Part shown: positions 1 through 64,000 of the stretch, one piece after another | How positions within the stretch are numbered: position 1 is the stretch's first letter | How the letters are laid out: the number at the start of each line of letters is the position of its first letter | Source of the DNA: Escherichia phage vB_EcoM_G8 | Direction: 5' to 3' (one strand) | DNA: 64,000 bases | Sequence record: NC_054915.1 | Made by a program: the position numbers and the translations under genes | Notes under the pieces: generated by a model | Seen by the model: only the letters and a program-made list of their open reading frames with translations | Told to the model about the DNA's origin: nothing | Databases searched by the model: none

Positions 1-376
<376 letters not shown>

Positions 377-832
377 TTAAAAGAGGCTGTTCATTATTCG
401 GTAAAGTGAAGGACCCATCACATATTGCCACTGAGTACGAGGAATAAGGGCAAAAGCATCCATCTCTGGAATCATAACACCATCTTTATTTTCAAAATAA
501 GACTCGCAATGACAATTTCTGAACATCTCATGCTCTACTGGAATCGTATAATAAAATAACTGTAAGTCTTTATTACTAGAATATTTAAATACACCTAGGT
601 CTTCTAGAAGGTCTGGATTATAATTGCTAAAACCGGTCTCTTCTGAGCATTCTCTTCGTGCTGCATCTAATGCGCTTAAATCAGAATTTTCTACACGCCC
701 CTTTGGAATATCCCAGCGATGTGCCATCATTCCAGGCTTACGAGAACCAGTAACCCGTCCCATGAATAAATCTTTATCTTCTGTCATAAAGATAATACCA
801 GCTGATAATGTTTTCATTTTAATTTCCTGCAT
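377..832 (-). CDS. nudE: Nudix hydrolase
   Basis: 151 aa; Nudix box GRVENSDLSALDAARRECSEETGF; position immediately downstream of e as in T4 (e.1). Confidence 0.85.
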   Translation of the reverse strand: MQEIKMKTLSAGIIFMTEDKDLFMGRVTGSRKPGMMAHRWDIPKGRVENSDLSALDAARRECSEETGFSNYNPDLLEDLGVFKYSSNKDLQLFYYTIPVEHEMFRNCHCESYFENKDGVMIPEMDAFALIPRTQWQYVMGPSLYRIMNSLF

Positions 833-1302
833 TCGGTGATAAAATTATTTAAATTTTGAGTATATTTCTTTTCATCAAAAATCTTTTGCTGCCTACGTAA
901 ACGCCATGGCATTTCAATGAACGTGTACCATATCCCAGATAATATTGCTGCTGTAAAAATATTAACAAGTATGGTTAAAATAATCCAATCTCCCGTTCTG
1001 TCTACTGGACTTTCTCCAAAGAAGCAAAATACAAATGATGTCACAGGAAAACTAATAATATACCACAGAATCATAATCTTATCTGTGAACCAATCAGCGT
1101 TCGTTAACTTAGCGCGACCATTATGAATACACACGAATTTATCATCTGTTACAGTAAATGGCTTAGCTGCTTGATATCCCATTCTAAACTCCCTAATCAA
1201 CAAATTTTTCATATCTTCGGAACAACCATTCCAGTCAACTCTATCAACTGAAATGCCATCATCCCCATCATCTAAATCATACCAGCGAGTTTTTAAAATC
1301 AT
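814..1302 (-). CDS. hypothetical membrane protein (e.2-like position)
   Basis: 162 aa ORF with hydrophobic segments; 4-nt overlap with neighbours suggests translational coupling. Confidence 0.6.
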   Translation of the reverse strand: MILKTRWYDLDDGDDGISVDRVDWNGCSEDMKNLLIREFRMGYQAAKPFTVTDDKFVCIHNGRAKLTNADWFTDKIMILWYIISFPVTSFVFCFFGESPVDRTGDWIILTILVNIFTAAILSGIWYTFIEMPWRLRRQQKIFDEKKYTQNLNNFITECRKLK

Positions 1303-1661
1303 TTAATTTTCCTACAATCGCTCACAAACTCTTCCATTGATTCTTTTTCAATATAAGACATGTAGCTATTATATTCTTTTAATTGTATTTTGTAATCTTT
1401 TTTTCTTTGCCAATTTATTTTAAAATTATCATAATGAAAATATAACATTGTACCAAAGAATGAAAATAATGAAATCGCTATAGTAAAACGAAGTTCACTC
1501 CAAACCTCTGTTATAATTACTGTGCCGTCGATGTTTAAAATAAAACAGTCAATTAACAATCCAATAAGACTACCTGCAAGAGCTGCAAATGCTGATACGG
1601 CAAGAATTAATAGTGCCTCAGGAAACGAATATTTAACTTTATTTAGTTTTGGCTTTTGCAT
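1299..1661 (-). CDS. hypothetical membrane protein (e.3-like position)
   Basis: 120 aa ORF, two predicted hydrophobic helices. Confidence 0.6.
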   Translation of the reverse strand: MQKPKLNKVKYSFPEALLILAVSAFAALAGSLIGLLIDCFILNIDGTVIITEVWSELRFTIAISLFSFFGTMLYFHYDNFKINWQRKKDYKIQLKEYNSYMSYIEKESMEEFVSDCRKIK

Positions 1662-2056
1662 CGTGATTCCTTAACAAATTTCATAATTTCATCAAATTCA
1701 TACGCGGCAAGTTTAAGCTGATGTTCCTTTTTAATCTTTTTACACTGTGCTTTCCAATCACGTACGCGTTTACGATAATGCCTTCCTTGATACCAGTATC
1801 CTACCCAATTTACGGGTACTAATAAAAGTGGAACTATTAATGGAAGAATTAGCATTAACACAAGTATTTCGCCAGAATCAATATCAGTCATAACATCTAA
1901 AATACCTCCAATAATCAATAGAATTACAAATGATATGAGTATAACAGGACCTATTAATACATCAGTAGGAATTAGCTGACGCTTTAGTTCATACTTCACA
2001 GGTTTACTTGGAAGGTATAGTGATGGCTTTGACATATTCTCTACATTCCTTAACAA
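1643..2056 (-). CDS. hypothetical membrane protein (e.4-like position); start may be the internal Met at about 2035
   Basis: 137 aa ORF with a long hydrophobic core. Confidence 0.55.
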   Translation of the reverse strand: MLRNVENMSKPSLYLPSKPVKYELKRQLIPTDVLIGPVILISFVILLIIGGILDVMTDIDSGEILVLMLILPLIVPLLLVPVNWVGYWYQGRHYRKRVRDWKAQCKKIKKEHQLKLAAYEFDEIMKFVKESRCKSQN

Positions 2057-2609
2057 ATTTTTCTAATAATAAATCGCTTTCAAAATTAGGATTTTCCACG
2101 AATTTATCAAAAAGATCATCAACGATAGTTAAGATATTCTTTTTATTAAGAATACGCTTATTTTCATATTTTGTTTCAGAGTCAACTATAAGAGTAAAGA
2201 AATATTTCTTTCCCTGAAATTTTACCGTAGTATCAATATAGAACAAATTTGACTTTTGTAAATTACGTTTAAACCATGCGTCACTTAAACTGTAAACGCC
2301 AAGATAATCATAATCGTCATTTAAATAACAAACTGTCCATTCAGGAGAAATGAAATCAGTAAATTCAACATCAAAATCACACGTCAATGAATGAATTGAT
2401 TCAATACTTTTAATGAGTATTCCAGGACGTATTAAAGACTTTTTACCTTTATAAAATCCAGAAAGACTTTCATCAGTTTCGTATGAAGACCCCCAATAGT
2501 AATTACGTCCTTCTGCCATACGTTTAAGAGCATTTAGTAATTGATCTGGAACATCAACCTGTCTTTGGAACTCTTCAAACATTGAATTGAAATCACTTTG
2601 CATTTTCAT
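2004..2609 (-). CDS. hypothetical protein (e.5-like position)
   Basis: 201 aa ORF in the conserved e.x series. Confidence 0.6.
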   Translation of the reverse strand: MKMQSDFNSMFEEFQRQVDVPDQLLNALKRMAEGRNYYWGSSYETDESLSGFYKGKKSLIRPGILIKSIESIHSLTCDFDVEFTDFISPEWTVCYLNDDYDYLGVYSLSDAWFKRNLQKSNLFYIDTTVKFQGKKYFFTLIVDSETKYENKRILNKKNILTIVDDLFDKFVENPNFESDLLLEKFVKECREYVKAITIPSK

Positions 2610-2650
2610 TCCTATTTACTCCAAGTAATAGGGGCCGAAGCCCCTTATCA

Positions 2651-3244
2651 TTATTTCAGAGAATTAATATATTCCTGGACATCGGCAGAGGTAGTTTCAA
2701 CCCCAGAAATATTGCCGTTAAAAGTTTCAACTCGAGCAAGGGTATCTTCAATATCAACCTTAGTCAGTGCTGCAATTTCAACTACATCATCGGCAGTACT
2801 AATTCCAAGGGCATTTGCCGCACGAGTTTCACGAATATATTCCAATTTAACTGCAAGTTCTTGGCGAGCATCATCTAACTCAACTACTTTCTTGGCGATT
2901 TCAATTCGCATTTCAGCATAACCGTCAGCTTTAGTAGTCAACTGCTCAGCTGTTCGGCGATATAGTAAACCGAGTTTAGCATGCATTGTTACATCTTGAC
3001 CTTCGGAAAGAAGTTTTCGAATTTCACGCTCTTTTGATTCGGCCTGTCGATTCTTTTCGATAACAAGTTCACGAATACGTTTTTCTTCATTAATAGATTT
3101 AATAGAAGCAGTTTTTAGATCTTTAATTTTATCAAGTAGTTTTGCTGCTGCAGCAGTATACTGTTCTTCAACAGATAGATTTTTAGCCATAGCAGAACCA
3201 AGTTTAGTGCGAATAAACTCAACAATTTTCTTCAGTGTGTTCAT
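2651..3244 (-). CDS. PspA/IM30-like coiled-coil protein (e.6-like position)
   Basis: 197 aa, heptad-rich; segment [10 protein letters not shown] resembles the PspA DDTLARMKKE region; family call from memory only. Confidence 0.5.
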
Positions 3245-3301
3245 AGTATTTCCTTAGATTGATACAATTAGATAATATCACGTTTTTAATAGATTGTAAA
3301 C

Positions 3302-3637
3302 TTATTCTTCGTCTATCTCATCGATAAAGACGTCAATGGCCTCGATAACGGCATCATTGATAGCCAATAAAGTAAAATCATCGTCAGTACCTTTATAAGA
3401 TTCTGAAGCATTGATATATGCTTGATTGACGAGTTCCCAAGCCTTTTTAAAATAAGGAGTTTCATCATCAGGACAAATATCCCGCACACCTTCAAAGATA
3501 CGATTGGCATAATCTAACACCCATTGTACAGGCATGTTTTGAGAACGTTCGTTAAACTCTTTAAATTCCTTAGATTCAAAAAGCTCTTCAGGATAATAAT
3601 TTCGATTACAAAAAGCTTTACTAAAGTTACGTTTCAT
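3302..3637 (-). CDS. hypothetical acidic protein (e.7-like position)
   Basis: 111 aa ORF. Confidence 0.6.
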   Translation of the reverse strand: MKRNFSKAFCNRNYYPEELFESKEFKEFNERSQNMPVQWVLDYANRIFEGVRDICPDDETPYFKKAWELVNQAYINASESYKGTDDDFTLLAINDAVIEAIDVFIDEIDEE

Positions 3638-3692
3638 AATGTTCTCCTCAAGCTACAGGCTCATAATATCTCAATCATGAGCCTGTGTAAAC

Positions 3693-3968
3693 TTATTTCA
3701 TATTATTGAAATATTCTTCTGCGATTTCGTCGTTATCATGGTAAACTTTAGAAGACAGTTTAACATAACCTTCAGCAGTGAACATGTTAATCACAACCTT
3801 TACAGTATACCACTGACCATCTTCATTACCCATTACTGCGTAAGTTTCAAACATCGGATGATCAGGACCGATAACTTTAATATCATTCACTGTACGACCG
3901 AAATCTTCTGAAACACATTTCATAAAGAAGTTGAACAGTTCGCCGTAATTATCCATTTCATTCTCCAA
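3693..3968 (-). CDS. hypothetical protein (e.8-like position)
   Basis: 91 aa ORF. Confidence 0.6.
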   Translation of the reverse strand: MENEMDNYGELFNFFMKCVSEDFGRTVNDIKVIGPDHPMFETYAVMGNEDGQWYTVKVVINMFTAEGYVKLSSKVYHDNDEIAEEYFNNMK

Positions 3969-4161
3969 GTTGTTTTCTGTATCAGTAGTTGATAGTTGTA
4001 TAGTACCATGGAAGAACAGGGATGTAAACAGTTTTGTGAAAAATTTTTAAAAAATTTTAGGGAATTCTAGGGTCAGGAGGGGCAATTAAAAGGTAGGATA
4101 ATATTATTATAAAGGGTATAAACTAAATGATGCCTAGAGAGGCCCGGAAAGGCCTAGATAC

Positions 4162-4190
4162 CAAAAAGCCCCAACCTTTTGGTCGGGGCT
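4162..4190 (-). terminator. rho-independent terminator hairpin (copy 1 of a repeated hairpin)
   Basis: AGCCCCAACC-TTTT-GGTCGGGGCT stem-loop; the A-run on the plus strand gives a U-run on the minus transcript. Confidence 0.6.
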
Positions 4191-4197
4191 AAGAATG

Positions 4198-4659
4198 TTA
4201 TTTGATTTGTTTAGCAGACCAAATGCGGTCTTTGATGATTTTTTGGAGGTCTTCAACATACTCTAGGTCATGAGCATGTGGATTATCTTTGAAACTATAA
4301 GCACGCGCAAGTTTCTGGCCTTCGGTCTTAATTATCAAAAGTTCTTTAAGAATTGCTTCATACCTAGAGATAATTCCTTTAGCAATATTTTTTTCTTGTG
4401 CTGCTTTAGGGTCAGCCTTAGGAGCAGGTTTACCAGAAGGTTTTTCGAAAGCCGCACCAGTAGCAACCAGGCTTTTCCAGGCGGTGGTAACATAGTTACC
4501 CACAAAGCCTTCAGCTCTCATATCGTCATAGAACTTGTACCGAGATTCGTCAGAAGCATCTTTATAAGAATATTTACCAGCTTTAATAGCAGCAGTTGCT
4601 ACAGCGCGAACATCTGAAGCGGATGCTTCGGTCATTAAAAATTGAGCATAAGTTTTCAT
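4198..4659 (-). CDS. hypothetical protein with an N-terminus resembling a capsid targeting sequence
   Basis: 153 aa; N-terminus MKTYAQFLMTEA resembles the T4 internal-protein CTS (MKTYQEFIAEA); Ala/Lys-rich. Confidence 0.6.
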   Translation of the reverse strand: MKTYAQFLMTEASASDVRAVATAAIKAGKYSYKDASDESRYKFYDDMRAEGFVGNYVTTAWKSLVATGAAFEKPSGKPAPKADPKAAQEKNIAKGIISRYEAILKELLIIKTEGQKLARAYSFKDNPHAHDLEYVEDLQKIIKDRIWSAKQIK

Positions 4660-4696
4660 TGTTATTTCCTGTGTTAATTAACTCATCTATTTATAT

Positions 4697-4725
4697 CAAA
4701 AAGCCCCAACCTTTCGGTCGGGGCT
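4697..4725 (-). terminator. rho-independent terminator hairpin (copy 2, 1-nt difference from copy 1)
   Basis: AGCCCCAACC-TTTC-GGTCGGGGCT preceded by an A-run on the plus strand. Confidence 0.6.
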
Positions 4726-4739
4726 AAGCCTTGCTGCAA

Positions 4740-5035
4740 CCTTGTCGGGGTTCCACCTGCTAAGGCAAGTGTTTGTACGAAACGCCGGGACTTGAACCCG
4801 GTTATTAAGTAGTTGACGCTACTCAATATTTTTAAAAGGCCATATCTCGACCATATCCGAACGTTCCGTCAAAAACGCTACTCGGCTTATGGCAAAGATA
4901 TTTCCTCGAATCGATAATTCGGTGCGCCGTTTCTGCTGTGATGTAAGAGGGCATTAGCAGATCGTAAAGATTTGTTAATGCCAGTCCTTAAACAGGGAAC
5001 ATCAGTCCGACGACTTACCGGTAGCGACCCGGTTT
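4740..5035 (-). ncRNA. putative stable small RNA(s), by analogy with T4 species 1/2 RNAs (rnaC/rnaD)
   Basis: No ORF; tRNA-like T-arm motif CCGGGTTCAAGTCCCGG on the minus strand (about 4786-4802); boundaries not determined. Confidence 0.35.
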
Positions 5036-5036
5036 C

Positions 5037-5387
5037 TTAATATTCTTTTAAAGCATCAATTTGTTCACGGCGTTTACGCCATAAATCAATTGCTTCATAC
5101 GCGGATTCAACATTTCGAATTGGTCGGCATTTATATAAAGATTTGTGATTTTGATATTGTGTAGATAACGGAATTTTATCTAAAAGGTCTTTACGTTCAA
5201 AATATTCGTAACCATCTAAACCAAATGAACGATTTTTGAGAAATTGCCAATGACCATATTCGTTTTCGATATAAACATAATCTGCGTGCTGATAAAGCAA
5301 ATTAATTACGCGTTCAGAAATAACAGTGTCATTGTGATTAAAATAGAATGTTAAATCATGAACTACTAAATAAACATTACCTTTCAT
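5037..5387 (-). CDS. hypothetical protein
   Basis: 116 codons from ATG at 5387 with GAGGAAA RBS; the longer ORF-track start at 5435 would overlap tRNA-Arg. Confidence 0.55.
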   Translation of the reverse strand: MKGNVYLVVHDLTFYFNHNDTVISERVINLLYQHADYVYIENEYGHWQFLKNRSFGLDGYEYFERKDLLDKIPLSTQYQNHKSLYKCRPIRNVESAYEAIDLWRKRREQIDALKEY

Positions 5388-5405
5388 ATTTTCCTCACTT
5401 ATAAT

Positions 5406-5482
<77 letters not shown>

Positions 5483-5485
5483 TAA

Positions 5486-6151
5486 TTAAAATTTCATTTT
5501 TCGACCTTTAAACCATCCTTCTGGAATTGGGTCAGTTTTCTTAATACGTTTAGAAACTTTTTCATCTAATGAATGAATCCACATCATACCAAATTGAGAA
5601 TTCTTTTCGCCCTGTTGGTGTTTATTTCTGGCGTGAGATTCTTTCATTTTATTAATAGTTTCAGGAGTATGGGTCTTACCCAAGAAAGATTTAGTATTTA
5701 AAAATTTCTCTCTATACTCAGAATTATCCCAAAGCTGTTTAAACCTTTCTGAACCCATTTTACGATATTTTTCTTTAAGGTCTGGGTCGTTCTCAAATCT
5801 GGTTTTAAAAGCGGCAGCTCCTTTTAAGGAAGCTTCTTTCTTTTTATCCAAATATTCTTTAGTGTTTAAATGGTCCCAACCACCTTCACCACCTAATTTC
5901 AAATTATAAACATCAGGGCGCTTTAAAAACTCTTCAGTCACAATATTCTTTTCTGACTCAAACATAGAGGTTTTATCGTCAAAGAACTCTAATATTTCTT
6001 TAGAAAAATTTTCTATACCATACTTATCTTGGGCTCTTTTTAATAATTTACCAGAACCCATATATCCATCATCTAAATTTTCGGTAGAATGAGCGCCTAT
6101 ATAGATTTTATTATTAATTTTATTTGTTATTTTATAAGTGTAATGGAACAT
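5486..6151 (-). CDS. segB: GIY-YIG homing endonuclease
   Basis: 221 aa; N-terminal YTYKITNKINNKIYIGAHS...YMGSGK GIY-YIG motif; sits between tRNA-Arg and tRNA-Ile as T4 segB does. Confidence 0.85.
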   Translation of the reverse strand: MFHYTYKITNKINNKIYIGAHSTENLDDGYMGSGKLLKRAQDKYGIENFSKEILEFFDDKTSMFESEKNIVTEEFLKRPDVYNLKLGGEGGWDHLNTKEYLDKKKEASLKGAAAFKTRFENDPDLKEKYRKMGSERFKQLWDNSEYREKFLNTKSFLGKTHTPETINKMKESHARNKHQQGEKNSQFGMMWIHSLDEKVSKRIKKTDPIPEGWFKGRKMKF

Positions 6152-6192
6152 AAATATCTCCTATTTCTAGGAGTATTTATGTTCTCAAAATA

Positions 6193-6264
6193 TGGCCCTG
6201 GGTGGAATTGAACCACCATCTGGCGATTATGAGTCGCTTGCTTGAACCTTCCAGCTACAGGGCC
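6193..6264 (-). tRNA. tRNA-Ile (anticodon CAU, presumably modified)
   Basis: Acceptor GGCCCTG/CAGGGCC; anticodon loop CTCATAA; called Ile rather than Met by analogy with the T4 set. Confidence 0.7.
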
Positions 6265-6270
6265 TTGATA

Positions 6271-6343
6271 TGCTGATTGACGGAATCGAACCGCCGACGT
6301 CCTCATTACAAGTGAGGTGCTCTACCTACTGAGCTAAATCAGC
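6271..6343 (-). tRNA. tRNA-Thr (anticodon UGU)
   Basis: Acceptor GCTGATT/AATCAGC; anticodon loop with TGT; T-loop GGTTCGATTCC. Confidence 0.8.
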
Positions 6344-6350
6344 GAAATTA

Positions 6351-6437
6351 CGGAGGCGATAGGATTTGAACCTATGAGTCGCCGGAGCGACTGCCGGTTT
6401 TCAAGACCGGTGCATTAAACCACTCTGCCACGCCTCC
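6351..6437 (-). tRNA. tRNA-Ser (anticodon UGA), long variable arm
   Basis: 87 nt; acceptor GGAGGCG/CGCCTCC; anticodon loop CTTGAAA. Confidence 0.8.
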
Positions 6438-6439
6438 AG

Positions 6440-6513
6440 TCTCCGTGGCAGGATTTGAACCTACGACATTCTGCTCCCAAAGCAGACGCTCTACCAAACT
6501 GAGCTACACGGAG
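6440..6513 (-). tRNA. tRNA-Pro (anticodon UGG)
   Basis: Acceptor CTCCGTG/CACGGAG; anticodon loop TTTGGGA; T-loop GGTTCAAATCC. Confidence 0.8.
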
Positions 6514-6525
6514 TAAATTAAATTT

Positions 6526-6597
<72 letters not shown>

Positions 6598-6604
6598 AAA
6601 CTTT

Positions 6605-6690
6605 GGTACGAGAAGTGGGACTCGAACCCACAAGGAAATCATTCCGCAGCATTTTAAGTGCTGTGCCTTTACCAATTTGACCATTCTCGC
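6605..6690 (-). tRNA. tRNA-Leu (anticodon UAA), CCA encoded
   Basis: Acceptor GCGAGAA; anticodon loop CTTAAAA; long variable arm. Confidence 0.8.
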
Positions 6691-6691
6691 G

Positions 6692-6765
6692 CTGGGAATA
6701 AAGGACTCGAACCTTTGCATCTAGCAGTCAAAGTGCTGTGCCTTTACCAATTTGGCTAATTCCCA
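6692..6765 (-). tRNA. tRNA-Gln (anticodon UUG)
   Basis: Acceptor TGGGAAT/ATTCCCA; anticodon loop with TTG; T-loop GGTTCGAGTCC. Confidence 0.8.
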
Positions 6766-6862
6766 ATTATTAACAAAGGCTCTCAAACAAGAACCCTTGA
6801 TGATAGAGGGTATTAATCAGTGCGGTATGAATTAATAATAACAAATAATTCTTAAAGCATAT

Positions 6863-7150
6863 TTACCATTTATGATAATACATATTTACGATGCATTCAA
6901 GACCCAAAGGATTCTTGAAAATATCATATTCAAGAGGACCTTTTTCTGTTTCAATAAAGAAATCAAAATTTACTGTATTAAATTTACGGTCTTCCTTCAC
7001 TAATTTAACTTGAGAAGATGAACGGTCAACATAAACCTTTTCAACTTCAAAACATGTTAAAACGCCATAATCATCAATCAAGGCTTTAGCCGCGTCTTGA
7101 TCATATTTATATCCATTTTCAATGGATGATACTTTAGCATAAAGAATCAT
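6863..7150 (-). CDS. hypothetical protein in the variable ipI-type locus
   Basis: 95 aa ORF between the tRNA cluster and 57B. Confidence 0.55.
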   Translation of the reverse strand: MILYAKVSSIENGYKYDQDAAKALIDDYGVLTCFEVEKVYVDRSSSQVKLVKEDRKFNTVNFDFFIETEKGPLEYDIFKNPLGLECIVNMYYHKW

Positions 7151-7152
7151 TA

Positions 7153-7533
7153 TCAGCCTTCATCAACAATAGTATGAGTGTGGGCATTTACAATTTGCCA
7201 CCAATCAAAGCGATTAGAACCATACATCAGTTTGTTTTCATTTTCTTTGATAATATCACGGAGTTCATCTTCGGTAGCGGCTTTCGCGATTAAATCAGCA
7301 TATCCACCACGAGGATAATAATTATCACCTGCAAAAAGTAAAAAGTTTGGTTTAATATTATTAAACTCTTCAAGAGTAATAACTGTTCCACCAGGTTGAA
7401 CAATATCTACATAACTATATCCTAATTTTTGAGCAGCATCTACTGCTTCAAGCAGGGTATCATGAGCCCATCCAATTTGGCAATCTGGCTTTTCAGATGG
7501 ATTAGCCTGATAATCCGCGTACACTTTATACAT
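7153..7533 (-). CDS. hypothetical protein in the variable ipI-type locus
   Basis: About 127 aa from Met MYKVYADYQ with AAGGTGA RBS; the ORF track gives a longer start at 7572. Confidence 0.55.
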   Translation of the reverse strand: MYKVYADYQANPSEKPDCQIGWAHDTLLEAVDAAQKLGYSYVDIVQPGGTVITLEEFNNIKPNFLLFAGDNYYPRGGYADLIAKAATEDELRDIIKENENKLMYGSNRFDWWQIVNAHTHTIVDEG

Positions 7534-7534
7534 T

Positions 7535-7720
7535 CTATTCACCTTTAGAAATTTTATCCATAACGATAGCAATTAAACCAATTAAAAATGCTACTACAAG
7601 TGAAAAAACATTTTCTGCTGTAGTCAATAATCCGCATATAAATCCAACAAACATTGAAAAACTAAAAGCGGAAGCAGAAATTGCAATAGCAACATTTCGA
7701 ATTAATTCACAGCGTTTCAT
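7535..7720 (-). CDS. small predicted membrane protein
   Basis: 61 aa with two hydrophobic helices. Confidence 0.45.
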   Translation of the reverse strand: MKRCELIRNVAIAISASAFSFSMFVGFICGLLTTAENVFSLVVAFLIGLIAIVMDKISKGE

Positions 7721-7788
7721 TTTATTCTCCTCAGTAGTTGATAGGGTAATAATATCACTACCCTATCTAAAAGTAAACGGTTTATAAA

Positions 7789-8097
7789 CTATTTTATTCC
7801 GCGTGATGCAATTGTGTTCTGCCGTTTAACACCAGTCTGTTTAAAGTCATGATTGTCGATTTGATCGGTACGAGCAACTCCGAATGATGATTTGATCTTA
7901 GCCTTAGATCCTTTAGTTATAGAAATAAACATCTCGGAAGCCCCTTTCTTAAAGTCCGAGGCGATTACTTCAACGCCGTTCTTAGCAAGTGACTTCAGAA
8001 TTGCCTCAGCATACTCATCGTCAAGACTCGCCTGAGTATTAATAACGAATGTCTTTGGCGCAGCCGCTTCATTGATAAATTCTTTAAATGTTTTCAT
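7789..8097 (-). CDS. internal-protein-like capsid-targeted protein (IPI-like)
   Basis: 102 aa; N-terminus MKTFKEFINE/AAAP matches the T4 internal-protein CTS and the gp21 protease L/I-x-E cleavage motif; sits at the ipI position next to 57B. Confidence 0.65.
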   Translation of the reverse strand: MKTFKEFINEAAAPKTFVINTQASLDDEYAEAILKSLAKNGVEVIASDFKKGASEMFISITKGSKAKIKSSFGVARTDQIDNHDFKQTGVKRQNTIASRGIK

Positions 8098-8169
8098 TTT
8101 ATTTTCCTAATTAATTTTGATGAGATAATAGTATCACTACCTCATCAGTATGTAAACAACTTTATGAAA

Positions 8170-8866
<697 letters not shown>

Positions 8867-8867
<1 letters not shown>

Positions 8868-9592
8868 TATAGTACCTTTAGTGTATTTTTAATTTTAGAA
8901 AAAAGTTCTTCAAGAGAACCATCATTTGTAATTACTAAATCGCCATCACGAATTGGCAATCCAGCTTCTGTAATATGTGTATCATTGGATTTTTGACCAG
9001 GACGAACTACATGAATTACTGTAGCACCCATCGCCCTAGCCGCATCCATTTCATGATCTTGACGGGTATCAGGAACGATATAATAATCATAACCTGATTT
9101 AAATTTATCAAGATAATCTAAAGCAAATAATTTTACCCAGTACATGCGGTCGAAGTTATTAACAATCAAATCCGTACCTAGGGCTTGCATCAGACGACGG
9201 ACTGACCATTGATCTTCAATATTATTTATAACGTCAATAATCTTATTAAATGCTACGGAATTAACTGATTCTTGTCCTTCGTCATCAAAAACAAACACAC
9301 CCTTAATTGGGCTTTTACCGTTAAGATAGCAAAATGCTTGTTCCATAATCGTGATTACTTCTGATTTAGTCAGATTTAAATTAGTCTCACGATCATAGTC
9401 AATTCCTTCAAACTCTTTACGAGTTAAGCAAGGATAGTCAGTGTTTTCTGCAAATACGCCCCATGCATAAGCCAATGCATCCTTAATAGGACCAGCAAGT
9501 TGGTATTTAACTGCAGAATAATTACTCATGATAAAATCAGCAGTAGTATCTTTTCCACTACGCTTTACACCGCTTAAAAAGATTAGTTTCAT
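8867..9592 (-). CDS. 1: deoxynucleoside monophosphate kinase
   Basis: 241 aa from Met MKLIFLSGVKRSGKDT (P-loop); GAGGAGA RBS; the ORF-track start at 9631 is an upstream extension. Confidence 0.85.
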
Positions 9593-9641
9593 GTGTTTCT
9601 CCTCAAATTTAATTAAGATTATAACACACAAAACTGAAGCA

Positions 9642-10172
9642 TTAAACTTCTGCTATAATTTTTCCATCTTTTTCTACTTGAAAATAGGTGTAAGGAATCG
9701 TTGCAGTACATACTAAAGCCGGGTCTGAATCTTCTGTGTAGCTAAATTCTACTTCAGACAGGTCAGAAACCCAAGGCTTATAAAAATTTATTGACATCAC
9801 GATTTCAGTTTTGCTATTATCTAAGATGTAAAGCGTAATGTATTCAGGACCTGTTTTTTGGGCAGTATTTTCACCTGTAAGATAGTTACTAGTTCCTAGC
9901 ATCCATTCATACATTCCTATCCATGACTTAAGTTCTTCATCAACTATAAATCTCACGATGAGTGGATCGTACTCAAATGTAGCACCCGGTCGTTGTGCTC
10001 GGCCCAGCCCAAACGGCCCAGTCACGGTATCAGTAACAGGTATTCTAATTCCTGGAATAGGAACTGACTGAGCATTTAAAGTAAAAGCAGATGTAGTATT
10101 ACTATGTGGTATTGATACTACAAAGTTAGTTGTATTTGCTTGGTTAAAAATTTGTTGCAGAGCTTGTGACAT
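9642..10172 (-). CDS. 3: tail completion / sheath stabilizer protein gp3
   Basis: 176 aa from Met MSQALQQIF with GAGGAA RBS; gene order 1-3-2-4. Confidence 0.8.
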   Translation of the reverse strand: MSQALQQIFNQANTTNFVVSIPHSNTTSAFTLNAQSVPIPGIRIPVTDTVTGPFGLGRAQRPGATFEYDPLIVRFIVDEELKSWIGMYEWMLGTSNYLTGENTAQKTGPEYITLYILDNSKTEIVMSINFYKPWVSDLSEVEFSYTEDSDPALVCTATIPYTYFQVEKDGKIIAEV

Positions 10173-10278
10173 ATATTCCTCATAATGCTTTATAAATGTT
10201 GGTGGTATAATGGGTCTAAGTCCCTTCCATTCAATTCCATTTAGAACAAACAACAGAAAAGAATGGAAGATAATAGAA

Positions 10279-11103
10279 TTAGATATTTGACCAGACTTTG
10301 TTTGCAGAGAAACGTTTTCCTTTTGAAACGAACTGCTGAAGTGGCATCAACACAACGTTCGCCCAGTCTTTCGGGGCGATTTCAACAAGGCTACCCATAA
10401 TATTACCAGGTATATATGCCTTAATCATTTGGTCTGCACCCCTAAATCCTTTCACTTGACTCCAATCAATTTTTAATTTCGTTTTATTAGTAATAGTAGG
10501 TGTATTTGCATATTGCTTTAAAAGCTCTTCTAGGAATTGCTGACGAGCTTTAGGTGGAATATAGTGCAAGTTTAATCCGTACATTAAATTATGCTTACCT
10601 AAACCAAGGTAAATTATCAAAGGAAATTTATCCCAATAAGGAAGAGTTTCCTTGTGTTTAGCATCATAAGCAAAAGCATATATTCGTCCCGGCTGCGGGC
10701 GAACAACTTTATGTCCTTTTACTTGCTTGATAGTTTCAGCAAACCACTTTCTGGTTTTATTATTAATTGCTGCACCTTCATTACGAATTTTATCACGCAA
10801 TGTTTGTCTGAATGAATTTATCATAAGCAGTTGTCTTTCTTGCTTATTGAGTTTATTCATTGGTTTTGATTCAAGCTTTTGAATCTTTTCGGCTGTTTTA
10901 ATTCCTGAAGCATATTTTGACATTGCTGAAGTAAACGTAGAGTATTTGATTCCTCTTTCTTCAGCAAATTGCTTTCCTGTCATTCCTTTTGCTTTGGCCT
11001 TTTTATATTCAAGACCTATTTGAATCCATTTCTTTTCGTTTAATGATTGCTTAACCTTTGGAACTTGGGGAGTGCTTTCATTAATTATTTGAAAAATAGC
11101 CAT
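10279..11103 (-). CDS. 2: DNA end-protector protein gp2
   Basis: 274 aa, basic; size and order match T4 gp2. Confidence 0.8.
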
Positions 11104-11555
11104 TATGCCCCCTTAAAGCCAAGAGCTCGTAATCCATCTTCTGTTAGAATTCTAAATTTTATTCCACGCTTTTCAGCTAAAGATTGTGCTGCTTTCCATT
11201 TATCAGTGTTCACAGACCAGGTATAAATTTCATTCATAAATCTTTTCTTCGCTGCAGTTGTTAGATGCGCTGGTTTAACTGGTGGTTGTGTTTCTTTTTT
11301 AGGTTTTATTTCAATAAAAAATTCTTGTCCAGAAGAATCTTTCATCCAAATATCCATGAAGTATCTACGTTTTTTCCCTTCTGCATTACAAAAATAAGGA
11401 ATTACTGCTGTTTCACTACCCCATGCAATAATTTCTGGATTTTTATCTAACCATTCAAAAAAGAATTTTTCCCAATTTGATCTATACGTAATTTTTTTAG
11501 GGTCACCTCTATACTTTGATATATTTTTAGGAACCCATTTTCCAGAATATGCCAT
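11103..11555 (-). CDS. 4: head completion protein gp4
   Basis: 150 aa; size and order match T4 gp4. Confidence 0.8.
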
Positions 11556-11566
11556 TGGATTCTCCT

Positions 11567-11574
11567 TATAAATA
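11567..11574 (+). promoter_or_regulatory. late promoter TATAAATA upstream of gene 53
   Basis: Exact TATAAATA about 30 nt upstream of the gene 53 ATG. Confidence 0.55.
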
Positions 11575-11582
11575 GATAATAT

Positions 11583-11590
11583 ATTTATAA
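11583..11590 (-). promoter_or_regulatory. late promoter (TATAAATA on minus strand) upstream of gene 4
   Basis: Plus strand TATTTATA about 28 nt upstream of the gene 4 start; divergent partner of the gene 53 promoter. Confidence 0.5.
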
Positions 11591-11602
11591 ACAGGAGGGC
11601 CC

Positions 11603-12193
11603 ATGCTCTTTACATTTTTTGATCCGATTGAATATGCGGCCAAAACGGTGAATAAAAACGCGCCGACTATTCCTATGACAGATATTTTTAGAAACTATAA
11701 AGACTATTTTAAACGTGCTCTTGCGGGATACCGCTTACGTACTTATTATATCAAAGGTTCACCACGCCCGGAAGAATTAGCAAATGCTATATATGGAAAT
11801 CCGCAGTTGTATTGGGTTTTATTGATGTGTAATGATAATTATGATCCGTATTATGGATGGATTACTTCACAAGAAGCAGCTTATCAAGCATCTATACAAA
11901 AATACAAAAATGTAGGTGGAGACCAAATAGTATATCATGTGAATGAGAACGGTGAAAAATTTTATAATTTAATATCATACGATGATAATCCATATGTTTG
12001 GTATGATAAAGGCGATAAAGCTAGAAAATATCCTCAATATGAAGGAGCACTTGCTGCGGTCGATACGTATGAAGATGCTGTTCTTGAAAATGAAAAACTT
12101 CGTCAAATAAAAATAATAGCAAAATCAGACATTAATTCATTTATGAACGACCTTATACGTATAATGGAGAAATCTTATGGAAATGATAAGTAA
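11603..12193 (+). CDS. 53: baseplate wedge protein gp53
   Basis: 196 aa; precedes gene 5 with a 17-nt overlap. Confidence 0.85.
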   Translation: MLFTFFDPIEYAAKTVNKNAPTIPMTDIFRNYKDYFKRALAGYRLRTYYIKGSPRPEELANAIYGNPQLYWVLLMCNDNYDPYYGWITSQEAAYQASIQKYKNVGGDQIVYHVNENGEKFYNLISYDDNPYVWYDKGDKARKYPQYEGALAAVDTYEDAVLENEKLRQIKIIAKSDINSFMNDLIRIMEKSYGNDK

Positions 12194-13949
12194 TAACCTT
12201 AATTGGTTTGTTGGTGTTGTTGAAGATAGAATGGACCCATTAAAATTAGGTCGTGTTCGTGTTCGTGTGGTTGGTTTGCATCCACCTCAAAGAGCACAAG
12301 GCGATGTAATGGGTATTCCAACTGAAAAATTACCATGGATGTCAGTTATTCAACCTATAACTTCTGCAGCAATGTCTGGAATTGGAGGTTCTGTTACTGG
12401 ACCGGTAGAAGGAACTAGAGTTTATGGTCATTTTTTGGACAAATGGAAAACTAACGGAATTGTCCTTGGCACTTATGGCGGAATAGTTCGCGAAAAGCCT
12501 AATAGACTTGAAGGATTTTCTGACCCAACTGGGCAATATCCTAGACGTTTAGGAAATGATACTAACGTACTAAACCAAGGCGGAGAAGTAGGATATGATT
12601 CGTCTTCTAACATTATCCAAGATAGTAACTTAGACACTGCAATAAATCCCGATGATAGACCACTATCAGAGATTCCAACCGATGACAATCCAAATATGTC
12701 AATGGCTGAAATGCTTCGCCGTGATGAAGGATTAAGATTAAAAGTTTATTGGGATACCGAAGGATATCCGACAATTGGTATTGGTCATCTTATCATGAAG
12801 CAGCCAGTTCGTGATATGGCTCAAATTAATAAAGTTTTATCAAAACAAGTTGGTCGTGAAATTACAGGAAATCCAGGTTCTATTACAATGGAAGAGGCGA
12901 CGACTTTATTTGAGCGTGATTTGGCTGATATGCAACGTGACATTAAATCACATTCTAAAGTAGGACCAGTCTGGCAAGCTGTCAACCGTTCTCGTCAAAT
13001 GGCGTTAGAAAATATGGCATTTCAGATGGGTGTTGGCGGTGTAGCTAAATTTAACACAATGTTAACTGCTATGTTAGCTGGAGATTGGGAAAAAGCGTAT
13101 AAAGCCGGTCGTGATTCATTGTGGTATCAACAAACAAAAGGCCGTGCATCCCGTGTTACCATGATTATTCTTACGGGGAATTTGGAATCATATGGTGTTG
13201 AAGTGAAAACCCCAGCTAGGTCTCTATCAGCAATGGCTGCTACTGTAGCTAAATCTTCTGACCCTGCTGATCCTCCTATTCCAAATGACTCGAGAATTTT
13301 ATTCAAAGAACCAGTTTCTTCATATAAAGGTGAATATCCTTATGTGCATACAATGGAAACTGAAAGCGGACATATTCAGGAATTTGATGATACCCCTGGG
13401 CAAGAACGATATAGATTAGTTCATCCAACTGGAACTTATGAAGAAGTATCACCATCAGGAAGAAGAACAAGAAAAACTGTTGATAATTTGTATGATATAA
13501 CCAACGCTGATGGTAATTTTTTGGTAGCCGGTGATAAAAAGACTAACGTCGGTGGATCAGAAATTTATTACAACATGGATAATCGTTTACATCAAATCGA
13601 TGGAAGCAATACGATATTTGTTCGAGGAGATGAAACGAAAACTGTTGAAGGTAATGGAACTATCCTAGTTAAAGGTAATGTTAAAGTAGTTATTCAAGGA
13701 ACAGCAGATATAACCGTTGAACAGGAAGCATACATAACTGTTGAAAAAGACACGACTGTTAATGTTAACCAAAACGCAGACATAAGTGTTAAAAATAAAG
13801 CAACTGTTAATGCTGAAAATATGGATGTCAACGTTGAGCAAGATTTAAATTTTTCAGCGACAAATATTAATTTAAGTGCATCTAATACTGTTCATATGGA
13901 TGGCGGGGTTCTTTCTAAAGTATCAGGTGGAAACGTACAGGTTGGTTAA
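12177..13949 (+). CDS. 5: baseplate central spike / tail-associated lysozyme gp5
   Basis: 590 aa; N-terminus MEMISNNLNWFVGVVEDRMDPLKLGRVRV (OB domain); internal lysozyme domain GLRLKVYWDTEGYPTIGIGHL; C-terminal beta-helix repeats. Confidence 0.9.
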   Translation: MEMISNNLNWFVGVVEDRMDPLKLGRVRVRVVGLHPPQRAQGDVMGIPTEKLPWMSVIQPITSAAMSGIGGSVTGPVEGTRVYGHFLDKWKTNGIVLGTYGGIVREKPNRLEGFSDPTGQYPRRLGNDTNVLNQGGEVGYDSSSNIIQDSNLDTAINPDDRPLSEIPTDDNPNMSMAEMLRRDEGLRLKVYWDTEGYPTIGIGHLIMKQPVRDMAQINKVLSKQVGREITGNPGSITMEEATTLFERDLADMQRDIKSHSKVGPVWQAVNRSRQMALENMAFQMGVGGVAKFNTMLTAMLAGDWEKAYKAGRDSLWYQQTKGRASRVTMIILTGNLESYGVEVKTPARSLSAMAATVAKSSDPADPPIPNDSRILFKEPVSSYKGEYPYVHTMETESGHIQEFDDTPGQERYRLVHPTGTYEEVSPSGRRTRKTVDNLYDITNADGNFLVAGDKKTNVGGSEIYYNMDNRLHQIDGSNTIFVRGDETKTVEGNGTILVKGNVKVVIQGTADITVEQEAYITVEKDTTVNVNQNADISVKNKATVNAENMDVNVEQDLNFSATNINLSASNTVHMDGGVLSKVSGGNVQVG

Positions 13950-13950
13950 T

Positions 13951-15987
13951 ATGAATTATAACGAAATTGTTGATGAATTAGTTGATACCATACAATCAGC
14001 TTGTTCAATTATTCCCGAAGGTTATTATAGACGAGTTAAATGGGAATTATACAATCCCAATAAAGAAATGATTCAACCCGATAATGGGGTTGAATGGGAC
14101 ACTGAAATTATTAAATTAGATACCCATCTTTACACCGAAAATCCATTTGGTCATTCTTCTGATACATTTACTGAATCATCTGATGGAGAAACCCAAACTG
14201 GCGTTTTTTGTCATAAAATCGGCGTGTATTTTCCAACTCAAACTGCGTTAGAAGATTACGTTGAACAAATTGGTGCAACTTTACTTCCGGGTAATACTTG
14301 GTATGGCGCTGATTTATCGAAACGTGAATTTTTTAAAACTGAAATTGAATATGATATATATCGCATTGAAAATCGCGGAGGTACATGGCATCATACGGGT
14401 CCTAGAATAGATGCTAGGACAATGATCGGTGTTAACAATGACTATACAATGTATGTTAACTTTAACGGTTTAGGAGATTATCGAAGAGCATATTTAAAAT
14501 ATTATGAAGATAAACCATGTACATATGTCGGTTTAACACTAAATTTAAATATAGATACATCAATTCCCGGTATTCCTTATTCACCTCCATCAATTATTGG
14601 AGAGCTTCCACTTAATGCAATTTCATGCGTTAATTTTACTGCCCAATTTCCATACAATGGCTTAACATCTGCAATTATTGAGGCTTGGAACACCTCAAGA
14701 GATTCATTTAAACTATATTGGGATATGTTGCCTGGTATGCCGGCAATTAGCGGAAGTGATTTCGAAAAATATTTTAATTCGGCATATACACATTTATCTG
14801 TAGCAATGGAAGAGCTTGGAAATTCGGCAATTGCTATGTGTCAATATGTTCAGCAACAAGCCTTTATGGTTTTTAAAAATTCTGTTTCACAAGTTCTAAA
14901 TATTGTCGGTGGCGGATGGGATTTATTAAAAAGTTTTTTACCTAAAATAACAATAATGGGCATATCTATTGATATTGAAGATTTATGTACATCAACAGAT
15001 GGTGTTCAAAAATTGAAGGAAACCTTTAAAAATTTTAATCTGGAAGATACTATTAGTTCAATTTATTCTGCAATGGGTTCTGCATATGACTATTCTATAG
15101 AACGCGTTAAAATGTATTCGCGGGATTTAGTTGATGCAATAACAGATTTATATGATTGGGCCTGGTCAAAATTAATGATGGCCGGTGTCGCTTTATCAAA
15201 ATTATGTGTTGATTTAGCACAAATCTGGAGCATGCCACCAATTATTCCAAATCCAGTGTGGTCTGTTATCACTTTAGTGAAGGAAATGATGAAACAAATT
15301 CCTCCATTAGATATGATTATGTCAGGTAATTTTCCTGGATTTACTGCTTCTGATGTATATCAGATGGTTATGTCTATCGTATCTGAAAAAATTAAACAAG
15401 TTTATACTGAAATAGAATCATTAAAAACCCAAGCATTGGATGTATGGAATGAAATTAAACTAAAAACACAGGAATATAAAAAGCAAACGATTGAATTTAA
15501 ACAATATTTATCAGGAATGGCTGAAAAGGTTGAAGATGAAATAACTATAGCAAAAGAGAAAGCATTACAAGAAGCTGAATCCGCTTTAAATGTTTTAAAG
15601 GATAAATATAACAGTATTAAAGACTTAATAAAAAATAAGCAGATTTCTGTGTCTGATGTATTAGATTTAGCTTTGACTGAATTTCGAAAAATTCCATTAA
15701 TTTCACAAATGGAATCATTATTATCTTTAGCTGGAGCATCTATCGATGATATAATGAAAGTATATGAAAATAGCGTTACTAAAGCAAAATCATTATATCA
15801 CGAATTCACCGATGGCGCTCGGTCAATGAAAGATCTATGCAAATCATTATACAATCAAATTTCGACTTTATGTTTGAGTAAGGTTGTGCAATGGATTAAT
15901 AAAATGCTTGGAATATTTGGATTAAGTATTACATTTCCAACAGTATCAATATGCATTCCATGCTTAAAAACTCCTATGAGGAATTAA
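13951..15987 (+). CDS. large hypothetical protein of unknown function between genes 5 and 6
   Basis: 678 codons from ATG at 13951, 1 nt after the gene 5 stop; stop 1 nt before the gene 6 ATG; C-terminal third coiled-coil-rich with a hydrophobic, Cys-containing tail; no motif I recognise. Confidence 0.7.
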   Translation: MNYNEIVDELVDTIQSACSIIPEGYYRRVKWELYNPNKEMIQPDNGVEWDTEIIKLDTHLYTENPFGHSSDTFTESSDGETQTGVFCHKIGVYFPTQTALEDYVEQIGATLLPGNTWYGADLSKREFFKTEIEYDIYRIENRGGTWHHTGPRIDARTMIGVNNDYTMYVNFNGLGDYRRAYLKYYEDKPCTYVGLTLNLNIDTSIPGIPYSPPSIIGELPLNAISCVNFTAQFPYNGLTSAIIEAWNTSRDSFKLYWDMLPGMPAISGSDFEKYFNSAYTHLSVAMEELGNSAIAMCQYVQQQAFMVFKNSVSQVLNIVGGGWDLLKSFLPKITIMGISIDIEDLCTSTDGVQKLKETFKNFNLEDTISSIYSAMGSAYDYSIERVKMYSRDLVDAITDLYDWAWSKLMMAGVALSKLCVDLAQIWSMPPIIPNPVWSVITLVKEMMKQIPPLDMIMSGNFPGFTASDVYQMVMSIVSEKIKQVYTEIESLKTQALDVWNEIKLKTQEYKKQTIEFKQYLSGMAEKVEDEITIAKEKALQEAESALNVLKDKYNSIKDLIKNKQISVSDVLDLALTEFRKIPLISQMESLLSLAGASIDDIMKVYENSVTKAKSLYHEFTDGARSMKDLCKSLYNQISTLCLSKVVQWINKMLGIFGLSITFPTVSICIPCLKTPMRN

Positions 15988-15988
15988 A

Positions 15989-17968
15989 ATGACAACTCCT
16001 GTAAATTATCAATTAACAAGAACAGCAAATGCTATTCCCGAGATATTCGTCGGGGGTACGTTTGCTGAAATAAAACAAAACCTCATTGAATGGCTTAATG
16101 GCCAAAATGAATTTTTGGATTATGATTTTGAAGGCTCAAGATTAAACGTTCTGTGTGACCTTTTGGCTTATAATACGCTGTACATTCAACAGTTTGGTAA
16201 TGCTGCTGTGTATGAAAGCTTTATGCGTACTGCTAACTTACGAAGTTCAGTTGTTCAAGCTGCACAAGATAACGGATATTTACCTACTTCAAAATCCGCT
16301 GCGCAGACTGAAATTATGTTAACATGCACTGACGCATTGAATAGGAATTACATTACAATTCCTCGCGGAACTCGCTTTTTAGCATATGCAAAAGATACTT
16401 CTGTTAATCCATATAACTTCGTTTCTACCGAAGACGTTATTGCTATTCGTGATAAAAATAACCAATATTTTCCACGTTTAAAATTGGCTCAGGGACGTAT
16501 AGTAAGAACTGAAATCATTTATGATAAATTAACACCTATTATCATTTATGATAAAAATATTGATAGAAACCAGGTTAAATTATATGTTGATGGAGCGGAA
16601 TGGATTAACTGGACAAGAAAGTCAATGGTTCATGCTGGTTCAACATCAACGATTTACTATATGCGTGAAACTATTGATGGAAACACTGAATTCTATTTTG
16701 GCGAAGGTGAAATTTCTGTTAATGCTTCTGAAGGAGCTTTGACCGCTAATTATATCGGAGGTCTTAAACCTACTCAGAACTCTACGATTGTTATTGAGTA
16801 CATCAGTACTAATGGTGCTGACGCGAACGGAGCAGTCGGATTTTCATATGCAGATACATTAACAAATATAACTGTCATCAATATTAATGAAAATCCAAAC
16901 GACGACCCAGATTTTGTCGGAGCAGATGGCGGCGGTGATCCAGAAGATATTGAGCGTATTCGCGAATTGGGTACTATTAAACGCGAAACCCAGCAACGCT
17001 GCGTAACTGCAACTGACTATGATACATTCGTTTCAGAAAGATTTGGTTCTATTATTCAAGCAGTTCAGACTTTCACTGATTCTACTAAACCTGGTTATGC
17101 ATTTATTGCTGCTAAACCTAAATCAGGTCTGTATTTAACTACCGTACAGCGTGAAGATATTAAAAATTATCTCAAAGACTATAATTTAGCTCCTATTACA
17201 CCATCAATTATTTCTCCTAATTATCTTTTTATTAAGACTAATTTAAAAGTCACATATGCTTTAAATAAACTACAAGAATCCGAACAGTGGCTCGAAGGTC
17301 AAATAATTGATAAAATTGATCGTTATTATACCGAAGATGTAGAAATTTTTAACTCATCTTTCGCTAAATCTAAGATGTTGACATATGTAGATGATGCAGA
17401 TCATTCTATCATTGGTTCATCAGCGACAATTCAAATTGTTCGTGAAGTACAAAACTTCTATAAAACGCCTGAAGCAGGTATTAAATACAATAATCAAATA
17501 AAAGATCGTTCTATGGAATCTAATACGTTTTCATTTAATTCTGGACGAAAGGTTGTAAATCCTGATACTGGTTTAGAAGAAGATGTATTATATGACGTTC
17601 GCATAGTATCAACAGACCGAGATTCTAAAGGAATTGGTAAAGTTATTATTGGTCCATTTGCTTCTGGCGATGTTACAGAAAATGAAAACATTCAGCCGTA
17701 TACAGGCAACGATTTTAACAAATTAGCAAATTCTGATGGACGCGACAAATACTATGTTATCGGTGAAATAAATTATCCGGCTGACATGATTTATTGGAAT
17801 ATCGCTAAAATTAATTTAACATCTGAAAAATTTGAAGCTCAGACTATTGAATTATATTCTGACCCAACCGATGATGTTATCTTTACTCGCGATGGTTCAC
17901 TGATTGTATTTGAAAATGACTTACGTCCACAATACTTAACTATCGATTTGGAGCCTATATCACAATGA
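15989..17968 (+). CDS. 6: baseplate wedge protein gp6
   Basis: 659 aa; GAGGAA RBS; size and order. Confidence 0.9.
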   Translation: MTTPVNYQLTRTANAIPEIFVGGTFAEIKQNLIEWLNGQNEFLDYDFEGSRLNVLCDLLAYNTLYIQQFGNAAVYESFMRTANLRSSVVQAAQDNGYLPTSKSAAQTEIMLTCTDALNRNYITIPRGTRFLAYAKDTSVNPYNFVSTEDVIAIRDKNNQYFPRLKLAQGRIVRTEIIYDKLTPIIIYDKNIDRNQVKLYVDGAEWINWTRKSMVHAGSTSTIYYMRETIDGNTEFYFGEGEISVNASEGALTANYIGGLKPTQNSTIVIEYISTNGADANGAVGFSYADTLTNITVININENPNDDPDFVGADGGGDPEDIERIRELGTIKRETQQRCVTATDYDTFVSERFGSIIQAVQTFTDSTKPGYAFIAAKPKSGLYLTTVQREDIKNYLKDYNLAPITPSIISPNYLFIKTNLKVTYALNKLQESEQWLEGQIIDKIDRYYTEDVEIFNSSFAKSKMLTYVDDADHSIIGSSATIQIVREVQNFYKTPEAGIKYNNQIKDRSMESNTFSFNSGRKVVNPDTGLEEDVLYDVRIVSTDRDSKGIGKVIIGPFASGDVTENENIQPYTGNDFNKLANSDGRDKYYVIGEINYPADMIYWNIAKINLTSEKFEAQTIELYSDPTDDVIFTRDGSLIVFENDLRPQYLTIDLEPISQ

Positions 17969-20900
17969 CAGTAAAAGCACCTTCAGTCACTAGTCTCAGA
18001 ATTTCCAAGTTATCCGCAAATCAGGTGCAAGTACGCTGGGATGACGTTGGTGCTAATTTCTACTATTTTGTAGAAATCGCTGAGACAAAAACAGACTCGG
18101 GGGAAAATCTCCCGAGTGATCAATATCGTTGGATTAATTTAGGGTATACAGCAAATAATAGTTTCTTTTTTGATGATGCTGATCCACTGACATCATATGT
18201 TATTAGAGTAGCTACGGCGGCTCAAGATTTTGAGCAGTCTGACTGGATTTATACCGAAGAGTTTGAAACTTTTGCTACGAATGCTTACACATTTCAAAAC
18301 ATGATTGAAATGCAATTAGCCAATAAATTCATTCAGGAAAAGTTCACTCTTAATAATTCTGATTATGTTAATTTTAATAATGACACCATAATGGCTGCAT
18401 TGATGAATGAATCATTCCAGTTCAGCCCATCGTATGTTGATGTCTCATCAATCAGTAATTTTATTATTGGTGAAAATGAGTATCATGAAATACAAGGTTC
18501 TATTCAGCAAGTATGTAAGGATATTAACCGAGTTTATTTGATGGAATCAGAAGGGATTCTATATCTTTTTGAGCGCTATCAACCCGTAGTTAAAGTATCC
18601 AATGATAAAGGACAAACTTGGAAAGCTGTAAAGCTCTTCAATGACCGCGTAGGATATCCTTTATCTAAGACTGTATATTACCAATCTGCAAACACAACAT
18701 ACGTTCTAGGATACGACAAGATTTTCTACGGCCGTAAATCTACTGATGTTAGATGGTCAGCTGATGATGTCAGATTTAGTTCACAGGATATAACATTTGC
18801 TAAACTTGGTGACCAATTGCATCTAGGATTTGATGTAGAAATTTTTGCCACTTATGCGACTTTACCAGCGAATGTATACCGCATTGCAGAAGCTATTACT
18901 TGCACGGATGATTATATCTATGTTGTTGCCAGAGATAAAGTTAGATACATAAAAACGAGTAATGCACCCATAGATTCTGATCCATTATCTCCAACATATT
19001 CGGAAAGACTTTTTGAACCTGACACAATGACTATAACCGGAAATCCTAAAGCAGTATGCTATAAAATGGATTCTATCGGTGATAAAGTTTTTGCTCTTAT
19101 TATTGGTGAAGTTGAAACATTAAATGCTAATCCGAGGACTTCAAAAATAATTGATTCTGCTGATAAAGGAATATATGTTTTAAATCATGACGAAAAAACG
19201 TGGAAAAGAGTTTTTGGTAATACCGAAGAAGAAAGAAGACGTATTCAACCCGGATATGCGAATATGTCAACTGATGGTAAATTAGTTTCTCTGTCTTCGA
19301 GTAATTTTAAATTTTTAAGTGATAATGTTGTTAATGACCCTGAAACTGCAGCAAAATATCAGTTAATTGGCGCTGTTAAATATGAATTTCCTCGTGAATG
19401 GTTAGCTGATAAGCATTATCATATGATGGCATTTATAGCGGATGAAACATCTGATTGGGAGACTTTTACTCCTCAACCAATGAAATACTACGCAGAACCG
19501 TTCTTTAACTGGTCTAAAAAATCTAACACACGTTGTTGGATAAACAACTCTGATAGAGCTGTAGTAGTTTATGCTGATTTAAAATACACCAAAGTTATAG
19601 AAAATATTCCGGAAACATCACCAGATAGATTAGTTCATGAATACTGGGATGATGGTGATTGTACTATAGTAATGCCAAATGTTAAATTCACTGGATTTAA
19701 AAAATACGCATCAGGAATGCTTTTCTATAAAGCCTCTGGTGAAATAATTTCTTACTATGATTTTAACTATCGTGTGAGAGATACAGTAGAAATTATTTGG
19801 AAGCCAACTGAAGTATTTTTAAAAGCATTTTTACAAAACCAAGAGCATGAGACTCCTTGGTCACCAGAAGAAGAGCGTGGACTAGCTGACCCCGATTTAA
19901 GACCATTAATTGGCACAATGATGCCTGATTCTTATTTGCTACAGGATTCGAATTTTGAAGCATTTTGCGAAGCATATATTCAGTATCTTTCTGATGGATA
20001 CGGAACTCAATACAATAATTTACGAAATTTAATTCGTAACAAATATCCACGAGAAAAGCATGCATGGGAATATTTGTGGTCAGAGATATATAAAAGAAAC
20101 ATTTATTTAAATGCTGATAAACGCGATGCTGTTACGAGATTCTTTGAATCACGTAGCTACGATTTTTATTCTACTAAAGGAATTGAAGCATCATACAAGT
20201 TTCTTTTTAAAGTTCTTTATAATGAAGAAGTTGAAATTGAAATTGAATCTGGGGCTGGTACTGAATATGACATAATCGTTCAATCTGATTCTTTAACTGA
20301 AGATTTAGTAGGACAAACGATTTATACGGCAACAGGAAGATGTAATGTTACTTATATAGAAAGAAGCTATTCTAATGGTAAATTGCAATGGACAGTAACT
20401 ATTCATAATCTTTTGGGAAGATTAATTGCTGGTCAAGAAGTTAAAGCAGAAAGACTCCCTAGTTTTGAAGGCGAAATTATTCGTGGGGTTAAAGGAAAGG
20501 ATTTGCTTCAAAACAATATAGACTATATTAATAGAAGTAGATCATACTATGTAATGAAAATTAAATCCAATTTACCTTCTTCCCGCTGGAAATCTGACGT
20601 TATTCGTTTTGTTCATCCGGTAGGATTTGGATTTATAGCAATTACACTTTTAACAATGTTTATTAATGTTGGTTTAACTCTTAAACACACAGAGACTATA
20701 ATTAATAAATACAAAAACTATAAATGGGATTCTGGATTGCCTACTGAATATGCTGATAGAGTAGCTAAATTGGCTCCAACTGGTGAAATTGAGCATGATT
20801 CGGTAACAGGCGAAGCAATTTATGAGCCTGGCCCAATGGCTGGTGTAAAATATCCTCTTCCTGATGACTATAATGCTGAAAATAATAATTCAATATTTCA

Positions 20901-21063
20901 AGGTCAATTGCCGTCTGAACGACGTAAATTAATGAGTCCTTTATTTGATGCATCTGGAACAACATTTGCGCAATTTAGAGATTTAGTTAATAAACGTCTA
21001 AAAGATAATATAGGAAATCCAAGAGACCCTGAAAATCCAACACAGGTTAAAATAGATGAATGA
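17965..21063 (+). CDS. 7: baseplate wedge protein gp7
   Basis: 1032 aa, the T4 gp7 length; overlaps gene 6 stop. Confidence 0.9.
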   Translation: MTVKAPSVTSLRISKLSANQVQVRWDDVGANFYYFVEIAETKTDSGENLPSDQYRWINLGYTANNSFFFDDADPLTSYVIRVATAAQDFEQSDWIYTEEFETFATNAYTFQNMIEMQLANKFIQEKFTLNNSDYVNFNNDTIMAALMNESFQFSPSYVDVSSISNFIIGENEYHEIQGSIQQVCKDINRVYLMESEGILYLFERYQPVVKVSNDKGQTWKAVKLFNDRVGYPLSKTVYYQSANTTYVLGYDKIFYGRKSTDVRWSADDVRFSSQDITFAKLGDQLHLGFDVEIFATYATLPANVYRIAEAITCTDDYIYVVARDKVRYIKTSNAPIDSDPLSPTYSERLFEPDTMTITGNPKAVCYKMDSIGDKVFALIIGEVETLNANPRTSKIIDSADKGIYVLNHDEKTWKRVFGNTEEERRRIQPGYANMSTDGKLVSLSSSNFKFLSDNVVNDPETAAKYQLIGAVKYEFPREWLADKHYHMMAFIADETSDWETFTPQPMKYYAEPFFNWSKKSNTRCWINNSDRAVVVYADLKYTKVIENIPETSPDRLVHEYWDDGDCTIVMPNVKFTGFKKYASGMLFYKASGEIISYYDFNYRVRDTVEIIWKPTEVFLKAFLQNQEHETPWSPEEERGLADPDLRPLIGTMMPDSYLLQDSNFEAFCEAYIQYLSDGYGTQYNNLRNLIRNKYPREKHAWEYLWSEIYKRNIYLNADKRDAVTRFFESRSYDFYSTKGIEASYKFLFKVLYNEEVEIEIESGAGTEYDIIVQSDSLTEDLVGQTIYTATGRCNVTYIERSYSNGKLQWTVTIHNLLGRLIAGQEVKAERLPSFEGEIIRGVKGKDLLQNNIDYINRSRSYYVMKIKSNLPSSRWKSDVIRFVHPVGFGFIAITLLTMFINVGLTLKHTETIINKYKNYKWDSGLPTEYADRVAKLAPTGEIEHDSVTGEAIYEPGPMAGVKYPLPDDYNAENNNSIFQGQLPSERRKLMSPLFDASGTTFAQFRDLVNKRLKDNIGNPRDPENPTQVKIDE

Positions 21064-22060
21064 TTCAAGTGTTATCTATCGTGCGATAGTTACTTCAAAA
21101 TTTAGAACAGAAAAAATGTTGAATTTTTATAATTCAATTGGAAGTGGTCCGGATAAAAACACTATCTTTATCACATTTGGAAGATCAGAACCGTGGTCAT
21201 CAAATGAAAATGAGGCGGGCTTTGCCCCGCCTTATCCCACTGATTCTGTATTAGGTGTAACTGACATGTGGACGCATATGATGGGAACAGTAAAAGTTCT
21301 TCCATCAATGCTTGATGCAGTTATTCCTCGTAGAGATTGGGGAGATACTCGATATCCTGATCCATACACATTTAGAATTAATGACATTGTAGTGTGTAAC
21401 TCAGCTCCTTACAACGCTACTGAATCAGGCGCAGGCTGGTTAGTATATCGTTGTTTAGATGTTCCTGATACCGGAATGTGTTCAATCGCATCTTTAACTG
21501 ATAAGGATGAATGCCTTAAATTGGGTGGAAAATGGACTCCTTCTGCTAGGTCAATGACTCCTCCTGAAGGTCGAGGAGATGCTGAAGGAACAATTGAACC
21601 TGGGGACGGGTATGTGTGGGAATATCTATTTGAGATTCCGCCTGATGTATCTATAAATAGATGCACGAATGAATATATCGTGGTTCCTTGGCCTGAGGAA
21701 TTAAAAGAAGACCCGACTAGATGGGGGTATGAAGATAATCTCACTTGGCAACAAGATGATTTTGGATTAATTTACCGTGTTAAGGCAAATACTATCCGTT
21801 TTAAAGCATATTTAGATTCAGTTTATTTTCCTGAAGCTGCATTGCCAGGAAATAAAGGATTTAGACAAATATCAATAATCACGAATCCTCTTGAAGCTAA
21901 AGCTCATCCAAATGACCCAAACGTTAAAGCTGAAAAGGATTATTATGATCCGGAAGATTTAATGAGGCATTCGGGCGAAATGATTTATATGGAAAATAGG
22001 CCACCTATTATCATGGCAATGGATCAAACAGAAGAAATCAATATTCTGTTTACATTTTAA
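21056..22060 (+). CDS. 8: baseplate wedge protein gp8
   Basis: 334 aa; size and order. Confidence 0.9.
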   Translation: MNDSSVIYRAIVTSKFRTEKMLNFYNSIGSGPDKNTIFITFGRSEPWSSNENEAGFAPPYPTDSVLGVTDMWTHMMGTVKVLPSMLDAVIPRRDWGDTRYPDPYTFRINDIVVCNSAPYNATESGAGWLVYRCLDVPDTGMCSIASLTDKDECLKLGGKWTPSARSMTPPEGRGDAEGTIEPGDGYVWEYLFEIPPDVSINRCTNEYIVVPWPEELKEDPTRWGYEDNLTWQQDDFGLIYRVKANTIRFKAYLDSVYFPEAALPGNKGFRQISIITNPLEAKAHPNDPNVKAEKDYYDPEDLMRHSGEMIYMENRPPIIMAMDQTEEINILFTF

Positions 22061-22065
22061 ATTAA

Positions 22066-22090
22066 GGGAGCCCATGGGCTCCCTTTTTCT
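22066..22090 (+). terminator. rho-independent terminator after gene 8
   Basis: GGGAGCC-CATG-GGCTCCC hairpin followed by TTTTTCTTT. Confidence 0.7.
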
Positions 22091-22091
22091 T

Positions 22092-22099
22092 TATAAATA
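22092..22099 (+). promoter_or_regulatory. late promoter TATAAATA upstream of gene 9
   Basis: Exact TATAAATA about 25 nt upstream of the gene 9 ATG. Confidence 0.55.
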
Positions 22100-22123
22100 C
22101 TATAAACTCATAAGGAAACCGCT

Positions 22124-22990
22124 ATGTTCATTCAAGAACCAAAGAAATTGATTGATACCGGCGAAATTGGTAACGCTTCTACTGGTGATATCTTATTCGA
22201 CGGTGGTAATAAAATTAATAGTGATTTTAACGCAATTTATAATGCGTTTGGCGATCAGCGTAAAATGGCAGTAGCAAATGGCACTGGAGCAGATGGTCAA
22301 ATTATCCATGCTACTGGATATTATCAAAAACACACTATCGCAGAGTACGCAACTCCAGTGAAAGTTGGCACTAGACATGATATTGATACCTCTACTGTAG
22401 GTGTTAAAGTTATCATTGAAAGAGGCGAACTCGGCGATTGTGTTGAATTCATTAACTCTAATGGATCAATATCAGTTACTAATCCTTTGACAATTCAAGC
22501 TATTGATTCAATTAAAGGTGTTTCAGGTAATTTAGTAGTAACTAGCCCATATAGTAAAGTAACTTTACGCTGTATTTCATCTGATAATTCTACTTCGGTT
22601 TGGAATTATTCTATTGAAAGCATGTTTGGACAAAGGGAATCACCAGCTGAAGGTACATGGAATATTTCTACATCCGGATCAGTCGATATTCCATTATTTC
22701 ATCGTACTGAATACAATATGGCTAAATTGCTAGTTACGTGCCAATCGGTAGATGGAAGAAAAATTAAAACAGCAGAAATAAATATTCTTGTGGATACTGT
22801 TAATTCAGAGGTCATTTCTTCTGAATATGCTGTCATGCGAGTTGGGAATGAAACCGAAGAAGACGAAATCGCTAATATTGCATTTAGTATTAAAGAAAAC
22901 TATGTAACGGCGACTATAAGTTCTTCAACTGTCGGTATGAGAGCAGCAGTTAAAGTTATCGCTACGCAGAAAATCGGGGTGGCTCAATAA
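22124..22990 (+). CDS. 9: baseplate wedge / long tail fiber socket protein gp9
   Basis: 288 aa; size and order. Confidence 0.9.
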   Translation: MFIQEPKKLIDTGEIGNASTGDILFDGGNKINSDFNAIYNAFGDQRKMAVANGTGADGQIIHATGYYQKHTIAEYATPVKVGTRHDIDTSTVGVKVIIERGELGDCVEFINSNGSISVTNPLTIQAIDSIKGVSGNLVVTSPYSKVTLRCISSDNSTSVWNYSIESMFGQRESPAEGTWNISTSGSVDIPLFHRTEYNMAKLLVTCQSVDGRKIKTAEINILVDTVNSEVISSEYAVMRVGNETEEDEIANIAFSIKENYVTATISSSTVGMRAAVKVIATQKIGVAQ

Positions 22991-24798
22991 TGAAACAAAA
23001 TATTAATATCGGTAATGTTGTAGATGATGGTACCGGTGACTACCTGCGTAAAGGTGGTATAAAAATAAATGAAAACTTTGATGAGCTTTATTATGAACTC
23101 GGTGATGGTGATGTTCCATATTCAGCCGGTGCCTGGAAAACTTATAATGCTTCATCAGGACAAACATTAACAGCAGAATGGGGAAAATCATACGCTATTA
23201 ATACATCTTCTGGAAGAGTGACTATAAATCTTCCAAAGGGTACAGTTAATGATTACAACAAGGTAATTAGAGCTAGAGACGTATTTGCTACATGGAACGT
23301 CAACCCAGTTACACTAGTAGCTGCTTCCGGTGATACGATTAAAGGGTCTGCAGTACCAGTTGAAATTAATGTTCAATTCAGCGATTTAGAACTAGTGTAT
23401 TGTGCCCCAGGACGTTGGGAATATGTCAAAAATAAACAAATTGACAAAATTACCAGTTCAGACATTAGTAATGTAGCTCGTAAAGAATTTTTAGTCGAAG
23501 TCCAAGGACAAACGGACTTTTTAGATGTTTTCCGTGGAACTAGTTATAATGTAAATAACATCAGAGTAAAACATCGCGGTAACGAATTGTATTACGGTGA
23601 TGTGTTTAGCGAAAACAGCGATTTTGGCTCTCCGGGCGAAAATGAAGGAGAACTAGTTCCTCTTGATGGATTTAATATTCGATTAAGACAGCCTTGTAAT
23701 ATTGGTGACACTGTTCAAATTGAAACATTTATGGATGGTGTATCGCAGTGGAGAAGTTCATATACAAGACGTCAAATTAGATTGTTAGATTCAAAATTAA
23801 CGTCAAAAACTTCTTTAGAAGGAAGCATTTACGTTACTGATTTATCAACAATGAAATCAATTCCATTTTCTGCTTTTGGATTAATTCCAGGAGAACCTAT
23901 TAATCCTAACTCTCTTGAGGTTCGTTTTAACGGAATTTTGCAGGAATTGGCTGGCACAGTTGGAATGCCATTATTTCATTGTATTGGTGCCGATTCAGAC
24001 GATGAAGTAGAATGCTCTGTTTTAGGTGGAACTTGGGAACAATCTCATACCGATTATTCAGTTGAAACTGATGAAAATGGCATACCGGAAATTTTACATT
24101 TTGATAGAGTATTTGAGCATGGTGACATTATCAATATCACCTGGTTTAATAATGATTTGGGTACATTATTGACAAAAGATGAGATTATTGATGAAACTGA
24201 TAATCTCTATGTATCGCAAGGACCGGGAGTAGATATTTCTGGTGATGTAAATTTAACAGACTTCGATAAAATTGGTTGGCCAAATGTAGAAGCAGTTCAA
24301 TCTTATCAACGCGAATTTAATGCTGTTTCAAATATCTTTGATACGATTTATCCTATTGGAACTATATATGAAAACGCTGTTAATCCAAACAACCCTGTTA
24401 CATATATGGGATTCGGCTCATGGAAATTATTTGGGCAAGGAAAAGTTTTAGTTGGATGGAATGAAGATATTTCGGACCCTAACTTTGCTCTAAATAACAA
24501 CGATTTAGATTCGGGTGGAAGTCCTTCGCATACTGCAGGTGGAACAGGTGGTTCTACTTCGGTTACATTGGAAAATGCTAATCTTCCTGCAACTGAAACA
24601 GATGAAGAAGTTCTAATAGTTGATGAAAATGGATCAGTCATTGTTGGTGGGTGTCAATACGATCCAGATGAATCCGGTCCAATTTACACTAAATACCGTG
24701 AAGCTAAAGCATCTACTAACTCTACTCACACTCCGCCAACATCAATAACTAACATTCAACCATATATTACAGTTTATCGTTGGATAAGGATTGCATAA
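22990..24798 (+). CDS. 10: baseplate wedge protein gp10
   Basis: 602 aa; size and order. Confidence 0.9.
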
Positions 24799-25457
24799 TG
24801 AGTTTACTTAATAATAAAGCGGGAGTTATTTCCCGCTTAGCTGATTTTCTTGGTTTTAGACCTAAAGCTGGTAATATAGATGTAATGAATCGTCAATCAG
24901 TTGGGTCAGTGACAATTTCTCAATTAGCGAAAGGATTTTATGAACCAAACGTAGAATCAGCTATTAATGACGTTCATAATTTTTCTATAAAAGACGTTGG
25001 TACAATTATTACTAATAAAACTGGTGTTTCTCCTGAGGGTGTTTCTCAAACTGATTATTGGGCATTTTCTGGAACTGTAACAGACGATTCTCTTCCTCCT
25101 GGTTCTCCTGTTACGGTATTAGTATTTGGTCTTCCAGTTTCAGCAACAACTGGAATGACGGCGATTGAGTTTGTTGCAAAAGTTCGTGTTGCCCTTCAAG
25201 AAGCTATTGCGTCATTTACTGCTATCAACTCATATAAAGACCATCCAACAGATGGTAGTAAATTAGAAGTTACTTATTTAGATAATCAAAAACATGTATT
25301 AAGCACATATTCTACATATGGAATAACTATTTCGCAGGAAATTATTTCTGAGTCTAAACCTGGCTATGGTACATGGAATTTATTGGGCGCACAAACGGTA
25401 ACTTTAGATAATCAGCAGACTCCTACAGTATTTTATCATTTTGAGAGAACAGCATGA
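24798..25457 (+). CDS. 11: baseplate wedge / short tail fiber connector gp11
   Basis: 219 aa from ATG overlapping the gene 10 stop (TAATG); the ORF-track start at 24780 is an upstream extension. Confidence 0.85.
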
Positions 25458-27037
25458 GTAATAATACATATCAACACGTTTCTAATGAATCTCGTTATGT
25501 AAAATTTGATCCTACCGATACGAATTTTCCACCAGAGATTACTGATGTTCAGGCTGCTATAGCAGCCATTTCTCCTGCTGGCGTAAATGGAGTTCCTGAT
25601 GCATCGTCAACAACAAAGGGAATTTTATTTCTTGCCACTGAACAGGAAGTTATAGATGGAACTAATAATACCAAAGCAGTTACACCAGCAACGTTGGCAA
25701 CAAGATTATCATATCCAAACGCAACTGAAACTGTTTACGGATTAACAAGATATTCAACCAATGATGAAGCCATTGCCGGAGTTAATAACGAATCTTCTAT
25801 AACTCCAGCTAAATTTACTGTTGCTCTTAATAATGCGTTTGAAACACGAGTTTCAACTGAATCCTCGAATGGTGTTATTAAAATTTCATCTCTACCGCAA
25901 GCATTAGCTGGTGCAGATGATACTACTGCAATGACTCCATTAAAAACACAGCAGTTAGCTATTAAATTAATTGCGCAAATTGCTCCTTCTGAAACCACAG
26001 CTACCGAATCGGACCAAGGCGTTGTTCAATTAGCAACAGTAGCGCAGGTTCGTCAGGGAACTTTAAGAGAAGGCTATGCAATTTCTCCTTATACGTTTAT
26101 GAATTCATCTGCTACTGAAGAATATAAAGGCGTAATTAAATTAGGAACACAATCAGAAGTTAACTCGAATAATGCTTCTGTTGCGGTTACTGGCGCAACT
26201 CTTAATGGTCGTGGTTCTACAACGTCAATGAGAGGCGTAGTTAAATTAACAACAACGGCCGGTTCACAAAGCGGAGGCGATGCTTCATCAGCACTAGCTT
26301 GGAATGCTGACGTTATCCACCAAAGAGGCGGTCAAACTATTAATGGAACACTCCGCATTAATAACACGCTCACGATAGCTTCAGGTGGAGCAAATATTAC
26401 CGGAACAGTTAACATGACCGGTGGTTATATTCAAGGTAAGCGTGTCGTAACACAAAATGAAATTGATAGAACTATTCCTGTCGGAGCTATTATGATGTGG
26501 GCCGCTGATAGTCTTCCTAGTGATGCTTGGCGTTTTTGTCACGGTGGAACTGTTTCAGCGTCAGATTGTCCATTATATGCTTCTAGAATTGGAACAAGAT
26601 ACGGCGGAAGCTCATCAAATCCTGGATTGCCTGACATGCGTGGTCTTTTTGTTCGTGGCTCTGGTCGTGGCTCTCACTTAACAAATCCAAATGTTAATGG
26701 TAATGACCAATTTGGTAAACCTAGATTAGGTGTAGGTTGTACTGGTGGATATGTCGGTGAAGTACAAAAACAGCAGATGTCTTATCATAAACATGCTGGT
26801 GGATTTGGTGAGCATGATGATTCTGGGGCATTCGGTAATACCCGTAGATCAAATTTTGTTGGTACACGTAAAGGACTTGACTGGGATAACCGTTCATACT
26901 TCACCAATGACGGATATGAAATTGACCCAGAATCGCAGCGTAATTCCAAATATACATTAAATCGTCCTGAATTAATTGGAAATGAAACACGTCCATGGAA
27001 CATTTCTTTAAACTACATAATTAAGGTAAAAGAATGA
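25454..27037 (+). CDS. 12: short tail fiber protein gp12
   Basis: 527 aa; Gly/Thr/Ala-rich fibrous repeats. Confidence 0.9.
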
Positions 27038-28497
27038 CAGATATTGTACTGAATGACTTACCATTCGTTGACGGCCCTCCTGCAAAGGGCCAGAGCCGCA
27101 TTTCCTGGATTAAAAACGGCGAAGAAATATTAGGAGCTGACACGCAGTATGGAAGCGAAGGTTCAATGAATAGACCTACAGTTTCTGTACTAAGAAATGT
27201 CGAAGTTCTCGATAAAAACATTGGAATACTTAAAACATCTTTAGAAACCGCAAATAGTGATATTAAAACAATTCAGGGCATCTTAGATGTATCTGGTGAT
27301 ATTGAAGCTTTAGCCCAAATAGGTATCAATAAAAAGGATATTTCTGACCTCAAAACGCTAACCAGTGAACATACAGAAATATTAAATGGAACTAATAGTA
27401 CGGTTGACAGTATTCTTGCTGATATTGGTCCATTTAACTCTGAGGCCAACTCTGTATACAGAACAATCAGAAATGATTTACTGTGGATAAAGCGTGAACT
27501 TGGACAATACACTGGTCAAGATATTAATGGTCTTCCTGTTGTAGGAAATCCTAGTAGTGGAATGAAGCATCGCATTATTAATAATACTGATGCCATTACT
27601 TCACAGGGAATACGTTTAAGCGAATTAGAAACAAAATTTATTGAATCTGATGTAGGTTCTTTGACTATTGAAGTTGGTAATCTTCGTGAAGAGCTTGGAC
27701 CGAAACCACCATCATTTTCACAAAACGTTTATAGTCGTTTAAATGAAATTGACACTAAACAGACAACAGTTGAGTCTGACATTAGTGCTATTAAGACCTC
27801 AATAGGATATCCAGGAAATAATTCGATTATCACGAGTGTTAATACAAACACTGATAATATTGCATCTATTAATTTAGAGCTAAATCAAAGTGGAGGTATT
27901 AAACAACGTTTAACCGTTATTGAAACTTCTATTGGTTCAGACGATATTCCTTCGAGTATTAAAGGTCAAATCAAAGATAATACAACTTCAATCGAATCTC
28001 TGAATGGAATCGTCGGTGAAAACACTTCATCTGGTTTAAGAGCGAATGTTTCATGGTTAAACCAAATTGTTGGAACTGATTCTAGCGGTGGACAACCTTC
28101 TCCTCCTGGGTCTCTTTTAAACCGAGTTTCTACAATTGAAACTTCTGTTTCAGGCTTGAATAACGATGTTCAAAACCTACAAGTAGAGATTGGGAATAAC
28201 AGCACAGGAATTAAAGGGCAAGTTGTAGCGTTAAATACTTTAGTAAATGGAACTAATCCAAACGGTTCAACAGTCGAAGAACGTGGATTAACCAATTCAA
28301 TAAAAGCTAACGAAACTAACATTGCATCAGTTACACAAGAAGTGAATACAGCTAAAGGCAATATATCTTCTTTACAAGGCGATGTTCAAGCTCTCCAAGA
28401 AGCCGGTTATATTCCTGAAGCGCCAAGAGATGGGCAAGCTTACGTTCGTAAAGACGGCGAATGGGTATTGCTTTCTACCTTTTTATCACCAGCATAA
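27034..28497 (+). CDS. wac: fibritin (whisker antigen control)
   Basis: 487 aa; heptad-rich; C-terminal foldon-like [27 protein letters not shown]. Confidence 0.92.
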
Positions 28498-28528
28498 CAT
28501 GGGGCCGCAAGGCCCCAAAGGATTTTAA

Positions 28529-30230
<1,702 letters not shown>

Positions 30231-30271
30231 TAAATATTATAAACTAATTAAAGCCCAGATTAGGAGAAATC

Positions 30272-33412
<3,141 letters not shown>

Positions 33413-33440
33413 TATTAAAGCATATTAAAGAGGATTAAAA

Positions 33441-35420
33441 ATGACTTTATTATCTCCGGGCATTGAGCTCAAAGAAACTACGGTTCAAAGCACCGTGGTT
33501 AATAACTCTACTGGTACAGCAGCTTTGGCCGGTAAATTCCAGTGGGGTCCTGCTTTTCAGATTAAACAGGTTACAAACGAAGTAGATTTAGTTAATACTT
33601 TTGGTCAACCAACCGCTGAAACTGCTGACTATTTTATGTCTGCGATGAATTTCTTGCAGTACGGAAATGACTTACGAGTAGTTCGTGCTGTCGATAGAGA
33701 TACCGCTAAAAACTCATCTCCGATTGCCGGTAATATTGAATACACTATTTCTACCCCAGGTAGTAACTACGCGGTTGGAGATAAAATCACTGTCAAATAT
33801 GTTTCAGATGATATTGAAACTGAAGGTAAAATTACTGAAGTAGACGCAGATGGAAAAATTAAGAAAATTAATATTCCTACTGCAAAAATTATCGCTAAAG
33901 CGAAAGAAGTCGGTGAATATCCAACACTAGGTTCTAACTGGACTGCAGAAATTTCTTCCTCTTCCTCTGGTTTAGCTGCAGTAATAACTCTTGGAAAAAT
34001 TATTACTGATTCTGGTATTTTATTAGCTGAAATTGAAAATGCTGAAGCTGCTATGACAGCTGTTGACTTTCAAGCAAGTCTCGAAAAATATGGAATTCCA
34101 GGAGTAGTAGCTCTTTATCCAGGCGAATTAGGCGATAAAATTGAAATTGAAATCGTATCTAAAGCTGACTACGCAAAAGGAGCTTCTGCATTACTCCCAA
34201 TTTATCCGGGCGGTGGTACTCGTGCATCTACTGCTAAAGCAGTGTTTGGATATGGACCGCAAACTGATTCGCAGTACGCTATTATAGTTCGTCGTAATGA
34301 TGCTATTGTTCAAAGCGTTGTTCTTTCAACTAAGCGTGGTGAAAAAGATATTTACGATAGTAACATCTATATCGATGACTTTTTCGCAAAAGGCGGCTCA
34401 GAATATATTTTCGCAACTGCACAAAACTGGCCAGAAGGCTTCTCTGGAATTTTAACTCTGTCTGGTGGATTATCATCAAATGCTGAAGTAACAGCAGGAG
34501 ATTTGATGGAAGCTTGGGACTTCTTTGCTGACCGTGAATCTGTTGACGTTCAACTGTTTATTGCGGGTTCTTGTGCCGGTGAATCTTTAGAAACAGCATC
34601 TACTGTCCAAAAACACGTCGTTTCAATCGGGGATGCTCGCCAAGATTGCTTAGTATTGTGCTCTCCTCCGCGTGAAACTGTAGTTGGAATTCCTGTAACT
34701 CGTGCAGTAGATAATTTAGTTAACTGGAGAACTGCAGCAGGTTCATACACTGATAATAACTTTAATATCAGTTCAACCTACGCAGCAATCGACGGCAACT
34801 ACAAATATCAGTATGACAAATATAATGATGTGAATCGTTGGGTTCCATTAGCAGCTGATATTGCTGGTTTATGCGCAAGAACTGATAACGTATCTCAGAC
34901 TTGGATGTCTCCAGCTGGTTATAATCGTGGTCAGATTCTTAACGTTATTAAACTGGCTATTGAAACTCGCCAGGCTCAGCGCGACCGTTTATACCAAGAA
35001 GCTATCAACCCAGTAACTGGTACAGGTGGTGATGGTTACGTATTGTATGGTGATAAAACAGCTACTTCTGTTCCTTCTCCATTTGATCGTATTAACGTTC
35101 GTCGTCTGTTTAATATGTTGAAAACGAATATCGGACGTAGTTCAAAATATCGTTTGTTCGAATTAAACAACGCGTTTACTCGTTCATCATTCCGCACAGA
35201 AACTGCCCAGTACTTACAGGGAATTAAAGCTCTCGGTGGAATTTATGAATATCGTGTAGTTTGCGATACAACAAATAACACTCCGTCAGTAATTGATAGA
35301 AATGAGTTTGTTGCAACATTCTACATCCAACCTGCACGCAGTATAAATTATATCCAACTTAACTTCGTTGCGACTGCTACTGGTGCAGATTTCGATGAGT
35401 TGACTGGTCTTGCAGGTTAA
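33441..35420 (+). CDS. 18: tail sheath protein gp18
   Basis: 659 aa; size and order. Confidence 0.92.
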   Translation: MTLLSPGIELKETTVQSTVVNNSTGTAALAGKFQWGPAFQIKQVTNEVDLVNTFGQPTAETADYFMSAMNFLQYGNDLRVVRAVDRDTAKNSSPIAGNIEYTISTPGSNYAVGDKITVKYVSDDIETEGKITEVDADGKIKKINIPTAKIIAKAKEVGEYPTLGSNWTAEISSSSSGLAAVITLGKIITDSGILLAEIENAEAAMTAVDFQASLEKYGIPGVVALYPGELGDKIEIEIVSKADYAKGASALLPIYPGGGTRASTAKAVFGYGPQTDSQYAIIVRRNDAIVQSVVLSTKRGEKDIYDSNIYIDDFFAKGGSEYIFATAQNWPEGFSGILTLSGGLSSNAEVTAGDLMEAWDFFADRESVDVQLFIAGSCAGESLETASTVQKHVVSIGDARQDCLVLCSPPRETVVGIPVTRAVDNLVNWRTAAGSYTDNNFNISSTYAAIDGNYKYQYDKYNDVNRWVPLAADIAGLCARTDNVSQTWMSPAGYNRGQILNVIKLAIETRQAQRDRLYQEAINPVTGTGGDGYVLYGDKTATSVPSPFDRINVRRLFNMLKTNIGRSSKYRLFELNNAFTRSSFRTETAQYLQGIKALGGIYEYRVVCDTTNNTPSVIDRNEFVATFYIQPARSINYIQLNFVATATGADFDELTGLAG

Positions 35421-35514
35421 TACGGTGCATTCTAAAGGCCTGTTTCGGCAGGCCATATAAATACACTATATCCTTAATTCTTTAATTCTATATGCCCTAG
35501 GTTAAACATAGGGA

Positions 35515-35522
35515 TATAAATA
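35515..35522 (+). promoter_or_regulatory. late promoter TATAAATA upstream of gene 19
   Basis: Exact TATAAATA about 15 nt upstream of the gene 19 ATG. Confidence 0.55.
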
Positions 35523-35536
35523 CTACAGAGGCTAAT

Positions 35537-36028
35537 ATGTTTGTAGATGATGTAACACGCGCGTTTGAATCGGGTGATTTTGCGCGACCTAACTTATTCC
35601 AAGTAGAAATTTCTTATCTTGGACAAAATTTTACGTTTCAATGTAAAGCCACTGCTTTACCAGCTGGTATTGTAGAAAAAATTCCAGTCGGATTTATGAA
35701 CCGTAAAATTAACGTAGCAGGCGATCGTACATTCGATGACTGGACCGTTACAGTAATGAACGATGAGGCACATGATGCTCGCCAGAAGTTCGTTGATTGG
35801 CAAAGCATTGCTGCGGGGCAAGGAAACGAAATTACTGGTGGAAAACCTGCAGAGTATAAAAAGAGCGCTATCGTTCGTCAATATGCTCGTGACGCTAAAA
35901 CAGTAACAAAAGAAATTGAAATTAAAGGTCTGTGGCCTACTAACGTGGGTGAACTTCAATTAGATTGGGATTCAAACAATGAAATCCAAACCTTTGAAGT
36001 AACTCTTGCTCTCGATTATTGGGAATAA
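35537..36028 (+). CDS. 19: tail tube protein gp19
   Basis: 163 aa; follows the sheath gene. Confidence 0.92.
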   Translation: MFVDDVTRAFESGDFARPNLFQVEISYLGQNFTFQCKATALPAGIVEKIPVGFMNRKINVAGDRTFDDWTVTVMNDEAHDARQKFVDWQSIAAGQGNEITGGKPAEYKKSAIVRQYARDAKTVTKEIEIKGLWPTNVGELQLDWDSNNEIQTFEVTLALDYWE

Positions 36029-36060
36029 AATGAATGGGGAGAAATCCCCATCCTGCTTAA

Positions 36061-37685
<1,625 letters not shown>

Positions 37686-37686
<1 letters not shown>

Positions 37687-37925
37687 TGGAAGGTTTAATT
37701 GAAGCTATTAAATCAAACGACCTCGTAGCCGCTCGTAAATTATTTGCTGAAGCCATGGCTGCAAGAACGATTGATTTAATTAAAGAAGAAAAAATCGCTA
37801 TCGCTCGTAATTTCTTAATCGAAGGTGAAGAACCTGAAGACGAGGATGATGACGAAGACGAAGATAGTGATGATAAAGACGACAAAAAAGACGAAGACTC
37901 TGACGAAGACGAGGATGATGAATAA
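37686..37925 (+). CDS. 67: prohead core protein gp67 with poly-acidic C-terminus
   Basis: 79 aa; Asp/Glu-rich tail; position between 20 and 68. Confidence 0.85.
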
Positions 37926-38350
37926 TGCTTCTGATCCCTGAAACTCATGAATTAGTTCTCGAGAATGTCGAAGCACTTATTCCTGAAGCACAGGGTCGCT
38001 TTGACGAATTGTCTTCTGCTTTAAATAAAGACGATATAAATACAATTGTCGAGAATATGCTTGATGATGAAACTGATTTAGCGGTTGCATTAGCTTCTAT
38101 TAATGAAAATATGCCGTTAAATGAATTCATCGTTAAACATGTTTCTGCCCGTGGTGAAATTACTCGCACTAAAGATCGCAAAACCCGCGAACGTAATGCA
38201 TTTCAAACTACCGGGTTGTCTAAAGCAAAACGTAGACAAATTGCTCGTAAAGCTACCAAAACGAAGATTGCCAATCCAGCAGGTCAATCTCGTGCTCAGC
38301 GTAAGCGTAAAAAAGCTCTTAAACGCCGTAAAGCATTAGGATTAAGCTAA
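37925..38350 (+). CDS. 68: prohead core protein gp68
   Basis: 141 aa; basic C-terminus; order 67-68-21. Confidence 0.85.
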
Positions 38351-38988
38351 TGAATGAACCCCAATTACTAATTGAAACTTGGGGTCAACCTGGCGAAATT
38401 ATTGATGGCGTACCAATGCTTGAATCTCATGATGGAAAAGACTTAGGTTTAAAACCTGGTTTATACATCGAAGGAATATTCATGCAAGCGGAAGTCGTCA
38501 ATAGAAATAAACGTCTTTATCCAAAACGTATATTAGAAAAAGCGGTAAAAGACTATATTAATGAGCAAGTTTTAACTAAACAAGCTCTCGGAGAATTAAA
38601 TCATCCTCCACGCGCTAATGTTGACCCGATGCAAGCCGCTATCATTATAGAAGATATGTGGTGGAAAGGAAATGACGTATACGGACGAGCTCGTGTTATT
38701 GAAGGTGACCACGGTCCTGGAGATAAATTAGCAGCTAATATTCGTGCCGGATGGATTCCAGGAGTTTCTTCTCGTGGATTAGGTTCATTGACTGACACAA
38801 ATAAAGGTTATCGTATCGTAAACGAAGGATTCAAATTAACTGTAGGTGTTGATGCAGTATGGGGTCCAAGTGCTCCAGATGCATGGGTAACTCCTAAGGA
38901 AATTACCGAATCACAGACGGCGGAAGCCGATACAAGTGCCGATGACGCCTATATGGCTCTCGCAGAGGCCATGAAAAAAGCGTTATAA
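38350..38988 (+). CDS. 21: prohead core protease gp21
   Basis: 212 aa; size and order. Confidence 0.9.
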   Translation: MNEPQLLIETWGQPGEIIDGVPMLESHDGKDLGLKPGLYIEGIFMQAEVVNRNKRLYPKRILEKAVKDYINEQVLTKQALGELNHPPRANVDPMQAAIIIEDMWWKGNDVYGRARVIEGDHGPGDKLAANIRAGWIPGVSSRGLGSLTDTNKGYRIVNEGFKLTVGVDAVWGPSAPDAWVTPKEITESQTAEADTSADDAYMALAEAMKKAL

Positions 38989-38991
38989 ATA
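38984..38991 (+). promoter_or_regulatory. late promoter TATAAATA upstream of gene 22
   Basis: Exact TATAAATA overlapping the gene 21 stop, about 28 nt upstream of gene 22. Confidence 0.5.
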
Positions 38992-39018
38992 TTATTATCT
39001 AAACAACAGGACTACAAA

Positions 39019-39828
39019 ATGCTTAAAGAACAACTGATTGCTGAAGCGCAGAAAATTGATGCTTCCGTTGCTCTTGATAGTATTTTCGAATCAGTTAATA
39101 TTTCTCCGGAAGCAAAAGAAACTTTCGGCACTGTATTCGAAGCTACCGTCAAGCAGCACGCCGTTAAATTAGCTGAATCTCATATCGCTAAAATTGCTGA
39201 AAAAGCAGAAGAAGAAGTAGAAAAAAATAAAGAAGAAGCAGAAGAAAAAGCTGAGAAGAAAATCGCTGAGCAAGCTTCTAAATTCCTTGACCATCTTGCA
39301 AAAGAATGGCTCACTGAAAATAAATTAGCAGTAGATAAAGGCATCAAAGCCGAACTGTTTGAATCCATGCTTGGTGGATTGAAAGAGCTCTTCGTTGAAC
39401 ACAACGTTGTTGTTCCAGAAGAATCAGTTGATGTTGTAGCTGAAATGGAAGAAGAACTGCAAGAACATAAAGAAGAATCAGCTCGTCTGTTCGAAGAACT
39501 CAATAAGCGTGACGCATATATCAATTATGTGCAGCGTGAAGTGGCATTGAGCGAAAGTACTAAAGATCTGACTGAGTCTCAAAAAGAAAAAGTCTCTGCT
39601 CTGGTCGAAGGTATGGATTATTCAGATGCATTCTCAAGTAAATTGAGTGCAATCGTAGAAATGGTGAAGAAATCTAATAAAGATGAAAGCACTATTACTG
39701 AGAGTATAAATACTCCTGATACTGAAGCAGCCGGACTAAATTTCGTCACTGAAGCTGTAGAAGATAAAGCTGCACAGGGTGCAGAAGATATTGTAAGTGT
39801 ATATGCGAAAGTCGCATCTCGTTTCTAA
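39019..39828 (+). CDS. 22: prohead core scaffold protein gp22
   Basis: 269 aa, highly charged coiled-coil; size and order. Confidence 0.9.
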   Translation: MLKEQLIAEAQKIDASVALDSIFESVNISPEAKETFGTVFEATVKQHAVKLAESHIAKIAEKAEEEVEKNKEEAEEKAEKKIAEQASKFLDHLAKEWLTENKLAVDKGIKAELFESMLGGLKELFVEHNVVVPEESVDVVAEMEEELQEHKEESARLFEELNKRDAYINYVQREVALSESTKDLTESQKEKVSALVEGMDYSDAFSSKLSAIVEMVKKSNKDESTITESINTPDTEAAGLNFVTEAVEDKAAQGAEDIVSVYAKVASRF

Positions 39829-39846
39829 TTTTAAAGGTTAACACAA

Positions 39847-41412
39847 ATGACTATCAAAACTAAAGCTGAACTTTTGAACAAATGGAAGCCATTACTGGAA
39901 GGTGAAGGTTTACCGGAAATTGCTAATAGCAAACAAGCGATTATCGCTAAAATCTTTGAAAACCAGGAAAAAGATTTCCAGACAGCTCCGGAATATAAAG
40001 ACGAAAAAATTGCTCAGGCATTCGGTCCTTTCTTAACAGAAGCTGAAATCGGTGGTGACCACGGTTACAATGCTACCAACATCGCTGCAGGTCAGACTTC
40101 TGGCGCAGTAACTCAGATTGGCCCAGCTGTTATGGGTATGGTACGTCGTGCTATTCCTAACCTGATTGCTTTCGATATTTGTGGTGTTCAGCCGATAAAC
40201 AGCCCGACTGGCCAGGTATTCGCAATGCGTGCAGTATACGGTAAAGACCCAATCGCTTCCGGTGCTAAAGAAGCATTCCACCCAATGTATGGTCCAGATG
40301 CAATGTTCTCTGGTCAAGGTGCTGCTAAGAAATTCCCGGCTCTGGCTGCTAGCACACAAACCGTTGTAGGTGATATCTATACTCACTTCTTCCAGGAAAC
40401 TGGTACTGTATATCTGCAAGCTTCCGCTGTAGTAACAATCGATGCTAGTGCTAGTGATGCAGCTAAATTAGATGCTGAAATTAAGAAACAAATGGAAGCT
40501 GGTGTACTGGTAGAAATCGCTGAAGGTATGGCTACTTCTATCGCTGAACTCCAGGAAGGTTTCAATGGTTCTACCGATAACCCATGGAATGAAATGGGCT
40601 TCCGTATCGATAAACAAGTTATCGAAGCTAAATCTCGCCAGCTGAAAGCTGCTTACTCTATCGAATTAGCACAAGACCTCCGCGCTGTTCACGGTATGGA
40701 TGCTGACGCTGAACTGTCTGGTATTCTGGCTACAGAAATTATGCTGGAAATCAACCGTGAAGTAGTTGATTGGATTAACTACTCCGCTCAGGTTGGTAAA
40801 TCTGGTATGACCCTGACTCCGGGTTCTAAAGCTGGTGTATTTGACTTCCAGGACCCAATCGATATTCGTGGTGCTCGCTGGGCAGGTGAATCCTTTAAAG
40901 CTCTGTTGTTCCAGATTGACAAAGAAGCAGTTGAAATTGCTCGTCAGACCGGTCGTGGTGAAGGTAACTTCATTATCGCTTCCCGTAACGTAGTTAACGT
41001 TCTGGCTTCAGTTGATACCGGCATTTCTTATGCTGCACAAGGTCTGGCAACCAGCTTTAACACTGATACTACCAAGTCAGTATTTGCTGGTGTTCTGGGT
41101 GGTAAATACCGTGTATATATCGACCAGTATGCTAAACAGGATTATTTCACTGTAGGTTATAAAGGTCCGAACGAAATGGATGCTGGTATTTACTATGCTC
41201 CATATGTAGCTCTGACTCCGCTGCGTGGTTCCGATCCGAAGAACTTCCAACCGGTAATGGGATTCAAAACTCGTTACGGTATCGGTATCAACCCATTTGC
41301 AGAATCCGCTGCTCAGGCTCCGGCTTCTCGCATCCAGAGCGGTATGCCTTCTATTCTGAATAGCCTTGGTAAAAACGCTTACTTCCGCCGTGTATATGTT
41401 AAAGGTATCTAA
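39847..41412 (+). CDS. 23: major capsid protein gp23
   Basis: 521 aa; N-terminus MTIKTKAELLNKWKPLLEGEGLPEIANSKQAIIAKIFENQ as in T-even gp23; high-expression codon bias. Confidence 0.95.
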   Translation: MTIKTKAELLNKWKPLLEGEGLPEIANSKQAIIAKIFENQEKDFQTAPEYKDEKIAQAFGPFLTEAEIGGDHGYNATNIAAGQTSGAVTQIGPAVMGMVRRAIPNLIAFDICGVQPINSPTGQVFAMRAVYGKDPIASGAKEAFHPMYGPDAMFSGQGAAKKFPALAASTQTVVGDIYTHFFQETGTVYLQASAVVTIDASASDAAKLDAEIKKQMEAGVLVEIAEGMATSIAELQEGFNGSTDNPWNEMGFRIDKQVIEAKSRQLKAAYSIELAQDLRAVHGMDADAELSGILATEIMLEINREVVDWINYSAQVGKSGMTLTPGSKAGVFDFQDPIDIRGARWAGESFKALLFQIDKEAVEIARQTGRGEGNFIIASRNVVNVLASVDTGISYAAQGLATSFNTDTTKSVFAGVLGGKYRVYIDQYAKQDYFTVGYKGPNEMDAGIYYAPYVALTPLRGSDPKNFQPVMGFKTRYGIGINPFAESAAQAPASRIQSGMPSILNSLGKNAYFRRVYVKGI

Positions 41413-41425
41413 TCTTTGACGATTT

Positions 41426-41455
41426 AAGGGACCTTCGGGTCCCTTTAGTTGTTTT
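41426..41455 (+). terminator. rho-independent terminator after gene 23
   Basis: AAGGGACC-TTCG-GGTCCCTT hairpin followed by a T-rich run. Confidence 0.7.
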
Positions 41456-41460
41456 TATGG

Positions 41461-41468
41461 TATAAATA
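41461..41468 (+). promoter_or_regulatory. late promoter TATAAATA upstream of gene 24
   Basis: Exact TATAAATA about 28 nt upstream of the gene 24 ATG. Confidence 0.55.
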
Positions 41469-41495
41469 AATCATATAAACCAAAAGGAAAGCGCA

Positions 41496-42779
41496 ATGGC
41501 TAAAATCAACGAACTTCTGCGCGAATCAACCACAACGAATAGCAACTCAATCGGTCGCCCAAATCTCGTTGCTTTGACTCGCGCTACCACTAAATTAATA
41601 TATTCTGACATTGTAGCAACGCAAAGAACTAATCAACCTGTTGCTGCTTTTTATGGTATCAAATACCTTAATCCAGACAATGAATTTACATTTAAAACTG
41701 GTGCTACTTATGCTGGCGAAGCTGGATATGTAGACCGAGAACAAATCACAGAATTAACAGAAGAGTCTAAATTAACTCTCAATAAAGGCGATTTATTCAA
41801 ATATAATAATATCGTTTATAAAGTATTAGAAGATACACCATTTGCTGATATTGAAGAAAGCGATTTAGAATTGGCTCTTCAGATTGCAATTGTTCTTTTA
41901 AAGGTTCGTCTATTTTCTGACGCAGCGTCAACAAGCAAATTTGAAAGCTCTGATAGTGAAATTGCGGATGCTAGATTCCAGATTAATAAATGGCAAACCG
42001 CAGTTAAATCTCGCAAACTTAAAACTGGTATCACAGTTGAATTAGCACAAGATTTAGAAGCAAATGGATTCGATGCTCCTAATTTCTTGGAAGATTTGCT
42101 TGCAACTGAAATGGCAGATGAAATCAATAAAGATATTCTGCAGTCTTTGATTACAGTATCAAAACGTTATAAAGTTACAGGAATTACTGATACTGGATTC
42201 ATTGATTTGAGTTATGCATCTGCACCTGAAGCTGGTCGTTCATTATACCGAATGGTATGTGAAATGGTTTCGCATATCCAAAAAGAATCAACTTATACAG
42301 CAACGTTCTGTGTTGCTTCTGCTCGTGCCGCCGCGATTCTTGCTGCATCAGGTTGGTTAAAACATAAACCAGAAGATGATAAATATCTTTCACAAAATGC
42401 CTATGGGTTTTTAGCTAATGGATTACCTCTTTACTGCGATACCAACAGTCCGTTAGATTATGTTATTGTGGGTGTTGTAGAAAATATCGGCGAAAAAGAA
42501 ATTGTAGGGTCCATCTTTTATGCTCCATACACTGAAGGAGTAGATTTAGATGACCCGGAACATGTCGGTGCATTTAAAGTTGTAGTTGATCCGGAAAGTT
42601 TGCAACCGTCTATCGGTTTATTAGTTAGATATGCTTTATCAGCAAATCCTTATACCGTAGCAAAAGATGAAAAAGAAGCAAGAGTAATTGACGGTGGAGA
42701 CATGGATAAAATGGCGGGTCGTTCAGATTTGTCTGTTTTATTAGGTGTTAAACTACCAAAAATTATCGTTGATGAATAA
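41496..42779 (+). CDS. 24: capsid vertex protein gp24
   Basis: 427 aa; gp23-like paralog by size and position. Confidence 0.9.
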   Translation: MAKINELLRESTTTNSNSIGRPNLVALTRATTKLIYSDIVATQRTNQPVAAFYGIKYLNPDNEFTFKTGATYAGEAGYVDREQITELTEESKLTLNKGDLFKYNNIVYKVLEDTPFADIEESDLELALQIAIVLLKVRLFSDAASTSKFESSDSEIADARFQINKWQTAVKSRKLKTGITVELAQDLEANGFDAPNFLEDLLATEMADEINKDILQSLITVSKRYKVTGITDTGFIDLSYASAPEAGRSLYRMVCEMVSHIQKESTYTATFCVASARAAAILAASGWLKHKPEDDKYLSQNAYGFLANGLPLYCDTNSPLDYVIVGVVENIGEKEIVGSIFYAPYTEGVDLDDPEHVGAFKVVVDPESLQPSIGLLVRYALSANPYTVAKDEKEARVIDGGDMDKMAGRSDLSVLLGVKLPKIIVDE

Positions 42780-42784
42780 AACAA

Positions 42785-42809
42785 AGGGACCAAAAGGTCC
42801 CTTTTTATT
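42785..42809. terminator. bidirectional terminator between gene 24 and rnlB
   Basis: AGGGACC-AAAA-GGTCCCT hairpin flanked by A-run and T-run. Confidence 0.7.
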
Positions 42810-43813
42810 TAACTTACCAACTCAATCCAAGCTGGACGAAGTACATCTTGTACCATTTTAACTAATTCCTTCTTAATCAAAGAAGGATTATCTGCTTGAG
42901 TTAGAGTAATACCTTCACGAGAAGTTTCTTCCAAAATATCTTGAACAGTTAGTCCCATCACCTTTCCAAAATCTTTTGGACCAATTTCGCCAATTTTAGA
43001 AATAACGTTATTTACTCGGTTTAGTGTAACGTAACAAGCTAAAATCCCCACCAATTTGTTATCAGCTTCTGACAGTTCAACTTTAGCTTTAATAGGCTTA
43101 TCAGACTTTTTCTTTTCACTAAATTTAGAATTCTTGCATTTAATTGCTACACGATTGCGATTAGGCAGCCAAGAAGGATAACAAGGTTTCAATACATATC
43201 CTTCAGCGGTAAATACTTCGCCTTTTGCTTCGGCATTCCAAACGCATTTATTTGCATCAACTAATCCAGCATGGTCTACTGTAAAATTATAATCTTGGAC
43301 GACAGAATCTAAATCATTTGGCAATTTAATAAGCTCTTCAAATTTACCGCGACCTAAAAGTGGAGCCATTTTAAATTTAAATGTATTGCAGAATGATTCC
43401 ATCATATAATCGTCGACATAAGTCACATCGCCACTTTCTGTAGTGACAATAATGTCAAATACATAAAAATCTTTATCACCATAATCGACATTCTTCTGAA
43501 TGCCAGGTCCAGCGAATTCGCCAAAGACTTGATAAGATACAACCGCTGAGGTTTCCATAATATCTTGTACTGCTTTAATGGAATCAGCGTAATTCTTTAA
43601 AATAATTTCATACCCAAAGAAATCTTCAGCAGGAAGAATAGGACCAGTACGTTTAGCGCAAGTTACTTTATCACGCTCAATAATCAATGAGAAATTTGTG
43701 CCGTGAATCTTTTCACGAGCTACCCATTCGCCGCCAGTCAATCCCAAGCTATAAAGTTTTTCAATAAATTTAGAGTTGTAATGATTTTCAAGACTGCTAT
43801 ACTTTTTAAACAT
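42809..43813 (-). CDS. rnlB: RNA ligase 2
   Basis: 334 aa; nucleotidyltransferase motif I KIHGTN; position after gene 24 on the opposite strand. Confidence 0.9.
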
Positions 43814-43822
43814 AATTAATCC

Positions 43823-44101
43823 TCAAAATGTAATTTCTAACCAATCACCATCACGCTGATCACTATTAACTTTAAAGCTGAATCCTTCTTTTCTCAGCCA
43901 ATCACCAATTTCTTCAGTAATCAATTTATCGCGAGCAGTACAATAATAACTAAAATATGTTTTACCTTGTTCAGCTGCTTTATTAGCAAGTTCCGAAAAA
44001 TCTTTAATAAAACACTCTAGCTTAAACTGTTTACTTTTGAATGCTTTTTCGCGTAATTGATTAGCAAAAGATTCATTTTCATAAAGATCATACTGTTCCA
44101 T
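43823..44101 (-). CDS. hypothetical protein (24.2-like position)
   Basis: 92 aa ORF. Confidence 0.6.
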   Translation of the reverse strand: MEQYDLYENESFANQLREKAFKSKQFKLECFIKDFSELANKAAEQGKTYFSYYCTARDKLITEEIGDWLRKEGFSFKVNSDQRDGDWLEITF

Positions 44102-44303
44102 TTTTCACCTTTTTATTAATATGTCTTTTTCTATAGACAACTTTTTCTCGAGTTTCAAATTTATTTTTAGCAGTCATAGCTCGAGCCCATAATACAGCCA
44201 CTTCTTTCGCCTGTAAATTTAATTCACGAGCAATTTCAATGAATGACTTTCCAGACTCATGGAGAGTAAACACCACAACCTCAGTTCTCATAATCAATCT
44301 CAT
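44088..44303 (-). CDS. hypothetical basic protein (24.3-like position)
   Basis: 71 aa ORF. Confidence 0.55.
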   Translation of the reverse strand: MRLIMRTEVVVFTLHESGKSFIEIARELNLQAKEVAVLWARAMTAKNKFETREKVVYRKRHINKKVKNGTV

Positions 44304-44370
44304 GTTATCGGGTTGGTGCCATTATATACATCATTTTCTGATTGTGTTTTGTGTGCTTTCAAAATGAAGA

Positions 44371-44392
44371 AAGGGGCCGAAGCCCCTTATGA
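44371..44392 (-). terminator. terminator hairpin downstream of hoc (member of the GGGGCCGAAGCCCC hairpin family)
   Basis: AGGGGC-CGAA-GCCCCT; the minus transcript has a U-rich tail. Confidence 0.6.
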
Positions 44393-45529
44393 TTATGGAT
44401 AGGTATAGATGATACCAGTTTCTAAAGCAGTTTTATGAATGATGTATCCATTACGCGATTCTTGGACATCAACTTCTGGATAATCTTTCATCATCTTCTG
44501 GAGAGTGTAACGATGCAAGTAGTACTTACTATCTGGATCGTCAGTTTTCCAATCTTTACCTTCTTCAGTCATTTTTTGGATTTCATCCATAACCCACCAA
44601 CCGCACCAGATATAAGCTGAAGTACGATGTGGAAGAGGATGAACATAAGGTAATTCACCTTCTGGTTCTGGAGCAACTTTATCAGTTACCTGAACTTGAC
44701 CTGTTGCTGTAATAGTTTTGCTATCATAATCAGCAGCAGTAACAGTTGCAGTAACTTCAATAGTTTGACTTCCAATAGATGAGGTATCAACGGTATATAC
44801 ATTAGTTGACCCTTCTACAGGAGAAGAATCTTTCTTCCATGAATAAGCAATTTGTGCTTCTTCTGGTGCGCCAGTAACATTAGCAGTAAATGTAGCCGAA
44901 GCATCTTGTTGAACGTTAATAGAAGGAGGAGTCAATGTAACCTGTGGATTCATTGTCTTCTTATTAACCGTTAATGATACTTCATTAGAAGTAACTTCTT
45001 TTGCATCATAATCTGTCGCGGTTACTTGAGCTACACACTTGATTTTTTTAACTCCACTTATAGTTGGAGTATAGCTAAATGTAGAGTTAGTTTCTCCACC
45101 AACTTGTGAATCATCTACATACCACTGATACGTAGCAGACGCTCCAACGGGTTGAGAAGCTAAGGCAGCAGTAAATTCAACAGCTGTTCCGATTACGCCA
45201 GCATCAGGGCTACCAGGAGTTACGGCTAAAGTAGTTGTTTGTGTCTTATTTTGAACTGTGATAGTTGTAGTAGCTTCTGCTGTTTCAGCTTCAGCTTCAG
45301 CTTCTGGAACTGTATTTGTTGCAACTACTTTAATAGTCTTTTGACCGGCAGGTCCTTTTAATACATAATTAAAAGTTGCTGACGTTTCTTCCTGTTGAAC
45401 ATTATCTACGCTCCAAGCATAGGTAATAGTTCCACCTCCAGTTTCACCACTGGGTGTAGCAGTAAACTGCTGAGTCTGATCTATAACTCCAGTAGGTGTT
45501 TTAGGAGTTATATCAACTGTAAAAGTCAT
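44393..45529 (-). CDS. hoc: highly immunogenic outer capsid protein Hoc
   Basis: 378 aa; repeated Thr/Val-rich Ig-like segments; position before inh. Confidence 0.88.
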   Translation of the reverse strand: MTFTVDITPKTPTGVIDQTQQFTATPSGETGGGTITYAWSVDNVQQEETSATFNYVLKGPAGQKTIKVVATNTVPEAEAEAETAEATTTITVQNKTQTTTLAVTPGSPDAGVIGTAVEFTAALASQPVGASATYQWYVDDSQVGGETNSTFSYTPTISGVKKIKCVAQVTATDYDAKEVTSNEVSLTVNKKTMNPQVTLTPPSINVQQDASATFTANVTGAPEEAQIAYSWKKDSSPVEGSTNVYTVDTSSIGSQTIEVTATVTAADYDSKTITATGQVQVTDKVAPEPEGELPYVHPLPHRTSAYIWCGWWVMDEIQKMTEEGKDWKTDDPDSKYYLHRYTLQKMMKDYPEVDVQESRNGYIIHKTALETGIIYTYP

Positions 45530-45538
45530 AAGTTATCC

Positions 45539-46219
45539 TTATTTTAATGTTACGAAAGAAGAGTTGCGTGTTTCACGAATTAAAACTGATCCATCACGAT
45601 TAATGTAATAAATTAAGCTAAATAAAGTTTGGTGTGCTGACGCATGCTCAAAACTAGTTGGGTGAGATTTCCAATCCGGAGTTTCAGCTATCCATTGATA
45701 AATCCACCAAGGAACAGTGCAGAATCCTGGATTTTTTCCAATCAGCTGAAGATTCGGACTAAAGTTTTCCGGAAGAGTAAATACAGACGGCTTTTCAGAT
45801 TCAATAATCTCAGCTACAGCCTGTTCAAATTTTTCTTCAACAAAAGGAGTATCTTCAATCAAAACTGAGGTATTTTCAGGAATTTTATCCGTTTCTACTA
45901 CTTCAATTTTAATGTCAGATTTAACCGGAGAATCAATCAGAAGTGCTGCTTCTGGATTGACTTCTTCATCGTCATATTTTAATCCCTCTGCGGCATCAGC
46001 AGCATCAATTAAGTCTTTAATAGATAACCCATCAGTCTCTGGCATAGGTTCACTAGCGAGCTTCTGGAGGGCTTCTTCAATATCATTAACGATATTATCA
46101 AAAGATTTATTCTTTTTGACCTTTATACCAAACTGTTCAGCATATTCAGCTAATTTAGCTTTAGCTTCTTTGTTATCATCAAGAGCCTTCAGCTCTGCAA
46201 TATAATCTTTATCTATCAT
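45539..46219 (-). CDS. inh: inhibitor of prohead protease Inh
   Basis: 226 aa; position between hoc and uvsW. Confidence 0.8.
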   Translation of the reverse strand: MIDKDYIAELKALDDNKEAKAKLAEYAEQFGIKVKKNKSFDNIVNDIEEALQKLASEPMPETDGLSIKDLIDAADAAEGLKYDDEEVNPEAALLIDSPVKSDIKIEVVETDKIPENTSVLIEDTPFVEEKFEQAVAEIIESEKPSVFTLPENFSPNLQLIGKNPGFCTVPWWIYQWIAETPDWKSHPTSFEHASAHQTLFSLIYYINRDGSVLIRETRNSSFVTLK

Positions 46220-46232
46220 AATATTTCCTCAG

Positions 46233-46240
46233 TATAAATA
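46233..46240 (+). promoter_or_regulatory. late promoter TATAAATA upstream of uvsW
   Basis: Exact TATAAATA about 30 nt upstream of the uvsW ATG. Confidence 0.5.
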
Positions 46241-46269
46241 TAGATATATTTATTACATGGTATTTAGAC

Positions 46270-47781
46270 ATGACTGACATTAAAGTACATTTTTATGATT
46301 TTAGTCACGTGAGAATTGATTGTGAAGAAAGTACATTTCATGAACTCCGTGATTTCTTTAGCTTTGAAGCTGATGGGTATCGTTTTAATCCGAAGTACAG
46401 ATATGGCCACTGGGATGGACGAATCCGTCTTTTAGATTATAATCGACTTCTTCCATTCGGCTTAGTCGGGCAAATTAAAAAGTTCTGTGATAACTTTGGC
46501 TATAAAGCCTGGATTGACCCACAAATTAACGAAAAAGAAGAATTATCAAGAAAAGATTTTGATGAATGGCTTTCTAAATTAGAAATCTATTCAGGAAATA
46601 AAAGAATTGAACCACATTGGTATCAAAAAGATGCAGTGTTCGAAGGATTAGTTAATCGTCGTAGAATTCTTAATCTTCCAACATCCGCTGGTAAATCGTT
46701 AATTCAAGCTTTGCTTGCGCGATATTATTTGGAAAATTATGAAGGTAAAATTCTTATCATTGTTCCAACAACTGCTCTGACAACTCAGATGGCTGATGAC
46801 TTCGTCGACTATCGTTTATTCAGCCATGCAATGATAAAGAAAATTGGTGGCGGAGCATCAAAAGATGATAAATATAAAAATGATGCACCAGTCGTTGTTG
46901 GTACATGGCAAACTGTAGTAAAACAACCGAAAGAATGGTTCTCACAGTTTGGAATGATGATGAATGATGAATGCCATCTTGCTACAGGAAAAAGTATTTC
47001 ATCTATCATATCAGGTTTAAATAACTGCATGTTCAAATTCGGTTTGTCTGGTTCATTACGTGATGGCAAAGCCAATATCATGCAGTATGTTGGAATGTTT
47101 GGTGAAATATTTAAGCCAGTAACGACTTCTAAGTTAATGGAAGATGGACAAGTAACTGAGCTAAAAATTAATAGTATTTTTCTTCGCTATCCCGATGAGT
47201 TCACTACTAAATTAAAGGGAAAAACTTATCAAGAAGAAATAAAAATTATTACTGGGCTTAGTAAAAGAAATAAATGGATCGCTAAATTAGCTATTAAGCT
47301 TGCACAAAAAGATGAAAACGCTTTTGTCATGTTTAAACATGTATCGCATGGTAAAGCTATTTTCGATTTAATTAAAAATGAATACGATAAAGTTTATTAC
47401 GTATCAGGGGAAGTTGATACCGAAACCCGCAACGTAATGAAAACTTTAGCTGAAAACGGTAAAGGAATAATTATAGTAGCGAGTTATGGTGTATTTTCTA
47501 CTGGTATTTCAGTTAAAAATCTGCATCACGTTGTTTTAGCGCATGGTGTTAAATCAAAAATCATTGTATTACAAACAATCGGTCGTGTATTACGTAAGCA
47601 TGGTTCTAAGACAATAGCAACGGTCTGGGACCTCATAGATGACGCGGGCGTAGTTTCTAAATCAAAAACATCTTCTAAAAAATACTCGCATTTAAACTAT
47701 CTTTTAAAACATGGACTTGATCGTATTCAGCGTTATGCTGATGAAAAGTTTAATTATGTGATGAAAGAGGTTAAACTTTGA
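46270..47781 (+). CDS. uvsW: ATP-dependent DNA helicase UvsW (SF2)
   Basis: 503 aa; Walker A PTSAGKS; DECH box MMMNDECHLA. Confidence 0.92.
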   Translation: MTDIKVHFYDFSHVRIDCEESTFHELRDFFSFEADGYRFNPKYRYGHWDGRIRLLDYNRLLPFGLVGQIKKFCDNFGYKAWIDPQINEKEELSRKDFDEWLSKLEIYSGNKRIEPHWYQKDAVFEGLVNRRRILNLPTSAGKSLIQALLARYYLENYEGKILIIVPTTALTTQMADDFVDYRLFSHAMIKKIGGGASKDDKYKNDAPVVVGTWQTVVKQPKEWFSQFGMMMNDECHLATGKSISSIISGLNNCMFKFGLSGSLRDGKANIMQYVGMFGEIFKPVTTSKLMEDGQVTELKINSIFLRYPDEFTTKLKGKTYQEEIKIITGLSKRNKWIAKLAIKLAQKDENAFVMFKHVSHGKAIFDLIKNEYDKVYYVSGEVDTETRNVMKTLAENGKGIIIVASYGVFSTGISVKNLHHVVLAHGVKSKIIVLQTIGRVLRKHGSKTIATVWDLIDDAGVVSKSKTSSKKYSHLNYLLKHGLDRIQRYADEKFNYVMKEVKL

Positions 47782-48470
47782 ATTATAAATTAATATATGA
47801 TAATTTAATTAATAGAGCCCAGAATCGGGCTCGCCTTAATGGATACACTGAAACACATCATATAATTCCTAGATGTATGGGTGGTACAAATGATAAGTGT
47901 AATTTAGTAGAACTAACGGCTGAAGAACATTTTATAGCCCATAAACTTTTAGCTAAAATTCATCCAAACCATTACGGTATAATTAAAGCTGTTATATGTA
48001 TGGGGATGAATTCAAATACTCATGAAAGACACGTCAATAAATCTTACGCATGGGAACGTCGTAAAATGGCAGAACTTCAATCCGGCGAAGGTAATCCATT
48101 TTACGGAAAACACCATACGGAAGAACATAAACAATATATGTCAAAACTCATGAAAAGTCGTCCAATTACATGGGGAAATAAAATTAGTAAAACTAAAAGA
48201 ATGAACCCAACGAAATGGACTGAAGAAGCTAAAAGATTACATTCAATCAATCAATCGGGTAAAAATAACGGCATGTATGGAAGGAAACATTCCGCTAAAT
48301 CTATTCAGAAAATTAAAGATAACATGCCAGATAATTCAGGAGCTAATAACCCAGCTGCTAAACCTATAGAAGTAAATGGTGTTAAGTATAAATGTATGAA
48401 AGATGCTTCTAAAGCTACTGGATTATCAATGTACAAACTAAGAATACTTAGAAAAACAGTCAATTTATAA
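47778..48470 (+). CDS. HNH homing endonuclease with NUMOD repeats, TTG start
   Basis: 230 aa; HNH core ETHHIIPRCMGGTNDKCNLVELTAEEHFIAH; two NUMOD3-like repeats (GEGNPFYGKHHTEEHK, GKNNGMYGRKHSAKS); AAAGAGG RBS 8 nt before a TTG that overlaps the uvsW stop. Confidence 0.8.
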   Translation: MNYKLIYDNLINRAQNRARLNGYTETHHIIPRCMGGTNDKCNLVELTAEEHFIAHKLLAKIHPNHYGIIKAVICMGMNSNTHERHVNKSYAWERRKMAELQSGEGNPFYGKHHTEEHKQYMSKLMKSRPITWGNKISKTKRMNPTKWTEEAKRLHSINQSGKNNGMYGRKHSAKSIQKIKDNMPDNSGANNPAAKPIEVNGVKYKCMKDASKATGLSMYKLRILRKTVNL

Positions 48471-48495
48471 GGGCTTCGGCCCTTTGGAGAAAAAG

Positions 48496-48726
48496 ATGTT
48501 ACTAAAATTTAAACAATTTCTTTATGAAGCTTCTATTGATGAATTTATGGGTAAAATTGCCTCTTGTCAAACATTAGAAGGTTTAGAAGAACTTGAAGCT
48601 TATTACAAGAAAAGAGTCAAAGAAACTGAATTAAAAGATACTGATGACATCTCTGTGAGAGATGCTTTGGCAGGAAAAAGAGCTGAATTAGAAGATTCAG
48701 ACGATGAAGTAGAAGAAAGCTTTTAA
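48496..48726 (+). CDS. uvsW.1: UvsW.1
   Basis: 76 aa from Met MLLKFKQFLYEAS; acidic C-terminus; the ORF track extends 4 codons upstream. Confidence 0.75.
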   Translation: MLLKFKQFLYEASIDEFMGKIASCQTLEGLEELEAYYKKRVKETELKDTDDISVRDALAGKRAELEDSDDEVEESF

Positions 48727-48782
48727 ATTAAAAAAAGGCCCAACCAAAAAGGAAGGGCCAAAACTATAGACTAAAGGTCACA

Positions 48783-48950
48783 CTATAGCAAAAGTTGTGT
48801 TTCATTTAATTGTTCTTCCGAACTTTCTGAAACTGGTAGTTCTTTAATGTAATTATAGCAAGGCCCAGGATGTACAGGACCTTTGTCTGTTTCAACAACC
48901 AATGCAGAATCGATTGGAGTTTTACAGACAACACAAATCTTATCTGACAT
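48783..48950 (-). CDS. small zinc-ribbon-like protein (uvsY.-2-like position)
   Basis: 55 aa hand-translated (MSDKICVVCKTPIDS...CYNYIKE...), below the 60-aa ORF-track cutoff; GAGGAGA RBS. Confidence 0.55.
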   Translation of the reverse strand: MSDKICVVCKTPIDSALVVETDKGPVHPGPCYNYIKELPVSESSEEQLNETQLLL

Positions 48951-48978
48951 GATTGTCTCCTCTGAATTATATATCTAT

Positions 48979-49203
48979 TTATACAACTCTCATATGCATA
49001 TCAATGCCCATATCTTTAGAATAAAAATATTCATCAAGATATCCGGCAAATTTTCCTTTAATATAAAGGACATCTTCACCACACGGGTGGTCGGCCAGGA
49101 TACGAATATCCTGACGCTTAAGATTATGCTTTTTCATTAAGAATTGAATTTCCGTTTCAAATTCTTCTTCATAATTAAAAGCATCATCAATGCTATATTT
49201 CAT
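48979..49203 (-). CDS. hypothetical protein (uvsY.-1-like position)
   Basis: 74 aa; stop overlaps the uvsY region. Confidence 0.65.
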   Translation of the reverse strand: MKYSIDDAFNYEEEFETEIQFLMKKHNLKRQDIRILADHPCGEDVLYIKGKFAGYLDEYFYSKDMGIDMHMRVV

Positions 49204-49616
49204 TATTTTCCAGCCTCAAATGCTCGCATGTCTTGAATATGCTTAATAGCAAATCCACGTGATTTAATAGCATCAAGAGCTCCGCTACAGAAATCTAATA
49301 AAATTCCCCAATATTGTAATGAAGTATCAACCTTTAAAACATCCTTATCAGCTGATAAAACTGTCTTCATTTCTGATTTCTCGTAACGATCCATACTAAA
49401 TTCATCACCATCTCCTCGTCCCGAGTAGTAGTCTAATCTAGCTTTAAGAGCAACTTTTTTCTGTGCGTCAATTCTAAGCATTTCCTTTTTAATACTTGAA
49501 TGCTTATTAAGCCATTTACTATATAACATCACATTATTAGCTGCTTCATACTGTAATTTAGTCGAATCTATAAACACATCTTTCTTCAATTCTTCTTGAA
49601 GATCTTCTAATCTCAT
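49203..49616 (-). CDS. uvsY: recombination mediator protein UvsY
   Basis: 137 aa; size and position before gene 25. Confidence 0.88.
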   Translation of the reverse strand: MRLEDLQEELKKDVFIDSTKLQYEAANNVMLYSKWLNKHSSIKKEMLRIDAQKKVALKARLDYYSGRGDGDEFSMDRYEKSEMKTVLSADKDVLKVDTSLQYWGILLDFCSGALDAIKSRGFAIKHIQDMRAFEAGK

Positions 49617-49682
49617 ATTGTTCTCTATTCAATTGTTATTGGATGGACTTAGATTCATTATACCACGTTTTAACGTGAAGCA

Positions 49683-50081
49683 TTATACCCTATTACTCGA
49701 AGCCAGTTGCAGTTTTATCTGCTCAATATCATCAGGGTTATCGATGACCGAAAAGCGTATTTCTACTATCAGAGTATAATCATCATAAACTGGTATTACA
49801 TTAACTGATAATTTATCAATACGTGGCTCATAGTTTCTTACTGCGCTTTCGATATTGCGCTCAACTGTGTCAGCAGTAAGAGGAGTCATATTCTCAAAAA
49901 GCTGGTCTGATAAATCACATCCAAATTCAGGGTCAAACGGTCTTGAACCTTTTCTTGTTGTAATAATTCCCAAAAGACTGTTTTTAATTGACCTTAATCC
50001 AAGTGATCTGGAAACATCTTTGTTCCAATCCATTTTCATTTCCGGGTCAATGTCAGAATAAAGCTTATTAATATTTGCCAT
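49683..50081 (-). CDS. 25: baseplate wedge / sheath initiator gp25
   Basis: 132 aa; size and order 25-26 opposite 51. Confidence 0.88.
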   Translation of the reverse strand: MANINKLYSDIDPEMKMDWNKDVSRSLGLRSIKNSLLGIITTRKGSRPFDPEFGCDLSDQLFENMTPLTADTVERNIESAVRNYEPRIDKLSVNVIPVYDDYTLIVEIRFSVIDNPDDIEQIKLQLASSNRV

Positions 50082-50707
50082 TATAGTAACTCAAAGAACT
50101 CTTTGAGGCCTCTTATTACGTGAGCATGGGTTTTTCCACACTCTGGACACTTAATTGGAACAGCCAAATAAACGGTAGGTTTTAAAAGCATATCTTTTAT
50201 AGCTACAATATCTGACTCTGTGATGATAGAATATAAATCTTCTAGTTCCTTTTCATTTAAGTCTTCAACTGGAATGCTTTCCCCGTTAGCATGAATCGTT
50301 TCTATACATGATACTATCATGTGGGCTATATTTTTATCATCAAAAATTTTAGGGTATCGTAATTTAATTTTAATGTCACCCAGTGTATACCAGAGGTCTT
50401 CTGGTGCATCTATTTGTGTGTGTAATAGATTTATATGGGTTGGTATTTCAGTTCCACAGGTGCACTTCCAGGAGTTTTCGTGATTAACTTCGCCGAGAGA
50501 ATGTGCCCATAAATGAATCAACAATAGTTCTGATTCTTGGCGGTTTAAATCTTTTGCATTTGTGCAGTCTTTGATTAGCTTTTTAACAACTACTTCTACT
50601 GAACCATTATTTTTGGCAGTAATAAGTTCTAGATATTCTTTAAGCGTGAATGCGCGACAATTGATTATTTTAGAACCAACTCTCACATCAAATTTGTATT
50701 CATACAT
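50081..50707 (-). CDS. 26: baseplate hub protein gp26
   Basis: 208 aa; Cys-rich; size and order. Confidence 0.85.
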
Positions 50708-50729
50708 ATTTTAGCTCCTTTATTTATCA

Positions 50730-50741
50730 TATTTATAAATA
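50730..50741. promoter_or_regulatory. overlapping divergent late promoters (palindrome TATTTATAAATA) for gene 26 and gene 51
   Basis: TATAAATA on the plus strand 18 nt before gene 51; TATTTATA (minus TATAAATA) about 23 nt before the gene 26 start. Confidence 0.55.
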
Positions 50742-50758
50742 GAATAAAAGGAGCATCT

Positions 50759-51508
50759 ATGGCAAACATTATTCGTTGTAAATTACCAGATGGTGTTCAT
50801 CGTTTTAAACCATTTACGGTAGAAGATTATCGAGATTTTTTGTTAGTTCGAAACGATATAGAACATCGGTCACCACAAGAACAAAAAGAAATAATTACTG
50901 ATTTAATTGATGATTATTTTGGAGACTATCCGAAGACTTGGCAACCATTTATATTTTTGCAGGTATTTGTAGGGTCAATAGGTAAAACTAAAGTACCGGT
51001 CACATTTGTATGTCCAAAATGTAAAAAAGAAAAGACAGTTCCATTTGAAATATATCAAAAAGAATTAAAGGAACCTGTTTTTGATGTAGCTAATGTTAAA
51101 ATTAAATTAAAGTTTCCTTCTGAGTTTTATGAAAATAAAGCAAAGATGATTACTGAAAATATTCATTCTGTTCAAGTAGATGAAACTTGGTATGATTGGA
51201 AGGAAATTAGCGAATCAAGTCAAATAGAACTCGTTGACGCCATCGAGATAGAAACATTAGAACAAATTCTCGATGCAATGAATCCTATTAATTTAACTCT
51301 ACATATGTCATGCTGTAATAAGTACATTAAAAAATACACTGATATAGTAGACGTGTTTAAGCTATTAGTTAACCCAGATGAGATATTTACTTTTTATCAA
51401 ATTAATCACACACTCGTAAAAAGTAATTATAGCTTAAATTCAATAATGAAAATGATTCCTGCTGAGCGCGGATTCGTATTAAAACTGATTGAGAAGGATA
51501 AACAATAA
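50759..51508 (+). CDS. 51: baseplate hub assembly protein gp51
   Basis: 249 aa; size and order. Confidence 0.88.
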
Positions 51509-52683
51509 TGAGTATGTTGCAACGCCCCGGATATCCAAATCTCAGCGTTAAATTATTTGATAGCTACGACGCTTGGAGTAATAATAGATTTGTTGAATTA
51601 GCTGCTACTATTACCACATTAACTATGCGGGATTCTCTTTATGGCCGAAATGAAGGAATGCTGCAGTTTTATGATTCTAAAAACATCCATACAAAAATGG
51701 ATGGAAATGAAATAATTCAGATTTCTGTAGCTAATGCAAATGATATTAATAATGTTAAAACACGAATTTATGGATGTAAGCATTTTTCCGTGTCAGTAGA
51801 TTCAAAAGGCGATAACATCATTGCTATTGAATTGGGAACTATTCATTCTATAGAAAATCTTAAATTTGGTAGACCATTTTTCCCTGATGCAGGTGAATCT
51901 ATAAAAGAAATGCTTGGTGTCATTTATCAGGATCGCACATTATTAACTCCAGCGATAAATGCTATAAATGCTTATGTTCCTGATATTCCATGGACTAGCA
52001 CATTTGAAAACTATTTGTCATATGTAAGAGAAGTTGGTCTAGCTGTAGGAAGTGACAAATTTGTATTTGTGTGGCAAGACATCATGGGAGTTAACATGAT
52101 GGACTATGATATGATGATAAATCAAGAACCATATCCAATGATTGTCGGTGAGCCATCTTTAATAGGTCAATTCATCCAAGAATTAAAATACCCATTAGCA
52201 TATGATTTCGTTTGGTTGACTAAATCGAATCCTCACAAACGTGACCCAATGAAAAATGCTACTATCTATGCGCATTCATTTTTAGATTCTTCATTACCAA
52301 TGATTACTACAGGAAAGGGTGAAAACTCTATTGTAGTGTCAAGGTCAGGTGCTTATTCTGAAATGACTTATAGGAATGGATATGAAGAAGCTATTCGTCT
52401 TCAAACTATGGCACAATATGACGGTTATGCTAAATGTTCTACTGTCGGTAATTTTAACTTGACTCCTGGTGTTAAAATTATTTTTAATGATAGTAAAAAT
52501 CAATTTAAAACCGAATTTTACGTTGATGAAGTCATCCATGAATTATCCAATAATAATTCAGTAACTCATCTATATATGTTCACTAATGCAACGAAACTGG
52601 AAACAATAGACCCAGTTAAGGTTAAAAATGAATTTAAATCTGATACTACCACTGAAGAAAGTAGTTCTTCCAATAAGCAATAA
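51508..52683 (+). CDS. 27: baseplate hub protein gp27
   Basis: 391 aa; size and order. Confidence 0.9.
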
Positions 52684-53216
52684 AGAAGTTTCTATTCCTA
52701 AAATGGGTCTTAAACACTATAACATTTTAAAAGATGTTAAAGGTCCTGATGAAAATTTAAAACTTCTTATTGATTCTATTTGTCCGAATTTATCACCGGC
52801 AGAAGTTGATTTCGTTTCTATTCATTTATTGGAATTTAATGGAAAGATTAAATCTCGTAAAGAAATAGATGGCTATACTTATGACATTAATGATGTTTAT
52901 GTATGCCAAAGATTAGAATTTCAATGGCTATACTTATGACATTAATGATGTTTATGTATGCCAAAGATTAGAATTTCAATACCAAGGAAACACATTTTAT
53001 TTTAGACCTCCTGGAAAATTTGAACAATTTTTAACGGTGAGCGATATGTTATCTAAATGCTTACTTAAGGTCAATGATGAAGTTAAAGAAATTAATTTTC
53101 TTGAGATGCCAGCATTCGTTTTAAAATGGGCAAATGATATTTTTACAACTTTAGCAATTCCTGGCCCTAATGGTCCAATAACTGGAATTGGCAATATTAT
53201 TGGATTATTTGAATGA
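52628..53216 (+). pseudogene. 28: baseplate hub distal subunit gene 28, disrupted by a 55-bp tandem duplication
   Basis: N-terminal frame stops at TGA 52937-52939 after 103 codons, inside the second repeat copy; the remaining 78 codons are intact in the +1 frame and end at TGA 53214-53216 overlapping the gene 29 ATG. Confidence 0.85.
52871..52980 (+). repeat. perfect tandem direct duplication, 2 x 55 bp
   Basis: Unit GGCTATACTTATGACATTAATGATGTTTATGTATGCCAAAGATTAGAATTTCAAT at 52871-52925 and again at 52926-52980, 55/55 identical. Confidence 0.9.
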
Positions 53217-54985
53217 AAAAGCCACAAGAAATGCAAACGATGCGTAGAAAAGTTATTTCAGATAATAAACCAACACAGGAAGCGGCTAAATCCGCTTCCA
53301 ACACTTTATCTGGACTTAACGATATATCTACGAAATTGGATGATGCTCAAGCTGCTTCTGAATTAATTGCTCAAACTGTCGAAGAAAAATCGAATGAAAT
53401 AATTGGAGCAATTGACAATGTAGAAAGCGCAGTGAGTGATACTACTGCCGGTTCTGAGTTAATTGCTGAAACTGTCGAAATTGGCAACAATATTAATAAA
53501 GAAATCGGTGAATCACTCGGGAGCAAATTAGATAAATTAACAAGTTTACTAGAGCAAAAAATTCAGACAGCTGGAATTCAACAGACGGGAACTAGTTTAG
53601 CCACGGTTGAAAGCGCTATTCCTGTTAAAGTCGTTGAGGATGATACTGCCGAATCTGTGGGTCCTTTATTACCAGCTCCTGAAGCAGTTAATAATGATCC
53701 TGACGCTGATTTTTTCCCTACCCCTCAACCAGTTGAACCCAAACAAGAATCACCAGAAGAAAAACAGAAAAAAGAAGCATTTAACTTAAAATTATCACAA
53801 GCTTTAGATAAATTAACAAAGACAGTTGATTTTGGATTTAAGAAATCCATTTCAATTACTGATAAAATATCAAGCATGCTATTTAAGTACACCGTCAGTG
53901 CTGCTATTGAAGCCGCTAAAATGACTGCAATGATATTGGCTGTTGTTGTTGGAATAGATCTGTTGATGGTTCATTTTAAATACTGGTCAGATAAATTTTC
54001 AAAAGCCTGGGATTTATTTAATACTGACTTTACTAAATTCTCTAGCGAAACCGGAACGTGGGGTCCTTTATTACAGAGCATCTTTGGTTCTATTGATAAA
54101 ATTAAGAAGCTGTGGGAAGCTGGAGACTGGGGCGGATTGACAACAGCTATTGTCGAAGGACTTGGAAAGGTTCTTTTTAATTTAGGAGAGCTTATTCAAC
54201 TTGGAATGGCTAAATTATCTGCGGCAATTCTTCGAGTTATTCCTGGTATGAAGGATACTGCTGATGAAGTAGAAGGAAGAGCACTAGAAAATTTCCAAAA
54301 TACTACAAATGCTTCTCTTAGCAAAGAAGACCAAGAAAAAGTTGCAAATTATCAATATAAAAGAATGAATGGCGATCTTGGTCCAATAGCAAAAGGGCTA
54401 GACAAAATTGCGAACTGGAAAACTCGTGCATCTAACTGGATTCGTGGTGTTGATAATAAAGAAGCACTAACGACTGATGAAGAGAGAGCAGAGGAAGAAG
54501 AAAAATTAAAGCAACTTTCTCCGGAGGAAGCTAAAATTGCTTTAATGAAAGCTAATGAAGCTCGTGCTGCTATGAATCGTTTTGATGAATACGCTAATTC
54601 AGCTGATATGAGTAAAGACTCAACGGTTAAATCAGTTGAAGCTGCTTATGAAGATCTTAAAAAACGGATGGATGACCCGGATTTAAATAATTCACCGGCA
54701 GTTAAAAAAGAACTTGCTGCTAGATTTTCTAAAATTGATGCTACTTATCAAGAGCTCAAGAAAAATCAGCCTAATGCCAAACCTCAAACTTCTGCTAAAT
54801 CGCCAGAAGCGAAACAGGTCCAGGTTATTGAAAAGAACAAAGCACAGCAAGCTCCTGTTCAGCAAGCATCTCCTTCAATCAATAATACTAATAATGTTAT
54901 TAAGAAAAATACTGTCGTTCATAATATGACACCTGTCACAAGCACAACTGCTCCTGGTGTATTTGATGCGACTGGAGTTAATTAA
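53213..54985 (+). CDS. 29: tail tube length determinator (tape measure) gp29
   Basis: 590 aa; Ala/Glu-rich helical; size and order. Confidence 0.9.
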   Translation: MKKPQEMQTMRRKVISDNKPTQEAAKSASNTLSGLNDISTKLDDAQAASELIAQTVEEKSNEIIGAIDNVESAVSDTTAGSELIAETVEIGNNINKEIGESLGSKLDKLTSLLEQKIQTAGIQQTGTSLATVESAIPVKVVEDDTAESVGPLLPAPEAVNNDPDADFFPTPQPVEPKQESPEEKQKKEAFNLKLSQALDKLTKTVDFGFKKSISITDKISSMLFKYTVSAAIEAAKMTAMILAVVVGIDLLMVHFKYWSDKFSKAWDLFNTDFTKFSSETGTWGPLLQSIFGSIDKIKKLWEAGDWGGLTTAIVEGLGKVLFNLGELIQLGMAKLSAAILRVIPGMKDTADEVEGRALENFQNTTNASLSKEDQEKVANYQYKRMNGDLGPIAKGLDKIANWKTRASNWIRGVDNKEALTTDEERAEEEEKLKQLSPEEAKIALMKANEARAAMNRFDEYANSADMSKDSTVKSVEAAYEDLKKRMDDPDLNNSPAVKKELAARFSKIDATYQELKKNQPNAKPQTSAKSPEAKQVQVIEKNKAQQAPVQQASPSINNTNNVIKKNTVVHNMTPVTSTTAPGVFDATGVN

Positions 54986-54993
54986 GGAATAAT

Positions 54994-56088
54994 ATGGCAA
55001 TTGTTAAAGAAATAACTACTGATTTAATTAAAAAGTCCGGTGAGAAAATTTCAGCCGGACAGAGCACTAAATCAGAAGTAGTAACTAAAACATACACTGC
55101 CCAGTTTCCAACTGGGCGTGCTAGTGGTAATGACACTACAGGGGACTTCCAGGTAACAGATCTGTATAAGAATGGATTATTATTTACTGCATACAATATG
55201 TCATCTAGGGATTCTGGAAGTCTTAGATCGATGAGATCTAACTACTCTTCTTCATCTTCGAGTATTTTAAGTACAGCTAGAAACACTATTAGTAGTACAG
55301 TATCAAAACTATCAAATGGATTAATATCAAATAATAATTCAGGAACAATAAGTAAAGCTCCTGTCGCAAACATTCTTTTACCGAGATCTAAATCTGATGT
55401 TGACACATCATCACATAGATTTAATGATGTTCAAGAAAGCCTTATTAGTAGAGGCGGAGGTACTGCTACTGGTGTGCTAAGTAATATTGCTTCAACCGCA
55501 GTATTTGGGGCACTGGAAAGTATAACACAAGGTATAATGGCTGATAATAATGAGCAGATTTATACGACAGCCAGAAGTATGTACGGTGGCGCTGAAAATA
55601 GAACTAAAGTGTTTACATGGGATTTGACTCCACGTTCAACAGAAGATTTAATGGCTATTATTAATATCTATCAATATTTTAACTATTTTTCTTATGGTGA
55701 AACAGGTAAATCTCAATACGCTGCTGAAATAAAGGGGTATTTAGATGATTGGTATCGTTCTACGTTAATTGAACCTTTATCTCCGGAAGACGCAGCTAAA
55801 AATAAAACACTATTTGAGAAAATGACAGCAAGTTTAACGAACGTTCTTGTAGTTTCAAACCCGACAGTTTGGATGGTGAAAAACTTTGGTGCAACATCTA
55901 AGTTTGATGGAAAAACGGAAATATTTGGTCCATGCCAAATACAGAGCATTAGATTTGATAAAACACCTAATGGTAACTTTAACGGATTAGCTATTGCTCC
56001 AAACCTCCCTAGTACATTTACTCTCGAGATTACTATGAGAGAAATTATCACGTTAAACCGTGCTTCTTTATATGCGGGGACTTTTTAA
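54994..56088 (+). CDS. 48: baseplate tail tube cap protein gp48
   Basis: 364 aa; size and order. Confidence 0.88.
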   Translation: MAIVKEITTDLIKKSGEKISAGQSTKSEVVTKTYTAQFPTGRASGNDTTGDFQVTDLYKNGLLFTAYNMSSRDSGSLRSMRSNYSSSSSSILSTARNTISSTVSKLSNGLISNNNSGTISKAPVANILLPRSKSDVDTSSHRFNDVQESLISRGGGTATGVLSNIASTAVFGALESITQGIMADNNEQIYTTARSMYGGAENRTKVFTWDLTPRSTEDLMAIINIYQYFNYFSYGETGKSQYAAEIKGYLDDWYRSTLIEPLSPEDAAKNKTLFEKMTASLTNVLVVSNPTVWMVKNFGATSKFDGKTEIFGPCQIQSIRFDKTPNGNFNGLAIAPNLPSTFTLEITMREIITLNRASLYAGTF

Positions 56089-57011
56089 TGTATTCTTTAG
56101 AGGAATTTAATAATCAAGCAATAAACGCAGATTTCCAACGTAATAATATGTTTAGCTGCGTTTTTGCAACAACTCCATCAACTAAAAGCTCTTCGTTGAT
56201 AAGTTCAATTAGCAACTTTTCTTATAATAACTTGGGCCTAAATTCAAATTGGTTAGGATTAACTCAAGGTGATATTAATCAGGGAATTACCACGCTAATT
56301 ACAGCTGGCACACAAAAACTAATAAGAAAATCAGGAGTCAGTAAATATCTTATTGGTGCCATGAGTCAACGTACTGTCCAGAGTTTATTAGGATCATTTA
56401 CAGTCGGTACATATTTAATCGATTTCTTTAATATGGCGTATAATTCATCTGGATTGATGATATATTCTGTAAAAATGCCAGAGAATAGATTATCCTATGA
56501 AACTGACTGGAACTATAATTCTCCTAATATTCGTATAACTGGGAGAGAATTAGACCCTTTGGTTATTTCATTTAGAATGGATTCAGAAGCTTGTAACTAT
56601 CGTGCAATGCAAGACTGGGTTAACTCCGTTCAAGACCCAGTAACTGGACTACGTGCTTTGCCGCAAGATGTCGAGGCAGATATTCAGGTTAATCTTCATT
56701 CTCGTAATGGATTGCCTCATACTGCGGTGATGTTCACCGGATGCATTCCAATATCAGTGAGCGCTCCTGAGTTATCATATGATGGAGATAACCAAATAAC
56801 TACATTTGATGTTACTTTTGCGTATAGAGTGATGCAGGCTGGAGCAGTTGATAGGCAAGCTGCGCTTGAATGGCTTGAATCTGCTGCTATAAATGGTATT
56901 CAAAGCGTTCTCGGAAATAGTGGAGGTGTTACTGGACTATCTAATTCGCTTTCACGACTCAGTAGACTAGGAGGAACCTCAGGAAGCATTTCAAATATTA
57001 GTATACTATGA
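56088..57011 (+). CDS. 54: baseplate tail tube initiator gp54
   Basis: 307 aa; position after gene 48. Confidence 0.85.
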   Translation: MYSLEEFNNQAINADFQRNNMFSCVFATTPSTKSSSLISSISNFSYNNLGLNSNWLGLTQGDINQGITTLITAGTQKLIRKSGVSKYLIGAMSQRTVQSLLGSFTVGTYLIDFFNMAYNSSGLMIYSVKMPENRLSYETDWNYNSPNIRITGRELDPLVISFRMDSEACNYRAMQDWVNSVQDPVTGLRALPQDVEADIQVNLHSRNGLPHTAVMFTGCIPISVSAPELSYDGDNQITTFDVTFAYRVMQAGAVDRQAALEWLESAAINGIQSVLGNSGGVTGLSNSLSRLSRLGGTSGSISNISIL

Positions 57012-57059
57012 CAGGGATTGTCAATTCGCAGAGTAAAATATTAGGAGCAATATAACAAC

Positions 57060-57088
57060 GGGGACCTTTCGGTCCCCATATTTTTATT
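57060..57088. terminator. terminator hairpin after gene 54
   Basis: GGGGACC-TTTC-GGTCCCC followed by ATATTTTTATTT. Confidence 0.65.
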
Positions 57089-57374
57089 TGCGGAATGAAA
57101 TGAAAGCAGAAACTGAAGCAACTAAACTGTCTTCAATATAAACTTCAATTTTTACCGGAGCTTCTGACTCAAATTTACCTGTTACTACACCCTGAAAAAT
57201 ACTTTCAGTCTGTTCTGGCTTTGAAAAATTTTCAGAAGGAAAAATTCCAAACTTTTTATCTGTTCCGAAAATTTTGATAAATTCATCATAAACTGCTTCA
57301 TTAAAAGCATTATCAGCAGGAATAACGCCTTCAACTACAAGTTCTTGACCTAAAAAGCGTAAAGAAGATTTCAT
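57084..57374 (-). CDS. hypothetical protein (alt.-3-like position)
   Basis: 96 aa ORF downstream of alt. Confidence 0.6.
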   Translation of the reverse strand: MKSSLRFLGQELVVEGVIPADNAFNEAVYDEFIKIFGTDKKFGIFPSENFSKPEQTESIFQGVVTGKFESEAPVKIEVYIEDSLVASVSAFISFRK

Positions 57375-57406
57375 TTTGTGTTCCTCATGTTATGTCAGTA
57401 AGACTA

Positions 57407-57610
57407 CTATAACACAACACGAGGGACTTGTAAACTACATTTTGAACTTTTTAGTACGCGTAATAGGCATGCGTCGATTTTATACTGTTTCATTGTTTGA
57501 AGAGCAGTATCAAAAACAGCATTAATGACACCAATTGGATTTCCACCCAAGTTTTTAAGCTTAACTAATGATAGTTTCTCATTAACACCTATCATTACGA
57601 TATGCATCAT
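57407..57610 (-). CDS. Alt N-terminal-region paralog, part 2 (alt.-2-like)
   Basis: 67 aa; MMHIV...INAVFDTALQTMKQYKIDACLLRVLKS aligns with Alt residues about 63-120. Confidence 0.6.
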   Translation of the reverse strand: MMHIVMIGVNEKLSLVKLKNLGGNPIGVINAVFDTALQTMKQYKIDACLLRVLKSSKCSLQVPRVVL

Positions 57611-57792
57611 TTTATCGCCCGGCTTAACGTTTTATTCGTATCACCGCCAGAGGTGTATGTACAAAATCTAAATCCAGGAAGCACGCTTTCTTCGCCGGCT
57701 TGAATAGCAAAAATTTGTGGTATTTTATGCTTAGGATTTAAGTTAACAGCCGGCGCCGAAGCGCCGTCAAATAATTCTGTAATAAGTTCCAT
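57607..57792 (-). CDS. Alt N-terminal-region paralog, part 1 (alt.-1-like)
   Basis: 61 aa; MELITELFD...NLNPKHKIPQIF...PGFRFCTYTSGGDTN aligns with Alt residues 2-55; 4-nt ATGA overlap with the next ORF. Confidence 0.6.
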   Translation of the reverse strand: MELITELFDGASAPAVNLNPKHKIPQIFAIQAGEESVLPGFRFCTYTSGGDTNKTLSRAIK

Positions 57793-57795
57793 GAT

Positions 57796-59847
57796 TTATC
57801 CTTGAACGAACTTGTAAGGCATGTTTGCAATATCTATGCAAGACGCAATAATTCCAAGAGATGATTCTACTTTCTGTTTAACATTTGATGAAACAAATGA
57901 TGCAAAGTCAACTCTATCTTCTATATCACCTGTCATTGTAACCAATTCACCAGTTTCCATTAAACGGTCACCGTCATAAATTACCGATTCGGTGAGTTCT
58001 TCTGTGGTCATAACTTCAGCTTGAATAAGCTTGTTGTTAGTTCTAACTGTTCCATCGTTGTAAGATGCATCGGTTATTTTATTAACTTTGACCATTAATC
58101 CACGTGGCAAAATGACTTCCATTTCATTTGAAGGCGCTAAACTTCCACCGGGTAAAACAACATTGACCTTATCAGCCCCAGTAATAACCCATCCAATTCC
58201 AACTAAATTATCACTAGAATTTACAAGTCCTTCATCAGTTTTATCAATAGAAACACTTAAACGCTTTTCGTCTGGTAAAACACCCACAGATGAATCAGTC
58301 ATCCAAGTACCAAAAATATTTGGATATAATGATGTTGACACAAAGTTTCTAAAATAAAAAACTCGATTTTTTACCATTGCTTCATATATTGAAGGTAACA
58401 TTCGTTGTGAACGATACAAAGTAATACCTTTTGGTAATCGTTCACCATTTTTAAAGGCTGAATCTAAATTATCAATGGCTTGTTCTATTTCAGGTGCTGT
58501 TAAAATACTTGTACGCTCATCTGGATTATATAATCCCAAAAGAGCATTATTCATGTCTACATATCCTGAACCTACATATTCACGAATTCCGCGTTTTTGC
58601 GCTGGTGTGTATTTAGATGAATCTTTATTTTCGACTATAGGATGTAATGACCATCCAGCGGTAAGAGCATATCCACGTAATTCTCTTCGAATAATCTTTG
58701 TTTTTATTGCATTCCAAGAATTTTGTACTAACTCATTTGCAGCATCTTGGTTTAAATGCGAATGTCTGTTAATATTTCTTTCAAACCAAGCACCTTTATA
58801 TTTTTCTAAAGTATCATCAACTATAGAAGCAATAGTTTCTAAAGTTTTTATTGAAGTAATAGATTCTTTTCGTAATCTTTCTAAAGCTTTATTTTTTATT
58901 TCTGCATTAATAATGGATTCTTTATCTTCAGGAATTATAGAAGCTTCTCTGAATGCCATTCCAGCTGTAACACTACTAAGAGCATTCTCTAATGCAAATC
59001 CTGAAGTAGAAATAACAGTTAATTCATTAGCGTCAGAAATTAAAGGAGCGTCCGCTGGTTTATTTAATTCTGCCGCTGAAGCCTCAAATTTTTGAAACAT
59101 CGGTGTTTCAAATCTAGAAGATTCCAATGACTGACTTTGTGCAATTGCTCTACGGGAAATTTTAACTTTAACGATTACAGCTTGGTCAGAACGTTTATCA
59201 TTTTCTTGTGCAATAGATGCTGCAATTGCCTCATTTTTAGTTACTTGAGCTCCAGTATCTTTATTGATATAAACATCACCGACCTTCGATTCAACTTTAG
59301 TAAAGAGCTCGGTACTAATTTCCGGAACCCCTGGAATGTCTTCTAGTGATACATTTTTGCGATGTATAAGAATATATGCATACTTTTTATCATAATCCCA
59401 GAGTTCCTTAAGAAGGACGTATCTGCCACCTGAACGACTACGGATAAGTCTATCAGCAATAACTTGAATTTGTCGAGCTTGACCGGCGGTTTTAGACTTA
59501 AGAATACGAAGCATACAAGCATCAATTTTATACTGACGCATTGTTTGCATTGCAACAGTAAAAACCGAATTGATATAATTAATTGGGCTTGGACCAAGAC
59601 CTTTCAATTTAGCAATTGAACCTTTAGCGGTTAATGTAAAAGGAACAATATGCATCATTTTATCGCCCATCTTTAAATCACGATTAGTATCACCTCCAGA
59701 TGTATAGGTACATAAACGAAAGCCTGGTTGTTCAATTGCGTCATCAACATGAACTGAAAAAATTTGCGGTATTTTCTTCTTTGGATTTAAGTTTGTAATC
59801 GGAAGAGTAGTATCTTCGTCAAATAATTCTGTAATTAGTTCCATCAT
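57796..59847 (-). CDS. alt: ADP-ribosyltransferase Alt (packaged and injected)
   Basis: 683 aa; size and position between gene 54 and gene 30; N-terminus MMELITELFDEDTTLPITNLNPKKKIPQIF. Confidence 0.85.
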   Translation of the reverse strand: MMELITELFDEDTTLPITNLNPKKKIPQIFSVHVDDAIEQPGFRLCTYTSGGDTNRDLKMGDKMMHIVPFTLTAKGSIAKLKGLGPSPINYINSVFTVAMQTMRQYKIDACMLRILKSKTAGQARQIQVIADRLIRSRSGGRYVLLKELWDYDKKYAYILIHRKNVSLEDIPGVPEISTELFTKVESKVGDVYINKDTGAQVTKNEAIAASIAQENDKRSDQAVIVKVKISRRAIAQSQSLESSRFETPMFQKFEASAAELNKPADAPLISDANELTVISTSGFALENALSSVTAGMAFREASIIPEDKESIINAEIKNKALERLRKESITSIKTLETIASIVDDTLEKYKGAWFERNINRHSHLNQDAANELVQNSWNAIKTKIIRRELRGYALTAGWSLHPIVENKDSSKYTPAQKRGIREYVGSGYVDMNNALLGLYNPDERTSILTAPEIEQAIDNLDSAFKNGERLPKGITLYRSQRMLPSIYEAMVKNRVFYFRNFVSTSLYPNIFGTWMTDSSVGVLPDEKRLSVSIDKTDEGLVNSSDNLVGIGWVITGADKVNVVLPGGSLAPSNEMEVILPRGLMVKVNKITDASYNDGTVRTNNKLIQAEVMTTEELTESVIYDGDRLMETGELVTMTGDIEDRVDFASFVSSNVKQKVESSLGIIASCIDIANMPYKFVQG

Positions 59848-59896
59848 ATCCTCTCTAGTGTTTATTCTATTTATAAAATTAAAGGCCCGAAGGCCT

Positions 59897-60085
59897 TTAG
59901 TAATCTAGTGGTAAGAGAGTACGATATATTTCAAACTTTGGTCCTTTTTCATAGGCATCAAATGTTTCTGTGAATTTATTATAAGCGTATGCATCTACAA
60001 ATTCGAGAATGACTTGTGATACAGAAGTAGAAACATCTCCACCTTCTTTTTGAGCAATGACAATTGTTTCTAAGTAAGCTTTCAT
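59897..60085 (-). CDS. hypothetical small protein
   Basis: 62 aa; 4-nt overlap with the gene 30 stop. Confidence 0.5.
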   Translation of the reverse strand: MKAYLETIVIAQKEGGDVSTSVSQVILEFVDAYAYNKFTETFDAYEKGPKFEIYRTLLPLDY

Positions 60086-61545
60086 AGACCAGTTACCTCA
60101 TGAAAATCGCCAAATACATCTTCGAACGTATTAGCTTTAGTTTTATCTTCACGTAAACGAATCGCAATCGGAAGAAATAATTTAACGTAATCAGTGCGGC
60201 CATCAGATTTTAACCAACCGTTGCATTCGCACTCTAGAATTTTTCCAATATAATAATTTTGGTTTTCCATAATGCGAGTACGGTCAAGTTCATGCGATTT
60301 TACACCGGCTTTATCTTTTAAGCCTGAACCAGCATTTACCTTAATTTTTCCACACTCTGACTCAAGAATAAATCCACCTGCTTTAGTAGGGTCTTTACGG
60401 TGAGGATAAATTCCTACAATTTTTAAATCAACATCAATTACTTCTTTAAATTTATAGATATTTTTTGAACGAGCATTTTCCCATAATCCATCGATATTTT
60501 TGAGAATAATACCTTCAAGACCTTGGTCAATATACTTTTTATAAATTACCTTAGCTTCATCTAGGTTATTTACTACCTGGTTTTCAATTAAAATTACTTT
60601 ATCATAGCCTGATGTCATTTGTTCTAGTTTAGAAAAACGTACATCATATTTCAAACGAAATGCAGGAAGACCGTATATTTCTACCAACGGGACATAATCC
60701 CAGACCTGAAACTTCATGCATTGAGCTTCTTTTTCAGAAATGGTTCCCTTTAAAGATTTATTGGCGATTCCATTAGAAGTAGTACGTGATTCAGCTACTT
60801 CGGCGAATTCTTTGGCTTTACTAATTTCAGGATAAGCATCAAAAAGAAAATCTAGGCCTTCTGGCTCCTTTTTAACTTGCTCATGGTATACCAATTCGCC
60901 ATCAATTAACACGCCTTCTGGATGAATCTGGCGGGCTTCAGCGGTCATTTTGATTAATTCTTCCTTAAGAAGATCTAATCCTAGATATTCATTACCGGCT
61001 CGTGATAAAAGACGAACATCATCTAATTCATCACCTCTGACTTCGGCAAAGCACCGAGCCCCATCAGCTTTTAACTGGGCAAAGGCTGGAAATTTGATAT
61101 TCTTATTAATGCCTTTTTCATCATAAGAACTTGCAAGCATTTGAGGTTGTTCAGGAATTAAACCTGGCCAAACTTTGTTTGCAATAGATACTGAAGCACC
61201 ACATTCAAGGTCTCGCATCATCACTCGACGCAAAACTTCAACATCATCTTTTTTACCATCGGTGATATATCCAGTTAATTCCTCAATTGCTGCATTTCCA
61301 GTCAATTTCCGAGTAGCTAATGTGAATTCAATGAAGTCAAGCATATCGGTAAGAGTCAACATTCCAAAACTCTGGGTAGCAATACCAGGTTTAGGCCATT
61401 TCTTGATATAATACTGCAACCCACGAGAATAAGTCAGACGATATACTCGTTTAAGCAATTCATTATCTTCATTCTTTTCAAGAATTGCTTGCTTCTGCTT
61501 AGTTGAACCAATAGATGCTATTTCGTTCAGAATTTTAAGAATCAT
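60082..61545 (-). CDS. 30: ATP-dependent DNA ligase gp30
   Basis: 487 aa; adenylation motif AQLKADGARCF (KxDG). Confidence 0.92.
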   Translation of the reverse strand: MILKILNEIASIGSTKQKQAILEKNEDNELLKRVYRLTYSRGLQYYIKKWPKPGIATQSFGMLTLTDMLDFIEFTLATRKLTGNAAIEELTGYITDGKKDDVEVLRRVMMRDLECGASVSIANKVWPGLIPEQPQMLASSYDEKGINKNIKFPAFAQLKADGARCFAEVRGDELDDVRLLSRAGNEYLGLDLLKEELIKMTAEARQIHPEGVLIDGELVYHEQVKKEPEGLDFLFDAYPEISKAKEFAEVAESRTTSNGIANKSLKGTISEKEAQCMKFQVWDYVPLVEIYGLPAFRLKYDVRFSKLEQMTSGYDKVILIENQVVNNLDEAKVIYKKYIDQGLEGIILKNIDGLWENARSKNIYKFKEVIDVDLKIVGIYPHRKDPTKAGGFILESECGKIKVNAGSGLKDKAGVKSHELDRTRIMENQNYYIGKILECECNGWLKSDGRTDYVKLFLPIAIRLREDKTKANTFEDVFGDFHEVTGL

Positions 61546-61811
61546 TATTCATCCTTCAGAGTTTGGTTTACAGCTCTATTATAAATCAATTCATCATTAA
61601 GCTCAGTCAAAGACTTATGATATGTGGTTCTAACTTTATTTCCTTGCATCCAGTGCTTGATATAAATGAAACCTTGCTCTACACATTTTTTAAAAATTCG
61701 TTCGTCTTTTTGAGCTCGGAATTCTGGATTGCATCTAAAAAATTGATTTACGTGACCGTAATCACGTGTAGTATTACCTTCATTTTCATAAATAGTGTGA
61801 ACAACAAACAT
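61545..61811 (-). CDS. hypothetical protein (30.1-like position)
   Basis: 88 aa ORF immediately upstream of the ligase gene. Confidence 0.65.
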   Translation of the reverse strand: MFVVHTIYENEGNTTRDYGHVNQFFRCNPEFRAQKDERIFKKCVEQGFIYIKHWMQGNKVRTTYHKSLTELNDELIYNRAVNQTLKDE

Positions 61812-62659
61812 TAGAATGCTCCTTGGAAAATATTATCACCACTAGTAAGTCTATTAAAATACCCTGCGTCGCCAGGCTTAATATAACTCCACGTATGGAA
61901 TGGATGCATCTGGTGTGAGTGCGTATAATATGGATGATATGGATTATAAGGATTAAATCCAGGAGTTCTCCAGGTAGTGTTCCAGCGAAAAGAATCGTTT
62001 TTAATCATCTTCTCAATTACATCTTTTATAGCTTTTTCACTATCAAAACTTTCTTTATTTTCCTTTGATGGAAAAAGCTTATTCTCTACATCATTCCATG
62101 TATAAACTCGCTGTGCAGTTTTTGGAATACTGTCACGCTCTCCTCGAGCCATCCAATAAACTGGAACATTTAATATTTCACTCGCATGATCGCAGTGGTG
62201 AGCGAGATCGTCAATATAACAAATTACGTTATATTTCTCTTTTGCCTTTTTGAACAACTCTTCTTTTGAAGAATCATGACCACACATCAATACTTCTGAG
62301 AAGGCACCAGGAAAAAGAGCATTCAAATTAAATTGACGATTCAGCAGAGCGTCAATAGAATCACCCAATGCTGTAACAGCTACAAAATTATAATCTTCTT
62401 TTAATTTGTTAATTACACACAGGGCATCTTTATATGGCGACAAGTAACGAATAAAATCTGAACGATTGTATTTTTCAATTAGCTTAACGCCAAGTTCTTC
62501 ATCACAATTAAAAAGTTTACCAGGAGAAATAAATTTCTCATCTTGGATCATTTTTAAAATATGTTCCAATGGAAGATTATATTTCTGAGCAAAATAAGGA
62601 AGGCCTGATTGCCAGCTTAAACATACTCCATCAATATCAGTTAAAATAGTAGGCTTCAT
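61811..62659 (-). CDS. HAD-superfamily hydrolase-like protein (30.2-like position)
   Basis: 282 aa; N-terminal ILTDIDGV matches HAD motif I (DxDG). Confidence 0.6.
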   Translation of the reverse strand: MKPTILTDIDGVCLSWQSGLPYFAQKYNLPLEHILKMIQDEKFISPGKLFNCDEELGVKLIEKYNRSDFIRYLSPYKDALCVINKLKEDYNFVAVTALGDSIDALLNRQFNLNALFPGAFSEVLMCGHDSSKEELFKKAKEKYNVICYIDDLAHHCDHASEILNVPVYWMARGERDSIPKTAQRVYTWNDVENKLFPSKENKESFDSEKAIKDVIEKMIKNDSFRWNTTWRTPGFNPYNPYHPYYTHSHQMHPFHTWSYIKPGDAGYFNRLTSGDNIFQGAF

Positions 62660-63120
62660 AGAGAGTCTCTTAATAGGTTTAACACATCAATAAATTCAGC
62701 TTCGGTTAGTATTGTATCATCTTTTGTTAGACCACTAGCCATGCTGTGCTTCAAAACTTTTCCTTTCGAGACTTGTAATGCATCACGAAAGCCCTTGTTT
62801 TGGATCGCTGCTTCAAAATATGCATTTGTGTATAATTCTTTCCACGCCGGGGAGTATCTTGAAAACGGAACTCCGAGCCAGAAGAGGGTCCCACGGTCCT
62901 GAGCTCTTGCATAAGACCTTCCAGCTTGCTGTGCGGCCAATCCAGACAACCCAAATATACGACGTTGTTGTTCAACATTTTTCACCTTGCACTCTTGGAG
63001 GAATCCTTCAAGACCTCCAAATTGAATACCATCCATAACGAAAGGCCATTGGGCGAAATTACTTAATGCGCATGATGGCCATCTAAAACTACTTCTAATC
63101 TCTAACTCAGACATTTTCAA
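62656..63120 (-). CDS. NADAR (YbiA-like) family protein (30.3-like position)
   Basis: 154 aa; LSNFAQWPFVMDG...EGFLQECK and AAQQAGR segments resemble E. coli YbiA as recalled from memory. Confidence 0.5.
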   Translation of the reverse strand: MKMSELEIRSSFRWPSCALSNFAQWPFVMDGIQFGGLEGFLQECKVKNVEQQRRIFGLSGLAAQQAGRSYARAQDRGTLFWLGVPFSRYSPAWKELYTNAYFEAAIQNKGFRDALQVSKGKVLKHSMASGLTKDDTILTEAEFIDVLNLLRDSL

Positions 63121-63312
63121 TACTTATAATTTCAACATCAGCCCAATGACCATAGCAAGGAAGACGAAATTCAACTGGCCAGTTAGGGTCCTTTCTAATA
63201 TAATAGACTCAACTCGTGGTTCTTCATGTTCATCAGTATATGGATTTTTATCTGTTACTTTATATGTGACCTTAATGTACTGAATTCCAAAAATCTTATT
63301 AATTAATTATAT

Positions 63313-63510
63313 TCATACTAATTCCTTTAATCCGTAAATAGGAGATAATTCATCACCCATGCGAAGGTCTTCATTTCCATCTACCCAGGAAACAATATAA
63401 GCCTCTTTTATTTGAATACCACTCCATTTAAATGGAGGTAGAACCTTAGAAATTAATCCAGGTATACCAACTCCCTTTAATTCAACAGTTTGACCTAAAA
63501 AGAATTTCAT
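63313..63510 (-). CDS. hypothetical protein
   Basis: 65 aa ORF. Confidence 0.5.
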   Translation of the reverse strand: MKFFLGQTVELKGVGIPGLISKVLPPFKWSGIQIKEAYIVSWVDGNEDLRMGDELSPIYGLKELV

Positions 63511-63797
63511 TAGAACCTCATCTGAAAACCATGCGATTTAACATTACCGCCACCAATATCAGAGATATTAATTTCGCGCGCAATTGAAGGGTCAATGTCA
63601 ATTTCGCGATTGAGTTTAGTGATAGCTAAAGTATCGCGCCCATTTACAGTACGAAACTCTAAAGGACAAACCACATCAACGTAGTTTTTAATCGATTCGC
63701 TAGTAGGTTGCAAATGTGCAGGAAGGTCTTTAGGCGCCTTTGAGAAAACAACTTCACAGAAATTTTTGCGGGTATCAAAATAAGTAGTCATAAACAT
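63510..63797 (-). CDS. hypothetical protein
   Basis: About 95 aa from Met MFMTTYFDTRKNF with GAGGAAA RBS; the ORF-track GTG start at 63983 would run through a terminator hairpin. Confidence 0.55.
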   Translation of the reverse strand: MFMTTYFDTRKNFCEVVFSKAPKDLPAHLQPTSESIKNYVDVVCPLEFRTVNGRDTLAITKLNREIDIDPSIAREINISDIGGGNVKSHGFQMRF

Positions 63798-63892
63798 AAC
63801 ATTTTCCTCAATAGGGGCCGAAGCCCTTTTCTTTTGTTTGTATAAGATAATACTATCACAAAGGAACCGTACTGTAAACAACTTTGTGCAAT

Positions 63893-63929
63893 CTTTGGAA
63901 AATAAAAAAAGGACTCCCGAAGGAGTCCT
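63893..63929 (-). terminator. rho-independent terminator (minus strand)
   Basis: AGGACTCC-CGAA-GGAGTCCT hairpin with a long A-run on the plus strand giving a U-tract in the minus transcript. Confidence 0.7.
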
Positions 63930-63933
63930 CAAC

Positions 63934-64000
63934 TTATGCTTTCTGCTTACCAAAACGAGAAGCATCATCTCGAAGAACCGCACGTGCTCGGCGCATGATC
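63934..64000 (-). CDS. C-terminal end of an unidentified gene running off the right edge
   Basis: In-frame reading ...RRARAVLRDDASRFGKQKA-stop ends just upstream of the terminator hairpin. Confidence 0.3.
   Translation of the reverse strand, partial: IMRRARAVLRDDASRFGKQKA

Follow-up and report, generated by a model that had tools for sequence, protein, structure and literature searches.

The closest described counterpart of the locus analyzed here is gene 30.3 of phage T4, whose product AdfN (anti-DarT factor NADAR) is a guanine-DNA ADP-ribosylglycohydrolase that defeats the DarTG1 defence system (Johannesman et al. 2025, PMC11825919; PMC11125620). In vitro, T4 AdfN stripped ADP-ribose from DarT1-modified DNA, and the activity was seen on guanine-ADP-ribosylated DNA and not on thymine-ADP-ribosylated DNA (PMC11825919, PMC11125620). 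Deletion of the gene rendered the phage sensitive to DarTG1, and the substitutions E36A and K43A weakened the protein (PMC11825919). T4 AdfN was fully effective in T-even infections only, which indicated that another T-even protein is probably required (PMC11825919), and it gave uninfected E. coli no protection against DarT1 (PMC11825919, PMC11125620). The RB69 allele, which lacks the C-terminal helix of AdfN, was inactive, and truncation of this helix lowered activity (PMC11825919). The third catalytic position differs among the branches of the superfamily: it is His in gp30.3-type phage NADARs, Glu in YbiA and Asp in the DarG1-type proteins (PMC11543638, PMC11125620). The second T4 answer to DarTG systems is directed at DarTG2, which is countered by a different gene, tk.4/adfM (HIDEN-SEQ preprint).

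The window analyzed here, a stretch of 64,000 nucleotides of Escherichia phage vB_EcoM_G8 (NC_054915.1), comes from a T4-like phage, and the T4 gene order alt, alt.1, ligase (30), 30.1, 30.2, 30.3 is identical in it. The original prediction had placed a HAD-like and a NADAR-like protein upstream of DNA ligase, translationally coupled and within the same early block as Alt and the ligase. Both open reading frames were confirmed on the minus strand at the predicted positions, and the gene order agrees with the proposed early block. For the NADAR-like frame, predicted at 62656-63120, the stop was correct and the TTG start at 63120 was not: the true start is the ATG at 63114, as annotated in T4, and with this start the residue numbering fits the published catalytic residues E36 and K43. 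Full-length adfN (T4 gene 30.3; 152 aa), coding for a NADAR-superfamily DNA ADP-ribosylglycohydrolase, thus occupies 62656..63114 on the minus strand, and gene 30.2 (282 aa), coding for a HAD-superfamily phosphatase-like protein, occupies 61811..62659 on the same strand. The TGA stop of adfN and the ATG start of 30.2 overlap as ATGA at 62656..62659 (minus strand), in line with the predicted coupling. Further downstream on the minus strand (60082..61811 together) lie gene 30.1 (61545-61811, DUF3045, Pfam PF11243) and the DNA ligase gene 30 (60082-61545, 99% identity to the T4 ligase), and overlaps of 1-4 nt recur at the 30.2/30.1, 30.1/ligase and ligase/alt.1 junctions. The T-even early genes 30.3 and 30.2 would accordingly be read as part of one translationally coupled chain running into 30.1 and the ligase gene. 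The ORF 30.3', annotated in T4 and located in another frame inside adfN (62751..62978, minus strand), was identical to its T4 counterpart at 64 of 75 residues, against 148 of 152 for the adfN frame; it is thus the less conserved of the two and bears no sign of selection.

The protein encoded by 62656-63114 is the product of gene 30.3, i.e. AdfN, a member of the phage gp30.3/AdfN branch of the NADAR superfamily. It aligned end to end with T4 gp30.3 (97% identity) and matched the Pfam family PF08010 over the complete profile (positions 1-138 of 138, E=5.6e-69, 230.7 bits at a cutoff of 36), which settles the Pfam check that had been proposed for NADAR. The Pfam NADAR family PF08719 was matched by 23 of the 63 AdfN family members, with a best E-value of 1.5e-7. 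The profile of the AdfN family matched E. coli YbiA over the catalytic motif (E=0.01), the sole PDB match of this profile, whereas single-sequence phmmer searches against the PDB were uninformative for both AdfN and gp30.2. The AF2 model of AdfN (pLDDT 92.8, pTM 0.88) was compared with the PDB by Foldseek, and the three top matches were YbiA (2b3w), PnNADAR (8bau) and the G. lovleyi NADAR (8bat), with probabilities of 0.99-1.00, while for the fourth match the probability dropped to 0.02. Thus, the predicted resemblance to NADAR/YbiA is borne out by both the profiles and the fold.

Of these structures YbiA was the best match (Foldseek 6.9e-5, TM 0.66) at only 18% identity; it represents the riboflavin-intermediate N-glycosidase branch, a housekeeping branch whose third catalytic residue is Glu and from which the AdfN branch differs. 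With the DarG1-type NADAR antitoxins (E. coli C7, Geobacter lovleyi 8bat) and PnNADAR, AdfN shares the fold, the Glu/Lys catalytic pair and, as its sequence predicts, the reaction, namely hydrolysis of guanine-N2-ADP-ribose on DNA. In contrast to these proteins, AdfN lacks an N-terminal extension, its third catalytic residue is His rather than Asp/Glu, and it is encoded as an orphan without an adjoining DarT.

The catalytic helix E36-G-F-L-Q-E41-C-K43 is encoded by 62986..63009 (minus strand). Within the 63-member family the published catalytic residue E36 (63007-63009) was invariant and K43 (62986-62988) was present in 61 members; these two residues correspond to E88 and K95 of the E. coli C7 NADAR. 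The third catalytic-acid position is held by H123 (62746..62748, minus strand), which was invariant in the 63-sequence alignment and comes right after strand 120-122 in the AF2 model. The C-terminal helix, residues 138-152 (62659..62703, minus strand), is intact, as indicated by a model helix at 138-151 and by the full-length alignment to T4. The present protein therefore has in common with T4 AdfN the length, E36, K43 and H123, the C-terminal helix and the location upstream of 30.2-30.1-ligase-alt. It differs by four substitutions, among them A115V and, within the catalytic helix, a private G41E, and by the state of the upstream gene 30.4, which is intact in T4 and frameshifted here.

Because the T4 ortholog has this function, and because, at an identity of 97%, catalytic residues and C-terminal helix alike are intact, we infer from sequence an anti-DarTG1 function for the present AdfN. 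As a stand-alone NADAR-fold enzyme it would cleave the guanine N2-ADP-ribose bond that DarT1 installs on phage DNA, using E36, K43 and the phage-branch H123, with the C-terminal helix needed for full activity. Removal of the ADP-ribose would make the DNA replicable again, and DarTG1 abortive infection would be defeated. In the published T4 Tn-seq table (HIDEN-SEQ preprint), which we read here, adfN insertions had a log2FC of -7.25 on DarTG1, and the T4 transposon data indicated that adfN is dispensable in the absence of DarTG1. The suggestion that a phage NADAR could counter DarTG thus holds for DarTG1, i.e. for guanine modification, on the strength of experiments on the 97%-identical T4 protein, but not for DarTG in general, since DarTG2 needs tk.4/adfM. 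The same data bear on another possible role, in which AdfN mainly reverses the modifications made by the phage's own Alt, ModA and ModB or degrades soluble ADP-ribose-derived signals. Although adfN shares the early block with alt, and soluble ADP-ribose derivatives were proposed as targets of phage NADARs in comparative work that predated the experiments (PMC9503650), we regard this role as very improbable, as the DarTG1 phenotype of adfN is direct and strong, the enzyme acts on guanine-ADP-ribosylated and not thymine-ADP-ribosylated DNA, and the gene is non-essential without DarTG1.

The tight arrangement of the two genes had implied a functional pairing of the HAD and NADAR proteins. In such a pairing, gp30.2 would either be the T-even factor on which AdfN depends for full activity or act as a phosphatase to clear away the ADP-ribose that AdfN releases. 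This would be in keeping with the ATGA coupling, with the direct adjacency of 30.2 and adfN in all close T-even relatives, and with the probable requirement of T4 AdfN for another T-even protein (PMC11825919). At the level of whole genomes, co-occurrence was uninformative, since 30.2 and 30.3 alike belong to the near-core of T4-like phages (1438 records for 30.2 and 1509 for 30.3, with the same genus spread). At the level of loci, synteny ties 30.2 to the ligase instead: the ligase gene was found on the same strand, no more than 2.5 kb downstream of 30.2, in 69 of 74 loci, whereas adfN was upstream of 30.2 in 35 of 76. The adjacency is thus missing from roughly half of the 30.2 loci, and also from most distant AdfN loci; among the 67 with AdfN below 50% identity, a 30.2 homologue was located downstream, beside the ligase, in five, and one more had a weak match (27%) upstream. 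In the published T4 Tn-seq comparison on DarTG1, which consists of one control and one experimental sample, insertions in 30.2 were without phenotype (71 sites, 271.5 vs 249.8, log2FC -0.12, p=0.61, q=1), and 30.3 and 30.4 were the only significant genes genome-wide. Partnership of gp30.2 with AdfN in either form is therefore highly unlikely, and as a cofactor of AdfN gp30.2 is ruled out by synteny together with the Tn-seq table. The two genes would be neighbours through the operon layout and not a two-part anti-DarT system.

The HAD character of gp30.2 had been predicted from its DIDGV motif, found at residues 8-12 of the 282-aa frame, and the protein indeed has four conserved HAD motifs within a confident fold. 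Motif I, D8-I-D10-G-V, comprising the nucleophile Asp and the general acid/base Asp, follows strand 4-7 (62624..62638; this and the following motifs on the minus strand). Motif II, T96, is at the end of the model strand 91-97 (62372..62374), motif III, K132, is located before helix 133-142 (62264..62266), and motif IV, the Mg2+ ligands D150-D151, is at the end of strand 145-150 (62207..62212). In the 53 family members D8, D10, G11, K132, D150 and D151 were invariant and T96 nearly so; among 96 distant relatives D8 and D10 were again invariant, D151 was present in at least 90%, and K132 was also invariant in the distant-relative alignment. The core (residues 1-197) was modelled by AF2 with pLDDT >90 as a Rossmannoid HAD fold with a four-helix C1 cap, the cap helices being within residues 16-65, and is followed by a disordered tail rich in aromatic residues, Pro and His (residues 198-282, nt 61814-62068, minus strand).

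The Pfam check proposed for HAD gave a different outcome from that for NADAR: in Pfam and NCBIfam no HAD family matched gp30.2 at E<=1 and there was no NT5C hit, and the placement of gp30.2 among the HAD proteins thus depends on its motifs, its fold and transitive homology. Matches to thiamine pyrophosphokinase in both databases were at chance level and were dismissed as noise. As to homology, 42 of 95 distant relatives passed or approached the threshold of the NT5C family PF06941 (best 4.2e-10), with gp30.2 itself below it, and 19 of 95 matched PF00702/PF13419. Mouse cdN (2jao) was the best match of gp30.2 both by Foldseek (2.4e-8) and by profile comparison with the PDB (E=0.037), in an alignment that pairs motif I and then W16-Q-S-G-L of gp30.2 with F-E-S-G-L. 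The HAD core, the four-helix C1 cap and the aromatic-x-S-G-L segment after motif I are common to gp30.2 and the mammalian enzymes cdN/NT5C (2jao, 2i7d) and mdN/NT5M (1mh9), although the identity is 14-20% and gp30.2 has family-specific invariant residues (R108, N111 and R172) as well as the 85-residue disordered tail. The motifs and the structural model support gp30.2 as a C1-capped HAD phosphatase-like protein, with the 5'(3')-deoxyribonucleotidases (NT5C) as its probable closest relatives.

By this assignment, gp30.2 would be a Mg2+-dependent phospho-aspartyl phosphatase whose substrate is most likely a small nucleotide, namely a (deoxy)nucleoside monophosphate, and which may edit the nucleotide pool. 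Precedents for such a role, in which a phage-encoded HAD-type nucleotidase acts early in infection to edit or dump the dNMP pool, are Dtm of PBS1, an mdN-like dTMP phosphatase (PMC12697855), and Dmp of T5, a deoxynucleoside-5'-monophosphatase. In T5 Dmp, motif I reads DxDGT, comparable to the HAD motif of gp30.2; it was rejected as a homologue, with an hhalign probability of 1.5% and nothing in common beyond motif I. T4-like phages carry 30.2 whether or not their cytosine is modified, and its role is therefore independent of any single DNA modification. In T4, 30.2 insertions were neutral on K-12 (72 of 72 sites hit) and in M9 (log2FC -0.10), and our literature search on gp30.2, or on a T4 HAD protein or deoxyribonucleotidase, retrieved nothing relevant.

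Alternatively, gp30.2 may serve the adjoining ligase as a nick-healing 3'-phosphatase acting on DNA (or RNA), following the logic of PNKP-type healing and sealing systems, which combine a HAD phosphatase with a ligase. Its near-universal adjacency to the ligase would fit such a function, as would a weak PHROG match to polynucleotide kinase (phrog_415, E=0.0042), a match of one relative to PF25109 (HAD_PNKP), and one metagenomic protein in which a Pol-beta-like 'DNA polymerase' PHROG is fused to a 30.2-like domain. However, T4-like synteny is conserved in general, so that the adjacency is weak evidence either way. In the extra regions of the domain fusions Pfam was empty, a PDB sequence search with the N-terminal region that matched the 'DNA polymerase' PHROG returned noise, and a single fusion is too thin to decide function. 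A known example of a HAD phosphatase beside a ligase-type function, the 3'-phosphatase domain of T4 Pnkp (end healing for RNA ligase), shares with gp30.2 the weak PHROG and Pfam cross-matches; gp30.2 has no kinase domain, and it has the large C1 cap that PNKP-type phosphatases lack. A cap is typically missing from HAD enzymes whose substrates are macromolecular ends, a C1 cap being typical of small-molecule phosphatases, and the cap modelled over the active site of gp30.2 is a confident four-helix one. In addition, T4 already encodes Pnkp, and the nearest relatives of gp30.2 in both sequence and fold are nucleotidases. We therefore consider the end-healing function unlikely and favour a nucleotidase-like activity.

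The variable disordered tail of gp30.2 probably docks onto a partner protein. A nucleotidase docked at the replisome by a motif in this tail could be envisaged, a weaker reading than that of a 30.4-encoded helper for AdfN (see below). The motif in question is a conserved hydrophobic-E-Y-L, found 15-19 residues before the C-terminus and similar to SLDFL, the clamp-binding motif of gp43 and gp55.

With gp30.2 set aside, the published screen data point to the other neighbour of adfN. Directly upstream of it, alignment to T4 and a three-frame read revealed a remnant of gene 30.4 (63107..63316, minus strand) with a 4-nt insertion, which leads to a stop after five codons, and a 1-nt deletion, and in this region there was no minus-strand ORF of at least 20 aa. 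In every T-even relative the 30.4 stop overlaps the adfN start (ATGTCTGA), and this start is preceded only by a weak TAAG Shine-Dalgarno sequence; adfN appears to be translationally coupled through 30.4. Insertions in T4 30.4 were depleted on DarTG1 (log2FC -1.79, adjusted p 0.014), not in M9 (log2FC -0.05). Homologues of this 68-codon gene were detected only beside T-even-type adfN; tblastn found none beside distant AdfN genes, at a sensitivity too low for a 68-aa protein to mean absence. This may indicate that the T-even helper of AdfN is encoded by, or delivered through, 30.4 and not the HAD gene 30.2, which we put forward as a doubtful suggestion. More mundanely, 30.4 could be needed solely as a leader through which translation of adfN is coupled. 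If 30.4 does supply the helper, the present phage is a natural 30.4-null with AdfN G41E and is predicted to be partly DarTG1-sensitive.

The substitution G41E sits two residues from the catalytic K43, and, taken together with the broken 30.4, it suggests that AdfN activity or expression may be lower than in T4. Such a weakened or decaying module, in which the gene is present and the counter-defence is partial, is a tentative possibility. G41E is private to this phage: the other 62 family members and all 81 loci have S, G or A at position 41, and among 300 phage records no second case was found. The 30.4 frameshifts are equally private: the insertion was not found in 428 phage records or in IMG/VR. 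The weak Shine-Dalgarno sequence, at a start normally overlapped by the 30.4 stop, and the depletion of 30.4 insertions on DarTG1, not seen in M9, are also consistent with weakening. However, AdfN retains its catalytic residues and an intact C-terminal helix, the 30.4 indels may stem from mistakes of sequencing or assembly within AT-rich repeats, and the Tn-seq result on DarTG1 comes from a single control and a single experimental sample.

Taken together, it is quite probable that 30.3 is adfN, that 30.2 encodes a nucleotidase-like HAD phosphatase, and that the two are neighbours by operon layout rather than a two-part anti-DarT system. The anti-DarT role of adfN, as originally predicted, is correct but already known, and its recognition from raw sequence adds nothing new. 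For gp30.2, which is near-core in T4-like phages (~1,400 genomes) and whose phosphatase active site is intact, a function as the helper of AdfN can now be excluded, and the published screen data direct attention to the tiny upstream gene 30.4, which is broken here. The points on 30.2 and 30.4 are modest, testable leads and not a discovery, while adfN itself is a textbook-in-the-making case of a phage orphan antitoxin-like enzyme that undoes the DNA modification of a defence system.

The minus-strand gene block of the window followed the T4 order gene for gene, with alt (57796-59847), alt.1 (listed between alt and gene 30), the DNA ligase gene 30 (60082-61545), 30.1 (61545-61811), 30.2 (61811-62659) and 30.3, now called adfN (62656-63114), each matching its T4 counterpart; megablast gave 651 T4-like phage records, with a top identity of 97%. 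The NADAR-like ORF of the original prediction proved real, but its start was misplaced: T4 annotation puts it at the ATG at 63114 rather than the TTG at 63120, giving 152 aa. The DIDGV motif of the proposed HAD protein lies at residues 8-12 of the 282-aa gp30.2, and both genes share one block with alt and ligase, as predicted and as in T4. The proposed translational coupling was borne out by the ATGA at 62656-62659, in which 30.3 stops and 30.2 starts, and overlaps of 1-4 nt run on along the gene chain below 30.2. Strong terminator-like hairpins were seen on the minus strand at 63909-63930 (GGACTCC-TTCG-GGAGTCC, then a T-run) and 59880-59899 (AAAGGCC-TTCG-GGCCTTT); they bracket the chain from 30.6 to alt.1, which is consistent with a single transcription unit. 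Directly upstream of adfN, no sequence in the window made a convincing sigma-70-like promoter.

The 30.3 product matched Pfam PF08010 (Phage_30_3; E=5.6e-69), Pfam NADAR PF08719 was also matched by 23 of the 63 aligned family members, and the family profile matched E. coli YbiA over the catalytic motif (E=0.01). The AlphaFold model (pLDDT 92.8) had exactly three convincing PDB matches, namely YbiA (2b3w), the Phytophthora NADAR with ADP-ribose (8bau) and the Geobacter lovleyi NADAR (8bat), and E36 and H123 were invariant in the family alignment, with K43 nearly so. Profile, fold and catalytic residues thus upheld the NADAR assignment.

NADARs reverse the guanine ADP-ribosylation made by DarT1, and a His variant was remarked in the phage enzymes (Schuller et al., PMC11543638). 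In a 2024 study (PMC11125620), T4 gp30.3 hydrolysed guanine-ADPr DNA in vitro but failed to protect E. coli against DarT1. Johannesman et al. 2025 (PMC11825919), who gave 30.3 the name adfN, found that T-even resistance to DarTG1 requires adfN and that adfN suffices for it, and that E36A, K43A and the RB69-type C-terminal truncation impair it; because it reached full function in T-even infections alone, a further helper was implied. When T4 transposon mutants were screened on DarTG1, adfN had a log2FC of -7.25, which confirmed the requirement (bioRxiv 10.1101/2025.11.20.689424). The window protein is identical to T4 gp30.3 at 148 of 152 positions over its full length, and by sequence 30.3 of this phage is AdfN. 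Given this identity and the published function, the counter-defence idea was real and rightly interpreted, yet already known, having been published and mechanistically characterised in 2023-2025. It holds for DarTG1 and not for DarTG at large; T4 meets DarTG2 with tk.4/adfM (bioRxiv 10.1101/2025.11.20.689424).

Two private substitutions were noticed in AdfN: A115V (codon 115, 62770-62772) and G41E (codon 41, 62992-62994), the latter in the catalytic helix, after E36 and two residues ahead of K43. Position 41 was S, G or A in every other sequence examined, and the 70-nt stretch around the codon had a 100% match in no phage record. The T4-annotated ORF 30.3' (62751-62978, minus strand), nested in an alternative frame inside adfN, is open in the window too; its protein is 85% identical to T4 as against 97% for the adfN frame, which argues for a lack of purifying selection on the nested frame. 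In many T4-like phages the adfN ORF was truncated or fused (proteins P0007, P0012, P0013, P0049 and P0089; phage records H69-H72), with partial adfN sequences linked to Pfam families PF06919, PF11097, PF06019 or PF26911, and RB69-type alleles matched residues 1-144 only; adfN is therefore often damaged in nature. Rhizobium, Sinorhizobium and Ochrobactrum phages carried AdfN-like genes as well, and so did contigs of jumbo-phage size (250-420 kb).

The last letters of the 68-codon gene 30.4, ATGTCTGA, overlap the adfN start in T4 and in every close relative; adfN itself has no more than a weak TAAG as ribosome-binding site. Gene 30.4 is whole in T4 and in each relative examined, but a pseudogene in the window (63107-63316, minus strand): a 4-nt insertion, absent from 428 phage records and from IMG/VR, brings a stop after five codons (MNIIN-stop), and some 120 nt past it the loss of 1 nt restores the frame. 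The T4 screen returned exactly two significant genes genome-wide on DarTG1, adfN and 30.4 (log2FC -1.79, adjusted p 0.014 for 30.4; bioRxiv 10.1101/2025.11.20.689424); 30.4 was neutral in M9 in T4 transposon data. Gene 30.4 may act as a leader that couples translation to adfN, or gp30.4 may be the T-even-specific helper implied by the AdfN literature; detectable 30.4 homologues were found only beside T-even-type adfN. The broken 30.4 and the private G41E together suggest a possibly weakened AdfN module in this phage, although they may stem from sequencing error.

For gp30.2, direct Pfam and NCBIfam scans gave no HAD profile for the protein itself; the proposed HAD assignment stood instead on motifs, fold and profile matches of relatives. 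Across the four HAD motifs of 53 homologues, D8, D10, G11, K132, D150 and D151 were invariant and T96 nearly so, and D8, D10 and K132 remained invariant across 96 relatives at 21-32% identity. The AlphaFold model was confident over residues 1-195, with a Rossmannoid core and a four-helix C1 cap (residues 16-65), and disordered over the C-terminal ~60 residues. Mouse cytosolic 5'(3')-deoxyribonucleotidase came out on top twice: for the model in Foldseek (2.4e-8) and for the sequence profile run on the PDB (E=0.037). An exhaustive profile search gathered 1,330 clusters; among 95 distant family members, 42 matched Pfam NT5C (best 4.2e-10) and 19 generic HAD models. Because these lines agree, we read gp30.2 as probably an active phosphatase of the phospho-aspartyl type, in the NT5C-like branch. 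Its substrate, which like the role we infer, is most likely a nucleoside monophosphate, since a capped HAD closes over small substrates. Literature searches on gp30.2 function found no paper. Precedents for phage nucleotidases are the mdN-like Dtm of PBS1 (PMC12697855) and Dmp of T5, which has only motif I in common with gp30.2. A hydrophobic-E-Y-L/W/Y motif was present in 17 of 57 gp30.2 tails (homologues P0101-P0155), 16 of them 15-19 residues before the C-terminus, as against 1.5 expected from shuffles. The T4 version, GIEYLY, is similar to the C-termini by which gp43 and gp55 bind the clamp (SLDFL[FY]), and in the tail encoded in the window (61814-61900) the motif is degraded to DAGYFN.

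A profile search found 78 30.2 loci, 74 judgeable for ligase and 76 for adfN. Of the 74, 69 had the ligase gene no more than 2.5 kb past 30.2 and on its strand, whereas adfN lay upstream in only 35 of the 76. Among 67 AdfN loci below 50% identity, just five carried 30.2 on their downstream side, next to the ligase gene; a sixth had a weak 27% match upstream. Tens of kilobases separated the two genes in many T4-like genomes of the Klebsiella and Enterobacter type. In T4-like genomes of these two types and of the Erwinia type, an AdfN homologue (36-45% identical) lay ~55-60 kb from the 30.2-ligase block, as read on the same contigs (loci L016-L081 versus L095-L115, e.g. IMGVR_UViG_2974666281_000001). 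Both 30.2 and 30.3 are near-core in T4-like phages (1,438 and 1,509 records, same genus spread), and their co-occurrence is therefore uninformative. In the published Tn-seq table, control versus DarTG1 (Data S6, bioRxiv 10.1101/2025.11.20.689424), T4 30.2 had mean counts of 271.5 and 249.8 over 71 sites (log2FC -0.12, q=1); T4 transposon data also gave insertions in 72 of 72 sites on K-12, where the gene is non-essential, and neutrality in minimal medium. Synteny and this neutrality argue that gp30.2 is no part of the anti-DarT function; the 30.3/30.2 coupling reflects how the operon is laid out and does not mark a two-part system.

The neighbouring ligase gene would also suit a DNA-end 3'-phosphatase working with ligase, as would weak PNKP cross-hits of gp30.2 and relatives and a single case of fusion with a Pol-beta-like domain; the modelled C1 cap and the nucleotidase affinities speak against this role, which we consider unlikely. 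In that fusion, the 591-aa metagenomic protein P0251, the 30.2-like HAD domain (residues 385-581) follows an N-terminal domain matching PHROG 24943 'DNA polymerase' (E=1.7e-34), whose GDLDII motif we read as nucleotidyltransferase-like; this single case hints at a DNA-related role for some 30.2-family members. The residual value lies in the exclusion of gp30.2 as the partner of AdfN, a better-founded annotation of gp30.2, and the 30.4 lead.
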